Below, piece by piece: positions 1-64,000 of a stretch of DNA of 64,000 nt. The translations under genes were made by a program, and so were the position numbers. The notes under the pieces were generated by a model. The model had not been told where the DNA came from and searched no databases. It saw nothing but the letters and a program-made list of their open reading frames with translations. This stretch comes from Gekko japonicus (Eukaryota): the NCBI RefSeq assembly GCF_001447785.1, contig NW_015176494.1:167468-231467 (forward strand). Direction: 5' to 3'. Numbering within the stretch: position 1 is the stretch's first letter; each line of letters starts with the position of its first letter.

Positions 1-2509
1 CACTGGGGGCCCTCCCTCCCTCCCTCCCGGTAGTGGCGGGTGGAGAGCGCCGAGGAGACTCGGGCTGGATGAGCCCTGCTCGCCAGAGGGGTGTCCCAGG
101 CTACGTCCAAGTGGTGGTGGTGGTGGTGGTGGAGGAGGAGCATTCTCAAGAGCGGGTGCCCCACCGCAGCCCATGCCGGGTTGGGGGGTTGGAGGCGCTT
201 TGAGATCCGGCCTTCCCTTGGGAGCTGCTGTGGCTCCGGATAGGTTGGGTGCTCCCTGCCGGGCCGCCTGGCCCTGCTCCAGGGGCAGCCGGCTGAACCC
301 GTTCTCTCGCAAGCACCCTCCTGCAATCCCTTTGCAATGGGCTGCCACTTGTTTGCATATCCTGGTTTGGAACAGGAATCCCTTCCTGCAAGCAAGCAGC
401 AGGAGCAAATGTACCCATGGATGCTTGGCAGAAGCTCACTGCCTCTGAATGGCGAATAAAGGCTGCTTCTCCAAGATCCTAGCTAGGGGTGGGGTGGGGT
501 GGGGGACAGACTGTGCTCTTGCACCCAGGCCTACAACTGGCGGCTGTGGCCAAAAGTGCTTTGTGGCCAGCATTGACTGGGTAGCCGGCTGCAGCCTTTC
601 CTGAGCAGCAAAGATCTGGCCACTGGTGCGTGCCCTTGTTACATCTTCAGTAGGTGCAGAGTGCTGTTTAGTGTGGGTTGTACGGACCATAGAACTCCAG
701 TCTTTGCTCAAGACTGGTTTTTCATAGTCATTTGTAGCTTAAAAGAGGGTTAAGCAACAAAAGGCCAAGGTTGCCCCTAGCAGCACTTTCAAGCAGCCTC
801 GAGTTCTGCGAGTTAATGACTTTTGTTTAAATAAGACCGAACTCTTTTAATTAGACAAGTGTTTAGCAGCTAAGTACAAATGCAAATTGATACAATCATT
901 ACTGAAAAAATGTAACGTCGTATTCTTTGAACAAGCCACCACAAAAATCTTGATTTAGCCATTATATGACAGTTTCATAGAGAAAGTAACAGTTAAAAAC
1001 AGAAGTAAGCATTCCTAACTTTAACATGTAATTGTCCACTAGATAATATGGTGAGTTCCCAAAAGATTTTCTAGCTAAACAGCAGGTGCATTACAGCATA
1101 CATCTTGACAGTGCCCATTAGTTTCCCAAGCAAGATTAAAAGTGCAATAAAGCTACTATTTCTACAGCTTTTAAAATTAACTGTCAAGGATAAAAGAAAT
1201 CCTGTGCTTTCGTCCTGACCAGCTGGTGAGTTCTACAGAGGTCATAAGAACTACCTAACAACATACATGAATAGCATGATTTAAGACTTATGTGACATCC
1301 CCCATCCAGCAGGTACTTGCCCACAACCCTGGTATAACTACAGGGTTATGCCAACTACAGGAGCAGCCAGCCCTTCCTCCCCGCCTGGGTACACACCACA
1401 CCCTATCCCAGCACCAAATGGACCCCAGTGATGCGGCATGGGAGTCTGACTCAAGGGGGCACAACTGGAGTGTGCGGTGACTGCCAGCCACTGTGCTCTA
1501 TGTGCCTCCAGGCCAAACACTCCTGGTACCTGCTGTCTTGCAGGACTGGAATTCTATGCAGCAGCGACAGGCATAGTTGAAGTGCTGCGCCACATGGGAT
1601 GAGGAAGTGTTGTTTGGATGGGTAGGGCATGTGCCTTGGGGGAGTAGCCTGTTAGCATATTGCCTTATCTTATTAATAAATGTGGGGAATTATTAAATGG
1701 CAATAGGCATTAATTATAGGACCATAACCCATGTATACCAGACTTTGACTTCACAGTCCCTAGAAGTGATCTCTCTACTAAAGGATTCTCACCCATACAA
1801 ATATAAAATCAAGCATACGCACAGATCTAGGATAGAAGAGCACAGAGACATGTGCATTAGCAGGAAGTATCATTGGTGGGGTGATGCTGTATCTGTCTGG
1901 TAAGGCAAGTTGACTGCAGCAAAAAAGGGATAAAATATGGGATTGTGAGTTGGTCAGCAACACACATGGGAAGTTCTAAACAGCACTACAAATGGAACCA
2001 GCAAGATAGGGTGGGCTTAAGAAAGGTAAAAGCAAGAGAGAGAGCAATGGCTGGATGCTCTTTTTATACCTAAAATGTGACCTGAGGCAGTTGCCTGTTG
2101 TCACATGGTCCCCAGGAAATACTAACTGACAACTTAAGTCCAGCATAAAGGCTCTGCTTTTGGGCTACAGCCTTGTCCGTGGCCCTGACACGCTCTTTTC
2201 ACCGCTCAGGTAGGCAGTCATGTTTAAGAGTCTGTAGTAATGCCATTTTAAGTGGCTGTTTGGCAACACTGTCAAGTGGAGCCCTCTCTGTGGTGATGGG
2301 GGAACCATAGGCCCTGCTGCCTGGATCTCAAGTGATTCAACAGGGAGACCAGGAAGGCTGACATTCCTAGTTCAGTATGGCCTAGCTGCCGTATGGCACT
2401 GTGTGTAATATAGTCAGGAGATCTGAAGATTGTCTGGCAGCCTTAAATTCTAGCTCCTTAGCATCATGCACCACTAGGTGGTGAGCTAGAATTATTTTTT
2501 TTTGGGGGG

Positions 2510-2620
2510 GGCTCAGCTCTGAAAGAGCTGTGACTGACCCAGGGTCACCCAGCTAGCTTCATGTGGAGGAGTGCGGAATCGAACCTGGTTCTCCAGATTA
2601 GAGTTCATCACTCTTAACCA
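2510..2620 (-). mobile_element. tRNA-derived squamate SINE fragment (Squam3-like)
   Basis: Similar to the fuller copies at 10771-11043 and 35316-35571. Confidence 0.65.
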
Positions 2621-2624
2621 TGCT

Positions 2625-2757
2625 GTGGAAGTGTGCATGCACACGGAAGCTTATTCCTTGAGTAAAACTTTGTTGGTCTTAAAGGTGCCCCCACTGGATT
2701 CAGACTTTGTTCTGCTGCTTCTGACCAACACGGCTGACCCCACCTGAATCTATCTCC
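2625..2757. mobile_element. Penelope-like terminal repeat fragment
   Basis: gaagtgtgcatgcacacggaagct...ttgttggtcttaaaggtgcc, shared with the cluster at 52290-52795. Confidence 0.45.
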
Positions 2758-3281
2758 ATGTGCATCCTGCCACCCTGCCAAGGGGCTGCCATCTCACCGG
2801 TTCCAGCATGGCCCAGGCAGCCGTCAGTCTGGCACACCCACCCCATTCAGAGGTGTGCTGTCACAGGGAGGGCTCACTCCATCTCCTCTGGCTTCTGGGA
2901 GCAGCTTGCGAAGGCGCAGGGCCTGTGCCGGACAGAGGGTGTGCAACCGCCTGCATCAAATCTCACTACTACTCCTTTGCTGCCGCCGCCCTTCAGTGTA
3001 GTTTGCAGCTGATGTCCCTGTCTGTTTTGTCATTTGTCAGATTTCTATCTGGCCCTCCCAGCCAAGGCCGGCTTGGTGTTGGGTGGACGAAGCTTACTCT
3101 GCACCCTCTCCCAAGCCCCACCTCCTGTGCCAGTTACTCCTACCTGCCTTCTGTAACTCCCCTATAGGGTGGACAGTGATGCCAGGGCTGAAGTGGCCAG
3201 TCGGCTAATGGTCAGTGATGTTCCTCCTCTGCATTGCTCACTTGCTTCACTGGCTGGGGGGGTAGCCTTGGGGGTGGGGGG

Positions 3282-3487
3282 CAGTGTTCCCTCTAAGCTG
3301 AGTTAGTGTGAGCTAGCTCACAGTTTTTTAGCCTCCAGCTCACACATTTTTGTCTTAGCTCAGGAAAGATGGCTCCAAAGCAAACTAATGCATGCAGTAG
3401 ACAAGTGGCTTGCTCACAACTTTAATGCCAGCAGCTCACAAAATAGAATCTTTGCTCACAAGACTCCACAGCTTAGAGGGAACATTG
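3282..3487 (+). mobile_element. hAT-type MITE family A
   Basis: TIRs CAGTGTTCCCTCTAAGCTG / CAGCTTAGAGGGAACATTG; perfect 8-bp TSD GTGGGGGG. Confidence 0.9.
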
Positions 3488-5024
3488 GTGGGGGGACCGT
3501 GGGGGTGAGCCCAGCCTCAGTGTCATGTTTTGCTGCCTGTTGGATCATTCCCAGGAGGACAGGCACGCTTTGTCTTGTGTCCACCATCCTTGGCGCCCCG
3601 TGGCAGGAAGCCACGGATTCCATCTGCCACTTAGGCACCCTTCCCCGGTGGGCTACAGGGGACGCAAACAGACTTTGCTAGGGCTGCTCTCTTGGTGCAC
3701 CAATATCTGCAGTCCCCCCCACCCCCGGCGGCAGATGGCAAATCAGTGACAGGCTGGTTCTCACGCACCCGTCTGTGGGGTGCACCAGAGTGTGCTGATT
3801 CCAGGGCTCCTCCTGCTCATGCCACAGTCCTCTTTGGGAGCCGTGCTGTCCCTGGGCCTCTCTTCCCCGGGGTGGTGGCAGCCACATTGGTGGGCTGTGC
3901 CCATGTGTGCCACACAATGATGTCGCGCACACACACCCGTGATTGTTGCTGGGGTTGCTGGAGGCTCCTCTGCACTCGCTAGTCAACGTGGGCCTTGCAG
4001 GGCGGGGGCATGTATTGTCCCCATCACCCCCCCCCCTGCAGAATGCCCAGCGGGAACCAATCAGAAGCACCCCTTTTAGGCTGGCCCTGCGGTGGCCCTC
4101 AGGCCTGGGCAGTGAACTGGAAGTGTCAGCAGCAGCATCCCTGGGCCTGAGACTGTGGAAGACAACTTAGTGGGAGGCTCTCCCCGGCCATTCAGGGTGA
4201 GCCAGTCAGATGTTCTGCATCCTGCCAGTGGCAGCTGAAGGCTGACAGAAAAACCCGCCCTCCTTCTGCAGCCTTGGAGGAGACAGGTGCCACAGTCTAA
4301 CCTGGCGGGATGGCTGTGCTTGAGTGGAAGTGGACATTCAGGCTCCCTTTTTCCACTGGAAGAGCCAGCCTTTTCAGCTGGTGTGCCAGACAGTACTGTC
4401 CAGTCTAGTACATGGGAAGTTCCTTGTGAGGTGTGGTTTTGCTCGTAGTTCACTGTTCCAGGGAGCCGGCATAGTGGTGGAGAGGCAGGCAGGAGACCAG
4501 CTCCCCTGCTTTTGCTCAGGAGGGTCATGGGTGAATCCGTGCCTTGGGTTAGTCCCTTCTTCTCTGACAGCCCCGCAGCCGCAGGGCTGTGGGTGTGGCT
4601 TTGCTGGTTGCTTGTGTTCCCAGCAACAGCCGTGCAATTATGCCTTCCCCTTTTCCTGGCAGTGGGGCAGACGTGCCTGTCCTTTGCTGAGAAGTCATAT
4701 CCTACAGGGCCGACTGCGCCTCTGCATTCAGACGGAGGGAACAGACCCTACGCGTTGGAGCTGGTGCCACAGAACAGGTGAGGGTGTTGGGTGCCGGCAG
4801 CGGGCCCAGGCCCAAGCCTCTCGGGGAAGCTTTTGCACTTGTGTCATCATATCACCAAAGAAATTGCCTTGCTGGATAGAGAAACAGGAGTTTAACCCTA
4901 ACCTTGTGTTTTATGTAAAAAGAAAGGTAAAGGAAAAGAAACAAACAGCAGAATTCCTGCACTTTATGGCCTCTTGAGTCTGCTGCTTCTTTTCATACTT
5001 CCTACATAGATACTACATACTTCC

Positions 5025-5142
5025 TAACAGCGTTCCGTGCAACTTGGTGTTTAGTCATGTGGGCCACATGACCACGGAAATGTCTTCGGACAGCGCTGGC
5101 TCTTCGGCTTTGAAACGGAGATGGGCACCGTAACCCTAGAGG
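5025..5142 (+). mobile_element. Sauria SINE fragment
   Basis: Matches the body of the full copy at 50795-51150. Confidence 0.8.
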
Positions 5143-6496
5143 GGTTACATAAATACGTTGTCTGCAGAGTGAGTTTCCACTGATTGTATCTGAAGAAGCA
5201 TGCCCTAGCCCACAAAGGCTTCTGCTGGAATAAAATGTTGCTGGCGCCACAACATTCCTCTTTATTTTCGCTGCAACAGACTAGCATTGCTGCCCCTCTG
5301 GAATTATTGTCTTAAAAGGATGAGATCCAAAGGACCATATAGCTCAACACTCTGGTTCCAGTACTGGGCAGGCGGAGGGCCCTGGGAGGCCCACAAGTGA
5401 GGCAAGAAGGATGCTCAGCATCTGGTACTCCAAGTGCCACTCTGCATGGAGTGTTCCAGGAGCCGGCTCCAAAGGCCAAACTCTTCCAGTCTGGAAAATG
5501 TTGACATCTATAAGACTGGTCTCTAGCTGTGCACTCCTGAGGAGGTCTACCCAAAATCCTACTCAAGTCTGCTCAGTTGGGCTGACTTCTAGGACAAAGT
5601 TCTTAGAATCGCATTGTAAGACATGCCTATCCCTGCCGGGGTAGATTTAGAGAGCCGAGCCTGTCCGATTTAGAGCTGAAGAAAGGCCCTGGGAGTGTGA
5701 TCATTGCAATGTGAATTAGATTTTAAAGGTTGGCCTAGGTTGGACTGCAGTGAGTTTTTAACATGCCTCTGAACACTGCGACAGCCGGTCTGGCAGCCTG
5801 GCTTTATTATGAGGCCCTCCGGTGGTCAAAGCTGAAACAGCAGGTGCTATCCAGGAGACAGAAGCATCCCACCTTGCAAAGCGGACTCCGGCTCTGCAGT
5901 GTCTTTTGCCTCTCTGGCCTTGCTTGGTCTTGAGGCTGTCACGAGGCCTAGGACAAACCTGCCATTTCCAGAGGCTGCTCTTCAGAGTGCTGCCATTCTC
6001 ATTACTTCAGTGAGCCTGGCATGTTTATAGCTGGCCAAGCAGGACTTGGCAGTGGGCAGAGATATGTAGGCTGCTATCAGAGGCAGGTTGAGATATTCAA
6101 ACACTGCTGGAGCAAGCAGAGCTAAGCAGCCCTTGCAGGGCTGGCAGCACCACAGGGGCCACTCCGCTCAGGCCCAGGTTGTAAAGCAGAGAAATCTTCA
6201 GTGCAGTGGGACCCAGGCCAAGCAGACCCTACAGAGCACCCAACTCAGCCTGGCTGCTCTTGGCAGTGATGTGGTATGTTGTCTAGGTAAGGGACAAGAA
6301 CACAGTAACATAAAAGAGCCTGGTAGGATGACAACCACCAGTCCATTTAGTCTGTCGTCATGCTTCTCACAGTGGTCATCTGGATGCTGCTGGGATGCCC
6401 GCAAGCATGGCACAATGGCCGTCCTCCCCTACTAATTCCTCCCATATACATATACCATTCTAAATCTAAACAGAGAACTAAGTGACTAACAATTGA

Positions 6497-6670
6497 TGTT
6501 GTTGTTCAGTCGCATAGTCGAGTCCGACTCTTCGCAACCCCATGGCCTTCCTTATGGTCCATCTCTCGCAGCCATACAGTACTACTGGGAATACCGTTGC
6601 TTTGACCATACAGACTTTTGTTGGCAGGGTGATGTCTCTACTTTTTATTATGCTGTCTAGGTTTGCAATG
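6497..6670 (-). mobile_element. BovB (RTE) LINE 3' fragment with internal deletion
   Basis: NLDSIIKSRDITLPTKV...VFPVVLYGCERWTIRKA joined directly to the (CAA)n-type 3' end. Confidence 0.85.
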
Positions 6671-6845
6671 ATCTTGGATCCCTTTCCAGTCACCTGCATG
6701 GAGTGTGCCATGTTTGTTTTCCTCCCAGAAGACAAGACCCAGCTGAGCACTGAGGAGACCCAGCTGAGCAGGAGCAGGAGACAGAGCCGCTAGAGGGGTG
6801 AGTGGTTTTTTACTTGCTTCAGCTGAGTATTCAGTAATTAAGAAA

Positions 6846-6951
6846 AAGCACCTTGCCAGAGGCATGAGCCTCTGGCACGAGCCGACGGGCGAGCTAAAGG
6901 GCTCTCTGCCTGTGGCTCTTAGCCTAGGGACTCTTAGACTAGGGGCTCTGT
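6846..6951 (+). repeat. inverted copy of CR1 5'UTR segment (left arm; right arm 8966-9071)
   Basis: 106-bp arm is the reverse complement of 8966-9071, with 6 mismatches counted by eye. Confidence 0.9.
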
Positions 6952-7817
6952 TACAATATATCTACTTTTGCTTTCAGTTTCCTCCCCACATGTCCCCTCA
7001 TATCAGAGAAATTACCCCTTTTAAAGTTAAAAGTGGTTGTGTGAGTCTTTTTGGCCAATTCCCTATTTATACAAATGTTGAAGTCAACAACATTATGGTC
7101 ACTGTTCCCAAGCAGTGCAATCACTTTTACATCTCTCACTAGGTCTTGAGTGTTACTTAGGACCAAATCAAGGATCGCCTCTCCCCTGGTAGGTTCTGTG
7201 ACCATCTGCTCCATAGCACAGTCATTTAGAGTGTCTAGAAACTCAATCTCTTTTTCTCGACTAGAACACATATTGACCCAATCAATGTGTGGGTAGTTAA
7301 AATCAGCTATTATTACACAGTGTTTTTGTCTAGTTGCTATCTTTAAGGCATTCATCATTTTATAATCCTCCTCTATCTTTTGATCCGGTGGGCGATAACA
7401 AACTCCCAGTGTTAAGTTTCCTTTTGCCCCCCCTATTTCAACCCATAGAACTTCCAGAAGCGAATCCAATTCACTTAGCCTCTCAATCTTTCTAGACTTT
7501 ATACCCTCTCTGACATACAGAGCTACCCCACCTCCAACCCTTCCCCCCCTATCCTTCCGATATAATATATAACCGGGAATCACTGTGTCCCACTGATTTT
7601 CCTCATCCCACCAAGTTTCAGAAATACCCACAATGTCTATTTTTCCCTCCCTCACCAAGCACTCCAACTCCCCGATTTTACCTCGGACACTTCTAGCATT
7701 TGTATAGAAACAGCTGTAATTTCCCTTACAAGTTAAGCCTGCATCCTTCCTCTTGCTATCTCGAGTCGTTGTCCGGCAGTCCATGTCACCAGCCATGGCC
7801 TCTGTGGACAATTTCAA
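6951..7817 (-). CDS. CR1 ORF2 N-terminal APE endonuclease (truncated before RT)
   Basis: YTNARS, GISETWW, GGGVALY, YRPP, DFNYP, LDLVL and SDHN motifs; the stop codon is created at the junction with the inverted repeat. Confidence 0.8.
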   Translation of the reverse strand: MKLSTEAMAGDMDCRTTTRDSKRKDAGLTCKGNYSCFYTNARSVRGKIGELECLVREGKIDIVGISETWWDEENQWDTVIPGYILYRKDRGGRVGGGVALYVREGIKSRKIERLSELDSLLEVLWVEIGGAKGNLTLGVCYRPPDQKIEEDYKMMNALKIATRQKHCVIIADFNYPHIDWVNMCSSREKEIEFLDTLNDCAMEQMVTEPTRGEAILDLVLSNTQDLVRDVKVIALLGNSDHNVVDFNICINRELAKKTHTTTFNFKRGNFSDMRGHVGRKLKAKVDIL

Positions 7818-7918
7818 TCCACCTCCCTGTAGAAAAGCAACCGGTACCCCCTCACCTCTCTCAGATGAGCCAACCCGAACCAGAGACTTTTCATCTCCTG
7901 TCGGCTTTCCCCCAATAT

Positions 7919-8827
7919 TCAGTTTAAAAGCTGCTCTGCCACCTTTTTGATTTTAAGTGCCAGCAGCCTGGTTCCTTCTCGGGACAAGTGGAGACCGTCT
8001 CGCCTGTACAGCTCCCTCTTGTTCCAAAAAGTATCCCAGTGCCTAACAAACCTGAACCCTTCCCCCCTACACCATCGTCTCATCCACGCATTGAGACTCC
8101 TGATCTCTGCCTGTCTCTCCGGCCCTGCGCGTGGAACAGGTAACACTTCTGAGAAGGCTACCTTGGAGGTCCTGGACCTAAGTTTCCTGCCCAGCAGCCT
8201 AAATTTCTCCTCCAGGACCTCACGACTGCATTTCCCCACATCGTTGGTGCCGACATGCACCACGACCACTGGCTCCTCCCCAGCACTATCTACCAGCCTA
8301 TCTAAAACACGCGTAATGTCCGCTACCTTCGCACCAGGCAGGCAAGTCACCATACGGTCAGTACGCGGGTTCGCCACCCAGCTGTCTACCTGCCTAAGGA
8401 TCGAATCACCCACTACCAAGAGCCCCCCTCCCACCCTGCTCAGGGATGGTTCCTTGGTGCAAAAGGAGAGCCGCTCACCAGCTGGGGAAGAGGTCCCTTC
8501 TGAGGGCACATTCCCCTTATCCTCAGCATGGTGCCCTGTTTCCCCTAGACCCTCATGCTCCCTGACAGCAGCGGGGCTGCCAGATCCAGAGTGGGACGAA
8601 GCTAACAAGTCCCCGAGAGTCTTTTCTGTGTGCCTAGCTGACTGTCTCTGCTTCTCCAGGTCAGCCACCTTGGCCTCAAGGGAGCACACACGTTCCCTGA
8701 GAACCAGGAGCTCCTTGCACCGAGGACACACCCAAGACTTCTGCCCAGTGGGCAGATAGTCATACATGTGACACTCCGTGCAAAACACTGGATAGCCCCC
8801 AACCCCCTGCTGGCATTCTGGCTTCAT
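7919..8827 (-). CDS. CR1 ORF1 protein, 302 aa: zinc finger/leucine zipper + SGNH esterase
   Basis: CTEC...CPRC Cys pairs, a coiled coil, then SGNH blocks GDSIL, PGAK, GTND and DGLH all intact. Confidence 0.88.
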   Translation of the reverse strand: MKPECQQGVGGYPVFCTECHMYDYLPTGQKSWVCPRCKELLVLRERVCSLEAKVADLEKQRQSARHTEKTLGDLLASSHSGSGSPAAVREHEGLGETGHHAEDKGNVPSEGTSSPAGERLSFCTKEPSLSRVGGGLLVVGDSILRQVDSWVANPRTDRMVTCLPGAKVADITRVLDRLVDSAGEEPVVVVHVGTNDVGKCSREVLEEKFRLLGRKLRSRTSKVAFSEVLPVPRAGPERQAEIRSLNAWMRRWCRGEGFRFVRHWDTFWNKRELYRRDGLHLSREGTRLLALKIKKVAEQLLN

Positions 8828-9142
8828 AATTCTTTTAAAATAAATAAATATAATCCCCCTTTTAAACCCTTGGTATTTATGTGGGTTTTGTTATCAAGTC
8901 AAATTATTTTACGGGAAAGACAAAGAGCCTAGGGCCTTGTCTTTCTGGCTCTTTTTGGGCTTCTTACAGCGCCCCTAGTCTAAGAGTCCCTAGGCTAAGA
9001 GCCACAGGCAAAGAGCCCTTTAGCTCACCCTTCGGCTCGTGCCAGAGGCTCGTGCCTCTGCCAAGGTGCTTCCTTAAATAGAGGCCTCCCCCAGCAGAGG
9101 TCAGGCAGCAGCTATTCAAATTCAAATTCACCCAGGCACTCA

Positions 9143-9835
9143 ATCACGGTCTACTTCAGCCTCTTCTGCATCAGTGGTTGGGGCATACACTTGAATTACT
9201 GTGATGTTGAATGGTTTGCCTTGGAATCGGACAGAAATCATTCTGTCATTTTTGAGATTGTATCCCAGTACTGCCTTTTGCACTCTCTTGTTGACTATAA
9301 AGGCCACACCATTTTTTCTACGAGATTCCTGGCCACAGTAGTAGATATAATGGTCTTCTGAGTTAAATTCGCCCATTCCTGTCCACTTTAGTTCACTGAT
9401 TCCTAGGATATCAATGTTCAGTCTTGCCATCTCATTTTTGACCACGTCAAGCTTACCTTGATTCATAGATCTTACATTCCAGGTTCCTATGCAGTATTGT
9501 TCTTTGCAGCATCGGACTTTCCTTTCACCATCAGACACATCCACAACTGAGGGTCCTTTCGGCTTTGGCCCAGCCGCTTCACTCTTTCTGGGGTTACTTG
9601 TACTTGCCCTCTGCTCTTCCTCAGTAGCATATTGGACACCTTCCGACCTGAGGGGCTCATCTTCCGGCGTCATATCTTTTAGCCTTTTGATACTGTCCAT
9701 GGGGTTTTCTTGGCAAAAATACTGGAGTGGGTTGCCATTTCCTTCTCCAGGTGGATCACGCTTGGTCTGAGTTCTCTGCTGTGACCTGTCCGTCTTGGGT
9801 GGCCCTTCACGGCATAGCCCACAGCTTCATTGAAC
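9143..9835 (-). mobile_element. BovB (RTE) LINE 5' fragment (5'UTR + endonuclease N-terminus)
   Basis: IGTWNVRSMNQGKLDVVKNEMARLNIDILGISELKWTGMGEF...QVYAPTTDAEEAEV; 5'UTR contains ggagaaggaaatggcaacccactccagtatt. Confidence 0.92.
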
Positions 9836-10356
9836 ATAGGCTTTTAGATTCCTACCTAGCGCCACATTTTTTGTATGGGGGAGGGATTGCCTACCAGCAC
9901 CCAGGCGGTGCATTCTGTTGGTGTATTCGAGCGGGCTTCAGATGCTACTCCCGGCGCCCTAGGACGTGTCGACGACTTCTTCTGATGGGCTCCCCCGGCG
10001 TGCGTGAACTGCAGCTCCGGCTCTCGTCCCTTCAGGCTCTGCCGCGCTGCGTTGTCGCATTGTTGCGCCGCCACAGCTCCGCCTCCATCTGGCCTCCACC
10101 GCCACCCAATGTCACTGGGTCGCCTACTGTACTGCCGCCGCCACTCCTGCCGCACACCATCACAGGAGGAGGGTGCCCCCTGCCACCTAGGGGCAGGTAC
10201 CCATTTTATCTACTTGCGATTACGCTTTCGAACCGCTGGGTGGGCGGGAGCTGGGACTAGGACTGGGAGCTCACCCCGGCCGCAGTGGGTCTCGAACAGC
10301 CACAATGGCTGTTCATTGATGTTACTGCAGGCGTCTTTACCGCCTGCGCCACCACT
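9836..10356 (-). mobile_element. element with tRNA-like/Sauria-SINE-like head followed by GC-rich body (possible RTE 5'UTR)
   Basis: Minus strand has A-box-like GGTGGCGCAGGCGG and B-box-like GTTCGAGACCC, then gagctccc...ccagctcc...gttcgaaagc...gcaagtagataaa similar to Sauria SINE, then diverges. Confidence 0.55.
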
Positions 10357-10359
10357 CCC

Positions 10360-10548
10360 TTTTCCCCAGGTATTGATGTCAAGTTGACAGGCCTGTAATT
10401 TCCTGGGTCTGTCTTTTTTCCCTTCTTGAAGATTGGGACAACATTTGCTCTTTTCCAGACTTCCGGCACAACACCAGTACTCCAGGACATCTCAAAGATT
10501 AGAGCCAGAGGCTCTGAAATAACACCTGCAATTTCTTTTAGCATCCTG
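10360..10548 (-). mobile_element. CR1 RT N-terminal fragment (inverted 5' part of the + strand CR1)
   Basis: LKEIAGVISEPLALIFEMSWSTGVVPEVWKRANVVPIFKKGKKTDPGNYRPVNLTSIPG. Confidence 0.88.
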
Positions 10549-10561
10549 GAGTACCCTGGAA

Positions 10562-10622
10562 TCAGATTGGAGGGAGGTGTCCAGTGGGGTGCCGCAGGGC
10601 TCGGTTTTGGGCCCGGTACTTT
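10562..10622 (+). mobile_element. CR1 RT fragment, continued at 13121 after L2 insertion
   Basis: SDWREVSSGVPQGSVLGPVLF. Confidence 0.85.
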
Positions 10623-13115
10623 TATTTATTTATTTATTTATTTATTTTATTAGGTTTATATACCACCCTCCCCAATGGGCTCAGGGCGGTGTATAACAGT
10701 TAAATATACAGTTAAAACAATATTAAAATGACAATTTACCCATAAAATACCATATAATTATAATAATAATAAGAAGAGATTGGATTTATACCCCGCCCTT
10801 CACTACCCAAAGGTGTCTCAGAGCGGCTTACAAACTCCTTTCCCTTCCTCTCCCCACAACAGACACCTTGTGAGGTAGGTGGGGCTGAGCGAGCTCTGAC
10901 AGAAACTGCTCTTTTTCAAGAACAGCTTTTATCAGAACTACGGCTTGCCCAAGGTCATCCAGCCAGGTGCAAGTGGAGGAGTGGGGAATCAAATCCGGTT
11001 CTCCCAGATTAGAGTCCACGCACTTAACCACTACACCAAGCTGACAATAAAAGTTGTCAGATGACTAATCAGAACAGGCCTGATGGACAATTGGCCTGGA
11101 AAAATTGGGCCGAAAATGTTAGGGCCAGAGAAGCTGGAGGGAGGGAGAGGGGGGAAGTCAGCTGCCTCAACCAAATGCCTGGCGGAAGAGCTCCGTCTTG
11201 CAGGCCCTGTGGAACTGCAGTAAGTCCCACAGGGCCCTGATCTCACACGGGAGCTCATTCCACCCTTCAGGGGCCAGGGCTAGCTGGACGTCCTTGGGGC
11301 CAGGAACCACTAACAGATGTTGATTTGTGGACCTCAGTGTCCTCCGGGGCTCATATAGGGAGAGGCAGTCTCTTAGGTATGCTGGCCCCTGGCCATATAG
11401 GGCTTTAAAGGTAAGCACCAGCACCTTGAAACGGATATGGAATTCAATAGGCAGCCAGTGCAGTTCACGCAGGACCGGGTGGATACAAGCCCACACAGGT
11501 GTCACCGTCAAGAAGAAGACGAGACTGAATTTATACCCCACCCTTCACTTGCTGCCACATTCTGCACTAGCTGCAACTTCTGGAGCAGAGTCATGGGCAG
11601 CCCCACGTAGAGAGAGTTACAATAATCCAGTCTGGAAGTGACCATTGCATGGGTCACTGTAGCTAAGTCCTGGGGAGCAAGATACGGGGTTAACTGTCTG
11701 ATCTGCCTCAGATAGAAAAAGGCAGACCTGGCAGTGGTGGTGACCTGGGCTGCCATAGAGAGGGAGGTATCCAGGAACACCCCCAGACTCTTCACACTCA
11801 ATGTAGGCACCAATGGAGCTCTGTCAAAGGTTGGGAGCCTGAACCCCTGACCTAGTCCCCTGCAACTCAGGTACAGGACTTCTGTCATAGATGGATTTAA
11901 CTTCAGTCGGCTCTGTCATAACCATCCAGCCATGGCCTGTAATGCCTCGTTGAGATGTTCTGGGGCCGTGTGCGACCGGCCATCCATCAGTAAATAGAGC
12001 TGGGTGTCGTCTGCATATTGGTGACAACCCAGCCCATACCTCCGGATAATCTGGACAAGGGGGTGCATATAGATATTAAACAGCATGGGGGAGAGGATGA
12101 CTCCCTGCAGAACACCACATACTAGTGGGTGCCGCTGGGATAACTCCCTCCCGAGTGCCACCTCTGTCCCCAACCCTGAAGGAAGGAGGCTAGCCATTGC
12201 AAGGTAAGCCCCCATATCCTGGCATCGGCGAGGCGGTGGGTTAACACCTCATGGTCAACCATATCGAACGCTGCCAGAATCAGCAGCGCCAAGCCACCTC
12301 GGTCCAGATGTCTCCAGAGATCATCTACCAGGGTGACCAGCACCATCTCCGTCCCATGGGTGGGGCAAAAGCCAGACTGAAAGGGATCCAGAACCTTAGC
12401 CTCATCCAAGTACACCTGAGGCTGTATTGCCACTGCCCTCTCAACCACCTTACCCAGGAATGGTAGATTTTGACACTGGCCGGTAGTTATTAAGGACCGT
12501 CGGGTCCAAAGAGGGTTTCTTAAGGAGAGGACGAACTACTGCCTCCTTCAGTCCCTCTGGGAAAGTCTCTGTTGAAAGAGACAGATTTATAATCTCCCTC
12601 AGGGGGATCTGGACCTCATCGCCGCAGGCCTTGATCAGCCACGATGAGCAGAAATCTAGGAGGCAGGTAGTAGGCTTAACAGCTGTCAGGATCTTGTCAA
12701 CTTCGTCCTGAGAGAGCAGACTAAAGTGGTCCAAGGTTGGACCTGAAGACAGCCAATGAGCTTCCAGTTCTCTTATTGTATCAATTGTGGACGGGAAGTT
12801 GCGGCGGAGCGACAGGACTTTGTCTGCAAAATGGATCGCAAATGCCTTGCAGCCGATAGCCAATTCCCTAGCATTTGGTATGCCTTGAGGCAGAATAGTC
12901 AATGTCCGAATAATTCTAAATAATTGAGCTGGGCGAGAGCTAGCAGATGCAACGGAGGGCACATAGAAATTTCTCTTCGTGGCCTTCACTGCCATCTCAT
13001 AGGTTCTCATAAACAACCTATAGGATGTTCTTGTGGCATCATCACGAGTTCGCTGCCACCCTCTCCCTAGCCGTCTTAGCTCTCGTTTCATCCGCCGTAG
13101 CTCCGGGGTATACCA
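10621..13115 (-). mobile_element. L2 LINE, 5'-truncated and decayed
   Basis: LKKPSLDPTVLNNYRPVS, DPFQSGF, GVLQGVILSPMLFNIY, QYADDTQLY, SRLDYCNSLYVGLP, LHWLPIEF across frameshifts; (TAAA)n tail at 10621-10650. Confidence 0.9.
10771..11043 (-). mobile_element. tRNA-derived SINE (Squam3-like) inserted in L2 3'UTR
   Basis: TGGTGTAGTGGTTAAG A-box and GGATTTGATTCCC B-box-like head; tail gggcggggtataaatccaatctcttct. Confidence 0.8.
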
Positions 13116-13120
13116 ATATA

Positions 13121-14037
13121 TTTCAGTATTTTTATCAGTGATCTGGATTAAGGGGTAGAAGGGCTACTCATTAAATTTGCTGGTGATACCAGATTGGGCG
13201 GAGTAGCAAACACCCAAGAAGATAGTTAAAATTCAACAAGACCTGAATACTCTGGAGAAGTGGGCAGTTGCAAACAGGATGCTATTCAACAAAGATAAAT
13301 GCACAGTATTACATCTGGGCCACAAAAATGTCAAGCACAAATACTGGATGGGGGATACGTTTCTGGGGAGTAGTGTATGCGAAAGAGATCTTGGGGTAAG
13401 GGTGGACTGTAAACTGAATATGAGCAGTCAGTGTGGTGCGGTGGCAAAGAAGGCAAATTCAGTCTTGGGTTGTATTGAAACGGCCATAGCATCGAAATCG
13501 CAGGAGGTCACAGCCCCTATTTATACTGCCTTGGTCAGGCCGCACCTGGAGTCCTGTGTGCAGTTCTGGAGGCCTCACTTCAAAAAGGACGTGGGCAAAA
13601 TTGAGAGGGTGCAGAAGAGAGCGACGAGGATGATCAGGGGTCTGGAGACTGAGCCTTACGAGGAAAGGCTAAGGAATGTTTCGTTTGGAGGAGATTGAGG
13701 GGGGACATGATTGCTCTCTTTAAATATTTGAAAGGCTGTCATTTGGAGGAGGGCAAGGAGCTGTTCCAGTTGGCAGCAGAGGATAGGACCTGAAGTAACG
13801 GGTTTAAATGACATGCAGAAAGGTATCGGTTTGGGTATTAGGAAAAACCTTTTCACGGTCAGGGTGGTTCAAAGGTGCAATCAGCTGCCGAGGGGGGTGG
13901 TTAGCTCCCCTTCACTGACAGTTTCCAAGAAGAGGCTGGATGAATATTTGTCAGAGATGCTTTAGGCTGGTCCTGCATTGGGCAGGGGGTTGGACTAGAT
14001 GGTCTGTATGGCCCTTTCCAACTCTGTGATCCTATGA
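13121..14037 (+). mobile_element. CR1 LINE 3' portion
   Basis: KFAGDTRLGG, FNKDKCTVLHLG, LVRPHLESCVQFW, ERVQKRATRMI; CR1 3' end ggactagatg...ccaactctgtgatcctatga. Confidence 0.92.
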
Positions 14038-14419
14038 CCCTTTATTATATCTTCCCCCTTCTCGCCTTCCTTGTAAAAGTCCCAAATCCTGTAGCCTCTC
14101 CAATCCCCTATTCGTGTTGCCTGCCCTTTTCTACACCTTTCCTTATTTTATTTTTAGATAGGATGACTGAGCGCTTGTTTGGGGCTGGGAAAACTTGGAT
14201 TCACTTCGTTTTTTTACAACATTTTTACAACATTTATGTGCCTCCTCTTCAGAGACCTGGCTCACAAAGTAAAATGAGGCAAACTCATGATACAAACCAT
14301 GTAAAATTAGCATTCAGATTATTAAAACAAGCCATAAAAATTCAACAATAGAAACCTAGCGCAGAGAGCAGGGCTCCGGAGGAGGAACTTAACAGGTGGT
14401 CTGGACAGTATGGGGAAGG

Positions 14420-14560
14420 TGGCTATTCAAATACCTGGCCCTGGGCCACTTAGGGCTTTAAAGGTGGGAACCAGCACTTTCAATTGTGTCCAGAAACAAC
14501 TGTGCAGCCAGTGAAGTTCTGTCAGCACAGGGGTGACAGGATCCTTGTATCCAGCTTTCA
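14420..14560 (-). mobile_element. L2 fragment
   Basis: VTPVLTELHWL...LKVLVPTFKALSGPGP. Confidence 0.7.
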
Positions 14561-15299
14561 GAAGTAATGGGCATGGGGGCAGCCAATGTGTGCGAGTGGT
14601 TGTGTGTGACAGAGCAAACTCTCTGCTGAACTTGGAACTCCATCCAGCCTGCCTCAATGTTCTCCCTGCCTGGGATTGGGTATAGTAACTCTGTGCCTTT
14701 CTACTGTCCTGCGCCTCTCTTGGGAGTCTTCACTGGCCTACTCTGCATGACTGGTGTCCATGCCGGAGACTGTCAGTACCCTGGGCTGCCTCCTGTTGGG
14801 GAGTGGTTAGAGAATGGCTCCCTGAGTGTCAGTGGTGAGGGTTCTAGTCTGGCATCTGGGGAGTAGTCACTGTGGAACCATTTCTTCTCCCACCCGGAGT
14901 GTGTTGCATGCATCCACATGGGCCCCCCGTCAGGCATGTGTCCTCAGCCCCACCACAGGTCCAGATCAGCCATCAAGGGGCACCAGACGTAGACCACGGC
15001 ACAACTCCACAATCCCAGCCCTGCAGAGGGATATCAGCTATCCACAACGGCAAGGGGAGTGCAATGGCATGGCATTCACTGCGGTTAGGGGTGGATTGGA
15101 ACAACACAACACTGAACTATACATTCCCCCCTCCCCAGTCTGGGCAATTGTGCACCTGTGCCATGGCCACTGGCCACCCTCATGCAGCCCTCCCAGGAGC
15201 TAGGCCAGGGGGGCCATTGCAAGAGAGAGCTGGTGCAGGCTAACCATGATGACCCACAGTCCCATTGGTCTTCTGCCCCATGGTGAGCCTGCCGCAGCT

Positions 15300-15815
15300 G
15301 CCAGAAACCCATGCAAATTCAGCCCACCTCCTGCAGCAGCTGCCGGATGATTTCTACTGTTGGGTCTAATGATTGTGACAATAGACTTGGTTCCCTGGGT
15401 GAGATTCCATGCAAGAGTTTTGCAATGGGCCCTACTTCCATTTCAGAATAATGACATCAGAAAGAAAAGACACAGGTTCATCCCCCTCTCGACCAAAGTG
15501 AAGAGTTCGCTGACATGGTGGGCTTCACCGGTACACCTGGGTCCCCCTCTTTCAGAAGCCCAATGTAACAGTGACCACAGACACCAGCCTGAGAGGTTGG
15601 GGGGCCACTGCATGGACATGACAGTACAAGGCAAGTGGAGTGAGGAGAGGAGGAACAGCATAAACCCATTGGAGCTCAGAGCGATCCATCTGGTGCTACA
15701 AGCTTTCTGAGACATTCTGAATTAATATTTGTGTTGATCTGTACCGACAAAACAACGGCAAAAGCTCACATGAATCGTCAGGGAGGTACGAAGGTGATTC
15801 TTCTGCATCACCAGT
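15300..15815 (+). mobile_element. DIRS retrotransposon RT/RNase H fragment, decayed
   Basis: LLGLM...VPWVRFHARVLQW...SLTWW, INPLELRAIHLVLQAF, TDKTTAKAHMNRQGGT, typical of DIRS RNase H. Confidence 0.8.
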
Positions 15816-15864
15816 TAGGAGCCGCCACCGAAAACGCCCTAGCCTTAGTTTGGGCAAACTTCAC

Positions 15865-15970
15865 GCCTTGGGGGCCTGGGACTTCCAGGAGGTGGAGACT
15901 CCCCGATCATAGTGCTCTTGGGGGAACATACGGGAAGAGGCGGTCCCTTAGGTAAGCCGGACCCTGTCTT
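15865..15970 (-). mobile_element. L2 fragment
   Basis: QGPAYLRDRLFPYVPPRAL. Confidence 0.6.
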
Positions 15971-15974
15971 AATT

Positions 15975-16745
15975 GGGTTTTGTGATGGATGTTAGCCTTT
16001 TCCCTTGATCGAGTCTTTTTTATTTTTGTCGGTGTTTTCAGACCTAACCCTAACCAATTGTGGTACTGTGGATTAGAGGGGATTATTTCACGCCTTGTCA
16101 AATAGTTTATAACCGGTTCCCAGTTTCGCATGAATTTTGCATGTGTCTTAGTATTTTGCATTTGTGCACTACGCACTATGATTCAGGTCTGTTATTTTCG
16201 CCATAATGAACTGTTCCCACAATTTATCTTGCCATGTTTTGAGATTTGGAGGGTTTGGTGTTTTCCACACTGCTGCTACTGCTAATCTTGCGGTTGCCAG
16301 TAGCACTGAGGTGATTTCTTTTGCCTCGTCTCTTACTGTATCATCCCATTTGTTCATTAACATGACCTCCGGTTTGCAGGAGATCCTCTGTGAAGTCATC
16401 TCATTTATGCTTGTATCACTTCCTTCAAGAACTTAAGAATCCTTGGGCAGTTCCACCAACAATGTAGATAAGAACCTTTTTGCTCGCATTTTTCCCAGCA
16501 TGAAGGGTCAAAGTTTCTGCTGATTTTATGTAATTGTTTTGGTGTTATATACCACCTGGAAATTAATTTAAAGTTCTGTAAGCGTATATTATATATTGTT
16601 GAGTTGTTTGCTGGGAGGACCAAATTATGTCCCAGTCTGATTTTTGCCACTGTGTATTCAGTTCTTCCCATCTCAATTGATGTTTGTCAGCAAGCTGCCA
16701 AAGGTTTTTTCCTGTGTATGTATAATTTCTCCCCCCCCCCCAGTC
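15975..16745 (-). mobile_element. L1-clade LINE ORF2 C-terminal fragment
   Basis: FKLISRWYITP...CWEKCEQKGSYLHCWWNCP zinc knuckle; ARLAVAAVWK; WEPVINYL. Confidence 0.85.
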
Positions 16746-17049
16746 TCGCAAGTGCGGTCAGCCTATCATGCGCACATCTTCCCATTAGTCTGCTATCTCG
16801 CCAAGGCCACAGGTGGAAGAGCACAGAAGGCTTTGCTTAGTCTTTAATGAGCAGTAGTTGTGGGAATAGATTAATTGTTTATAGTTAAGGAACCGTTGCT
16901 TCTCAGGGTTTAAGCGCGAGCGGGGCCTTTTGGCTGCGCGCGGGAACCATATCTATTGGTTATTGTAATTATGAACTTGCTTTATCCTTTCATGCACCTC
17001 AACCTTCGTTATTCTGAACAGTGACCCTGTTCTAGTGCTTCATGGCTTC

Positions 17050-17880
17050 AATAAAGTAAAACCTTCTTGCAAGTGTGTACTACGTTGTTTGCTGCGGGGA
17101 CCTGACAATGTTTTAGCTTCGTTTGATTTTCAGCCTGTATTATTATTCTGTAGAGTCTGGAAAGTGTCCCTTTAGGTGAAATTGATTTGCTTGATTTCTT
17201 GAGGCCTCTGACATTCAGATTGTCTGTAGCATCTTCATTTTTCTGCTCCCCTGCCTCTGAGGAATAGTTGAGGGTGGAGACTACCTTCTTGAGCAGTCTC
17301 TGATAATGTTCAGGTTGGAACAATCTGGTACAACTCTTGGTGTCAGACTCATCACCCAACCGTTCCCCTTCCTCTTTGTCAGAATGGATGGATGTGGCAG
17401 AGATGATAGATCCTGCATCTGATCCCAGTCTGCACAAAGGTTGTTTCCTGCCATGGTGCAACTTGGGTTTTTTTGTGGGGGGAGGGGGGGTTAAAGAGTC
17501 TGCACTCTTGGACTGGGCTCTCCTTAATTGTCTCTTTTCCCCTCATTTCCTAGGGACCTCCCCCTCTGAAGATGAAGACGATGATTGTGTAGACACTGAA
17601 ATGGACAGGCTTGAAGTTCTGTGTCTTCTTTTGCTTTGGGGCCCTTCGGAGACCTTGCCAGAAGATCACTCATGTTCACCCGATCTAATAATGGTAGGCT
17701 CCTGCTCCTCTTCTAATTGGCTAAAATTCTGATGTGGAAGTGAGTTCATAGCAGGGGGCGCTGTGGAAGCCAGCTAACTAAAGTCCCCCCTCTAAGAAAG
17801 AACTGCGCGAAGAAGCATGTGACCGCCCGGAAAAAAGACGGAAGGAGAAGCAAGAACATCTGCGGAAAAAAGCCTTCGGA
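17050..17880 (-). mobile_element. decayed retroelement gag-like fragment (DIRS-like, tentative)
   Basis: S/E/K-rich open stretches and RLFQPEHYQRLLKKVVSTLN, reminiscent of DIRS ORF1. Confidence 0.35.
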
Positions 17881-17959
17881 GGGTATCTGGTAGGGTTCCC
17901 ATCCCCCTGAATTTGTGGCCGTAGTTAGGATTCTAGAAAGTGTGTGTACACACGATACT

Positions 17960-18032
17960 CTGTAAGCCGCCCAGAGCCCTTCGGGGGTGGGTGGGGTAAA
18001 AATCCCATGTAATAATAATAATAATAATAATA

Positions 18033-18068
<36 letters not shown>
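17960..18068 (+). repeat. (AAT)n microsatellite (18010-18068) forming the tail of an L2-type 3' end
   Basis: tgtaagccgcccagagcccttcggg...aaaatcccatgt followed by about 19 AAT units. Confidence 0.8.
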
Positions 18069-20224
18069 GATGGAGGCAGGGTTTGTGGAAGCCAAGTTGC
18101 CCTCCAGTTATTCAAGGACCAGTCAGTAGGGGGCTGCCCATAAAGCGCGTGGGGAAACGTGGTGGCAGCCATGTTGGACCTGGCTGCAGCTGTCGTTCCT
18201 GCCATGTTACAAGGAACCGGCATGAAAGGGGCCCCATAGAAGGTGTAGCCAGCTAGCCTGGAGTCAGGTCCTGATGGAGGAGTGTCTAACAGACTGGGGA
18301 CTCTCAAATAGTGCACGGACTCACTGCTCCCTGTAGCGGGGCTGCTGGAGGCAGTACGTGCCACAGTGCGGCTTGCATCGTCTCCTTCGACCCTGCACCT
18401 TTTGTCTTCATCCCATCCTAGGCTCCCAGAGGCCTCTGGAGCTGACTGGGATGCCAAGGGCCTGGAGATTGCCACAGTGGCTAGGTGGGACCCCGAGGCC
18501 TCGGGAGCACCCACCCTGTCCTGTTGCTCCACAGCAGCAGCTTTCTGTGGTCCTTCCCCTCTGCCTGAGGCCTCAGACAGGTAAGGCTTGCCTGAAGTCT
18601 GTTCCCTTTTTCCTGAGGCCACCGGACCTGGAACCTTCTTAGAGGACTTGGCATCCATGCTGCCAGCACTTCCGACAGTCCCTCCTTTTATTATAATTTT
18701 ATTATATATTTTTCTTTTTGGTAGCTTCTGCTGACCTGGTGAGTGGAGCTAGGCGCTAACGACCTACTGAAGCGGCAGGGGTATTGAAACTGGAAGGGCG
18801 CCCTCGCTCTGTTCAGTAGGCATACACAAAATTTGCACAGCCCTGCCTGAAGCGAGAAGAGGTGTGGCCTAACCAGTCTGGATGCCTTTCCCCACTGAAG
18901 GAGAACCCCATAAGCAGAGAATCTCAGATGCTGGGGTACATGGGCAGCCACCCAGCATCTCTCTTCCGCCCATGATGCTGGGCAGGGTCCAGGTGTAAGT
19001 GGCTGCAGACGTCCGGACACTTCAGGCCACAGCTACAGGCTCTAGCTCCTGTAATTTAGCCTCAGTTTCGCACTGGCTTTTGTGGATTCAACAGTTCTGC
19101 AAGATAGAGCTTGCTTCTGTACTTCTCTCTGGCCATGAAGTCTGCCTGCCTGTGATTCCTCAGAGCAAACAGGATACCTGGTGATGGGGATTCACTGTCA
19201 CTGCCTCCCATGTCCTCTGTGGGGGAGCTGAGGATGACGATAGCCTCAGAGAATGCTAGGAGGCTGGCAGTGAGAACTCTGACAGCATGGAATGTGGGCT
19301 GGAGGCTGATATGGTTGTTGCCCCTGCAATTCCTCTGTTGCAACTGGATTCTGCCCAGGGGGATGGCTTGCCCCCAAGGCGACATCACCGCTGGCCATGG
19401 TGGTGGGCTTGAGGGGGCTGCTATGTCATGCCCATGGACTCCATGCCATCTCCATGTGGGGCATGGCAGCGTCTTAGGAAATGTGGCAGTTTGCTGCTGC
19501 ACGGGAGAAATGTGGCTCCTGCATGGGAGAAAGGAAGGGACATGGTGGTGGTGGTGAGTGGCTAAGAGGGAACCATTGGGGTGGTGGTGGTGGAATGCCC
19601 CTGTGGCACACGCACCTGCCTACTTGTCACCACCCTCCATTCGCTATAGCGTGGCTGGGCAGCATGACTCCAGAGGTCCGTTGTGACACTGGAGGAGGAA
19701 GGGGTGGTGGCTGGGTTGCCCTGTGGTTCGGCTACGTTTTCTTTCTGCTGTGCCTGGAGCTGAACTGTTGCCTGACCAACACCATGGGATTCCGAGTCCC
19801 GCCTCATTGCCTCCCATGCCCTCATTCGTCTGGCTCACGCTGTCCACGAGAAGTGGGAGATCTGAGGAGTCTCCCACAGACTGTAGCAGAATGCCCACCA
19901 CATCTGCAGGCAACATGGGACCAAACGTGGGCCTCCCACAGAGTCAGTGCAGCGTTGGCTGCCCGGAGGGTGTGCAGACGTGGCTACTAGTGGCAGGGTC
20001 TCCGTGTGTCAGCTGTCACACACGTGCCTGGATCCATTCCTACACCAGCCCATGCACAACACTTGTCTGGGCTGGGCCCTGCTTCCTAAACTGGCGGAGC
20101 TCTTTCTGCTGGTAGCAAGGGCAACACTGCATGCTTCACCAGCAGCTCATACAGGAGCTCAACCCATGTGACTACCCAGAGCTGGTTAAATGCTTGGGAC
20201 AAAAAACAACTCTAAGTTAAACTC

Positions 20225-20372
20225 CACCCTCTTCCAGGGCCTGGGACAGATGGAGACGCCATATGAAATTAACTTAAAAGCAGACCCTAAGCCTTTCTTC
20301 ATCAGTGTTCCCAGACAAGTGCTTGTCCCACTCTTGAGCAAAGTCAAGAAAAACCTGGAAGAAATGACTATG
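20225..20372 (+). mobile_element. Gypsy LTR-retrotransposon pol fragment
   Basis: LFQGLGQMETPYEINLKADPKPFFISVPRQVLVPLLSKVKKNLEEM, the protease-RT linker of Gypsy pol. Confidence 0.7.
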
Positions 20373-20952
20373 GTGTGCGACTATGGTTATCACCAGCATT
20401 GCAAGTGGAGATGTACATATCTGTGCAGAACATGGACAGGGGGGAAGGGACCAATCAATGGGCAGCAGTCCTGGGGAGCTGGGCCTGGGACATTTGCAGT
20501 GTGGGGAGGGGCAAGGTTGGCTCAAACCATGCCAGACACCCCCCCCACCCCTGCCGACACACCCACATAAAGACACCACCACTGCAAAGCAAAACAGAGA
20601 CAGCAAACATGGGAAAGCGGTGGCACCAAGCGCACTGACACCCCCAGGGCCAGAGGACCCTAGGGTGCAGAGTGCTGGCCCACACACCAGAGTGGCAGCA
20701 GGGGTGCACAGCACTCAGCACTACACATGCCGGGCAGCGCCACAACTGCAATGGTGAGGGCACCCCATGAGGTGCTCCTGGGGATCCTGGCACCCAGTGG
20801 TGATGAGAGGGAGCAGCTACAGGGGCAGGCACGAACTTAAGGGCAGACCAGGAGAGGGAGGATGCAGGAAGGGTTGCAGCCTCAGTGCTGAGGTCTTGTG
20901 GCCCTTTCTTACCCGCCCAGGGAAATGCTGGTCGCCACTTTGGGGTCAGGAA

Positions 20953-21166
20953 CAATGTTCCCTCTAAGCTGTGGAGAGTCTTGTGAGCAAAAATTCTACT
21001 TTGTGAGCTACTGGCATTAAAGTTGTGAGCGAGCGATTTGGCTCCTGCATAAATTAGTGTGCTGTTCTCTGGAGCCCCATCCTTCCTGAGCTAAGACAAA
21101 ATGTGTGAGCAAGAGGCTAAAAAAGTGTGAACTAGCTCACACTAACTCAGCTTAGAGGGAACACTT
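20953..21166 (-). mobile_element. hAT-type MITE family A
   Basis: Same TIRs; perfect 8-bp TSD GTCAGGAA. Confidence 0.9.
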
Positions 21167-21284
21167 GTCAGGAAGCCATTTTTCTCCTGCCCAGTTTGGC
21201 TGGAGACCCTCGAGGTTTTTTGTCATCTTCTGGGCATGGAACAGCGGTCACTGTGGGTGTGGAAGGGGAGTGTGAATTTCCTGC

Positions 21285-21350
21285 CTTGTGCAGGGGGTTG
21301 GACTAGATGACCCCAGAGGTCCCTTCCAACTTTGCGATTCTATGATTCTA
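21285..21350 (+). mobile_element. CR1-type 3' end
   Basis: gggggttggactagatgacc...cccttccaactttgcgattctatgattct. Confidence 0.75.
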
Positions 21351-21592
21351 GGCCCAACCACCAGGCCGTGGACCGCAGCCAGCAGGCCTGCAAGCAGTCC
21401 CTCAATATGCCTGTGGCTCATTCATGCTCCCAACAGCAGCCACCCAAGGTGGCCCACAGCTGCCCTCTGACCCTCAGCAAGTTTGTTCTGGTACTGCTGA
21501 CCCCAGGACAGAGCATCTTGTTGTTTCCTCTTGATGGATGTGAGGGGGGGGGGAAGATGTGTTGTGTGGGTAGTGGTCCCCATACCCTGGGA

Positions 21593-22516
21593 CCATAATT
21601 TTTTTAAGAGCCCCTCCCGAGAGCTGGGGGAGCCAGAATGACCTCTCGCGTGTGATGTCCGAGCAGCATCACACGCAAGAGGTGGAATTTGCCCCTACAA
21701 GTCGAAGGCCACTACCCCGGGGCTCAGGGAAGCAGGAGAACGGTTCCCCCCGCCCCCTGCGTTGCAGCCGCCGCCGAGAACAGTGGACAAATTCCACCTC
21801 TCGCGTGTGATGTCCGAGCGACGTTGCCGCTCCAACATCACACACAAGAAGTCATTCTGCCTCCCCCAGCTCTCGATAGCTCTTTAAAAAGTTATGGCCG
21901 CCGCCGCTGTTCTCTGCGGCAGCTGCGACGCCCGCGCGGGGGGGACGACGACACATTCCCTTGCCTCCTTGAGCCGCGGGGTGGTGGCCTTGGAATCCTA
22001 GGGGCAAATTCCACCTCTCATGTGTGATGTCCAAGTGGTGTTGCCGCTTGGACATCACAGGCGAGGTCATTCTGGCTCCCCCAGCTCTTCTTAGAGGTTC
22101 TTTAAAAAGTTATGGCCGCTGTCGCTGTTCTCGGCGGCAGCTGCGACACCCACATGGGAGGGAGGAGCGGCGTGAAACGCTCCCTTGCCTCCCTGAGCCC
22201 GAGGGGGGGGTGGCCTTGGACTCGTAGGGGCAAATTCCACCTCTCGCGTGTGATGTCCAAGCGCCGTTGCTGCTCGGACATCACACGCGAGAGGTCATTC
22301 TGGCTCTCCCAGCTCTCGGGAGGGGCTTTTTAAAAAGTTATGGCCGCCGTCGCTGTTCTCGGCGGCAGCTGCGATGCCTGCGCGGGGGTGGGAGGGGCAG
22401 GGCAAAACGTTCCCTTGCTTCCCTGAGCCTCGGGGTGGTGGCCTTGGACTCGTAGGGGCAAATTCCACCTCTCGCGTGTGATGTCCGGCGGCAACATCAC
22501 ACGCAAGAGGCCATTC
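21593..22516. repeat. CpG-rich ~220-228 bp tandem array with an internal hairpin per unit; first unit inverted
   Basis: Direct units start at about 21788, 22005, 22231 and 22459 (caaattccacctctc); 21593-21786 is a reverse-complement unit. Confidence 0.9.
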
Positions 22517-23159
22517 ATGGCATTAGGCCATAAACTGCATGGCACTGGGCTGGTGTTGGCAGCCGAGTTGAGTGCCATGGCTGGAGCTGTGTACCTCTGC
22601 CCCCAGCCCAGCTTGGGGTACAGCCAGGCTGTAGGGGTTGAGAGGGCAGGTAATAGGAGATGGGCTGGGACCCCACACTATATGAGTGGTGTCACACCTA
22701 TGGGATGTGTAACAATTCTGCAGGGCCTGCAAGATGGAGCTGTTCCGCCAGGCCTTCGGATGAGGCGGTGGACATCCGAATTCCACCTCAGCCTCCCCTG
22801 CTGACGATGCTGGCCAAATGGAACCAGCTCAAACTGAGCATCGCTGTCCAGGCAAGTCCACAGTGTTTTGTGTTCAGTTGGTTTTTTTTTTGAGAAATAG
22901 GGTTTTAACTACTTGATTTTTACTGTGTGATTTGTGACCTGCCCTGAGCCTGTTTGAGGGGAGGGCGGGTTAAAAGTCAAAGTAAATAAATAAATGCCTC
23001 TGTGCCGGGAGTGGCGAGGTTGTTGCATGTGCCTTGGATGGTCCTGGTGGGCCACTGTGGATGCTTGAGGTGCTCTCCGTGGGGGAGGGAGAGACAGTTT
23101 CCCGCAAAGGGCCAACAGGCCACTATGGAACTGCAAGGGTATCTCCCCCTGCCCCATAC

Positions 23160-23320
23160 AAAGTAAGAGTCCTTCGGCATTATGGCTGGAGGGTTTGGAC
23201 CCTCTGCTTTGTTTCTCTCTCGTGTTCTAGCTGTTTTTCACACCACAGATCCTCGTTTTTCAGCTTATTCAGCTCTAATTCTTATTTCCTCAAGTCTGAG
23301 TTTCTCTATCTGCTGTTTGG
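23160..23320 (-). mobile_element. decayed gag-like coiled-coil fragment (LTR element, tentative)
   Basis: QIEKLRLEEIRIRAE*... E/R-rich coil. Confidence 0.3.
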
Positions 23321-23327
23321 GGGCCCG

Positions 23328-23624
23328 TAGAATTGGACCCCCTGGTTCAATGTTCCTGAAACATGGTGGGTATCTTGGGGAGAGGCTCCAGCAGCTACCC
23401 TGCGAGTTTGGAGCCTCTCCCTCAAACCCCCTCCCCTCCAGCCCCCAGACTCTACCCTATGTTTTCGCCATTGACTTCAATGGCCCATAGGATATAATGG
23501 GGCCGAACTGCGGGAAGCTGATTCAGATCAGAGAATCTGATTCGGCCCGCAGCAGTCTGAAAGCAGCCAGAATGGGCCATTTTCGGGGGTGCATTTGGTT
23601 CAGATGAACCGAATGCACATCCCT
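23328..23624 (+). mobile_element. terminal part of hAT-type non-autonomous element
   Basis: Ends in gaaccgaatgcacatccct (AGGGATGTGC-type TIR) with subterminal ccgaa/ttcgg motifs. Confidence 0.5.
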
Positions 23625-24719
23625 CCAGCAGCCGGCTTGCTCGGGCTCTCTGCAGCCGTGGGGATCCTGAGCAAGCCAAGGGAATGGAAGGTGGTTTAAA
23701 CCGCCTCTCCTTCCCTCCAGCAGCCGGCTTGCTCGGGCTCCCCGAGCAAACCAACGGAAGGGAAGGTGGCGGAGCAGCTGGAGACATTGAGCCTCAGCTC
23801 CACAAGTAATGAGCACTCGAGCCCCGCCCCCAGCAGCCCTCAGGCCGGAGCACCTGGAGCAGTCTTGGGAGGCGGATTGGCAAAAAGCAAAACCAAAAGT
23901 GCAGGAACTCGAGAGAACTCCAGGAATGGAGTCGGTTCCTCTTCCACAGCCCAAAATGCGACCCACGAACCATGAGCTTGCCTTTTCTCATTTGTGAGTC
24001 TGGCCTCCGCACTCCTTTAACGAGGCAGCCCTGAAGCTTGGGGCAGCAGGAGTTTCTTTGCACGCAGCTTGTGCGGCTGGCTGCCTCTTTTGCTTGCCCA
24101 CCTCTCGCCTCTGCACCTCATCTTCTGCCAGGCATGGAGGAGCCCAGCTCGCCCAGGCTTCTTACCTCCTGCTGCCTTGGCCCTCTGGTGCATGGGTGAG
24201 TCCCCAAAGTTTGACTCTTCCTCTACAAGTCTCTGGCGCTGGAGGTATTCGCCTCCTTCCCTCCTGCCTGCTATGGCTGCATAATTGTGAGAGATTTCTT
24301 AACATAGTGTTCCTGCCAGGGAAGCTGGGGACCCTGCCCATGAGTCTCCATTTCATCCTCACAACAACCCTGTGGGGTAGGTTAGGTAGAGAAGGGGAGA
24401 TTTGGCCCGGGGTCACTCAGCCAGCAGAGTGAGAATACAAACCTGGGTCTCCCCACATCAATCTGCAACTCTGACCACTGTGCAGTGCTGCCTCTACTGA
24501 TCTGTAATGTTCCAGAGGTGTTGTAATGTAATACTCAGTTTCTCAAACGAGTGTATGCCTGTCTGTTGGTCCACTTAGGAGTCTTGATCCTGGTTGTGTG
24601 GTGGGCTAGTTGTGGCAAATGGTAGGGAAGCTCAGTATTTCTGTATACAGTTGTAGGGGCTTTATTGCAATGTGCTATGGCCTGATATTATGTTCTTATT
24701 CCAGTGTGGAGTGTGTGAA

Positions 24720-24902
24720 ACAGACACCCTGTGAGGTGGGTGGGGCTGAGAGAGCTCTTGACAGAAACTGCTCTTTCAGGAACAGCTGTGCCAGAGCTTG
24801 TGACTGACCCAAGGTCACATCAGCAGGTGCAAGTGGAGGAGTGGGGAATCAAACCTGGTTCTCCCAGATTAGAGTCCGCACGCTTAACCACTACACCAAA
24901 CT
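24720..24902 (-). mobile_element. tRNA-derived SINE (Squam3-like)
   Basis: Same family as 10771-11043; head-to-head with the next copy. Confidence 0.8.
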
Positions 24903-24916
24903 CGCTCTTACCAAAC

Positions 24917-25148
24917 CACTGGTATAGTGGTTAGGAGTGGTGGAATTCAAATCTGGACAACCAGGTTAGATTCCCCACTCCTCTACATGAAGGTGACCTT
25001 GGGCTAGTGGCAGTTCTCTCAGAACTCTCTCAGCCCCACCTACCTCATAGGGTGTCTGTTGTGGGAGAGGAAGGGAAGGCAACTGTAAGTCACCTTGAGA
25101 CTTCTTGAGGTAGAGAAAAGCAGGGTATAAAAGCCAACTCTTCTTCTT
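24917..25148 (+). mobile_element. tRNA-derived SINE (Squam3-like)
   Basis: tggtatagtggttag head; ...gcagggtataaaagccaactcttcttct tail. Confidence 0.8.
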
Positions 25149-25844
25149 GGTTCTTGAAGTGGACCTTCATAAAAATTAGTGATTGATCCAGCCTCACTGT
25201 CATGTTGGGTTTTTTTTTCCTAATCATCCTGCAGCAGTGCTATGTCCCGTCCACACAGATTAGATGGGAAAGGGGTGTTGCTCTTTGAGAGCTAGCATAA
25301 GGGGTAGATGGGCTACTTTACCCCACTCTCCTCTTTTTTACTCTGGATAATGTTTGTTCTTGAGCATTTGTGAAAGGATGTACAGAAGGAAGCTGCACAG
25401 GAGTTGGGCAAAATTTGGAGATGCGCCTTCTTTATTCCACCCAGATGTGGAGGTGGGGAGGGTGAGCAGAGGACTGGTGGTATTGTTAACAACATGGGAT
25501 GGACATGGTAATGGAGGAAGTATTGTTTCCACTGTCCTCAGTGATAACGTGGGCACTAACCAGTCATGCTGTATTGTAGGCAGTGCTTTAAATAGCAACA
25601 GTCCTGCTAGCTGGGGAGAAGACCTGAACATTTTCCAGCAACCATATTTTGAGTCAAGGAATAACTGCACACTTTCAGACTTTCCACTGGATCCATTGGA
25701 GCTAGAAGCTTGCTGAGAGCAAACAGACCAGCAAGAGAGCTGAGTTTCTTGGGTGGCTGAATTTTATATTCAGTCTCAAATCCGTGCTTGAGTGGTGACA
25801 TTTAGCCTTGGTTTAATGCTTCCTTCTCTTCTGTATCCTTGAAG

Positions 25845-26059
25845 CACTATGACTCACTGCTCCCATGAGCAGTGCCCCTACCAGCTCCTCTCTGGAGAGC
25901 CCCATATTTCTGAAGAGTTGCTGGGCCTGAAGTTTCGCATCTCCCCAGATGCCTTCTTACAAGTCAATACAGCCGGGGCGGAGGTTCTGTACCAGACGAT
26001 TGGGGAAATGATCAGAGCTCATAAGGACACCGTTCTGCTGGATATCTGCTGTGGAACTG
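25845..26059 (+). CDS. TRMT2B: tRNA/rRNA m5U methyltransferase TRMT2B, internal coding exon (first visible in window)
   Basis: AG acceptor at 25843-44. Encodes (S)TMTHCSHEQCPYQLLSGEPHISEELLGLKFRISPDAFLQVNTAGAEVLYQTIGEMIRAHKDTVLLDICCGT(G), matching TRMT2B including the SAM-binding LLDICCGTG motif. GT donor at 26060, phase 1. Confidence 0.95.
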
Positions 26060-26216
26060 GTGTGTATTGGTAAGGCAGTGGGATGGAGGGGCAGCTGAGC
26101 ACAATCTTGAAGCTTGATGGGAGTCTAGATTGAGTCAAGGGGTCTAGGTTTTCTGGGAATTCTCCTATTTGTTAGCAGCCCTCAACACCTACAATCATCG
26201 CTTCATCTTTTTCTAG

Positions 26217-26318
26217 GTGCAATTGGTCTCTCTCTGGCTGAACAAGTCTCCAAAGTCATTGGTGTTGAGGTGGTGGACCAGGCGGTGGAAGATGCCAGGT
26301 GGAATGCGGCATTTAATG
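26217..26318 (+). CDS. TRMT2B: TRMT2B coding exon
   Basis: ttctag acceptor; GAIGLSLAEQVSKVIGVEVVDQAVEDARWNAAFN(G); phase-compatible GT at 26319. Confidence 0.95.
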
Positions 26319-26372
26319 GTGTGAGTTTAATACAGTTGACTAAATGGCTGTACGTAAAATAGAAGTTGCATC

Positions 26373-26946
26373 TAGGGGTGTGCAAAAAAAATGTTTTTTC
26401 CCCAATTTGCGTCTATTGGACCTGAAAAATATCGGTATTCCCAAATACTTGTATTGGTCTTTGGGTGAATATTCAGGAAACCAGAATTTATTCAGACCTG
26501 TCCCATAGGGTATAATGGAGAATTTCATTCGCTGAGTTATACTGCCATGGTGGCGCAACTCAGCAAGTTCAGAGGGCATTTAAACTTTAAGCGTGTTCAG
26601 TTCACTTGCACAGTTCTGCCGTCATGGCATAGTTAGTGAACTGAAGGCATTTAATCTTTAAATGCCTTTAGTTCACTTGTGGAGTTGTGCTGCGGCAGCA
26701 GCGCGACCCAGCGAGTAAACTGAATGATTTTACAATTTAAATGCCTTCAGTTTGCTTGCTGAGTCGAGTGCGGCTTTAGTTAGCCAGTGAGGTATAGAAG
26801 AAGAACACCGGCTTTTATTAGGGCGTGGCTATTTCAGTAGCCAAATCAGATTGTCTGATCTGTATTTGGGTGAATAAATACCCGAAAAATACCAATAGGG
26901 TATTTTTCTGGTAATTGGCTCGGTATATACCGAGCACACACCCCTA
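26373..26946. mobile_element. hAT-type MITE in TRMT2B intron
   Basis: TIRs TAGGGGTGTG / CACACCCCTA; 8-bp TSD GTTGCATC / ATTGCATC. Confidence 0.85.
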
Positions 26947-27686
26947 ATTGCATCCATGCAGGAAGAAGGGTCCGTCCTAGCTAGGGGATCCTGCTGGAGA
27001 GCTACAACTCTTCCCATTTCAGATGCTGACTAGGCCTGTTATCCACATAGGAGAAGACAGCTAATCCCAGGGGAGGGGCATTAAACCATAGCTGATAAAC
27101 TTGATTGCACCATCTATTTTGATCAGCCAATATTTAACTTCCAGTGACAATATTTAATATTAAAATGTACTGCGTGTAATATGCATTGGACACTGGCTAT
27201 TTTTATAACATTGTGATTACATTAATTAGATGATATTTATAGATCCTCCTTTTTTTCTTTAAGAGTGAGATCCACCCAGTGCCACTGCTGTGATTACCAA
27301 TTACGATTTGCATGAGAATGTACTATACACCTAAGGTGGGCTTCATTTGGTCTTCTTTATCCATGACAGTCCAACCACTACAGAGAGCAGGATTTCCTTA
27401 TTTCTCTGTCCTCATACAAAGAGAAATTGGGAACAAATGTAAATCTCCGAATTGTACAATTTGGCTATGGGGGCAGTGTTTGTGGGTTTATTTCTGAATT
27501 TATTTCTGAATTTCGCACTTTGTTTGCTGATCAAAGCTGCACAATGAGAGCCAATGCTTATTGGCAAGCTTTACTGTCTTTGAGACAAAAATTCTCTGCA
27601 TTCGGCTTTCAGATTCAGCTCAGCTGGGTGGCAGTTTTTTATATATCATGTGACTCTTTCGTTTGCCAACCACTCTCTTTGCACAG

Positions 27687-27806
27687 GTGTCTCCAACTGT
27701 GAATTCCACAGTGGCAAGGCAGAGGTCGTGTTGCCCCAATTGCTGATGTCCTGGCCAGAGACCCAACCTCTCACTGCCGTGGTGAACCCATCCCGAGCTG
27801 GGCTCC
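27687..27806 (+). CDS. TRMT2B: TRMT2B coding exon
   Basis: gcacag acceptor; GVSNCEFHSGKAEVVLPQLLMSWPETQPLTAVVNPSRAGL(H); gtaag donor. Confidence 0.95.
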
Positions 27807-29746
27807 GTAAGACAACCCTTTCTTTTTCAGATCCAAGCTGGTGCAAAATTGCAGAGTATCTTTAGGACTGAGGAGTTTTTTCCTCTGTGTGAGTTTGATG
27901 GGGCAGCGGTTGGTTCTGACGTTTGGGCCAAACTGAAAACTCCTTTGGAGCTGTCCAGGCTGGAATTTCAGCAATGTGGGCTGTAAGCATCACTCAATAT
28001 ATGTTACATGCTCATATCACTGTTTTGGTTTTGGCCAGCTCTGATTTCCAAGGGCAATAGATCTGGGTTTTCTCCATACTCTGAGGTTCAAAAAGATAGT
28101 TCCAAAAATGTTCAAAAAGTGCTGTGTGATACCCTGGAGAAAACTTCATTTGCTGCGGGCGGCCCAAGTTTTCACAGGCAACAACCTAGTTTCCTGGATG
28201 TAGGATGCAAGCCTGGAACTCGGCAAACATTAGTGGCCTGGAAGCAAACTGGATTTAATAAAGATAACAGGTCTGCATGTGCCTACTTGGCATTTATGTA
28301 GCACCTCAGAGTGTTCCCCTGTAGGAAAGCAATGCAGATGGATTCTCCTGCCTGGAAATCGGGAACTGAAATACTTATACGTAATGAGAGCCCAAGATGG
28401 AATCTGTTTACTGCTCACTGACGCAGTCGGTGTGGCCATGAGAGAGAGGGGGAGGAACTGATAACAGAGAACTTGCCTGCACACACACATTCCTTAGTTC
28501 ATGTCTCATGAATAGGATGATGTAATGTATGAAAGAAAGGAAGGGACGGAGGAAAAGATTTTCAGTAAATACAGCTGGTGAGTGAGAGGAGATTCATTCA
28601 TTGAGACAGCTTCCTGCAGACTTGTGTCCTGTCGTCTTTGCATCGCGTGCACCCCTGCACCCCACACCCCAACAAGTGACACCACACTCCCCAAACCCTT
28701 CAGCTACATTCTTAGCAATCCTGTGAGGACAGCTGTGCTGGGTTGAGGCTGAGGCTATAATGGTTCCTCTAAGGCCTGCCTGTAGGAATGCCAACTTCCA
28801 GGTGGAACCTGGAGTGTTCTCCCATAGTTATAACTGATCTTCAGGCCACCACTGCAGGTGGGTGGAGAAGGAGGGAGGCTGGGAACTGCCAACTTTCTCA
28901 CTGTGTCTCCCAGTCAAGCAGCACGGAGGAGGGCCGGGCACATGGGCAGAGCAACAAGGAAGGGGGAAGGCAGGCAGAGCAGGGAGGAGAGGGCAAGTGA
29001 GATATCCCCCACCACACCCCGTGAGTTTAGCAGGTTCTACGGGGGAGCGGGAGCCTGAGAGTAAGCAGGTGGAAGAGAGAAGAGAGGATGGGATCCCTCT
29101 CACAGGCCTTGCAAGTCCACCGCTCGTCATATGGCTAATTCTGCCTCTGATCCTGTGTGGATCAAAAAACCCAGAGAATGGGGCCAGGAACAGATATGGG
29201 GCATTTCTCTGTAGACCTGGGGTGTGGGAAGGATAACCCCTGGTTGCAGAAACGTACCAAAAGAGTTTAGAATGTAACTTTTAAGGAAAATACCAAGATT
29301 TTACCACACTACATTGCAAGGAGTCAGCCACCGTATTAGAAAGAGGAGGAGCAGCTATTATGTCATTGTGTGAGCTAGGCTGGTGGGAACAGAGGAACCT
29401 GGGCAGGTGGGTGAGAAAGAGCGGGAACTGCCATCACCGCCACTCTGCTGCCAGTGCTGCTGGTGGGTGATGAGGAGTGGCAGCCGCCACTGCCACCTTC
29501 CGTGTGAGGCAGGCAGAGGTGCTGCAGGTGTGTGGGGGGGATGCCGGAGCTCCCTGCTGCCATCACAGAAGCTATGTGAGTCAAGCAAGTAGATGCAGTA
29601 GCACCACAGGTGGGTGGGTTGGCTGGTGACGTGGCCGGCCAAGAGAGTAGAGAGGGAGGATGGGATTTCCCTGCAAATCTTGCAGGTCTCTGCTGGTGAA
29701 CATCTCTAGAGTGTGTGAGTATGATTCCTTGTCCTTCCTTTTCCAG

Positions 29747-29846
29747 ATTACCGCGTGGTGCGAGCCATTCGAAACTGTGAGGCCATCCGAAGACTGGTAT
29801 ATGTTTCTTGCAAGCCTGAAGGAGAAGCCATGAGAAATTTCCTTGA
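29747..29846 (+). CDS. TRMT2B: TRMT2B coding exon with catalytic Cys motif
   Basis: ttccag acceptor; HYRVVRAIRNCEAIRRLVYVSCKPEGEAMRNFL(E). YVSC is the TrmA-family catalytic Cys motif. gtgag donor. Confidence 0.95.
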
Positions 29847-30732
29847 GTGAGACACTTGGATTCTGTCTTTCTGTACCTGCAGGGACATATGCAAATGTCT
29901 ACAGGGAAATCACTCAGCAAGTCAATGGAATACGCGTAGGATGTTTTGACTGACAAATAAACAGCTTACAAGAATAGCAAGGAATATAATTTAAAATTTT
30001 TAAAGTAAACCAGCTGTACCTTGGGTGGGTCATGTTTTGGGCTGGTTCTGATAGTTTGGCCAAGGCCACAAGGCACAGGGGAAGAGCCAAGAGGTCAAAC
30101 AGGCCCATAGCGAGGATTTTGTGGCTTGTGGGGCAATTTTTTTTCTGGTGGAGCTGAAGTTCTCAGTGCAGAAAGAAAAGCTATTTAGTGAATAGAAAGC
30201 TGTTCCCAGGATAGATCTCTAAATTGCAACCTGTCAACCACATTAGATGAAAGTTCTCAGCTGCTGCAAGTTAATCACTTCTGCCAGCCTAAGCAGCAAT
30301 TCTGACAACAAACCAGCAAGTGGGGGTGATGACTTCTATAGTCAAGAATGCTAACACTTAGGCAGAAAAACTCTCTTAAAGGAGACTGTCATGAGAATTT
30401 TGGGTTTGTCTTCACAAATGGATTCAAAACTTTGGTTCTGTCTTAACAGCAAGTTCCCATGAGCCTTTGCCTACAGGTCACCTGACTATCTTTTCTTCCC
30501 ATGAGAAGGGAAACACAGGTTTCCTGTTTCCTCTGCATCTGGTCTTTGAGCATCTACATAAGAAGTAATAAAAGAGTAATTTAGAGGCCTGCAGGTATGG
30601 TAATGCAATAAACAATTCGGTTTTAACTCTCCTTTTGGTATGCAGAAGTGTGAAAGGGCTTCAGGTCGAGGACTCTTGTTATCTTTTCTCCAAGAACATT
30701 AAGAAATATCCTGTCACTGCCTATTCCAAAAG

Positions 30733-32474
30733 CTTTCTATTTGCCAAGGAGTGATGGGGCCGGATGCCATGATCTTAGTTTTTTTGATGTTGAGCTTCAA
30801 GCCCACTTTTGCGCTCTCCTCTTTTACTCTGAGCAAGAGGCTCTTTAGATCCTTTTCACTTTCAGCCATTAGAGTGGTATCATCTGCATATCTGAGGTTG
30901 TTGATCTTTTCCCCAGCAATCTTAATTCCCGCTTGTGATTCATCCAGGCCAGCATTTCGCATGATGTACTCTGCATATATATTAAATAAGCAAGGTGACA
31001 GTATACATCCTTGTCGTACTCCTTTTCCTATGCTGAACCAATCAGTTGTTCCGTATCCGGTTCTAACTGTCGCTTCTTGGCCCTTATACAGGTTTCTCAA
31101 GAGACATGTGAGGTGGTCTGGTACTCCCATCTCTTTAAGGACCTGCCATAGTTTGTTGTGATCCACACAGTCAAAGGCTTTAGCATAGTCAATGAAGCAG
31201 AAGTAGATATTTTTCTGGTACTCTCTTGCTTTCTCCATAATCCAGCGAATGTTGGCAATATGATCTCTCGTTCCTCTACCTCTTCGAAACCCAGCTTGTA
31301 CTTCTGGTAGTTCTCTATCCACGTACTGTTGAAGCCTAGCTTGTAGGATCTTGAGCATGACCTTGCTAGCGTGTGATATGAGTGCAATTGTGCGATAGTT
31401 TGAACATTCCTTGGCATTGCCCTTCTTTGGGATTGGAATGTATACTGATCTTTTCCAATCCTGTGGCCACTGTTGCGTTTTCCAAATTTGCTGGCAAATG
31501 GAGTGCAGAACTTTAACAGCATCCTCTTCTAAGACTTTGAATAGCTCAGCTGGGATACCATCACCTCCACTAGCTTTGTTGTTAGTAATGCTTTCTAAGG
31601 CCCATTTAACTTCACATTCCAGGATGTCTGGCTCGAGGTCAGTGATTATACCGTCGTGGTTGTCAAGGACATCGAGGTCTTTCTTGTATAGTTCTTCTGT
31701 GTATTCTTGCCATCTTTTCCTAATCTCTTCTGCTTCTGTTAGGTCCCTACCGTTTTTGTCCTTTATCATGGCCAGCTTTGCATGGAACGCTCCCTTTATT
31801 TCTCCAATTTTCTTGAAGAGATCTCTAGTCCTTCCCATTCTATTGTTTTCCTCTATTACTTTGCATTGTTCATTCAGGAAGGCCTCCTTATCTCTCCTTG
31901 CTGTTCTCTGGAAATCTGCGTTCAGTTGGGTAAATCTTTCCTTTTCGCCTTTGCCTTTCGCTTTCCTTCTTTCCTCTGCTATTTGTAAAGCCTCATCAGA
32001 AAGCCATTTTGCTTTCTTGCATTTCTTTTTCTTTGGGATGGTGGTGATTGCTGCCTCCTGTACAATGTCACGAACCTCCGTCCATAGTTCTTCAGGCACT
32101 CTATCTATCAAATCTAGAGCCTTGAATCTATTCTTCACCTCTACTGTATATTCATCAGGGATGCGATCTAGGTCAAACCTGAATGGCCTAGTGGTTTTCC
32201 CAATTTTCTTCAGTTTAAGTCTGAATTTTGCAATGAGTAGCTCATGATCTGAGCCACAGTCAGCTCCAGGTCTTGTTTTTACTGACTGGATAGAGCTTCT
32301 CCATCTTTGACTGCAAATTATATAGTCAATCTGATTTCGGTGTTGCCATCTGTCGTCAGACAGCCACTTTGCTTTCTTGCATTTCTTTTTCTTTGGGATG
32401 GTGGTGATTGCTGCCTCCTGTACAATGTCACAAACCTCCGTCCATAGTTCTTCAGGCACTCTATCAAATCTAGA
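30733..32474 (-). mobile_element. BovB (RTE) LINE internal fragment with uninterrupted EN-RT reading frame, in last TRMT2B intron
   Basis: ORF 30714-32555 contains HRNQIDY, GADCGSDHELL, NYRTIALISHASK, DYAKAFD, GVRQGCILSP and LRYADD; both element ends are missing. Confidence 0.95.
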
Positions 32475-32639
32475 CCCAACATCATCCTGCAAGCTTCCAG
32501 GGGAGATCAGGGATTCAAATCTAGGTCTCCCGGATCCCTGTCCAAAAGTAAACACTATACCATGCTAGCTGTAAGGCACTGCATATCATCTATTTCTGCA
32601 TTATAATGGTACCAAGTATCTCCTTTATTGTCTGCATAG

Positions 32640-32766
32640 GTTTTGCTGCCCGCCGGATACTGGGAAGAAGCTAAAGGGAGAGGCCTTTGCTCCTGTCTCG
32701 GCGGTTCCAGTAGATCTCTTTCCTCACACGTCCCATTGTGAGCTGCTCCTGCTTTTGGCCCGTTGA
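32640..32766 (+). CDS. TRMT2B: TRMT2B last coding exon
   Basis: gcatag acceptor; EFCCPPDTGKKLKGEAFAPVSAVPVDLFPHTSHCELLLLLAR*, with the family DLFPHTxHxE motif; TGA at 32764-66. Confidence 0.95.
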
Positions 32767-34337
32767 TTGCCCCTCCAGCATTCCTGGAACAGCTGGAGAG
32801 AAAAGGCTGCATTCCCTGATGAAATTGCTGTGACAGCTATTGAGCCTCAACCACCACGGAAGAAAAACAAAACAAGTTATTTGTGCTGTAATGTTTCCAC
32901 CTGCATGATTCTCGTGTCTCTTCTTCAGATATTGCTGTCACAGTTTCCTGTGTGAATAATCAGGAGGAAATTTGTTTGACTGCTTTGCCGATACACCCAT
33001 TCCTGCCCATTTCGCAGGGGTGAGCTCGCTTCTGCTGCTTGGACACATCTGTGCTACTCCGCCGTGCTTTTCCTATTGTCAGATCTCATCCAGTGCAAAC
33101 GGCTTAGACGATGATCTACAGATGAAATCATCCCACATTTGATTGGTCCTTTTGGACCAATGTAAGCATTCCACTTGTCGAACCAAAGTGACTCAAGCCC
33201 TGATATGCAAATCAAATAAGCGTACACATGGTTATTAAAATCATCCAGGTCTGATGGATAAGGCGGAGTGCATTCTGCATCTGGCCCAAGGACATTTACA
33301 ACCACAGCTGGATGCAGGTGGAAAAATATTACTTTGCAAGACTGTTAGGTTTTTCCCCCACAAACTTTTGCCCTTTTTCAAGTTGCCATTCATCTTTTCA
33401 TAGGCAGGCTTCAGAATGAAGGAGTGGATCAGATTTATATGTATTTTATATCTTTTGTGAGTTACACATTATAAATTGTGGGCAAGGTTCGTTTTCCAGT
33501 ATGGGCTGATGTTCCAGAATTTAGTGAAGACTGATAATCTGTATTATTTATTCCTGCTCTATATTTTTCTTAATCACATACGCTTTACTCCCAAACACAC
33601 TACTAACTGATGTCCCATTGAAATCAACAGGCTTACTTCCAAGTAAAAGATATAAGGGACTGTGCAAATCGCACTGAAGTGGATGGGAGCCTGAATGTGC
33701 TGGGCCCTTGTGCAGAACATGAATCAACATACTGGAAGATAACTTGTTTAAAAAACTAACATCCTGTCCATTTCTAGCCCTCAAAGATTTATGGGTGATG
33801 GAGGACTGGGACTGCTAGGGTGTTTGTCAATGTCATTGGTTTTTTCAACCACTCTTGGGGATTCCTTGTTAACAGTGCTCTGCCATAATAATGATAATAA
33901 TCGTGTTTTGCGTTTACATGGCATTTTAGAGCATTCATTACCTCTGTAATTATACACCTAGAGCCGAAGTTGTGCTGTAAGTCTTCTGGGGCTCAGTGCT
34001 TGGGTATCATTAACTCTGCTGCTTTAAAGAAAGGGCCATTCCCCCCCCTCCTCCAAGCTATGGCACAGTATGACAATCTACTGCTGTGGGATCAGAGTGC
34101 CTTGTAATAGCAGCTGAATGACCCGAAGTAGAAAGGCAGGGGCTGAAAGGTTAAATGGCCTTCCAGGGCAGAAAAGATGACCGACATCTGGACAGCCAGC
34201 ATGGTGTAATGGTTAGAATGCTAGGCTAGGACCTGAGAGACCTGGGTTCAAATCCTCATTCTGCTGTGGTTGCTCACCAGGTGACCTTGGGTGAGTCACT
34301 CTTAGCCGAACTTCCCTCACAGGTTGGTTGTTGTGAG

Positions 34338-34974
34338 CAATGCTCCCTCTAAGCTGTGGAGTCTTGTGAGCAAAAATTCTACTTTGTGAACTACTGTCAT
34401 CAGTTGTGAGTGAGCGATTTGGCTACTGCAGAAATTAGTTTGCTCTGGCACCATCTTTCCTGAGCTAAAACAAAATTGTGTGAGCTGGAGGCGAAAAAAC
34501 TGAGCTAGCTCACACATACTCAGCTGAAAGCAGGGGTGTCAAACATGAGTCCTGAGGGCCAGATCAGGCCCCTGGAGGGCTTGTATCAAGCCCACAGTGG
34601 AACTGGCTGTCTTCTGCTGCTTCTTCCAGTTCTGCTGCTGCTGCTACGTCATTGTAGATTTGCAGTTTACCGATACACACCTGAACAGCATACTCAAGAT
34701 TGCAACAGCACAGACATTTTGATGCAATAATTCAGAGCAAGAGGTGTCAGTTATCAGACACTGTTAAATAAACAAAATATTGCAAGAGTGCTAATGTTTT
34801 AAGCATGTTTTTATTTTAGTAAAAAAAAAATTTTGTGTTTGTGTCCCTTATAAAGTTTATATCTCTGCTACCTGGCATTACATTTTATGACACACATGGC
34901 CTGGCCCAACAAGGTCTCATTTATGTCAGATCCAGCCCTCACAACAAATGACCCCTGGCTTAGAGGGAACACTG
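34338..34974 (-). mobile_element. hAT-type MITE family A containing a nested MITE
   Basis: TIRs present; TSD GTTGTGAG / GTTGTGCG. Confidence 0.85.
34531..34957. mobile_element. hAT-Charlie-like MITE nested in the TIR of family A
   Basis: Ends CAGGGGTGTCAAAC ... GACCCCTG; degenerate TSD GCTGAAAG / GCTTAGAG. Confidence 0.75.
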
Positions 34975-35315
34975 GTTGTGCGGTATAAAATGGAGGAGCG
35001 GGAAACAATGTTGTAAAGCTGTTTTGGGTCCTCATAGGGGAGAAAAGCAGGGTATAAATATCTAAACAAATGTTTCCTGAACTGCAAGCAGACTATGTAA
35101 CTCTTGTGTTTTGAGCCAAGAGTTGAGTTCAAGTATCTGAGGGTCTTTCTCCCCCTCTTGCTTCAACCCCCACCCCTGGAAACCTGAGACTTCCTTTAAA
35201 TTTTTTTGTTACCTCCTGTTAGCAATGGTCTCACAAGCCATGTTTCTGTTTGTCCAGGTGCTCAAGACGTCCCTCCGCTGCCTGGGTCTCTGCCCAGTGA
35301 GGCACCCCTTCCATC

Positions 35316-35571
35316 CCAGTTTGGTGTAATGGTTAGGAGCACGGACTCTAACCTGGGAGAACCGGGTTTGATTCCCCTCTCCTCCACATGCAGCTGGCTG
35401 GGTGACCTTGGGCCAGTCACAAGTTTTTTCCGAGCTGTTCTTTCAAGGGCAGTTCTCAAGAGAGCTCTCTCAGCCCCACCTACCTCACAGGGTGTCTGTT
35501 GTGGGGAGGGGAAGGGAAAGGAGATTGTAAGTCACTCTGAGTGAAGGGCAGGGTATAAATCCAATCTCTTC
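35316..35571 (+). mobile_element. tRNA-derived SINE (Squam3-like), full length
   Basis: A/B-box head and family tail. Confidence 0.8.
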
Positions 35572-35964
35572 CACTCCCAGATTGCTAACTTCTCTCTTTG
35601 TACTCTCCTGCCATCAACTAGCCTGGGACAGTATCTCTTGCTAAAAGGATTAGTACTTTTAGCACACTTTACCACGCAGCCATCTAAAGACTGCCTGTTT
35701 GCTGCATGTCCCACTCCATTCATACTGACACTTTCAAGCCTTTGCACATGAGGCATGATGAGCTCAACAACTGCCCCTTCCCCTTTACTGCTCTCTGGAA
35801 AGTGGGAGTGAATTAGGCTTGGTGTAGGTACAGAGTTCAGAACTCAGGCATTCAGAATATAAGAAAGTTTAATAAATGAATAAGAATCTTACACATAATA
35901 TGAACAAGCATCATGCTGTGTGAGGATAAAAAGAAACAGTGTAAACAAGCAGTCCTCTGAAACT

Positions 35965-37310
35965 TTTAAAAATATATATATTTTATTTCGCTTTTAATTC
36001 CCATAATACAAGTTTATACAAAACATCATAACAAAGGAAGAAATAACATTTAAACTAATTTGTCAAGGATAGCCTACAATATGCCCAAGTTGGATTGATT
36101 TCTAATATATCTATTGTCCTATCTTTATAATCCACTTGGGAACGTTCCCACAAACTTAATTCTACGTTCCAAAAATATATCATTATACAATTCATACATC
36201 TTTTGTTTCCCTTACCCCCCTTAACCCCAAATTATTTTTTTCAATTGCTATTAATTACTTGTCAATTTATTTCTTTACACTTCTAATATATAATTTTATT
36301 ATGTAATTATTACAATTAAAGGAAAGCAAGAATTACTGCTGAACACCCAATTTTTAATCTAGTGTTTATCTTCGGGACGTGCTGCCCACTTCGGAATCTT
36401 TGGTTCCCCAAAGGAGTCCCTAAAAGAGATTCGCCATTGGTGGGCTGGGGATCTTCCCCATATAGTCTTACCCGCGTTACCCAACTTACATTTAAGTAAA
36501 AGTTTTTATTCCAGCACTGCCTATTTCACATCCTTATCAGGTCTAGTCCTATGAGCCACTGGCAGCCTGCATAATAGCTGTAACCCTTTCCTCTCCCGAA
36601 GGTACATCATGGACTGTCCAAGTCCTTCCCCCTTGGGTAACTCTGAGATGACCCAGAGGTAACCACCTATATGATATTTTTAGCTCTTTTAGTCTCTGTA
36701 CCACTGAACACATATTTCTTCGAGCCGTCAAGATTTCATACGGGAGATCTGGGAATATTTGGGTGATAACATCATCTAGTTTCAAACCTTTTGGCTACGA
36801 GCAGTTTCTAAAATTAATTTCTGTCTTTGAACATTTACAATCTCTGCAAAAACATCTGGGATTAAGGCTGGTGACGTGGCTCTACTAGTGTTTAGTCTGT
36901 ATGCTGTCGTAACCACTGTACCCGAAAGTTTCAGCTCACCACTCAGCCACGAATTTAAAGCTGTAGTCAGGTTGGTGTTCAGTTCAAAGTTTGGTGGAAT
37001 CCCGTAAATTTTAATTTTCCGCTTACACACTCTTGAGTTCTAGTAACACTAACTTACTTTTGGGCCAGGCTTCATAATCACATAGCTCCAAGATAGCTTG
37101 TTTGTTATTTTTCACTTCTGCCGCAGCTGAGTCTGCAACTGCTTTAATTTCTTCCATGCTCTTTGTTAAGTTGTCTATTTTTGTAGTCATTGGAGTGATA
37201 AGACTCTTGATTTCTTCTTTAGATAATTTCATTTCTTCCTCAGCTGGTAGAGGTCTGTGTATTTTCTTCTTTTGACCTTTGGGTCCTCCCATCTCAGCCT
37301 TCAAGATTAG
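35965..37310 (-). mobile_element. L1-type ORF1-only element (HAL1-like), decayed
   Basis: Frameshifted ORFs 37023-37304, 36782-37030 and 36549-36785 give a coiled coil, KRKIKIYGIP, IFPDLPYEILTARR and LKISYRWLP (L1 ORF1p layout), followed by an AT-rich 3' region and no ORF2. Confidence 0.65.
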
Positions 37311-38124
37311 GAGTTTTATTATTATTTATGGTAGGCATTTTAAATTCTTCTGAAACTTTATACTTATCCTAAATGGTGTTGAATTCGGATAGACTACTAA
37401 CTCTTAGGGTTGCAGCATTTAAAATTTATCTTTTACCTTCATTCTCAGAGGCTGGGACTTCTCCCCATTTTTCCTAGATATGTGGTCAAGATGGAGTCCC
37501 ATTGCAAAGGCTTAGTCCTTCGTGACTTGAGCAAATACAGGCAAAGAAGAAGAGAGGCAAAAGAGCTTCCTTATATGGAGAATGTCTACTCTCCCCATTG
37601 TGAGTCCATCCTTCTCTAGGGTCATTCCCAATCTTCCAGACCCAAAAGAAATATGATCTAGGGGCTTCTGGCCTGTCCAGTCTCTGTCCCTTACATATGA
37701 CAATCCAGCTGAGGTGTTAGCTGCTAAACCTTTTGTCTTACTCTGGCCAGCCCCATTTGCATCTCAAAGTATAGGTGCTTGGGAAATCACTGATTTATCC
37801 CCTGTACTTTCCCTCTTGCCAGTTGGAAACTTGCAGCAAGTCTCTTGGAGCATGAGCAGAGTGTAGACTGTACCCCATGACTGTAACATAGATGGGAAGT
37901 CTGGGGTGGAGGGCATTTCTTCACACCTCCTATCCACACATTTTGGATAGTGCAAAATAAATATAATTGAATCAGAAAGACACCACATGAACAAGACCAG
38001 ATTCTAGGATACATGTTTCAAACACTTATGGCTTTTTTTCAGGCTTTTTCTTTACGGTAGCATGATCCTTGGGGCATGTTATAGACAACAGATATGCAGT
38101 TTCAACAGCCATTGGACTTGGGAG

Positions 38125-38329
38125 CAGTGTTCCCTCTAAGCTGAGTTAGTGTGAGCTAGCTCACAGTTTTTAGCCTCCAGCTCACACATTTTTGTCTCAG
38201 CTCAGGAAGGACGGCTCCAGAGCAAACTAATTTATGCAGTAGCCAAATCGCGCGCTCGCAACTATAATGCCAGTAGCATACAAAGTAAAAATTTTGCTCA
38301 CAGGACCCCACAGCTTAGAGGGAGCATTG
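38125..38329 (+). mobile_element. hAT-type MITE family A
   Basis: TIRs present; TSD not recognisable. Confidence 0.85.
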
Positions 38330-38664
38330 CGGTAGCATCCTTGATTCTCACATTTTACAGAGTGCTCTTTCAGGGAAGGAGAAAGGAAGCAAGAAAGCTG
38401 CTGCTCTTCTGGCCTGGGGTCAAGCTGGTCTTCCTGCAAGAAAGGAGTGTGACCTCCCCATGACCCTTGCAGTTTACAGAAGCCAAAGAATTCTTCCTTA
38501 CATGTCTTTAATCGGCATGTCCCGTCCTGGCTACACCATTAGCTATTGTAAATGCTCCCAATGGCCTTTTAAAGATATTTTATATTTATATCTTCTTTAT
38601 TTATATTTGTCTTTATACTTGCATTATTCAGAAGTTCTTTTGGGGAAACAGAGGCCATTCCATA

Positions 38665-38875
38665 TGAACATAAGAAGCAGGTTTTTACTGAATCAGACTG
38701 TTGGTCCATTTAGCTTCCTCCTATCTACGGGGCTGGCAGCCCTTCTCCAAGGTCTTAGGCAGAGACAGATTCCCCCCTCACCTGCTATCTCCAGTCCTTT
38801 GAAGTGGGATGCCAAGGACTGAAATCAGCAGAGTATTCTGCATGCAAAGCAAGCGTTCTACTGCTGAGCCACTGA
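38665..38875 (-). mobile_element. old tRNA-derived SINE (same family as 49781-49997)
   Basis: Minus-strand gtggctcagcagtagaacgcttgctttgcatgcaga head. Confidence 0.55.
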
Positions 38876-39522
38876 TAACCAGCTTGGAGACACCATGTCA
38901 CCAAACACCTTTTTGGAATAGGTCCAAGAAAGGAAACACAAGCCTCTGTTAGCTTCTCCAGCAGAATTGGGGGGGGGGGGTTGTTTTGCTGCTTTGTAAC
39001 TGAACTGCCAGACATTTTGTGAGTGTATTTCTTAGTCTGTTGCAGCAAAATAAAATGGAATGCTGGTAGGCACCTCTCCTTGCATCCGATGAACTGAGTT
39101 CTGACTCATGAAAGCGAACCCCGGAATAAATGTTAAGACTATAAGATGCCACTGGACTTCTGTTTTATTTTGTGCGTACATGAGGGCGTCTGCGGGTGTG
39201 TAAACCGTTGTGCAATTTTCCTCTTGAGGACAAGGGCAGAAATGAATTTGCGGAAGAGCCCCCACCCCCACCCCCAAATCCTCCCTTTTCCTCAGCAATC
39301 TTTTTTCTTTTCTCTCCCATTCTTTTGCAGCGAACATCTCACTGTCAGAGAGAGCCTGAGGGACACTAGGACCCAGAGGCCGCCAAGCAGCAGAGGCAGG
39401 CTCCTGCTCTGACATCTTCCCTGCCTCTGCAGCCTTCCTCTGCTGATCTCCTTCCATGGTGACTGACCACCGCCGACCCAGCCCAGGTGCCAGACCGCGG
39501 GAGGAGCAGCGCTCTGACCCCA

Positions 39523-39642
39523 ATGGCCTCTCCCAGGACAGTCACCATCGTGGCCCTCTCGGTAGCCCTGGGGCTCTTCTTTGTCTTCATGGGGACCATC
39601 AAACTGACCCCTCGGCTCAGCAAAGATGCTTACAATGAAATG
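39523..39642 (+). CDS. TMEM35A: TMEM35A (NACHO) coding exon 1, upstream duplicate copy A
   Basis: [43 protein letters not shown] followed by a gtgagt donor; coding sequence identical to copy B. Confidence 0.8.
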
Positions 39643-40228
39643 GTGAGTAGCTCGGCTAGGGTGGGAGACATTTTGCTGGCACTGGCAGCGTTCCCCAAAC
39701 TGAACTGCCAGACATTTTGTGAGTGTATTTCTTAGTCTGTTGCCGCAAAATAAAATGGAATGCTGGTAGGCACCTCTCCTTGCATCCGATGAACTGAGTT
39801 CTGACTCATGAAAGCGAACCCCGGAATAAATGTTAAGACTATAAGATGCCACTGGACTTCTGTTTTATTTTGTGCGTACATGAGGGCGTCTGCGGGTGTG
39901 TAAACCGTTGTGCAATTTTCCTCTTGAGGATAAGGGCAGAAATGAATTTGCGGAAGAGCCCCCACCCCCACCCCCAAATCCTCCCTTTTCCTCAGCAATC
40001 TTTTTTCTTTTCTCTCCCATTCTTTTGCAGCGAACATCTCACTGTCAGAGAGAGAGAGAGCCTGAGGGACATTAGGACCCAGAGGCCGCCAAGCAGCAGA
40101 GGCAGGCTCCTGCTCTGACATCTTCCCTGCCTCTGCAGCCTTCCTCTGCTGATCTCCTTCCATGGTGACTGACCACCGCCGACCCAGCCCAGGTGCCAGA
40201 CCGCGGGAGGAGCAGCGCTCTGACCCCA

Positions 40229-40348
40229 ATGGCCTCTCCCAGGACAGTCACCATCGTGGCCCTCTCGGTAGCCCTGGGGCTCTTCTTTGTCTTCATGGGG
40301 ACCATCAAACTGACCCCTCGGCTCAGCAAAGATGCTTACAATGAAATG
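40229..40348 (+). CDS. TMEM35A: TMEM35A (NACHO) coding exon 1, copy B (contiguous with intron 1)
   Basis: Same 40-aa N-terminus; gtgagt donor at 40349, phase 0, joins in frame to 45975. Confidence 0.95.
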
Positions 40349-41971
40349 GTGAGTAGCTCGGCTAGGGTGGGAGACATTTTGCTGGCACTGGCAGCGTTCC
40401 CCGGGTCTGCCTGCTTCTCCCGTCATGAGCTGCCCTAGCTGTGGATGTGCCAAGGCTGGGGGTGGAGGGTGGGGAATGGGTACCACAAACAGCATCTTTG
40501 GTTGGCAGGGAAGCCCAAATCTCACCCACTTGCTGCTCAGCTCCCCTTAGCTGTCAATCAGTGGTTAGATCCCTCTGGCTTCCTATTCCCCCCTATTGCT
40601 TCTTTCCCCCCCCCCCCCAAAGCAAGAGAAGGGAAGGAGGATGGAGAAAATATGGAACGGAGAGGGCTGTCCATAAACATGTGAAATTCTTGCTTTAAAT
40701 GAGATGTACCAGGGCATGGCAAGGATGCCCATATTTTCCATTCTTTCTGTATACGGGGAGCAAGATAATACAGGACCCCAAAGGGATGCCTTAAGATGAT
40801 ATGGGGCCGGGGGGGGGGGGGGGGGGGGTGTGTCCAAGGGCAAGGCCAGCAATATCTGGTCCTCTGAAGTGGCCTGCCTCAGGCAGCTGATTTGGGGATA
40901 CTATTAACCAATTATTGTTAATTACCTTTACAAGAGGGGTCATTTGGATGACCTGTCTGGGGCATTAGAAAGGTCTCCAGCCTCATCAGGCAAAGGGTAA
41001 TTTACATGCTGCCCCCCACCAGAGAAGATTCTGGAAAATGACACCTTTGGATTCTCTCTCAGCCAGGGATTTCTGGCTGAGGAAGTGCAGTGTCTCTCCC
41101 TGTAGCTTGGATGCTTTCCACCCTTTCCTATCCTGGCTCCACAAAATCTGATAGTGAGCCCTGTGGGCAATTGGAGCCCAGTTGCCCCTCAACCATTTAA
41201 GGCTTTCCTTTCCTGGTTTGCTAGGATTGTTTTTCCAAGGTGAGAAACACACCACCATGGAAGTTTCCAGCATGTTCTGGTATTACTCCTGATATACTCT
41301 CCTCCCTAGGGAAGCAGATGAATGAATTGTAGTAGTTCTGTTCATTGCTAAGCTGCCTGAGGGGAGGCCTGGCAAAATAACTGTCCTCGTGAGGTATAAA
41401 GAGAAAGGGTAGCTGACTGAAATAGCCTAGGCTGGTTTTAAAATCCTAACCTAGTAAACCCCCTTTTCTTGTGCTACTGTCTATTAATTTAAATATGCCT
41501 CAGTGTTACCAGCAGTGGTGATTCTCTGTGATGTCACTTTTTGGAATTTTTCTGTATCCTTTTTTTAGATGTAGTATTTTTTAAACAAACCCACTGTTGT
41601 TAGTTGCTTTACTCTGTAACATTCTAGAACTCTGGTTTCAATCCTCATTCCAGAGGGGGAACCTTCTTTAGATCTGAGTGTTGCTTCTCCCACTTTGCCT
41701 ATCTATGGAGTGGTGCTCGCCCACTCTGGATGGACTGAGTTCTCTCAAACTGGTTTTGCTTACAAACTGGCCTCTCTTTGTAACATCTCTCCACTCTGTT
41801 GCTCGTAACATTAAATGTAAATACCGTATATCTGCTATGGGATGTGTACTTCATGCATCTGGCTCTGCCTCATGCAGGCTTATGCTGAAATAAATCTTAC
41901 TAGTCTTTAAAACTGCTGTGGGGCTTCTCTGTGATTTTGGATTCCGATAATATCTCCAAAAAAAAAACCCA

Positions 41972-42202
41972 ACACCTGAACATAGCTTCCATTCTTCAGC
42001 TTTCAGGTATTTCTAAATTACTCTTTGCAAATAACTTACTTCATGTAACCTAAACTTCATTTTGCTTCATTTTCTTCCCTCCACACACCTGACCATAGCT
42101 TCCATCCTTCAGCTTTCAGTTATTTCTAAATTACTCTTTGCAAATAGGTTCAATAACTTACTTCATGTAACATAAACTTCATTTTGCTTCATTTTCTTCC
42201 CT
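41972..42202 (+). repeat. ~113-bp tandem duplication in TMEM35A intron
   Basis: acacctga.catagcttccat.cttcagctttcag...ttttgcttcattttcttccct occurs twice. Confidence 0.85.
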
Positions 42203-42747
42203 TTTACTCCACTCTTCTCTTGGTATTTCTTCCAACTCCCAAATTGCTTTTTTCCATTGGAATAAGTTGCCATTCCTACTCCTTAGCTGACTGACCAGCA
42301 AAAGGAACACCCAATCTGTCCTCTTCCTGTCTGGGACCAGGAGGCAGGACTTCTAGTCAAAGGGTGTTACCTTCCTCAGCATCAGAAGACTGGCAACTTT
42401 TTAAAATACTTGCTAGCAAGAGTAATAGGATACAATTCATCAAGGGATGAACAACCTTGCAAAGTCAAGGGGGAAAGCCAGTCTACCACCACCTAGAGTT
42501 CCCAGGAAGCCTGAAGAAAAATGACCTGTCCCTTTAAAAGAGGCTTACCTGGCAACTAACATGCTAATAAGTCTCTCTTAAAGGGACAGGACACTTTCCC
42601 TCCAGGCAGTTGGCAACCGTAAACCTAGGAGAAGCAGAATGAGTATCTGTTGTGTTCACTAACAGGTGAGTTGACATGAGTTATTTGGTAAAATAACCCA
42701 GGATCCCAGTGAACAATGGAGTTACGGTTGTGTTCAAATACTTTGTT

Positions 42748-43262
42748 GATAAGAACAAAAGAGACGCCAATGTTGGATCAGGCCAAAGGCCCATCCAGTC
42801 CAACACTCTGTCACACAGTGGCCAAAAATACCAGGTGCCATCAGGAGGTCCACCAGTGGGCCCAGGACACTAAGAGCCCTCCCACTGTTGACCCCCCCAA
42901 GCACCAAGATGACAGAGCATCACTTGCCCCAGAGTCCCTATCTATACCTTGTGGCTAATAGCCACTGATGGACCTCTGCTCCATATGCTTATCTAATTCC
43001 CTTTTGAAGCCGTCCATGCTTGTAGCTGCCACCACTTCCTGTGGCAGTGAATTCCATGTGCTAATCACTGTTTGGGTGAAGAAGTACTTGCTTTTATCTG
43101 TTCTAACCCGACCGCTCAGCAATTTCATTGAGTGCCCACGAGTTCTTGTACTGTGAGAAAGGGAGAAAAGTACCTCTTTCTCTACCTGCTCTATCCCATG
43201 CATAATCTTATAAACTTCAATCATGTCACCCCTCAGTCATTTCTCCAAGCTAAAGAGCCCTG
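42748..43262 (-). mobile_element. CR1 LINE 3' fragment (second subfamily)
   Basis: DMIEVYKIMHGIEQV...RTRGHSMKL...YFFTQTVISTWNSLP. Confidence 0.88.
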
Positions 43263-43464
43263 CAAGTGATCTGCAAGTGCTGTTGTATCTACCACTAAAT
43301 GGAAAATAGATGGATAAATCCAATAGGAGTACAACTCAGTCCTGTGTCTGTTTGCTCAGAAGTACTTTCAGGAGATTGCAGATTTAGTATTTATAGAATG
43401 AGAGCTGTGTATCCAAGAATAAGAATAACACAAGTTTAATACCCCTGTTCAGCCATGAAGTTCA

Positions 43465-43680
43465 TCTGTGATGCCATTGTGGTAGTGGTGGAAAATGCCA
43501 TCAAATCCCAGCTGACTTATAGGCAGGAAACGTTTCAGAGGTGGTTTGCCATTGCCTGCCTCCGTGTCATGGCCCTGGTATTCCTTGGAGATCTCCCATC
43601 CAAATACTAGCCAGGGCCATCGCTGCTCAGCTTCCAAAATCTGACGAGATTGGGCTAGCTTAGGCTATCCAGGTCAGACA
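43465..43680 (-). mobile_element. 5S rRNA-derived SINE with RTE-like tail
   Basis: Minus strand gcccaatctcgtcagattttggaagctgagcag...ggctagtatttggatgggaga matches the 5S rRNA internal promoter region, followed by ggcaatggcaaaccacctc. Confidence 0.8.
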
Positions 43681-43974
43681 CCATCGGAGGCAGAGTCACA
43701 CCTTTCTAAGCCGATTGGTTTAATGGACTTAGAAGGATGTGATTCTACTTATGATGGAACTGTAGGTGACCTGGGGCCAGTCACGATCTCAACATAGCCC
43801 AGCTTACCTCCAAGGCTGTTGCAAGGACAAAATGAGGAGACACCATGCATGCTGCCCTGAGATCCTTAGCGGAAGAGTGGGTTTTTAAAAACTGTAGCAA
43901 ATATTTCCCTAAACATTCAGAATACTTCTCAGTAGCTGCTCAGCAACCAGTGCTTTTAGCACTCAGAAGATGGG

Positions 43975-44150
43975 ATGGGATGGAGCTCAGAGGAAGAGAA
44001 TCTGCGTTGCATCCAGAAGATCCCAGGTTCAATCCCTGGCATCTCCACTTTGAAAAAAGGGTGAGATAGTCAGGGACCCGAGAGAGACCTTAGACACTCC
44101 CTACCCGTCAGAGGAGACAGGGCTGATCTTGATAGACGAAGGGTCCCACT
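43975..44150 (+). mobile_element. old tRNA-derived SINE
   Basis: B-box cccaggttcaatccctggcatctcca; same family as 49781-49997. Confidence 0.6.
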
Positions 44151-44218
44151 CAGTGGTCACGTCCATACCAGGATTCTGGCATGGTCACCAAAGAAGGAAA
44201 AGAAAGTCCTATCCTGTT

Positions 44219-44440
44219 AAAGGTAAAGGTTCCCTTGCTCGAAAGCCAGTCAAGTCCGACGCTAGGGTTGCGGTGCTCATCTCCGTTTCAAAGCCGAAGA
44301 GCCAGCGCTGTCCGAAGACGTTTCCGTGGTCATGTGGCCGGCATGACTAAACACCAAGGCGCACGGAACGCTGTTACCTTCCCACCGAAGTGGTACCTAT
44401 TTATCTACTTGCAATTTCATGCTTTCGAACTGCTAGGTTG
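44219..44440 (-). mobile_element. Sauria SINE, 5'-truncated
   Basis: aaaggtaaaggt tail plus conserved body. Confidence 0.88.
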
Positions 44441-44879
44441 TTAACAGAGGCTTAATGGGATGTTATTTACCAAGTGATGCTATTTACTCCCATGCTGTGA
44501 AAAGCTTCGATTGCCCATTTCTATACATTAAGCCACTGTTAAAGGGACAGGACATTTTTCTCCAAGCCTGTTGGCAACCCACATTTTGGTCTCCCTTGGC
44601 TGCTAAGGTGAAGCATTTCTTCCCCTACTTTCACAAAGCATGTGCCTGCGTTCATGCACCTTCCAACTTTTCCCTGGGTTTGTTGCAATCTCTCATAATC
44701 TGCTTTACTGGACAATATTTTTGGAAAGACTACAGTCAAGCCTGGGTGGATGAGAAAATGCAGATCTTTCCTGGTCCCACCAACTACGATGCCCCAGTCC
44801 CCCAGTGGTTGCCAAAACCCCCCCCATGCAACAGGAGGGCTTGGGGGAAGTTCTTAGTTGGCAATTAGTATATCACTAT

Positions 44880-44990
44880 ACCACAGAAACGTCTTTGGAC
44901 AGTGCTGACTCTTCGGCTTGGAAATGGAGATGAGCACCACATCCCTAGAGTCGGATTCAAGTGGCTTTCGAGCAAGGGAAACCTTTACCT
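44880..44990 (+). mobile_element. Sauria SINE 3' fragment
   Basis: Body plus acctttacct tail. Confidence 0.8.
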
Positions 44991-45974
44991 ATAGTGGTAT
45001 GCAGCGGTCATTTTGTAGGAAAAGAGGTGCAGGAGCTCATTAGCATAACTCATTAGCATAACTTATTTGCATATGCCACATACCCTGGCATCACCAGAAG
45101 TGTGTCAGAAGGCAACACCCACCACTCAGGCTCCATTGGACTGTTTTGGATTGCTAGCTATGAGTGAGGGGACGCGCAGATCCTCGTGCTCCTCGTGGCC
45201 CAGGGCTGCTGGGAGCAGGGGGTGGGGCTTGTTGCATGTGCCCGCCCCCTGGGCTCTTTACTGCCGGAGCTCCGCTCCTGTGCACTCCTGCAGGAAATGA
45301 CCCCTGGTGGTATGTCAATTAGCAGTTGGGGGGGAAGCGCTCTGGTGGCAGGTGAAATGGCAGCTACTGCGGGCTCAGGCAAAAGAGATTTTTATTTAAT
45401 TAATTATATTTTTAAATCGTCTAATCCCTGTGACTGCGGGGCTCTAGGCGATGTACAGATTAAAAGCAATAAAAGCCATAAAACCATAATCAGACAATAT
45501 AATTAATTAATTAGAATCAAGTGGCAATTTTTGTGGTTCCCTCCCATTTCTGACCTGTGGGCGCTTCGTGCTGGGAAACCCACCACATGGATGCTCTGTT
45601 GCCACTGCAAATGCCTCTCCGTTCACAGAAGCAACAAGAGCCCCATTGCTGTGTGGAAGAGGCCAGCACAAGGTAGCATTCATGCATCCATGGGGCTGAC
45701 TGCTGCGGAACAGCTGAGCCTGTGATGAAAGTCCCTATATAGCGACAGACCTTTCAACCTTATGATGAGAAATGGCACCCAAGGTGGGAGAGCATCACCT
45801 CTGATTCAGTTACTGATGGCTCCTCTCCACACAGGTGATTTAATTGCATTATGAGCAAAACTGACTTCCAGCCGAGCACGTCCTTCAAGGCCGTGCGGCA
45901 CTCGAGTGCGAAATGAGCTAGAACTCAGACGCCTACCGGCACTGAACACCCTCCCGTTGCTGTTTTCATTGCAG

Positions 45975-46361
45975 AAACGAGCCTACAAGAGCTACGTCCG
46001 CGCACTGCCCATGCTGAAGAAGATGGGGGTCAACTCCATCATGCTGCGCAAGAGCATCGGCACCCTGGAGGTGGCCAGTGGCATCGTCATGACGCTGGTC
46101 CCTGGGCGCCCCAAGGACGTGGCCAACTTTGTGCTGCTGCTGCTGGTCCTGGCTGTGCTCTTCTTCCACCAGCTGGTGGGCGACCCACTGAAACGCTATG
46201 CCCACGCCCTGGTCTTTGGGATCCTCCTGACCTGCCGCCTGCTGATCGCCCGTCAGCCGGAGGAGCCACTGCCCGAGAAGAGGACCCTGTCGGTGAATGG
46301 CGAGGAGCAGCCACTTCTTGCAGAGGAGGCTCCGGAGAAGGGCAAGATCAAGGTGTCCTAG
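45975..46361 (+). CDS. TMEM35A: TMEM35A coding exon 2 (nicotinic receptor assembly chaperone NACHO; 168 aa total)
   Basis: ttgcag acceptor; [12 protein letters not shown]...GRPKDVANF...[25 protein letters not shown]...EKGKIKVS*, ending in a dilysine-type ER-retrieval C-terminus. Confidence 0.97.
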
Positions 46362-46674
46362 TGAGGGGCCTATGAGGGACACGGACCCTCCCAGCAGCTC
46401 TCTCTCTCTCTCTCTTTCCCAAACACCTACTTAAAGATCGGAGTTTCTTTTTCTTTTGGTTTTTGTCAAGGGTTGCAAATTGGAGCATGGGGGGTGGGGC
46501 TTAGTTTGCAGGCTAACCAAGAACTTGGCTTCTGCACACCAACCCTCTTGAGCTGCTCTCTCCTGTACCCCCCCCTACACACGTAGACATGGTTAAACTT
46601 TCCAGATGAATAAGCGTTTCTTGTGTTGAGTGAGTGACTGTGTGTGTGTGTGTATGAGTGTGTGTATGAAACAG

Positions 46675-46928
46675 ATGGCTGAATTGCTTAAGCTGACCTG
46701 CCTCTGCAACAGCTTGTATCCTTCAAGGGCAAAAAGGAGCACAGGAGGCCTAGATCCTGTGATCTGCACACGTCTCTGATCCTCTCCCCTCTCTGCCAAG
46801 CATCTAGCACTGGAGGGACAGACCCCCCCCCCCCCCACCTGAAATGAACTTTTTGTCCTGCTTCACTATGAGCCATGGCTGAATTGCTTAAGCTGACCTG
46901 CCTCTGCAACAGCTTGTATCCTTCAAGG
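46675..46928 (+). repeat. perfect 54-bp direct repeat in TMEM35A 3'UTR (46675-46728 and 46875-46928)
   Basis: atggctgaattgcttaagctgacctgcctctgcaacagcttgtatccttcaagg occurs twice, 200 bp apart. Confidence 0.9.
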
Positions 46929-47309
46929 CCAAACATCTGTCTGTGCTGCTGCCAAAAAGATCAGAGACCGCTCATTGCCTGCCTAGAAATAAATATGTTT
47001 TTTCCCACTATGCAGTTGCTCAGACTTGAAAGAGCAACAGGTTGCCGTGGCTGGGGTGGGTGAGGGCTTGGAGTGAAAGGCCACCTCCTTTGCCCACTGC
47101 GCTTGTCAATCTGACGAGCTCAAACGGAATGGAGTCCCTGTTCAGAAGCTGCTTCGGTTCTGTTAGTGCTGCACTTGGAAGGGGGAACAGAAGGAGAGGG
47201 GGAAACGGTCATCCGGGGAGAAATGTGTTTTTGGTTTTTCAGTGTGTTGCCTTTCTTGGTATTGTCTGGTTGACATCCTCCCTTCCTCCCCCTTTTTTTA
47301 ATTTATGAC

Positions 47310-47315
47310 AATAAA
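47310..47315 (+). terminator. candidate polyadenylation signal of TMEM35A (alternative AATAAA at 46988-46993)
   Basis: AATAAA ~950 nt after the stop codon, followed by T/GT-rich sequence. Confidence 0.5.
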
Positions 47316-47377
47316 CTTTTTGAAATTTGGAGGAAAAGCTTCCTTGGGTTTTGTATGAGTCCCAGTGCGGGTCGTAT

Positions 47378-47459
47378 CCAGGGGTCGTTTCGTAGAAAAA
47401 GAGCTAGGGGGACTCATTAGCATAACTCATTAGCATATGCCACACCCCCTGACATCACC
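47378..47459 (+). mobile_element. start of hAT-like MITE running into the gap (related copy starts at ~45002)
   Basis: caggggtcgtttcgtagaaaaagag...ctcattagcataactcattagcat. Confidence 0.55.
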
Positions 47460-47662
47460 NNNNNNNNNNNNNNNNNNNNNNNNNNNNNNNNNNNNNNNNN
47501 NNNNNNNNNNNNNNNNNNNNNNNNNNNNNNNNNNNNNNNNNNNNNNNNNNNNNNNNNNNNNNNNNNNNNNNNNNNNNNNNNNNNNNNNNNNNNNNNNNNN
47601 NNNNNNNNNNNNNNNNNNNNNNNNNNNNNNNNNNNNNNNNNNNNNNNNNNNNNNNNNNNNNN
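47460..47662. other. assembly gap (203 N)
   Basis: Run of n. Confidence 1.
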
Positions 47663-47849
47663 GAAGCGGGGCGGCCGGAAGCAGGGGGCGGGGCTTCGTC
47701 ATGTGCCCCCCCTCCCCGTACCTCACCCGGGGGAACTGCGATCCCCTGCGATCCCCCCGAAATGACCTCTGGTCATATCTGTGAAGCATTCTGGTGCACA
47801 CAGTCAATTATTCGTCTGAGCACAAACTTGTTTATTTATACCATGCCAT

Positions 47850-48197
47850 GCGGTGGCTCAAGTGGTTCAGATGCTGAACTGCAGACTGGAAGGTCGGTAG
47901 TTCAGCAGTTCGAGACCCGAGTGTGCCGCATGATGGCGTGAGCTCCCGTCTCTGGTCCCAGCTCCTGCCAACCTAGCAGTTCAAAAGCAAGAAATTGCAA
48001 GTAGATAAATAGGTACCACTTTGGTGGGAAAGTGACAGCGTTCCGTGCACCTCGGCATCTAGTCACGCCGGCCACATGACCATGGAAACGTCTTTGGACA
48101 GCGCTGGCTCTTCAGCTTGGGAATGGAGATGAGTACTGCATCCCTAGAGTCGGATTCGACTGGCTTTCGAGCAAGGGAAACCTTTACCTTTACCTTT
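47850..48197 (+). mobile_element. Sauria SINE, near full length
   Basis: A-box GTGGCTCAAGTGG, B-box GTTCGAGACCC, (ACCTTT)n tail. Confidence 0.9.
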
Positions 48198-49780
48198 CTC
48201 CCCAATCGGAACCCAAAGGGGCCTACTACCTCACAACCACCATCCTGTGAGGCAGGTTAGGCTGAGAATGTGTGACTGGCCGGAGGTCTCCTAGCAAGTT
48301 CCCAGGGGAGAGTGGGGATCTGAACCTGGGTTTCCCAGCTCCTTTAAGCTGGCTCTCTAGTTTGTCAGTATATCTGAGCTGGCACAGTAGGATCTATGTT
48401 CTCCCTCCATACTGGGATTCCAAACCGTGTTTTGGTTTGCAATTCTGTTTTGCCAGTTTGCCAGTTCAGATAGAACAGGCAGCTAGGACTTGCACTAAAA
48501 TATGTCCACTAACTAGTTACTTATTTGCTTTGTTTCTGAAGGAGACTCAAGGTAGACTTGGAGCACACAAGGTGAGGAGAAGGGGGGGGGGGCCTGACAG
48601 AACAGGGGTTTGTTCACATAGCACCAAACCATAGTTTGGTCCCTTAAGCCATAGAATGCTGGTTATGATATTATCCATATCCAGATGTTATTGTTAATAA
48701 CTGGCTAAGGCCCAAAGACAAGTCTCTAAATAAAGGCAAACATAGTGGACTGGAAAACTTCTGGAGCATAATGAAGCATTCTGTTGGTATGAATTTTCTT
48801 CCAAATGCTTAAGTCTGCCAGTCAAAAGTGTAAAAGAGGCTCTATGAACAATAGTAATTTCCCCGGAGCTGTGAACTAGCAAACCTCCCAAGGTCACATG
48901 GACAAGAATATTCGAGACCATTTCTTTCACTTCTGGAAAGGAAAAGTACAAGTTTCTATACACAATGGGTTGGATCCTGCCACTTTTTTCATTTAATCCT
49001 ACCCAATCTGCCTCTGTGCTACAGCTCCCATCACACATGATCTCTGTACATGAGGATCTTATGAGCCCACAGCATAGTTCCAAAGGGAATCAGAAAAGAC
49101 TGAATGAGACGAACAGTGCAGTCCTAAAGAGAGAGTATAGCTCTGCTTAGGGCTGCACTGTGAGACAGAAAAGTAGAACTGCTGCTGTTTCATTGGCACT
49201 GTATGTAAGGGCCATTTCAGCCATTACACAGCAAACCGAGCTCACTGCTTTACTGTGTACACTTGATAGGGAGTGGCTTCCAGTCCTAGTTCTCTGATGA
49301 GTGATACAAGTGTATTCAAAATGGCTCCTTGCTGTATTTCACATTTATGCACTGAAGCCTTTTTTTAAAAAAAGTCTTCAATCAGCTACTGAAAATGAAG
49401 CTTATTGTATGCCCCAAACTCCTATTACAAGGACTTCAGCCTTCAGATCTAGTCCAGAGGTTTTCAAACATTTCCAGAGAACTCATATTTTGCTGAAGCT
49501 TACCCAGGTTCCTTGTTGTTGTTCAGTTGCACAGTCAAGTCTGACTCTTTGTGACCCCATGGGACCTCACGCCAGGCCCTCCCCGTCTTCCGTTGTGCTC
49601 CAGAGTTTGCAGTTAAATGGGATTGTAGAGGGTGGGTTTTCTAAAGAGTAGAGCCCTGGAAAACAGGGCTGTCTCAACTGAAACCAGACGGCTGGGGTGC
49701 ATTGTGGGATACTCTTAGTTTATCCATGGCCTTCTATGAACAGTTCTCTTCAACATACAGAGGTTCCTGAGCCAATATTT

Positions 49781-49997
49781 GGGGAGGGGCCATGGCTCAA
49801 TGTTAGAGCATCTGCTTGGCATGCAGAAGGTCCCAGGTTCAATCCCCAGTCCCAGGTTCAATCCCCGGTATCTCCAATTAAAAGGACCAGATGTGAAAGA
49901 TCACTGCCTGAGACCTTGGAGAGCGGCTGCCAGACTGAGTAGACAATACTGGCCTTGATGAACCAATGGTTTGATTTAGTATAAGGGAACCTCATGT
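49781..49997 (+). mobile_element. tRNA-derived SINE with duplicated B-box segment
   Basis: tggctcaatgttagagcat head; cccaggttcaatcccc repeated in tandem. Confidence 0.75.
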
Positions 49998-50089
49998 CTT
50001 CATCCTGCAAGAACTCCTTGTCAGAAAGAGTTCCATTAAGGTACAAGGCCTGGACATTAGAACAAGTTCTGAATTGCACAGTTCTCTCA

Positions 50090-50222
50090 TGCGCCTTGGT
50101 GTTTAGTCACGCCGGCCACATGACCACGGAAACGTCTTCGGACAGCGCTGGCTCTTCGGCTTTGAAACGGGGATGAGCACCGCAACCCTAGAGTCGGACT
50201 CGACTGGCTTTCAAGCAAGGGA
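50090..50222 (+). mobile_element. Sauria SINE fragment
   Basis: Conserved body. Confidence 0.8.
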
Positions 50223-50794
50223 GACCAGAAGTGCTAGATGAACTGCTCCAATGTACTCATGCTAGAGGATCTGTCCAGTGTACTGAAGGGAACTCAGTAC
50301 ATGTACAGACAACGGGTTCTCACTCCAACCAGAGTCACAGTAACTGCAAACCACTTGTGCTGCTACAAAAGTAACTAAAGGAACCAGTACAGACAGTAAA
50401 AAAAGACCTGTTTGATTTTACAAATCTTCCTTCAGTAATGAAATCCTTAAAATGTTTCTCCTTCCTTGTTCTTTTACTTCCCCTTTCAGCTATATCAACA
50501 GCTACGGTATGTTGTTCTGTTCACATATTTCATATGTTTTCCCCAAAAGCTCCTCAAAGAGCATGTCCACTGCTGCTCTGCACTTGAAATCTAGCAATTG
50601 TTGGTGTCCACTTTTAGTTATGAACCTGTCCATTTTCTGACAATATAGAAGTTGGTGAACTGTTGCCAAAGGAGAACCCAATATGCAAGCCAGAGATGCA
50701 CATTTTTAAAAAATGCTTCACAAATTGCTAAAAGGCCCTCTAACACTAGCCAAATCTAGGTTCAAGGATAATTATGCATAACTATAGAAACTTA

Positions 50795-51150
50795 GGAGCT
50801 GCAGGAGCTGCGGTGGCTCAAGTGGTTAAGACGCTGAACTGCAGGCTGTGAAAGGTCAGTAGTTCAGCAGTTCGAGACCCGGGTGCCATATGATGGAGTG
50901 AGCTCCCGTCTCTAGTTCCAGCTCCTGCCAACCTAGCAGTTCAAAAGCAAGAAATTGCAAGTAGATAAATAGGTACCACTTCAGTGGGAAGGTAACAGTG
51001 TTCCGTGCGCCTTGGTGTTTAGTCATGCCGGCCACATAACCACGGAAACATCTTCGGACAGCGCTGGCTCTTCGGCTTTGAAACGGAGATGAGCACCGCA
51101 ACCCTAGAGTCGGATTCGACTGGCTTTCAAGCAAGGGAACCTTTACCTTT
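50795..51150 (+). mobile_element. Sauria SINE, full length with TSD
   Basis: A/B boxes, ACCTTT tail, 12-bp TSD TATAGAAACTTA (50783-94 and 51151-62). Confidence 0.93.
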
Positions 51151-51742
51151 TATAGAAACTTAACCAGCAAGTCTTAGCAAGAATGCAGCTTTTCAAGTCT
51201 TTGAACCCAAGTTCCAGTGCAACAGAGAGCCCTTCTATCAGAATATAGGGAGAGATTGGTGTCGCTTCAAACGTTGCTTATTTTCACCCATGCAAAATGT
51301 CAGTTCAGTGGCCACCTCCCTCCCAGCTCCAGTTCAGCCAATATTTACCTTGTTAGCATTAGCATATCTGACAACACTATCAAGTCCCTTTCCTGGCAAG
51401 CAGGCAATCAAAAGCAACAGACTTCAGGCCGTTCATTAAGGACTTCTATCTGTCTCCCAGTTCACCAAGCAGCAGACTGCAGTGTGAGAGAAGAGGGGAA
51501 CAGGAGGAGGCAAAGAATGAACTCAGCTACAGAGCATTGGTGGCAACGAAGAACTGTGATCCAGCCAGAGGCAAAAAGACACAGGCCAATATTGAACCCT
51601 TGAGTTTAACCCAAGCAGCGGCAGAACTTTGGGCTCACTTCTGAATGGCAGAATGACAGAGAAGCCAAGGCACATTTATACTCACAGGGGGCTCCCACAG
51701 GAACTCAGAACACTTGGAAAGTCATGGGAATTTACTCGGGAG

Positions 51743-51946
51743 CAGTGTTCCTTCTAAGCTGAGTTAGTGTGAGCTAGCTCACCATTCTTTAGCCTCCGGC
51801 TCACATATTTGTCTTAGTTCAGGAAGGATGGCTCCAGGGCAAACTAATGTATGCAGTAGCCAAATCGCTGGCTCACAACTTTAATGCCAGTAGCTCACAA
51901 AGTAGAATTTTTGCTCACAAGACTCCTCAGCTTAGAGGGAGCATTG
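51743..51946 (+). mobile_element. hAT-type MITE family A
   Basis: TIRs; TSD CTCGGGAG / CTGGGGAG. Confidence 0.88.
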
Positions 51947-52289
51947 CTGGGGAGTAAAGTGGCAGCGAATTGGGCTCTACGGCTGCAAGGCCAGTCATAC
52001 TTGTAAATAAGGGTCCCTAAAACGTGCCTCTGCACAGCAGAAACAAACAGGACTCGGCTGCTTAACTGGTTTGTGTGGCTCAGCTGCTGCTCGAACGTGT
52101 AGCTCTGAATGTCTGCGGCAGTGAGAGAAAGAGACCGACAGAAACCGGTACTTGCCCCAAGCAACGGATCCTCCTCGGGCTGCACACCCTGCTCCGCCCG
52201 AAGCACGCACACGCCCGCTCCAACGCTCGGGGACCTCCGGTTGTGCGAACGGCTAGGATAGGAGGGCGCGCTAATCACGGTGGTGGAGT

Positions 52290-52795
52290 GCTGAGATACA
52301 TGAACCTATGCAGTCGAAAAGAGCAAGAGTCCAGTAGCACCTTCAAGACTTAACAACATACGTAGGACAAAGTTTGGGTCCAGTGGCACCCTTAAGACCA
52401 ACAAAGTTGAATTCAAGTTATAAGCTTTCGTGTGCAGGCACACTTCTTCAGTCATGTATGTGAAGAAGTGTGCGTGCACTGCACACGAAAGCTTATACCT
52501 TGAATTCAACTTGTCTTAAAGGTGCCACTGGACCCAAACTTTGTTTTGCTGCTTCAGAACAACAAAATATGTGGCAGGGGATGAGCTTTCCTGAGTCACT
52601 GACTGCTCACCTCTTTAGATACAGAATCAGCTGGCGCAAATTTTGTTAGTCTTTAAGGTGCTACTGGACCCTTGCTCTTTTCTACCGCTACAGACTAACA
52701 CGGCGACCCGTCTTGATGTAAGAAATGTATTGCATTTGAAAGTATTTGAAAAAGTGTGCGTGCATACAAAAGCTCATACCTTGAATAAAACCTAC
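52290..52795. mobile_element. cluster of Penelope-like terminal repeat fragments in both orientations
   Basis: Repeated and inverted gtccagt(a/g)gcacc...aagac and gctttcgtgtgcaggcacacttcttca motifs. Confidence 0.5.
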
Positions 52796-52904
52796 AGTGC
52801 ATACAATAATATTAACATTTTGCTTTTTGATGACTGATGCTATGACGGAAAGTAAGTTCGACCCCTCTCTCAACTATCCACCCCCTCGAATTTTCTCCTA
52901 TTCG

Positions 52905-53060
52905 CATTTCTGCGCATGCGTATTCTGAACCAGTGACCCTCGAGGCAACCGTGGTTGTAGACCGTCAGGATCCAGCCAATCAAGACTTCAGAGGGTTCTT
53001 CCGCCCTGTTTTGGCGACTGATTTGTCTTCTGCGCTTGCGCGCGGGAAATTTTGAACTCG
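52905..53060 (+). promoter_or_regulatory. CENPI: CENPI CpG-rich cell-cycle promoter: NRF1-like, CCAAT, E2F/CDE and CHR elements
   Basis: TGCGCATGCG 52911-20; CCAAT 52976-80; TTTTGGCG 53009-16; TGCGCTTGCGC 53031-41; GCGGGAAA 53042-49 followed by TTTGAA 53051-56. Confidence 0.75.
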
Positions 53061-53108
53061 GGAGCGGTTAGGAGGCCTTGAGGAGGATTGTTATGGTAGC
53101 GAGAGAAG
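53060..53108 (+). other. CENPI: probable non-coding exon 1 of CENPI (start approximate)
   Basis: Strong AAG|GTAGGT donor at 53108/53109 just downstream of the promoter motifs; matching acceptor tttttcctacag ends at 53932. Confidence 0.55.
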
Positions 53109-54042
53109 GTAGGTCTGGCAATAGTTGTAACTTTTTACATTATTTTTGTTGTTCTTGCTGGCTGTGGGAGCCGAGGGTTGCTGGGAGGTTTTTAAATATT
53201 TTCGATAATGGTCATGGGAGGGGCGAAACGCAGCCTGGGTTGAAGGGGAAGAAGGGGGTTGTGGGGTCAGGGGGGTCGCCCCAAGGCGAAGTTTGACGTG
53301 AGGGAAAGCAAAAGCCCAGCCCGAGGAGCTGGTGGCCCGAACTCCTGAGGAGGTCACCAATCTCCTGGGGGCCTTCTTGTACAGAGGTAACTTGCATAGG
53401 GAACTTTTCTTCTGGGTAGACAAATAGCGCCTTCTCCACCCATCACGTGTGTGGGGGGGAGTTTTTACTTTCCTGTGGGACATTTCCTTACATTTATTCA
53501 TTTAAAACATTTTCATCTTTCCCACCCGTTCAGGGCCCACAAGGCAGTGAACATAAAAACTATTAAAGCATCGAAGTAATTAAAAATGCAGTTACAGTTA
53601 TAACATAATTCAATATGATGTTGTTGCCCCATTACATTTTTTTTAAAAAATCGGGCATTCTGTGGCACTCAGGGTGCTACCTGTAATTCTTTCCTTCTCC
53701 TTTCATCCTTGCAGCAGCCCTGCAGATTAGGTTCGGCTGAGAGAGAAGACTGGTCCAAGGCCACTTGGTGAGTGTCATGGCAAGCAGAGATTTAAACCTG
53801 GATTTCTCAGTGCTGAATCCGTCTCTTTTAGCCTCGTTGTGACTCTGTTATTGTCTTTTGAGTTCTGCACTGAGGTATTGCTAGGTCACTGGGTTTGTTG
53901 AAATGCTGAAAAAATGTATTTTTTTCCTACAGATGCCTTTTGCTGCCCTTTTGGGATTTAGTCCTTGATTTATTGGCGAGAAGGGTTATACAGGCTTATG
54001 AGAATAATTGGACTTGCTGCCCTTTGTTTGGAATCAGACGGA

Positions 54043-54256
54043 ATGAAGAGAGGCGTAACTGCCAAGACTCCAAAGCAAGCTTTGACACATAGCTGTCAGA
54101 AACAAACAGATCTTTCTGCATGGAAAGCAAGTGTCTTGCAGACAACTGGTTGCAAAAATGGGCAGAAACCTACCGGGGATGAGCAGCAAACTGCCAGTGA
54201 TGATTTTGATCACAGGCAAGATCCTCTTGAGGAAGCACTGACCTATTTAAAGAAAG
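54043..54256 (+). CDS. CENPI: centromere protein I, first coding exon (exon starts 53933)
   Basis: MKRGVTAKTPKQALTHSCQKQTDLSAWK...QDPLEEALTYLKK resembles the avian CENP-I N-terminus (QTDLSAW, LEQALSYF). gtaag donor. In-frame upstream ATG at 53998. Confidence 0.85.
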
Positions 54257-54994
54257 GTAAGACCAGAAATGGGGTAAAGCACTCATGCCCTAAACAAGCT
54301 AAGGGGACCCCTGTTTATAAGTAAGAGCTATAATGGATATAAATTTGATGTGTTCGTAAATATGCTAGGTGGTATTATCTTATTGTTTTACATTATTAAA
54401 ATATATTCCTCCGTTCCTTTTGACTGTTTTTCAGTGTACATCCATGAGTTGCCTCAGTTAATCAAGTACCTTCCTTAAACATGACTCAAATTTGACTAGG
54501 GTATTAAGTTTTGTTTGCTCCGCTGAATTCCGCTGAATTCATTCCCTTCTCTCTCTGTTTCCTTCTTTTAAGGACTGTTCTTATTTATTAACAATACCTC
54601 TGAATTTAGGGTCATTGGCAGATTTTGTTAACATACACCCTCTTACCTTACCAAAGACACTAACAATAATTTCTCTGTCTGCATCGCTATTCAAAATAAC
54701 TTCAAAATGTTCCTATATTCTTTGGCAAGACCGAGGACAAAACTTAGGACAGGGTTGTGCAGACAGGGGCTGCTTCCTGAATGGCATTCACTGACTTTAA
54801 GGGACTCAGTTAACAGATTGTCATCTGGGATACAGCTGAAAAGAGGCAAAACTAGTTTGTCACTTAAGGCATATGAGTTACTATGAGCACACATGGACCC
54901 CCCACTTCAGTGGTATCTCTAAGTGTGCCTTTTTGCTTCCTCCCATATAAGTGAAATGCTACCATTCACTCAGGAAACGGGCTATCTTCTGTTC

Positions 54995-55870
54995 CAGATG
55001 GGATTGTATTCCCTCTTAAGGAGCAGGTTTGTACCTTTGGGCTGCTACTGGACAAGAGCCTCCTGTTGGATAAGCAGGTGGCAGTAGTGGCCAGGGGTGC
55101 TCTTCAGCTGGTGAGTCAGCTGCAACCCTTCATAGGCAGAAAAGATCTTGCCACTCAGGTGCATGCTCTGGTAACATTTAGATTAGATCCCTGCAATCAC
55201 CTGTATTGTACCTTGGGGCTGCTACTGGACAAGAGCCTCCTGTTGGATAAGCAGGTGGCAGTAGTGGCCAGGGGTGCTCTTCAGCTGGTGAGTCAGCTGC
55301 AACCCTTCATGGGCAGAAAAGATCTTGCCACTCAGGTGCATGCTCTGGTAACATTTAGATTAGATCCCTGCAATCAGCTGTATGTGGAGCTGCCTGTCTG
55401 GAAGCTTCAGCTGGTACAGAATGCTGCAGCCAGAGTGTTGAGTGGGTCATAGGGACCATATCACTCCAGTCTTGTTCCACCTATACTGGCTTCCAGTTTG
55501 CTTCCAGGGTCTATTCAAGGTGCTGGTATTGACTTTTAAGGGCCTGTCTGGCCTGAGACAAATATACCTTAAGAAGCTAGACAGATGACAAACTGAGAAA
55601 GGGCCTCAGTTCTAGGGACCAAAACTTTGGAACTCCCTTCCAGGGAGATTCGTCCATCTCTCTCTCTATCAGTGTCTTTCACCAGCAGGTGAAGAGTTTT
55701 TTGTTTCATCTGGCATATCCCCAATAACGGTTATTGGCTGTCCTTCTAGTGTTGTTCGTTTATTTGTTTTTAATTGAATTTTATGGTTTTAACTGTATTT
55801 AATTGCTTTAAAGTTTTTCTGTTTGCCAACTTTTAAATTCTGATTGAGTGGAAAGGCGGAATAAAAATGT
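54995..55870 (+). mobile_element. L2 LINE 3' fragment with 177-bp internal tandem duplication (55029-55383)
   Basis: LVTFRLDPCN, KLQLVQNAAARVL, HLYWLPV; the unit is repeated at 55029 and 55206. Confidence 0.85.
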
Positions 55871-56851
55871 TTTAAGTACATAATAGAAAGTGCTGTGCAA
55901 CATTGCAATGGGGGCCAAACACACTGGTTGGCCTGAATCTCATGGAAAATTCACACATCAGATCCTCCTCTCAGAAGCCATTGCAATATAGTCCCTTCTG
56001 CCTGGCATTTCCTGCTAGTTTTACTGAGGAGGGTTTTGCAGATGCTGAATATATGGCTGAGTTTTCAAACCAAGTTGAAAGGTTGCTTTTTGGCACAATC
56101 CTTTGCCAGTTCTTTTCTGCTTATACATGTTTTATCCAGTTGATGGTCCATATGCTGTTGTACATCTTTTAGATTTTCTGTGGCACACTAGCAATCAGGT
56201 CTAATCCACTGAGATTCCCTTGCCCAGGAAATAAGCTGTCTACTCCAAAATATCTTTTTATATGGTGTTTTTGTGTGCCATGATGATCTGTCTGGAGAAC
56301 CTTTGCATTCCCTTTTATCTTTTTATGGTCTTATTAGAGGAGATAGTTCCTTTTATGATGATGAAGTGTTTACAAATATATAAATAGCACAGACAGAGTA
56401 GTCAGGCAGGCAGCGCTGCTTACAAAGCAGCCTTGGTCCAATATCTTCTAGCTGTGTATTATACCCCATTACAAATACGAAAACTGTTAAATCCAATAGC
56501 ACCTCCAAAACAGAGCAAGGTAATGGGCAATCATGTCTTTAAAGTACTATGAAATGAGAGTGTACAGATTACAAGAAGTTTGCCAAAGAAACAGTCATGC
56601 CTACTGGTCTGATTCAAATAATAAGGCACAAAAGATTATTTAAATGGGGAATTCTACAGATGCCATGGAACCCTGGGACTGACTGGCTTTGTGGGGGGAG
56701 GTATTTTGATACCAGAAGCTGCAGGTAAAGCACTGAAAATACTGGAAGAATGCAGGTAAAATGGGCCATCATGCATGTGCCCTGAGAGACTGTTCATGAA
56801 GATGGTTATTAAAGTGTATTTTAATCCCTACATATTTTGACTTCTTTCTAG

Positions 56852-56986
56852 CTAAAGATCGCACTTCTCAAAAAAATGAAGTTCTGCAGAAACACTTAGT
56901 GACTGTGGAAAAGATTGCCCAAGAGAAAGGCTTGGCACCAGAAGAACTTGACATCTTGCTGAATATAGCACTGAGTGGCAAGTTTG
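56852..56986 (+). CDS. CENPI: CENPI coding exon
   Basis: AKDRTSQKNEVLQKHLVTVEKIAQEKGLAPEELDILLNIALSGKF; AG/GT boundaries, phase 1-1. Confidence 0.93.
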
Positions 56987-57158
56987 GTAAATAATAATTT
57001 GTTGGTCTTATCTTTCTCCCACCTTCTGGCATTGAAAAGTGCCTGAACATTGCCTTGACAAGTCCCTTAACAAGGACCTGACCCCTTTCTAGCTTGTGCT
57101 AGGTGAGCAATAATGAGGGTTTCTGGAGCTTTAAGCATCATGTGTTCATGTCTTCCAG

Positions 57159-57277
57159 CTGAAGTGGTAAGCACGCGACTGTTGAAGAACTTGGTTCCTA
57201 CATCAGTGATAACGGAGGATTCTGTCATTTCAGCTGTGTCTTGGCTTTGTGTTGGCAAGTGTTCTCGTACTACCCAG
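57159..57277 (+). CDS. CENPI: CENPI coding exon
   Basis: AEVVSTRLLKNLVPTSVITEDSVISAVSWLCVGKCSRTTQ; AG/GT boundaries. Confidence 0.93.
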
Positions 57278-57452
57278 GTAACATGTCAGTGATATCTTGT
57301 CTCTTAACAGGGATACTGTGGATAGCCTCTGAGCTGCTCAGCCAGACATATACTAGGCCATATATTTACATTTCAGCTCAGGCTATTCTTTCAGCATGAT
57401 CTGTAACTGGTTTATTGCACTGTCTCTGCTCTTCTTTTTCTCCTCCCCATAG

Positions 57453-57560
57453 GTGATCTTTTTAAAATGGCTAATTGCGATGTTTGACTTCATTGATCAA
57501 AAGGAGCAGGTGAATGCCCTCTACGGATTCTTCTTTGGCTTCCTACAAGTTGAGAAACTG
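57453..57560 (+). CDS. CENPI: CENPI coding exon
   Basis: VIFLKWLIAMFDFIDQKEQVNALYGFFFGFLQVEKL; AG/GT boundaries. Confidence 0.95.
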
Positions 57561-57759
57561 GTAAGATACAAGTGGATAGTATGTGATTTTGAAAGACCTA
57601 ACTTCTGCACTTTGATAAGTGGTATAGTATTTAATTCCTCTTGATGACCTTAAATAGCTCCAGTCCTCTGCTGTTCTATGAGAAGTGTTCTGCACTACTG
57701 TTTCCCATAAGTGTTATCTGAAGAGGGCTATTGTTCCAAACACATTGCATTTATATATT

Positions 57760-59025
57760 TCTTTATTAGATCTTTTAGTCATCATTCACCCAAAGGGTCT
57801 CACAGCAACTTACAATATTAAAACCACTAAAGTAAAAACAACATAAAAACAAATATAAAATATTAACAATAAAATATTAAACTATTAAAATCTGTGGCTA
57901 TCACCATACCAGTAATAAAAACAGCCCAAACATCGGCGGTTACCCTCCAAAGGCCCATCTAAACAATTCAGCCTTGCATGCCCTCCAGCAGGGCATGGAA
58001 GTCATCCGAGAGTGCATTCCACGGGGTAGGGGCCTCCATTTAGAAGGCCCTTCCCCTGGTGACAGCTAACTAAGCCATCCTGAGGCCAGACACTTGCAAG
58101 TGGCCCCTAGAGGATGACTGAAGGGAGCACGGGGGGTTGTAACAGAAGAGGCAGTCTCGTAGGTATGAAGGTCCCAGACCATTAAGGGCGTTTAAATGTT
58201 AGCACCAATTCCTTGAATTGGATCCGGGGAGTAATTGGTAGCCAGTGCAGCTGCTGCAGAATTGGAGTAATATAAGCTGACTGTGATGTTCCAGTCAGCA
58301 ACCTGGCAGCTGCATTCTCGACCACCTGCAATCTCCGAAGCATTTTCAAGGGTAGCGTAGAGTGAATTGCAGTAGTCCAATCTGGAGATTACCATTGCAT
58401 GGATCAATGTGGCAAGGTCTGACACAAAACAAATAAGGAGCCAGCTGGCAAGCCTGACGTAGATGAAAAAACGCTGACCATGCTACTATGGACACTTGTT
58501 TATCCAATGATAGTGCAGAATCCAGCCACACCCAAGGCTGTTTACAGAGTCTATACCTGTCATCTGGACACCATCAAATCTTGGGAGTGACCCTTCAACT
58601 AGCATCTCAGTGTTTCCCAGCCATGTGACCTCCATCTTGGATGGATTCAGCTTCAGCCAGCTGCCCCTTAGCAATTGGACTACCGCATCCAGGCATTGGG
58701 ATCGTGCTGAGAGCTCTGCCGCCGGCTGCTTATCCAGCAGGAGGAAGAGCTGAGTGTCATCAGCATACTGATGGCACCAAACCTCCTGAAGATCTCAACA
58801 AGAGGGTGCATATATATGTTAAATAACATCGGGGAGAGGATTGAACTTGGATCCCACAATTCAGGTCTCACCAGGAAGATCTTTCCTCCCCAATAGCAAC
58901 CCTCTGAAAGCGGCCCTGGAAGAACGAGGAGAACCAACTAAGGGCAGTGCCCTTTACCCCCAGGGAGGCAAGGTGGACCAAATGGTGAACTGTATCAAAG
59001 GCTGCTGATAGATCCAGAAGGATTT
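57760..59025 (-). mobile_element. L2 LINE fragment, decayed
   Basis: ILSPMLFNIY, WLKLNPSKME, SRLDYCNSLY. Confidence 0.85.
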
Positions 59026-59682
59026 TTCACTAAGAGCCTAGTGCCAAGATCAAAGTTAAATGAGGATTGGATAGTAATATATCCTAAGAAGAGTTGCTTA
59101 TGTATTTGTATAAACTATCATTTATATGTAAGATTCCAATCAATATATGCAAAGTTGACATCCAGAAGTTTAGTATTAAAATGAATACACTGAATTATAG
59201 GATATGAAATCGACTCCCATCACCCAAAGGCAAATTTATTATGCTGCCTTGTGAATTTGATTCAGGATATGGCCTTTGAAAATGGTGCTGAATTTATGAA
59301 TTGTGGCAGGCAGGCATACATATTGCTTATGGGAAAAATAATTTCTCGTTGTCTCAGCGTAGATGTACAAAGTGTGGAAGATAATTTAGTTAGGCTAGCA
59401 TATTATACACAATGTTTATGTTGTAATAATCCTTTAACAAATATGTTTCTTGAGCAGTGGATTCTTTTTTTAAATAATGTTCTGGAGTTATAAGGATGAA
59501 ATCTGACCATGTATTTTTCAATTGCCTGCAAAATCTTTGCAGGATATGTATTTGCCCGTCTGTTAATATTTCAGTTTAAAGAAAAAAACAGTTCAAGTGC
59601 TGAGTTAAAGTATATATATCTGTAGTTTGGGGTGGGAGATGCCACATATGCCAAACTAATTATTTGAATTGTGTTTTTGCAG

Positions 59683-59731
59683 TTTCCCTTTGCTTGTCAT
59701 GTGCTATATTTGCTGACCAGAAAAAAGAATG
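59683..59731 (+). CDS. CENPI: CENPI coding exon
   Basis: FPFACHVLYLLTRKKN(V); ttgcag / gtaag. Confidence 0.93.
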
Positions 59732-60499
59732 GTAAGAAATCTTAACTGGATTCACATGTTGCATTATGTGCTTATGAAAGGGATGAAGTTCTTTTTTCTT
59801 GGATTTCTTTATAGCAGCTTTCTGTCAAACGAACTAATCATTTGATGAAGCTAGCAGTTTTCTATGGACCCATTTGATTGACTTGAAGTACCTGCAAAAA
59901 TCCATTCAGTTGGCCAGAATCAGTGCATTTGACCCTTATCTGTGTAGCGCTGTCAAATGTATTTGTTCCACAAAGCACAGGCATATTGGGGCTCCTGCTT
60001 TCCCCCACTGCCTATTGGCCTAGTGCATCTTCCAGTTTCTGTTCCCCCACCATATAGAAGAGTGGGAATGGTACATGGGTCAGGACAGGAGCTGTTTTAT
60101 GGTCTGCTTCTAGCCTGAGAACCATTTTATCAGCATCATTTAGGTTGCTCTGTTATGTGTTGTTATGCTCTAGCTTTTTATTGGTATTTCTTTTAAAAAT
60201 CATATGTATTGTTATGTTTTTATTGGTATTATTGTTTTGTTTTTATTGTCTGCTTGGTTTTGTTTTATTGTTGTGAGCTGCCTCTAGCAGGTCTGGAGAG
60301 GCATTATAGATATTTTATAAATAAGAGGTTGGGCTTCTTGGGAGAGGTGAATTTTGAGGAGTGTTTTGCTATTCAGCTTGACACAAAGGGCAAAAGAACA
60401 TGGCTCTTCCTGTTTCTGTATGTTATCCCTGTGTTTGATCTGCTGCTTTACTTCCTAGTCTGCTTGCAGAATGTCACTGAGGGTTTTTTCTCCCCCTAG

Positions 60500-60546
60500 T
60501 GAAGCCTTTTCGTGTGAGAAGAATCCTAGACCTGCAGACCAAGTTT
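60500..60546 (+). CDS. CENPI: CENPI coding exon
   Basis: VKPFRVRRILDLQTKF, with the conserved Mis6/CENP-I VKPFR motif; ctag / gtgagt. Confidence 0.93.
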
Positions 60547-60910
60547 GTGAGTCACTTGAAGCTCATCTTGAAATGAGATTCCTTTAATATGTCTTGATCC
60601 ACCTGTGTTACCATTCAGTTTTGTTTAGCATAAAACTCAGGCTTGCTGCTGTCTAGCGGCTGAATTCACCTGAGATGTGGCAAGAGCTGAGTTGAGATGC
60701 ATCTCAAGTTTTCATCTGTTCTGCTTCTTTCTCTATCACACTCACTCACACACACCTCTATACTGTTGTTTCCTTCTGAAGGGGTCACTGGGGGGTCCTA
60801 CCTGGAGAGATTTGCAGTCCAAATGAAGTGGGATTCAGGAAGTTCTTTTGAGTGTTATGTTTTGACATACCAGGGTTACAACATCTGTTTCTTCTCCTGT
60901 TTCTAACCAG

Positions 60911-61000
60911 GGAGCAGAACCTCCTCTGCAGGCTCTGCTGTCACTGTACAAGAACTTCTGTCCTGAGATGGTCTCTGTAACTTTGCCCACAAACACAAAG
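60911..61000 (+). CDS. CENPI: CENPI coding exon
   Basis: GAEPPLQALLSLYKNFCPEMVSVTLPTNTK; ccag / gtgagg. Confidence 0.93.
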
Positions 61001-61540
61001 GTGAGGAATAGGATGCCTGGGGATGAGGTTTCTGATCTGCTTTCTCTGTGAGAGAACTTGTGTTAGAGTTCAGCAGTGGCTAAATTCTCTTTGTTTCTGT
61101 GGGAAGAAATGTGCGGAGTAGATCTGAGGTGCTTGTAGCTGTGTTCCTATGACATTGTGCGTATTGTAAATTAATGATCGGTTAAAAAAAATCAACATTG
61201 TCATCTAATCATTGCAAATTCTACCTAAAAACATGATTATAAAACTGCATGTATGAATTAGCCTCAGGAAGGTGTGGATGATTGGCTCTTTATTTTTGAA
61301 CATATTATGTTAGTTTGAGAGTTGCTTGGTCTATGCTGGGCAAGTGTTTGCAAATGTTCCATGCTGCTCTATATACTGACTAGACTTCAGATTGCAAAAT
61401 ACAATACAAACATTTTTGCATCTGAGTACTAATACCTCCTTTTTGGCCTCTGAAGAATTTAAAGTTTGTCATTCCTCTCTTCTGAAGGAACTGTTAAGTG
61501 CACCAAGTGAGTAAATTCAGGCAGTGCTTTCTATAGCTAT

Positions 61541-61877
61541 GTTGTTGTTGTTGTTCAGTTGCACAGTTGAGTCTGACTCTTCACAACCCCATGGACCACA
61601 TCGTGCCAGGCCCTTCTGTTCTCTGTTGTCCTCTGGAGTTTGCTCAACTTCATGTTCGTTGCATCGATATAACACTGTCTAACCATCTCATTCTTTGCTG
61701 TCCCCTTCTTCTTTTACCTTCAGTCTTTCCCAGCATCAGCGTCTTTTCCAGTGAACGTTCCCTTCTCATTTGGTGGCCAAAGTATCTGAGCGTCAGTATC
61801 TGGTCTTCCAGGGAACAGTCAGGGTTGATTTCTTTTAGGGTTGACTGATTTGATCTCCTTGCAGTCCAGGGAACTGT
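61541..61877 (-). mobile_element. BovB (RTE) LINE 3' end
   Basis: VPWTARRSNQSTLKEINPDCSLE...YFGHQMRR...LGKTEGKRRRGQQRMRWLD; (CAA)n tail. Confidence 0.9.
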
Positions 61878-62595
61878 AGCTATAGGTTGAGGAAAATCTA
61901 AGAGGTTTTCTAAAAAGTTGGACAAACTGAAATGCAGACAGGAATCCTTAGAAAGAGACTGGGTGGTGTAGTTGAGAAGTAGAAAGCAAAACCAACTCCA
62001 GGCATCTACAGAGTTGACTAGTTGGGGTCCTACCAGGAAGATGTGTCCAGGTCAAAATAAAGCCATTAAAATCAAATGGCAGGCATCAATGTTCACCAAT
62101 GCTTATTGTTCCCTATACTAAACTGGCACACATACAGATTGGCAATGTTCCCATGGACTTCCAATTTAAGGAGATGGGGGTATTTGAAAGGGGCAAGCGT
62201 GCAAACTTCTCTCGTGTGAGCCTTTTAATGCATATTTTAGTTAACAGCTGTGGCCTTACTGCTGGGCAAAAAAGTGCGGTGATAGCAGTGATGCTGCATG
62301 GATAGATTAGAGAAGCATCAGATGTTCTTCCACACCTGCTGGATGTGAATCCAGGAATCTGCTTGTTGTGCATAATAGAGACACTGGAGTGGGTAAACTG
62401 TTCCTCACACCTTTCTGCTGTGCATTCTTGGAGAAGGATGGCAGATCTTGATTGTTGCAAGCCCTGTGTGGGAAGCTCTGTTGATCCACTCACTGGGTCC
62501 ATTGGTGGCTCTTGCTGTTACGATAGGAAAAGGCTGCTGAGTGATGCGGAGTTGCCTCTTGGGTAAAGTACCTCCGTTGCTTTTTGTTTTCTTAG

Positions 62596-62724
62596 GTACA
62601 GTTCAAGAACTCAGAGAACTTGTGGAAAATGGCCATCAGCAACATAAAACGGCGACTCTACGGGACACCGCTTACATCCCAGCCAAATCTAATAGATACA
62701 ACTTGCCCCCAGTCCCGGAAGAGG
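62596..62724 (+). CDS. CENPI: CENPI coding exon (gene continues beyond window)
   Basis: VQFKNSENLWKMAISNIKRRLYGTPLTSQPNLIDTTCPQSRKR; cttag / gtgagt. Confidence 0.9.
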
Positions 62725-64000
62725 GTGAGTTCCTGGTGACTGCTTGAGTCCATCTGTTGGATTATGGGTGTATCTGCCAATCTTTATGTTCTGTTTACAG
62801 TCAATATCAGGAACAAACCAAGAAACTATGTCCAGTCTGCGCGCTTTCCAGTGCTGCCTATTAAAACTATTTACCATCTTATGTTTTAGCACCAGTAATG
62901 GTAGTTGCATCCTCACCTATCTCTTTCTGGCAGGATTTTCTTTAGATCAGCATATGCCTCTGTTTTTAAAGTTCATCCACTGATGGAGGTCTCTAACTAT
63001 GGTTTTGCATGTTTTAATTTGCTAAATGGATTTCTGTCTCAAGTGTTTTAGTGTTCTGTCCCTTCTGGTTTTTGCACATCTCCAGTCTATTTACCAGTGT
63101 GTGAAGAAGGTGTGCATCTACCTGGATGCATCAGATCTGCATGATCAAGATAAATGTAACAAGTAAAAAACTGAATGCAAAAGAGATGAGAAGCTTGCTC
63201 TCAAATTAGGAAAACGGCACAGTTGCCATGGATGGAGGAATTCTTATTTGTCATATTTTCAGAGTGTTCCAGGAGACCCTGGAATTCCTTGGACAGTTAT
63301 CCAAGGCTGCTTAGTGCAGTTCAGGGCAACAGGTGCCCAAGGACATTTGAGTGGCACTTCCTGTCATGTAGGTGATAGTGAGGCCCATTACAACTGATGC
63401 CTTGGAATATGCTGAGTGCATCCTAAAACTTCTTCGATAGATGGGGGAACTTTGGAGAAATCAGTGTTGGAAACACATCCTGACAGGTAGTAAACTTGTC
63501 AAAACCTCCTTATATCCTTTTCTTTTGGCAAAAGCTCAGAGAAGCTTACATGGGATCTTTTATCCCATCACTAATCAAATCCGTAGCTGCTTAGCAGATA
63601 GATGGCTAGATACGCACACACACTTCACAAACCGTCTGCCAGGGAATACGCATTACAAAACTCTAAGAAGTATTTTAAAAGTTTCAGCAATGGTGATACA
63701 AGTTTAGAAAAGGAGGGGGGAAAGTACGGCAATGGGATTGTAGTGAGACACTAATAGGTTCTGTTGAATGGGGACTTCATAGAAACCAGCAGAGCAGACC
63801 TTTCCCTGCCTTCCCCCAAACACCCTGCCATGTGTCCTGAAACTCCTGAGAACTGGGAGAGCCTCACAAGTAAAATGTACCACAGGATGGGATGCTACGG
63901 TGACAAGGGGGGAACAAGGCTAAAGCCACCTTTCTCCCTTGTTCACTGATGCAAGCCTCAGATAGAAGACAGAGGCAGTTTTCCCTGATTAAGAACATAA

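What the first reader, a model, noticed from the sequence alone, without database searches (positions are those of the whole stretch)
38998..40402. TMEM35A/NACHO has two intact, near-identical promoter + first-exon cassettes in tandem
Seen: a 699/705-bp tandem duplication (1-bp insertion at the junction, 39697) copies ~520 bp upstream of the ATG, the whole 120-bp coding exon 1 and its GTGAGT donor. The copies differ by 3 substitutions and a (GA)n length change, all non-coding, so both can splice to exon 2 and give the same protein. Known: NACHO is the ER chaperone required for alpha7 and other nicotinic receptor assembly. Inference: a very recent partial duplication that could alter expression through dual start sites or transcriptional interference. 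The alternative is that both haplotypes were assembled in tandem.
Basis: partly seen in the sequence, partly recalled or inferred. Interest (0 to 1): 0.7.

Follow-up and report, generated by a model that had tools for sequence, protein, structure and literature searches.

The report
Likely false duplication of NACHO exon
The start of the nicotinic-receptor chaperone gene NACHO appears twice in a row in this draft lizard genome, but other animals of the species carry it once and carry the letters that tell the two copies apart as ordinary variants, so the doubling is likely an assembly error that laid one animal's two alleles end to end.

Summary
The tandem pair is in the sequence as described: 38998-39696 and 39698-40402, three substitutions, (AG)4 against (AG)7, one extra A at 39697. 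The gene is TMEM35A/NACHO.

Public runs do not support a duplication in the species. No contig or read crosses the junction in any of the 6 runs that held the locus. In one animal, two contigs bridge left flank to copy and copy to right flank, at about flank depth. Both states of all three substitutions occur in other animals (one site by inference), in mosaic combinations, so the copies look like two alleles.

Best reading (0.8): a heterotype false duplication. A real duplication private to the sequenced animal, formed between its two homologs, is not excluded (0.15), because that animal's reads could not be tested. Near-identical tandem pairs are common in this assembly (10 in 1.2 Mb outside the window). 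RNA shows one ordinary spliced transcript. An earlier scan note reported a similar doubled exon (KCNH6) elsewhere in this genome (unchecked). Low interest.

The parts
38998..39696 (+). Copy 1 of the unit (alleles A, C, (AG)4, C); likely one allele of a single-copy locus
39697..39697 (.). Single extra A at the junction; no run laid covers it
39698..40402 (+). Copy 2 of the unit (alleles C, T, (AG)7, T); likely the other allele
39073..39173 (.). Fragment of a dispersed repeat inside the unit (same piece at 39773-39873 in copy 2); it takes up part of the supposed promoter
   Evidence: 42 of 44 listed matches lie elsewhere in G000, all within query bases 174-276
39523..39642 (+). Coding part of exon 1, copy 1 (40 aa), followed by the GTGAGT donor at 39643
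40042..40228 (+). Transcribed 5' untranslated region, laid on copy 2; RNA cover begins at about 40042-40070
   Evidence: X3 contig aligned from 40049 with 7 more letters; X23 depth rises from about 40050
40229..40348 (+). Coding part of exon 1, copy 2 (same 40 aa), followed by the GTGAGT donor at 40349; the donor is used in RNA (copy of origin cannot be told)
   Evidence: 11 X23 reads and 1 X3 contig continue into exon 2
45975..46361 (+). Exon 2 coding part (128 aa plus stop), single copy; the spliced product is 168 aa

Best explanation
The pair is likely a heterotype false duplication: the sequenced animal was probably heterozygous over the TMEM35A/NACHO promoter and first exon, and the assembler likely wrote its two alleles one after the other. 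The gene itself is an ordinary two-exon TMEM35A. RNA starts about 180 nt before the ATG and splices from the exon-1 donor to exon 2, giving a 168-aa NACHO. Shown: the pair in the assembly; single passage through both boundaries in animal X1; no cover of the junction; the variants in other animals; the splice. Inferred: the genotype of the sequenced animal and the assembler's error. The extra A may be one more heterozygous base at the end of copy 1 (the matching base, G at 40403, is in a CpG); this is untested and no run showed it.
For: (1) The junction is uncovered; depth 0 at 39721-39745 in 4 of 4 DNA-type runs; X1, X2 and X16 stop at 39696 (25 of 49 bases of the bin) and X19 at 39686; depth 0 at 39640-39678 in 4 of 4 runs (X22 laid nothing and is no test); X1 and X23 cover starts at 39698 (20 of 39 bases). 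Contigs as short as 31-84 letters are listed in these runs, so a short junction piece could have shown. (2) Positive evidence of one copy in X1. A 563-letter contig runs from 38556 to 39117, 442 bases in the left flank and 120 in the unit. A 750-letter contig that left copy 1 at 39696 with 195 unlaid letters runs unbroken from 39842 to 40602 into the right flank. Depth is 60.3 against 47-55 on left-flank contigs. X2 and X19 contigs also bridge the left boundary unbroken (38556-39110; 38541-39066). (3) The differences are shared polymorphisms. Site 39366/40072: C in X1, T in X2, X3 and X16, one read of each in X23. Site 39231/39931: C in X1 and X2, T in X3. Site 39044/39744: C in X1, A in X2 (inferred from the change tallies, not from a listed row). 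AG repeat: 4 units in X1, 6 in X2. X1 and X2 each mix copy-1 and copy-2 states. (4) The copies differ at 3 of 699 bases; X1 differs from copy 1 at 7 of 555, so the copies lie within the allelic range. (5) G000 is fragmented (191,500 contigs). False exon gain by heterotype duplication is a documented error class (PMC9516828, sections 8 and 17 read).
Against: The reads of the sequenced animal were not tested, so half depth and discordant pairs, the defining criteria, remain open. X1 and X2 differ from both copies at several sites (39180, 39185, 39472, 39489) and may come from another population, so a private duplication would be invisible in them. Contigs show presence, not absence. There is no N gap at the junction; the nearest is at 47460. 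RNA depth at the intron start was nil, so RNA is a weak test of the junction. X23 has one C and one T read at 40072, which fits two active copies as well as a heterozygote. X3 has a low-depth (3.2) contig over 39834-40018 with the copy-2 allele, which could be read-through from copy 1. X2 depth over the unit (46-68) is 4-6 times its left-flank depth (11), which is unexplained, although its contig crosses the boundary unbroken and nothing covers the junction. The survey found 22 of 34 tandem pairs below 98% identity, so real small tandem duplications do occur in this lineage, and it found no assembler signature at junctions.
Confidence: 0.8

Rival explanations
1. A real, very recent tandem duplication private to the sequenced animal or its population, formed between the two homologs of a heterozygote (non-homologous joining or template switch, with one added base), so that each copy carries a pre-existing allele. 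Two promoters would lie 700 bp apart. Copy-1 transcripts would run through the copy-2 promoter and could splice to an acceptor-like site in copy 2, giving early stops, so the effect on NACHO level could be nil or negative rather than a doubling.
For: The junction is clean, without Ns and with one added base. Older tandem pairs show the process is active. X23 has both alleles, 1 read each, and X3 has RNA-type cover upstream of the main 5' end. It explains the shared alleles as well as the artefact does. Acceptor-like sites at 39996, 40031 and 40139 have 17, 18 and 15 pyrimidines of 20, against 15 at the true exon-2 acceptor, and give ORFs of 80, 54 and 49 aa.
Against: No junction in 6 of 6 informative runs, including X3 and X23, whose covered bases match the window at sites where X1 differs. 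It needs a rarer event (between homologs, no homology) caught in the one animal sequenced.
Confidence: 0.15
2. A real duplication on one chromosome whose copies then diverged by new mutation, fixed or common in the species.
For: Both copies are intact and 98.7% identical. X2 depth is high over the unit.
Against: X1 passes through the unit once. Both states of each substitution occur in animals lacking the junction, and the copy-2 T at 40072 is shared with another species (X16), so it is not a new mutation.
Confidence: 0.05

Closest known systems
Heterotype false duplication / false exon gain (Ko et al. 2022, PMC9516828; abstract and sections 8 and 17 read)
   Same: Adjacent near-identical copies of part of a gene in a fragmented assembly, differing at allele-like sites; a single copy elsewhere.
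   Different: No scaffold gap between the copies here. The paper's criteria use reads of the assembled animal (low depth, gap or depth gap, discordant pairs); only other animals' contigs and reads were laid here.
TMEM35A / NACHO, chaperone of alpha7 nicotinic receptors (PDB 9h9e_B; PMC7175337, abstract read; PMC11565801, search listing only)
   Same: Exon 1 matches residues 1-40 (39 of 40 identical) and exon 2 residues 41-167; CENP-I exons follow downstream on the same strand, as beside human TMEM35A (recalled).
   Different: 168 aa against 167, with a divergent C-terminal tail. Chaperone activity in this animal is assumed from homology, not tested.
Small non-recurrent tandem duplication that copies a promoter and first exon (general class, recalled)
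   Same: Head-to-tail unit of 0.7 kb, no flanking homology, one added base.
   Different: No independent molecule shows the junction, and the copy differences pre-exist as alleles.

Membership tests
Heterotype false duplication (PMC9516828) | Depth over each copy at or below half the diploid depth in the assembled animal's reads | not testable with these tools
   No run known to be that animal was available. X1 shows no doubling on the collapsed unit (60.3 against 47-55), but contig depth is not copy number.
Heterotype false duplication (PMC9516828) | [quoted passage not shown] | tested here: inconclusive
   No N gap. Zero cover across the junction in 6 of 6 informative runs, but these are other animals.
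Heterotype false duplication (PMC9516828) | Discordant read pairs or long molecules joining flank, one copy and flank | tested here: inconclusive
   Two X1 contigs bridge the two boundaries in single passage; no single piece spans both; not tested in the assembled animal.
Heterotype false duplication (PMC9516828) | Copies differ by genuine haplotype variants, not sequencing errors | tested here: met
   Both states of 3 of 3 substitutions occur in X1, X2, X3, X16 or X23; the 39044 site is inferred from change tallies.
Real tandem duplication | Junction present in independent molecules | tested here: not met
   0 of 7 runs laid cover it; X22 held nothing; RNA depth in the intron is very low. Not met in other animals; the assembled animal is untested.
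TMEM35A/NACHO | Full-length sequence match to NACHO | tested here: met
TMEM35A/NACHO | Two coding exons spliced after codon 40; CENPI as downstream neighbour (both recalled for mammals) | tested here: met
TMEM35A/NACHO | Promotes assembly of alpha7 nicotinic receptors | not testable with these tools
   Shown in mouse (PMC7175337, abstract); assumed here by homology.

The most novel reading that the evidence does not exclude
A just-born duplication between homologs that puts two different NACHO promoter alleles in series on one chromosome. The upstream copy would occlude the downstream promoter and lose part of its own output to acceptor sites in the second copy, making a natural dosage variant of a chaperone that limits alpha7 nicotinic receptor assembly.
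Probability: 0.15. Interest if true: 0.35.

Novelty: not a real feature. Interest (0 to 1): 0.08.

Why it matters
As a likely artefact it matters only as a warning: near-identical tandem pairs are frequent in this assembly (10 of at least 100 bp and 98% identity in 1.2 Mb outside the window), so doubled exons or promoters here need read support before any biology is attached. If real, it would be a private structural variant, a small natural test of tandem-promoter interference at a gene whose loss abolishes alpha7 receptor binding in mouse brain (PMC7175337, abstract). It would not be a new kind of system: the coding sequences are identical and no new protein is expected.

Tried and rejected
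Assembler signature at junctions: 5 of 35 tandem pairs have a 1-base spacer (A, A, T, C, G) and 17 of 35 have a junction overlap, so there is no recurring '+A' mark. Identity distribution as a test of artefact: 12 of 34 non-array pairs at 98% or more (2 of them in the window), 9 at 95-98%, 13 below; a continuum that does not discriminate. One array row was dropped; the 120 stretches come from 5 scaffolds, not a random sample, and two overlap by 2.5 kb. A displaced second allele of the right flank elsewhere in G000: none. The junction elsewhere: none. Pfam on the 40-aa exon: 0 families. X22: 0 reads laid, no test. No listed holder was on record as RNA; X3 is treated as RNA only because its contig is spliced. 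Allele-specific expression: only 2 reads cover 40072. The idea that the extra A is a terminal SNP: no run showed A at either boundary. Literature: 'TMEM35A'+'duplication' 7 papers, 6 listed, none about this by title or abstract start; 'TMEM35'+'gecko' 0. A search for the share of duplications formed between homologs gave 3 listings, none read or used. Earlier scan notes near this place or on these words: none.

Full report
Observation. Copy 1 is 38998-39696, there is an extra A at 39697, and copy 2 is 39698-40402; identity is 98.7% and neither edge has microhomology. The differences are 39044 A/39744 C, 39231 C/39931 T, 39366 C/40072 T and (AG)4 against (AG)7. Each copy holds 525 or 531 bp upstream of the ATG, an identical 120-bp coding part and 54 bp of intron from a GTGAGT donor. 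The unit occurs at full length only here in G000, a 2.49-Gb assembly in 191,500 contigs. About 100 bp of it (39073-39173) is a dispersed repeat fragment (42 of 44 listed matches). The only N run in the window is at 47460-47662.

Gene. The 40 aa match PDB 9h9e_B, 'Novel acetylcholine receptor chaperone', at 39 of 40 residues. Exon 2 at 45975-46361 matches residues 41-167, is single-copy and completes a 168-aa product. CENP-I exons lie downstream on the same strand, from about window 56860; that CENPI neighbours TMEM35A in human is recalled. That the animal is a lizard, probably a gecko, comes from earlier unchecked notes. In mouse, tmem35a knockout abolishes bungarotoxin binding in brain (PMC7175337, abstract only).

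Junction test. One search listed 24 runs, and 7 were laid. On 38300-39745 (X1 and X2 of organism A, X16 of B, X19 of C; all contigs) the last bin, 39721-39745, has depth 0 in 4 of 4 runs. X1, X2 and X16 cover exactly 25 of the 49 bases of the bin before, so they stop at 39696 (arithmetic); X19 stops at 39686. The X1, X16 and X19 contigs continue for 195, 178 and 740 letters that are not the junction. On 39640-40790 (X1, X3, X22, X23) the first bin has depth 0 in 4 of 4. X22 laid nothing and is no test. X1 and X23 cover begins at 39698. The same 750-letter X1 contig now runs unbroken from 39842 to 40602, through the end of the unit into the right flank, and a 563-letter X1 contig joins the left flank to the unit (38556-39117). 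X1 depth is 60.3 on the unit against 47-55 on left-flank contigs. X1 therefore has one copy.

Allele test. If the copies had diverged after duplicating, their differences should be private to carriers. They are not. At 39366/40072, X1 has C, while X2, X3 and the other species X16 have T, and X23 shows one read of each. At 39231/39931, X1 has C, X2 has C (its contig has only three other differences, all accounted for) and X3 has T. At 39044/39744, X1 has C and X2 has A; this is inferred from the change tallies, since no row was listed. The AG repeat has 4 units in X1, 6 in X2 and probably 6 in X3. X1 and X2 each mix copy-1 and copy-2 states. X1 differs from copy 1 at 7 of 555 bases, more than the copies differ from each other (3 of 699). 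The two copies thus look like two alleles of one polymorphic locus.

RNA. X23 (51 raw reads laid) and an X3 contig cover from about 40042-40070 to 40348; 11 X23 reads and the X3 contig continue directly into exon 2. This is one ordinary transcript with a 5' UTR of about 180 nt; which copy it comes from cannot be told. Two of the three substitutions lie upstream of the main RNA cover.

Results against this reading. The sequenced animal's reads were not tested. X1 and X2 differ from both copies at several sites and may be from another population. Contigs show presence, not absence. There is no gap at the junction. RNA gives little power there. X23's C and T reads, and a low-depth X3 contig over 39834-40018 with the copy-2 allele, would also fit two active copies. 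X2 depth over the unit (46-68) is well above its left-flank depth (11); library bias is possible but was not shown. A survey of 1.264 Mb (the window plus 120 stretches from 5 scaffolds) found 35 head-to-tail pairs of at least 100 bp. One was an array and was dropped; 12 of 34 are at least 98% identical (10 outside the window, 2 of those over 500 bp) and 22 are older. Such pairs are therefore ordinary here, real ones exist, and no assembler signature marks this junction.

Mechanism. Most likely (0.8) the assembler failed to collapse two alleles and wrote them in tandem, the heterotype false duplication or false exon gain of Ko et al. (PMC9516828; abstract and sections 8 and 17 read). Their criteria need reads from the assembled animal, so membership is probable, not proven. 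A real duplication between homologs, private to this animal or population, explains the alleles equally well and stays at 0.15. If so, the outcome need not be twice the same protein: copy 2 has acceptor-like sites at 39996, 40031 and 40139, as pyrimidine-rich as the true exon-2 acceptor, and splicing from the copy-1 donor to them gives ORFs of 80, 54 and 49 aa (use untested). A fixed duplication that diverged in place is contradicted by X1 (0.05).

Novelty and verdict. Searches for a report of this duplication showed none in the held library; most subscription papers are not held, and no supplements were read. The feature is probably not real. Interest 0.08, or 0.35 if junction reads are found.

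Noticed in passing
window 55029-55383: A second near-identical tandem pair (177-bp period, 98.3%) in the same window, inside what looks like a retroelement remnant (not classified); real or false not tested.
   Followed up: partly
window 40162 (and 39456): An upstream ATG in the transcribed 5' UTR, 67 nt before the main ATG and out of frame, opens a 60-codon ORF that overlaps the start of NACHO; it could dampen translation. Conservation not checked.
   Followed up: partly
window 40007-40031 (and the same site in copy 1): A strong pyrimidine tract plus CAG (18 of 20) just upstream of the RNA 5' end; it could serve an alternative upstream non-coding exon. No such splice was listed (15 loose-end rows not shown).
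   Followed up: partly
window 46675-46733 and 46875-46933: A 59-bp direct repeat (98%) 200 bp apart, downstream of the stop codon in the probable 3' UTR.
   Followed up: no
L112 6008-8847 (G000:C16784:291468-301467): Three separate tandem pairs (412, 433 and 328 bp; 96-98%) within 3 kb.
   Followed up: no
L060 3283-7596; L093 3459-5426: Larger near-identical tandem pairs (2.1 kb and 1.0 kb, over 99%), candidates for the same kind of false duplication.
   Followed up: no
window 39142-39696, run X2: Contig depth over the GC-rich 5' end (46-68) is 4-6 times the left-flank depth (11) with no junction contig; unexplained.
   Followed up: no
window 21788-22486: A 228-bp unit in about 3 copies (81% matches) with inverted self-similarity nearby.
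   Followed up: no
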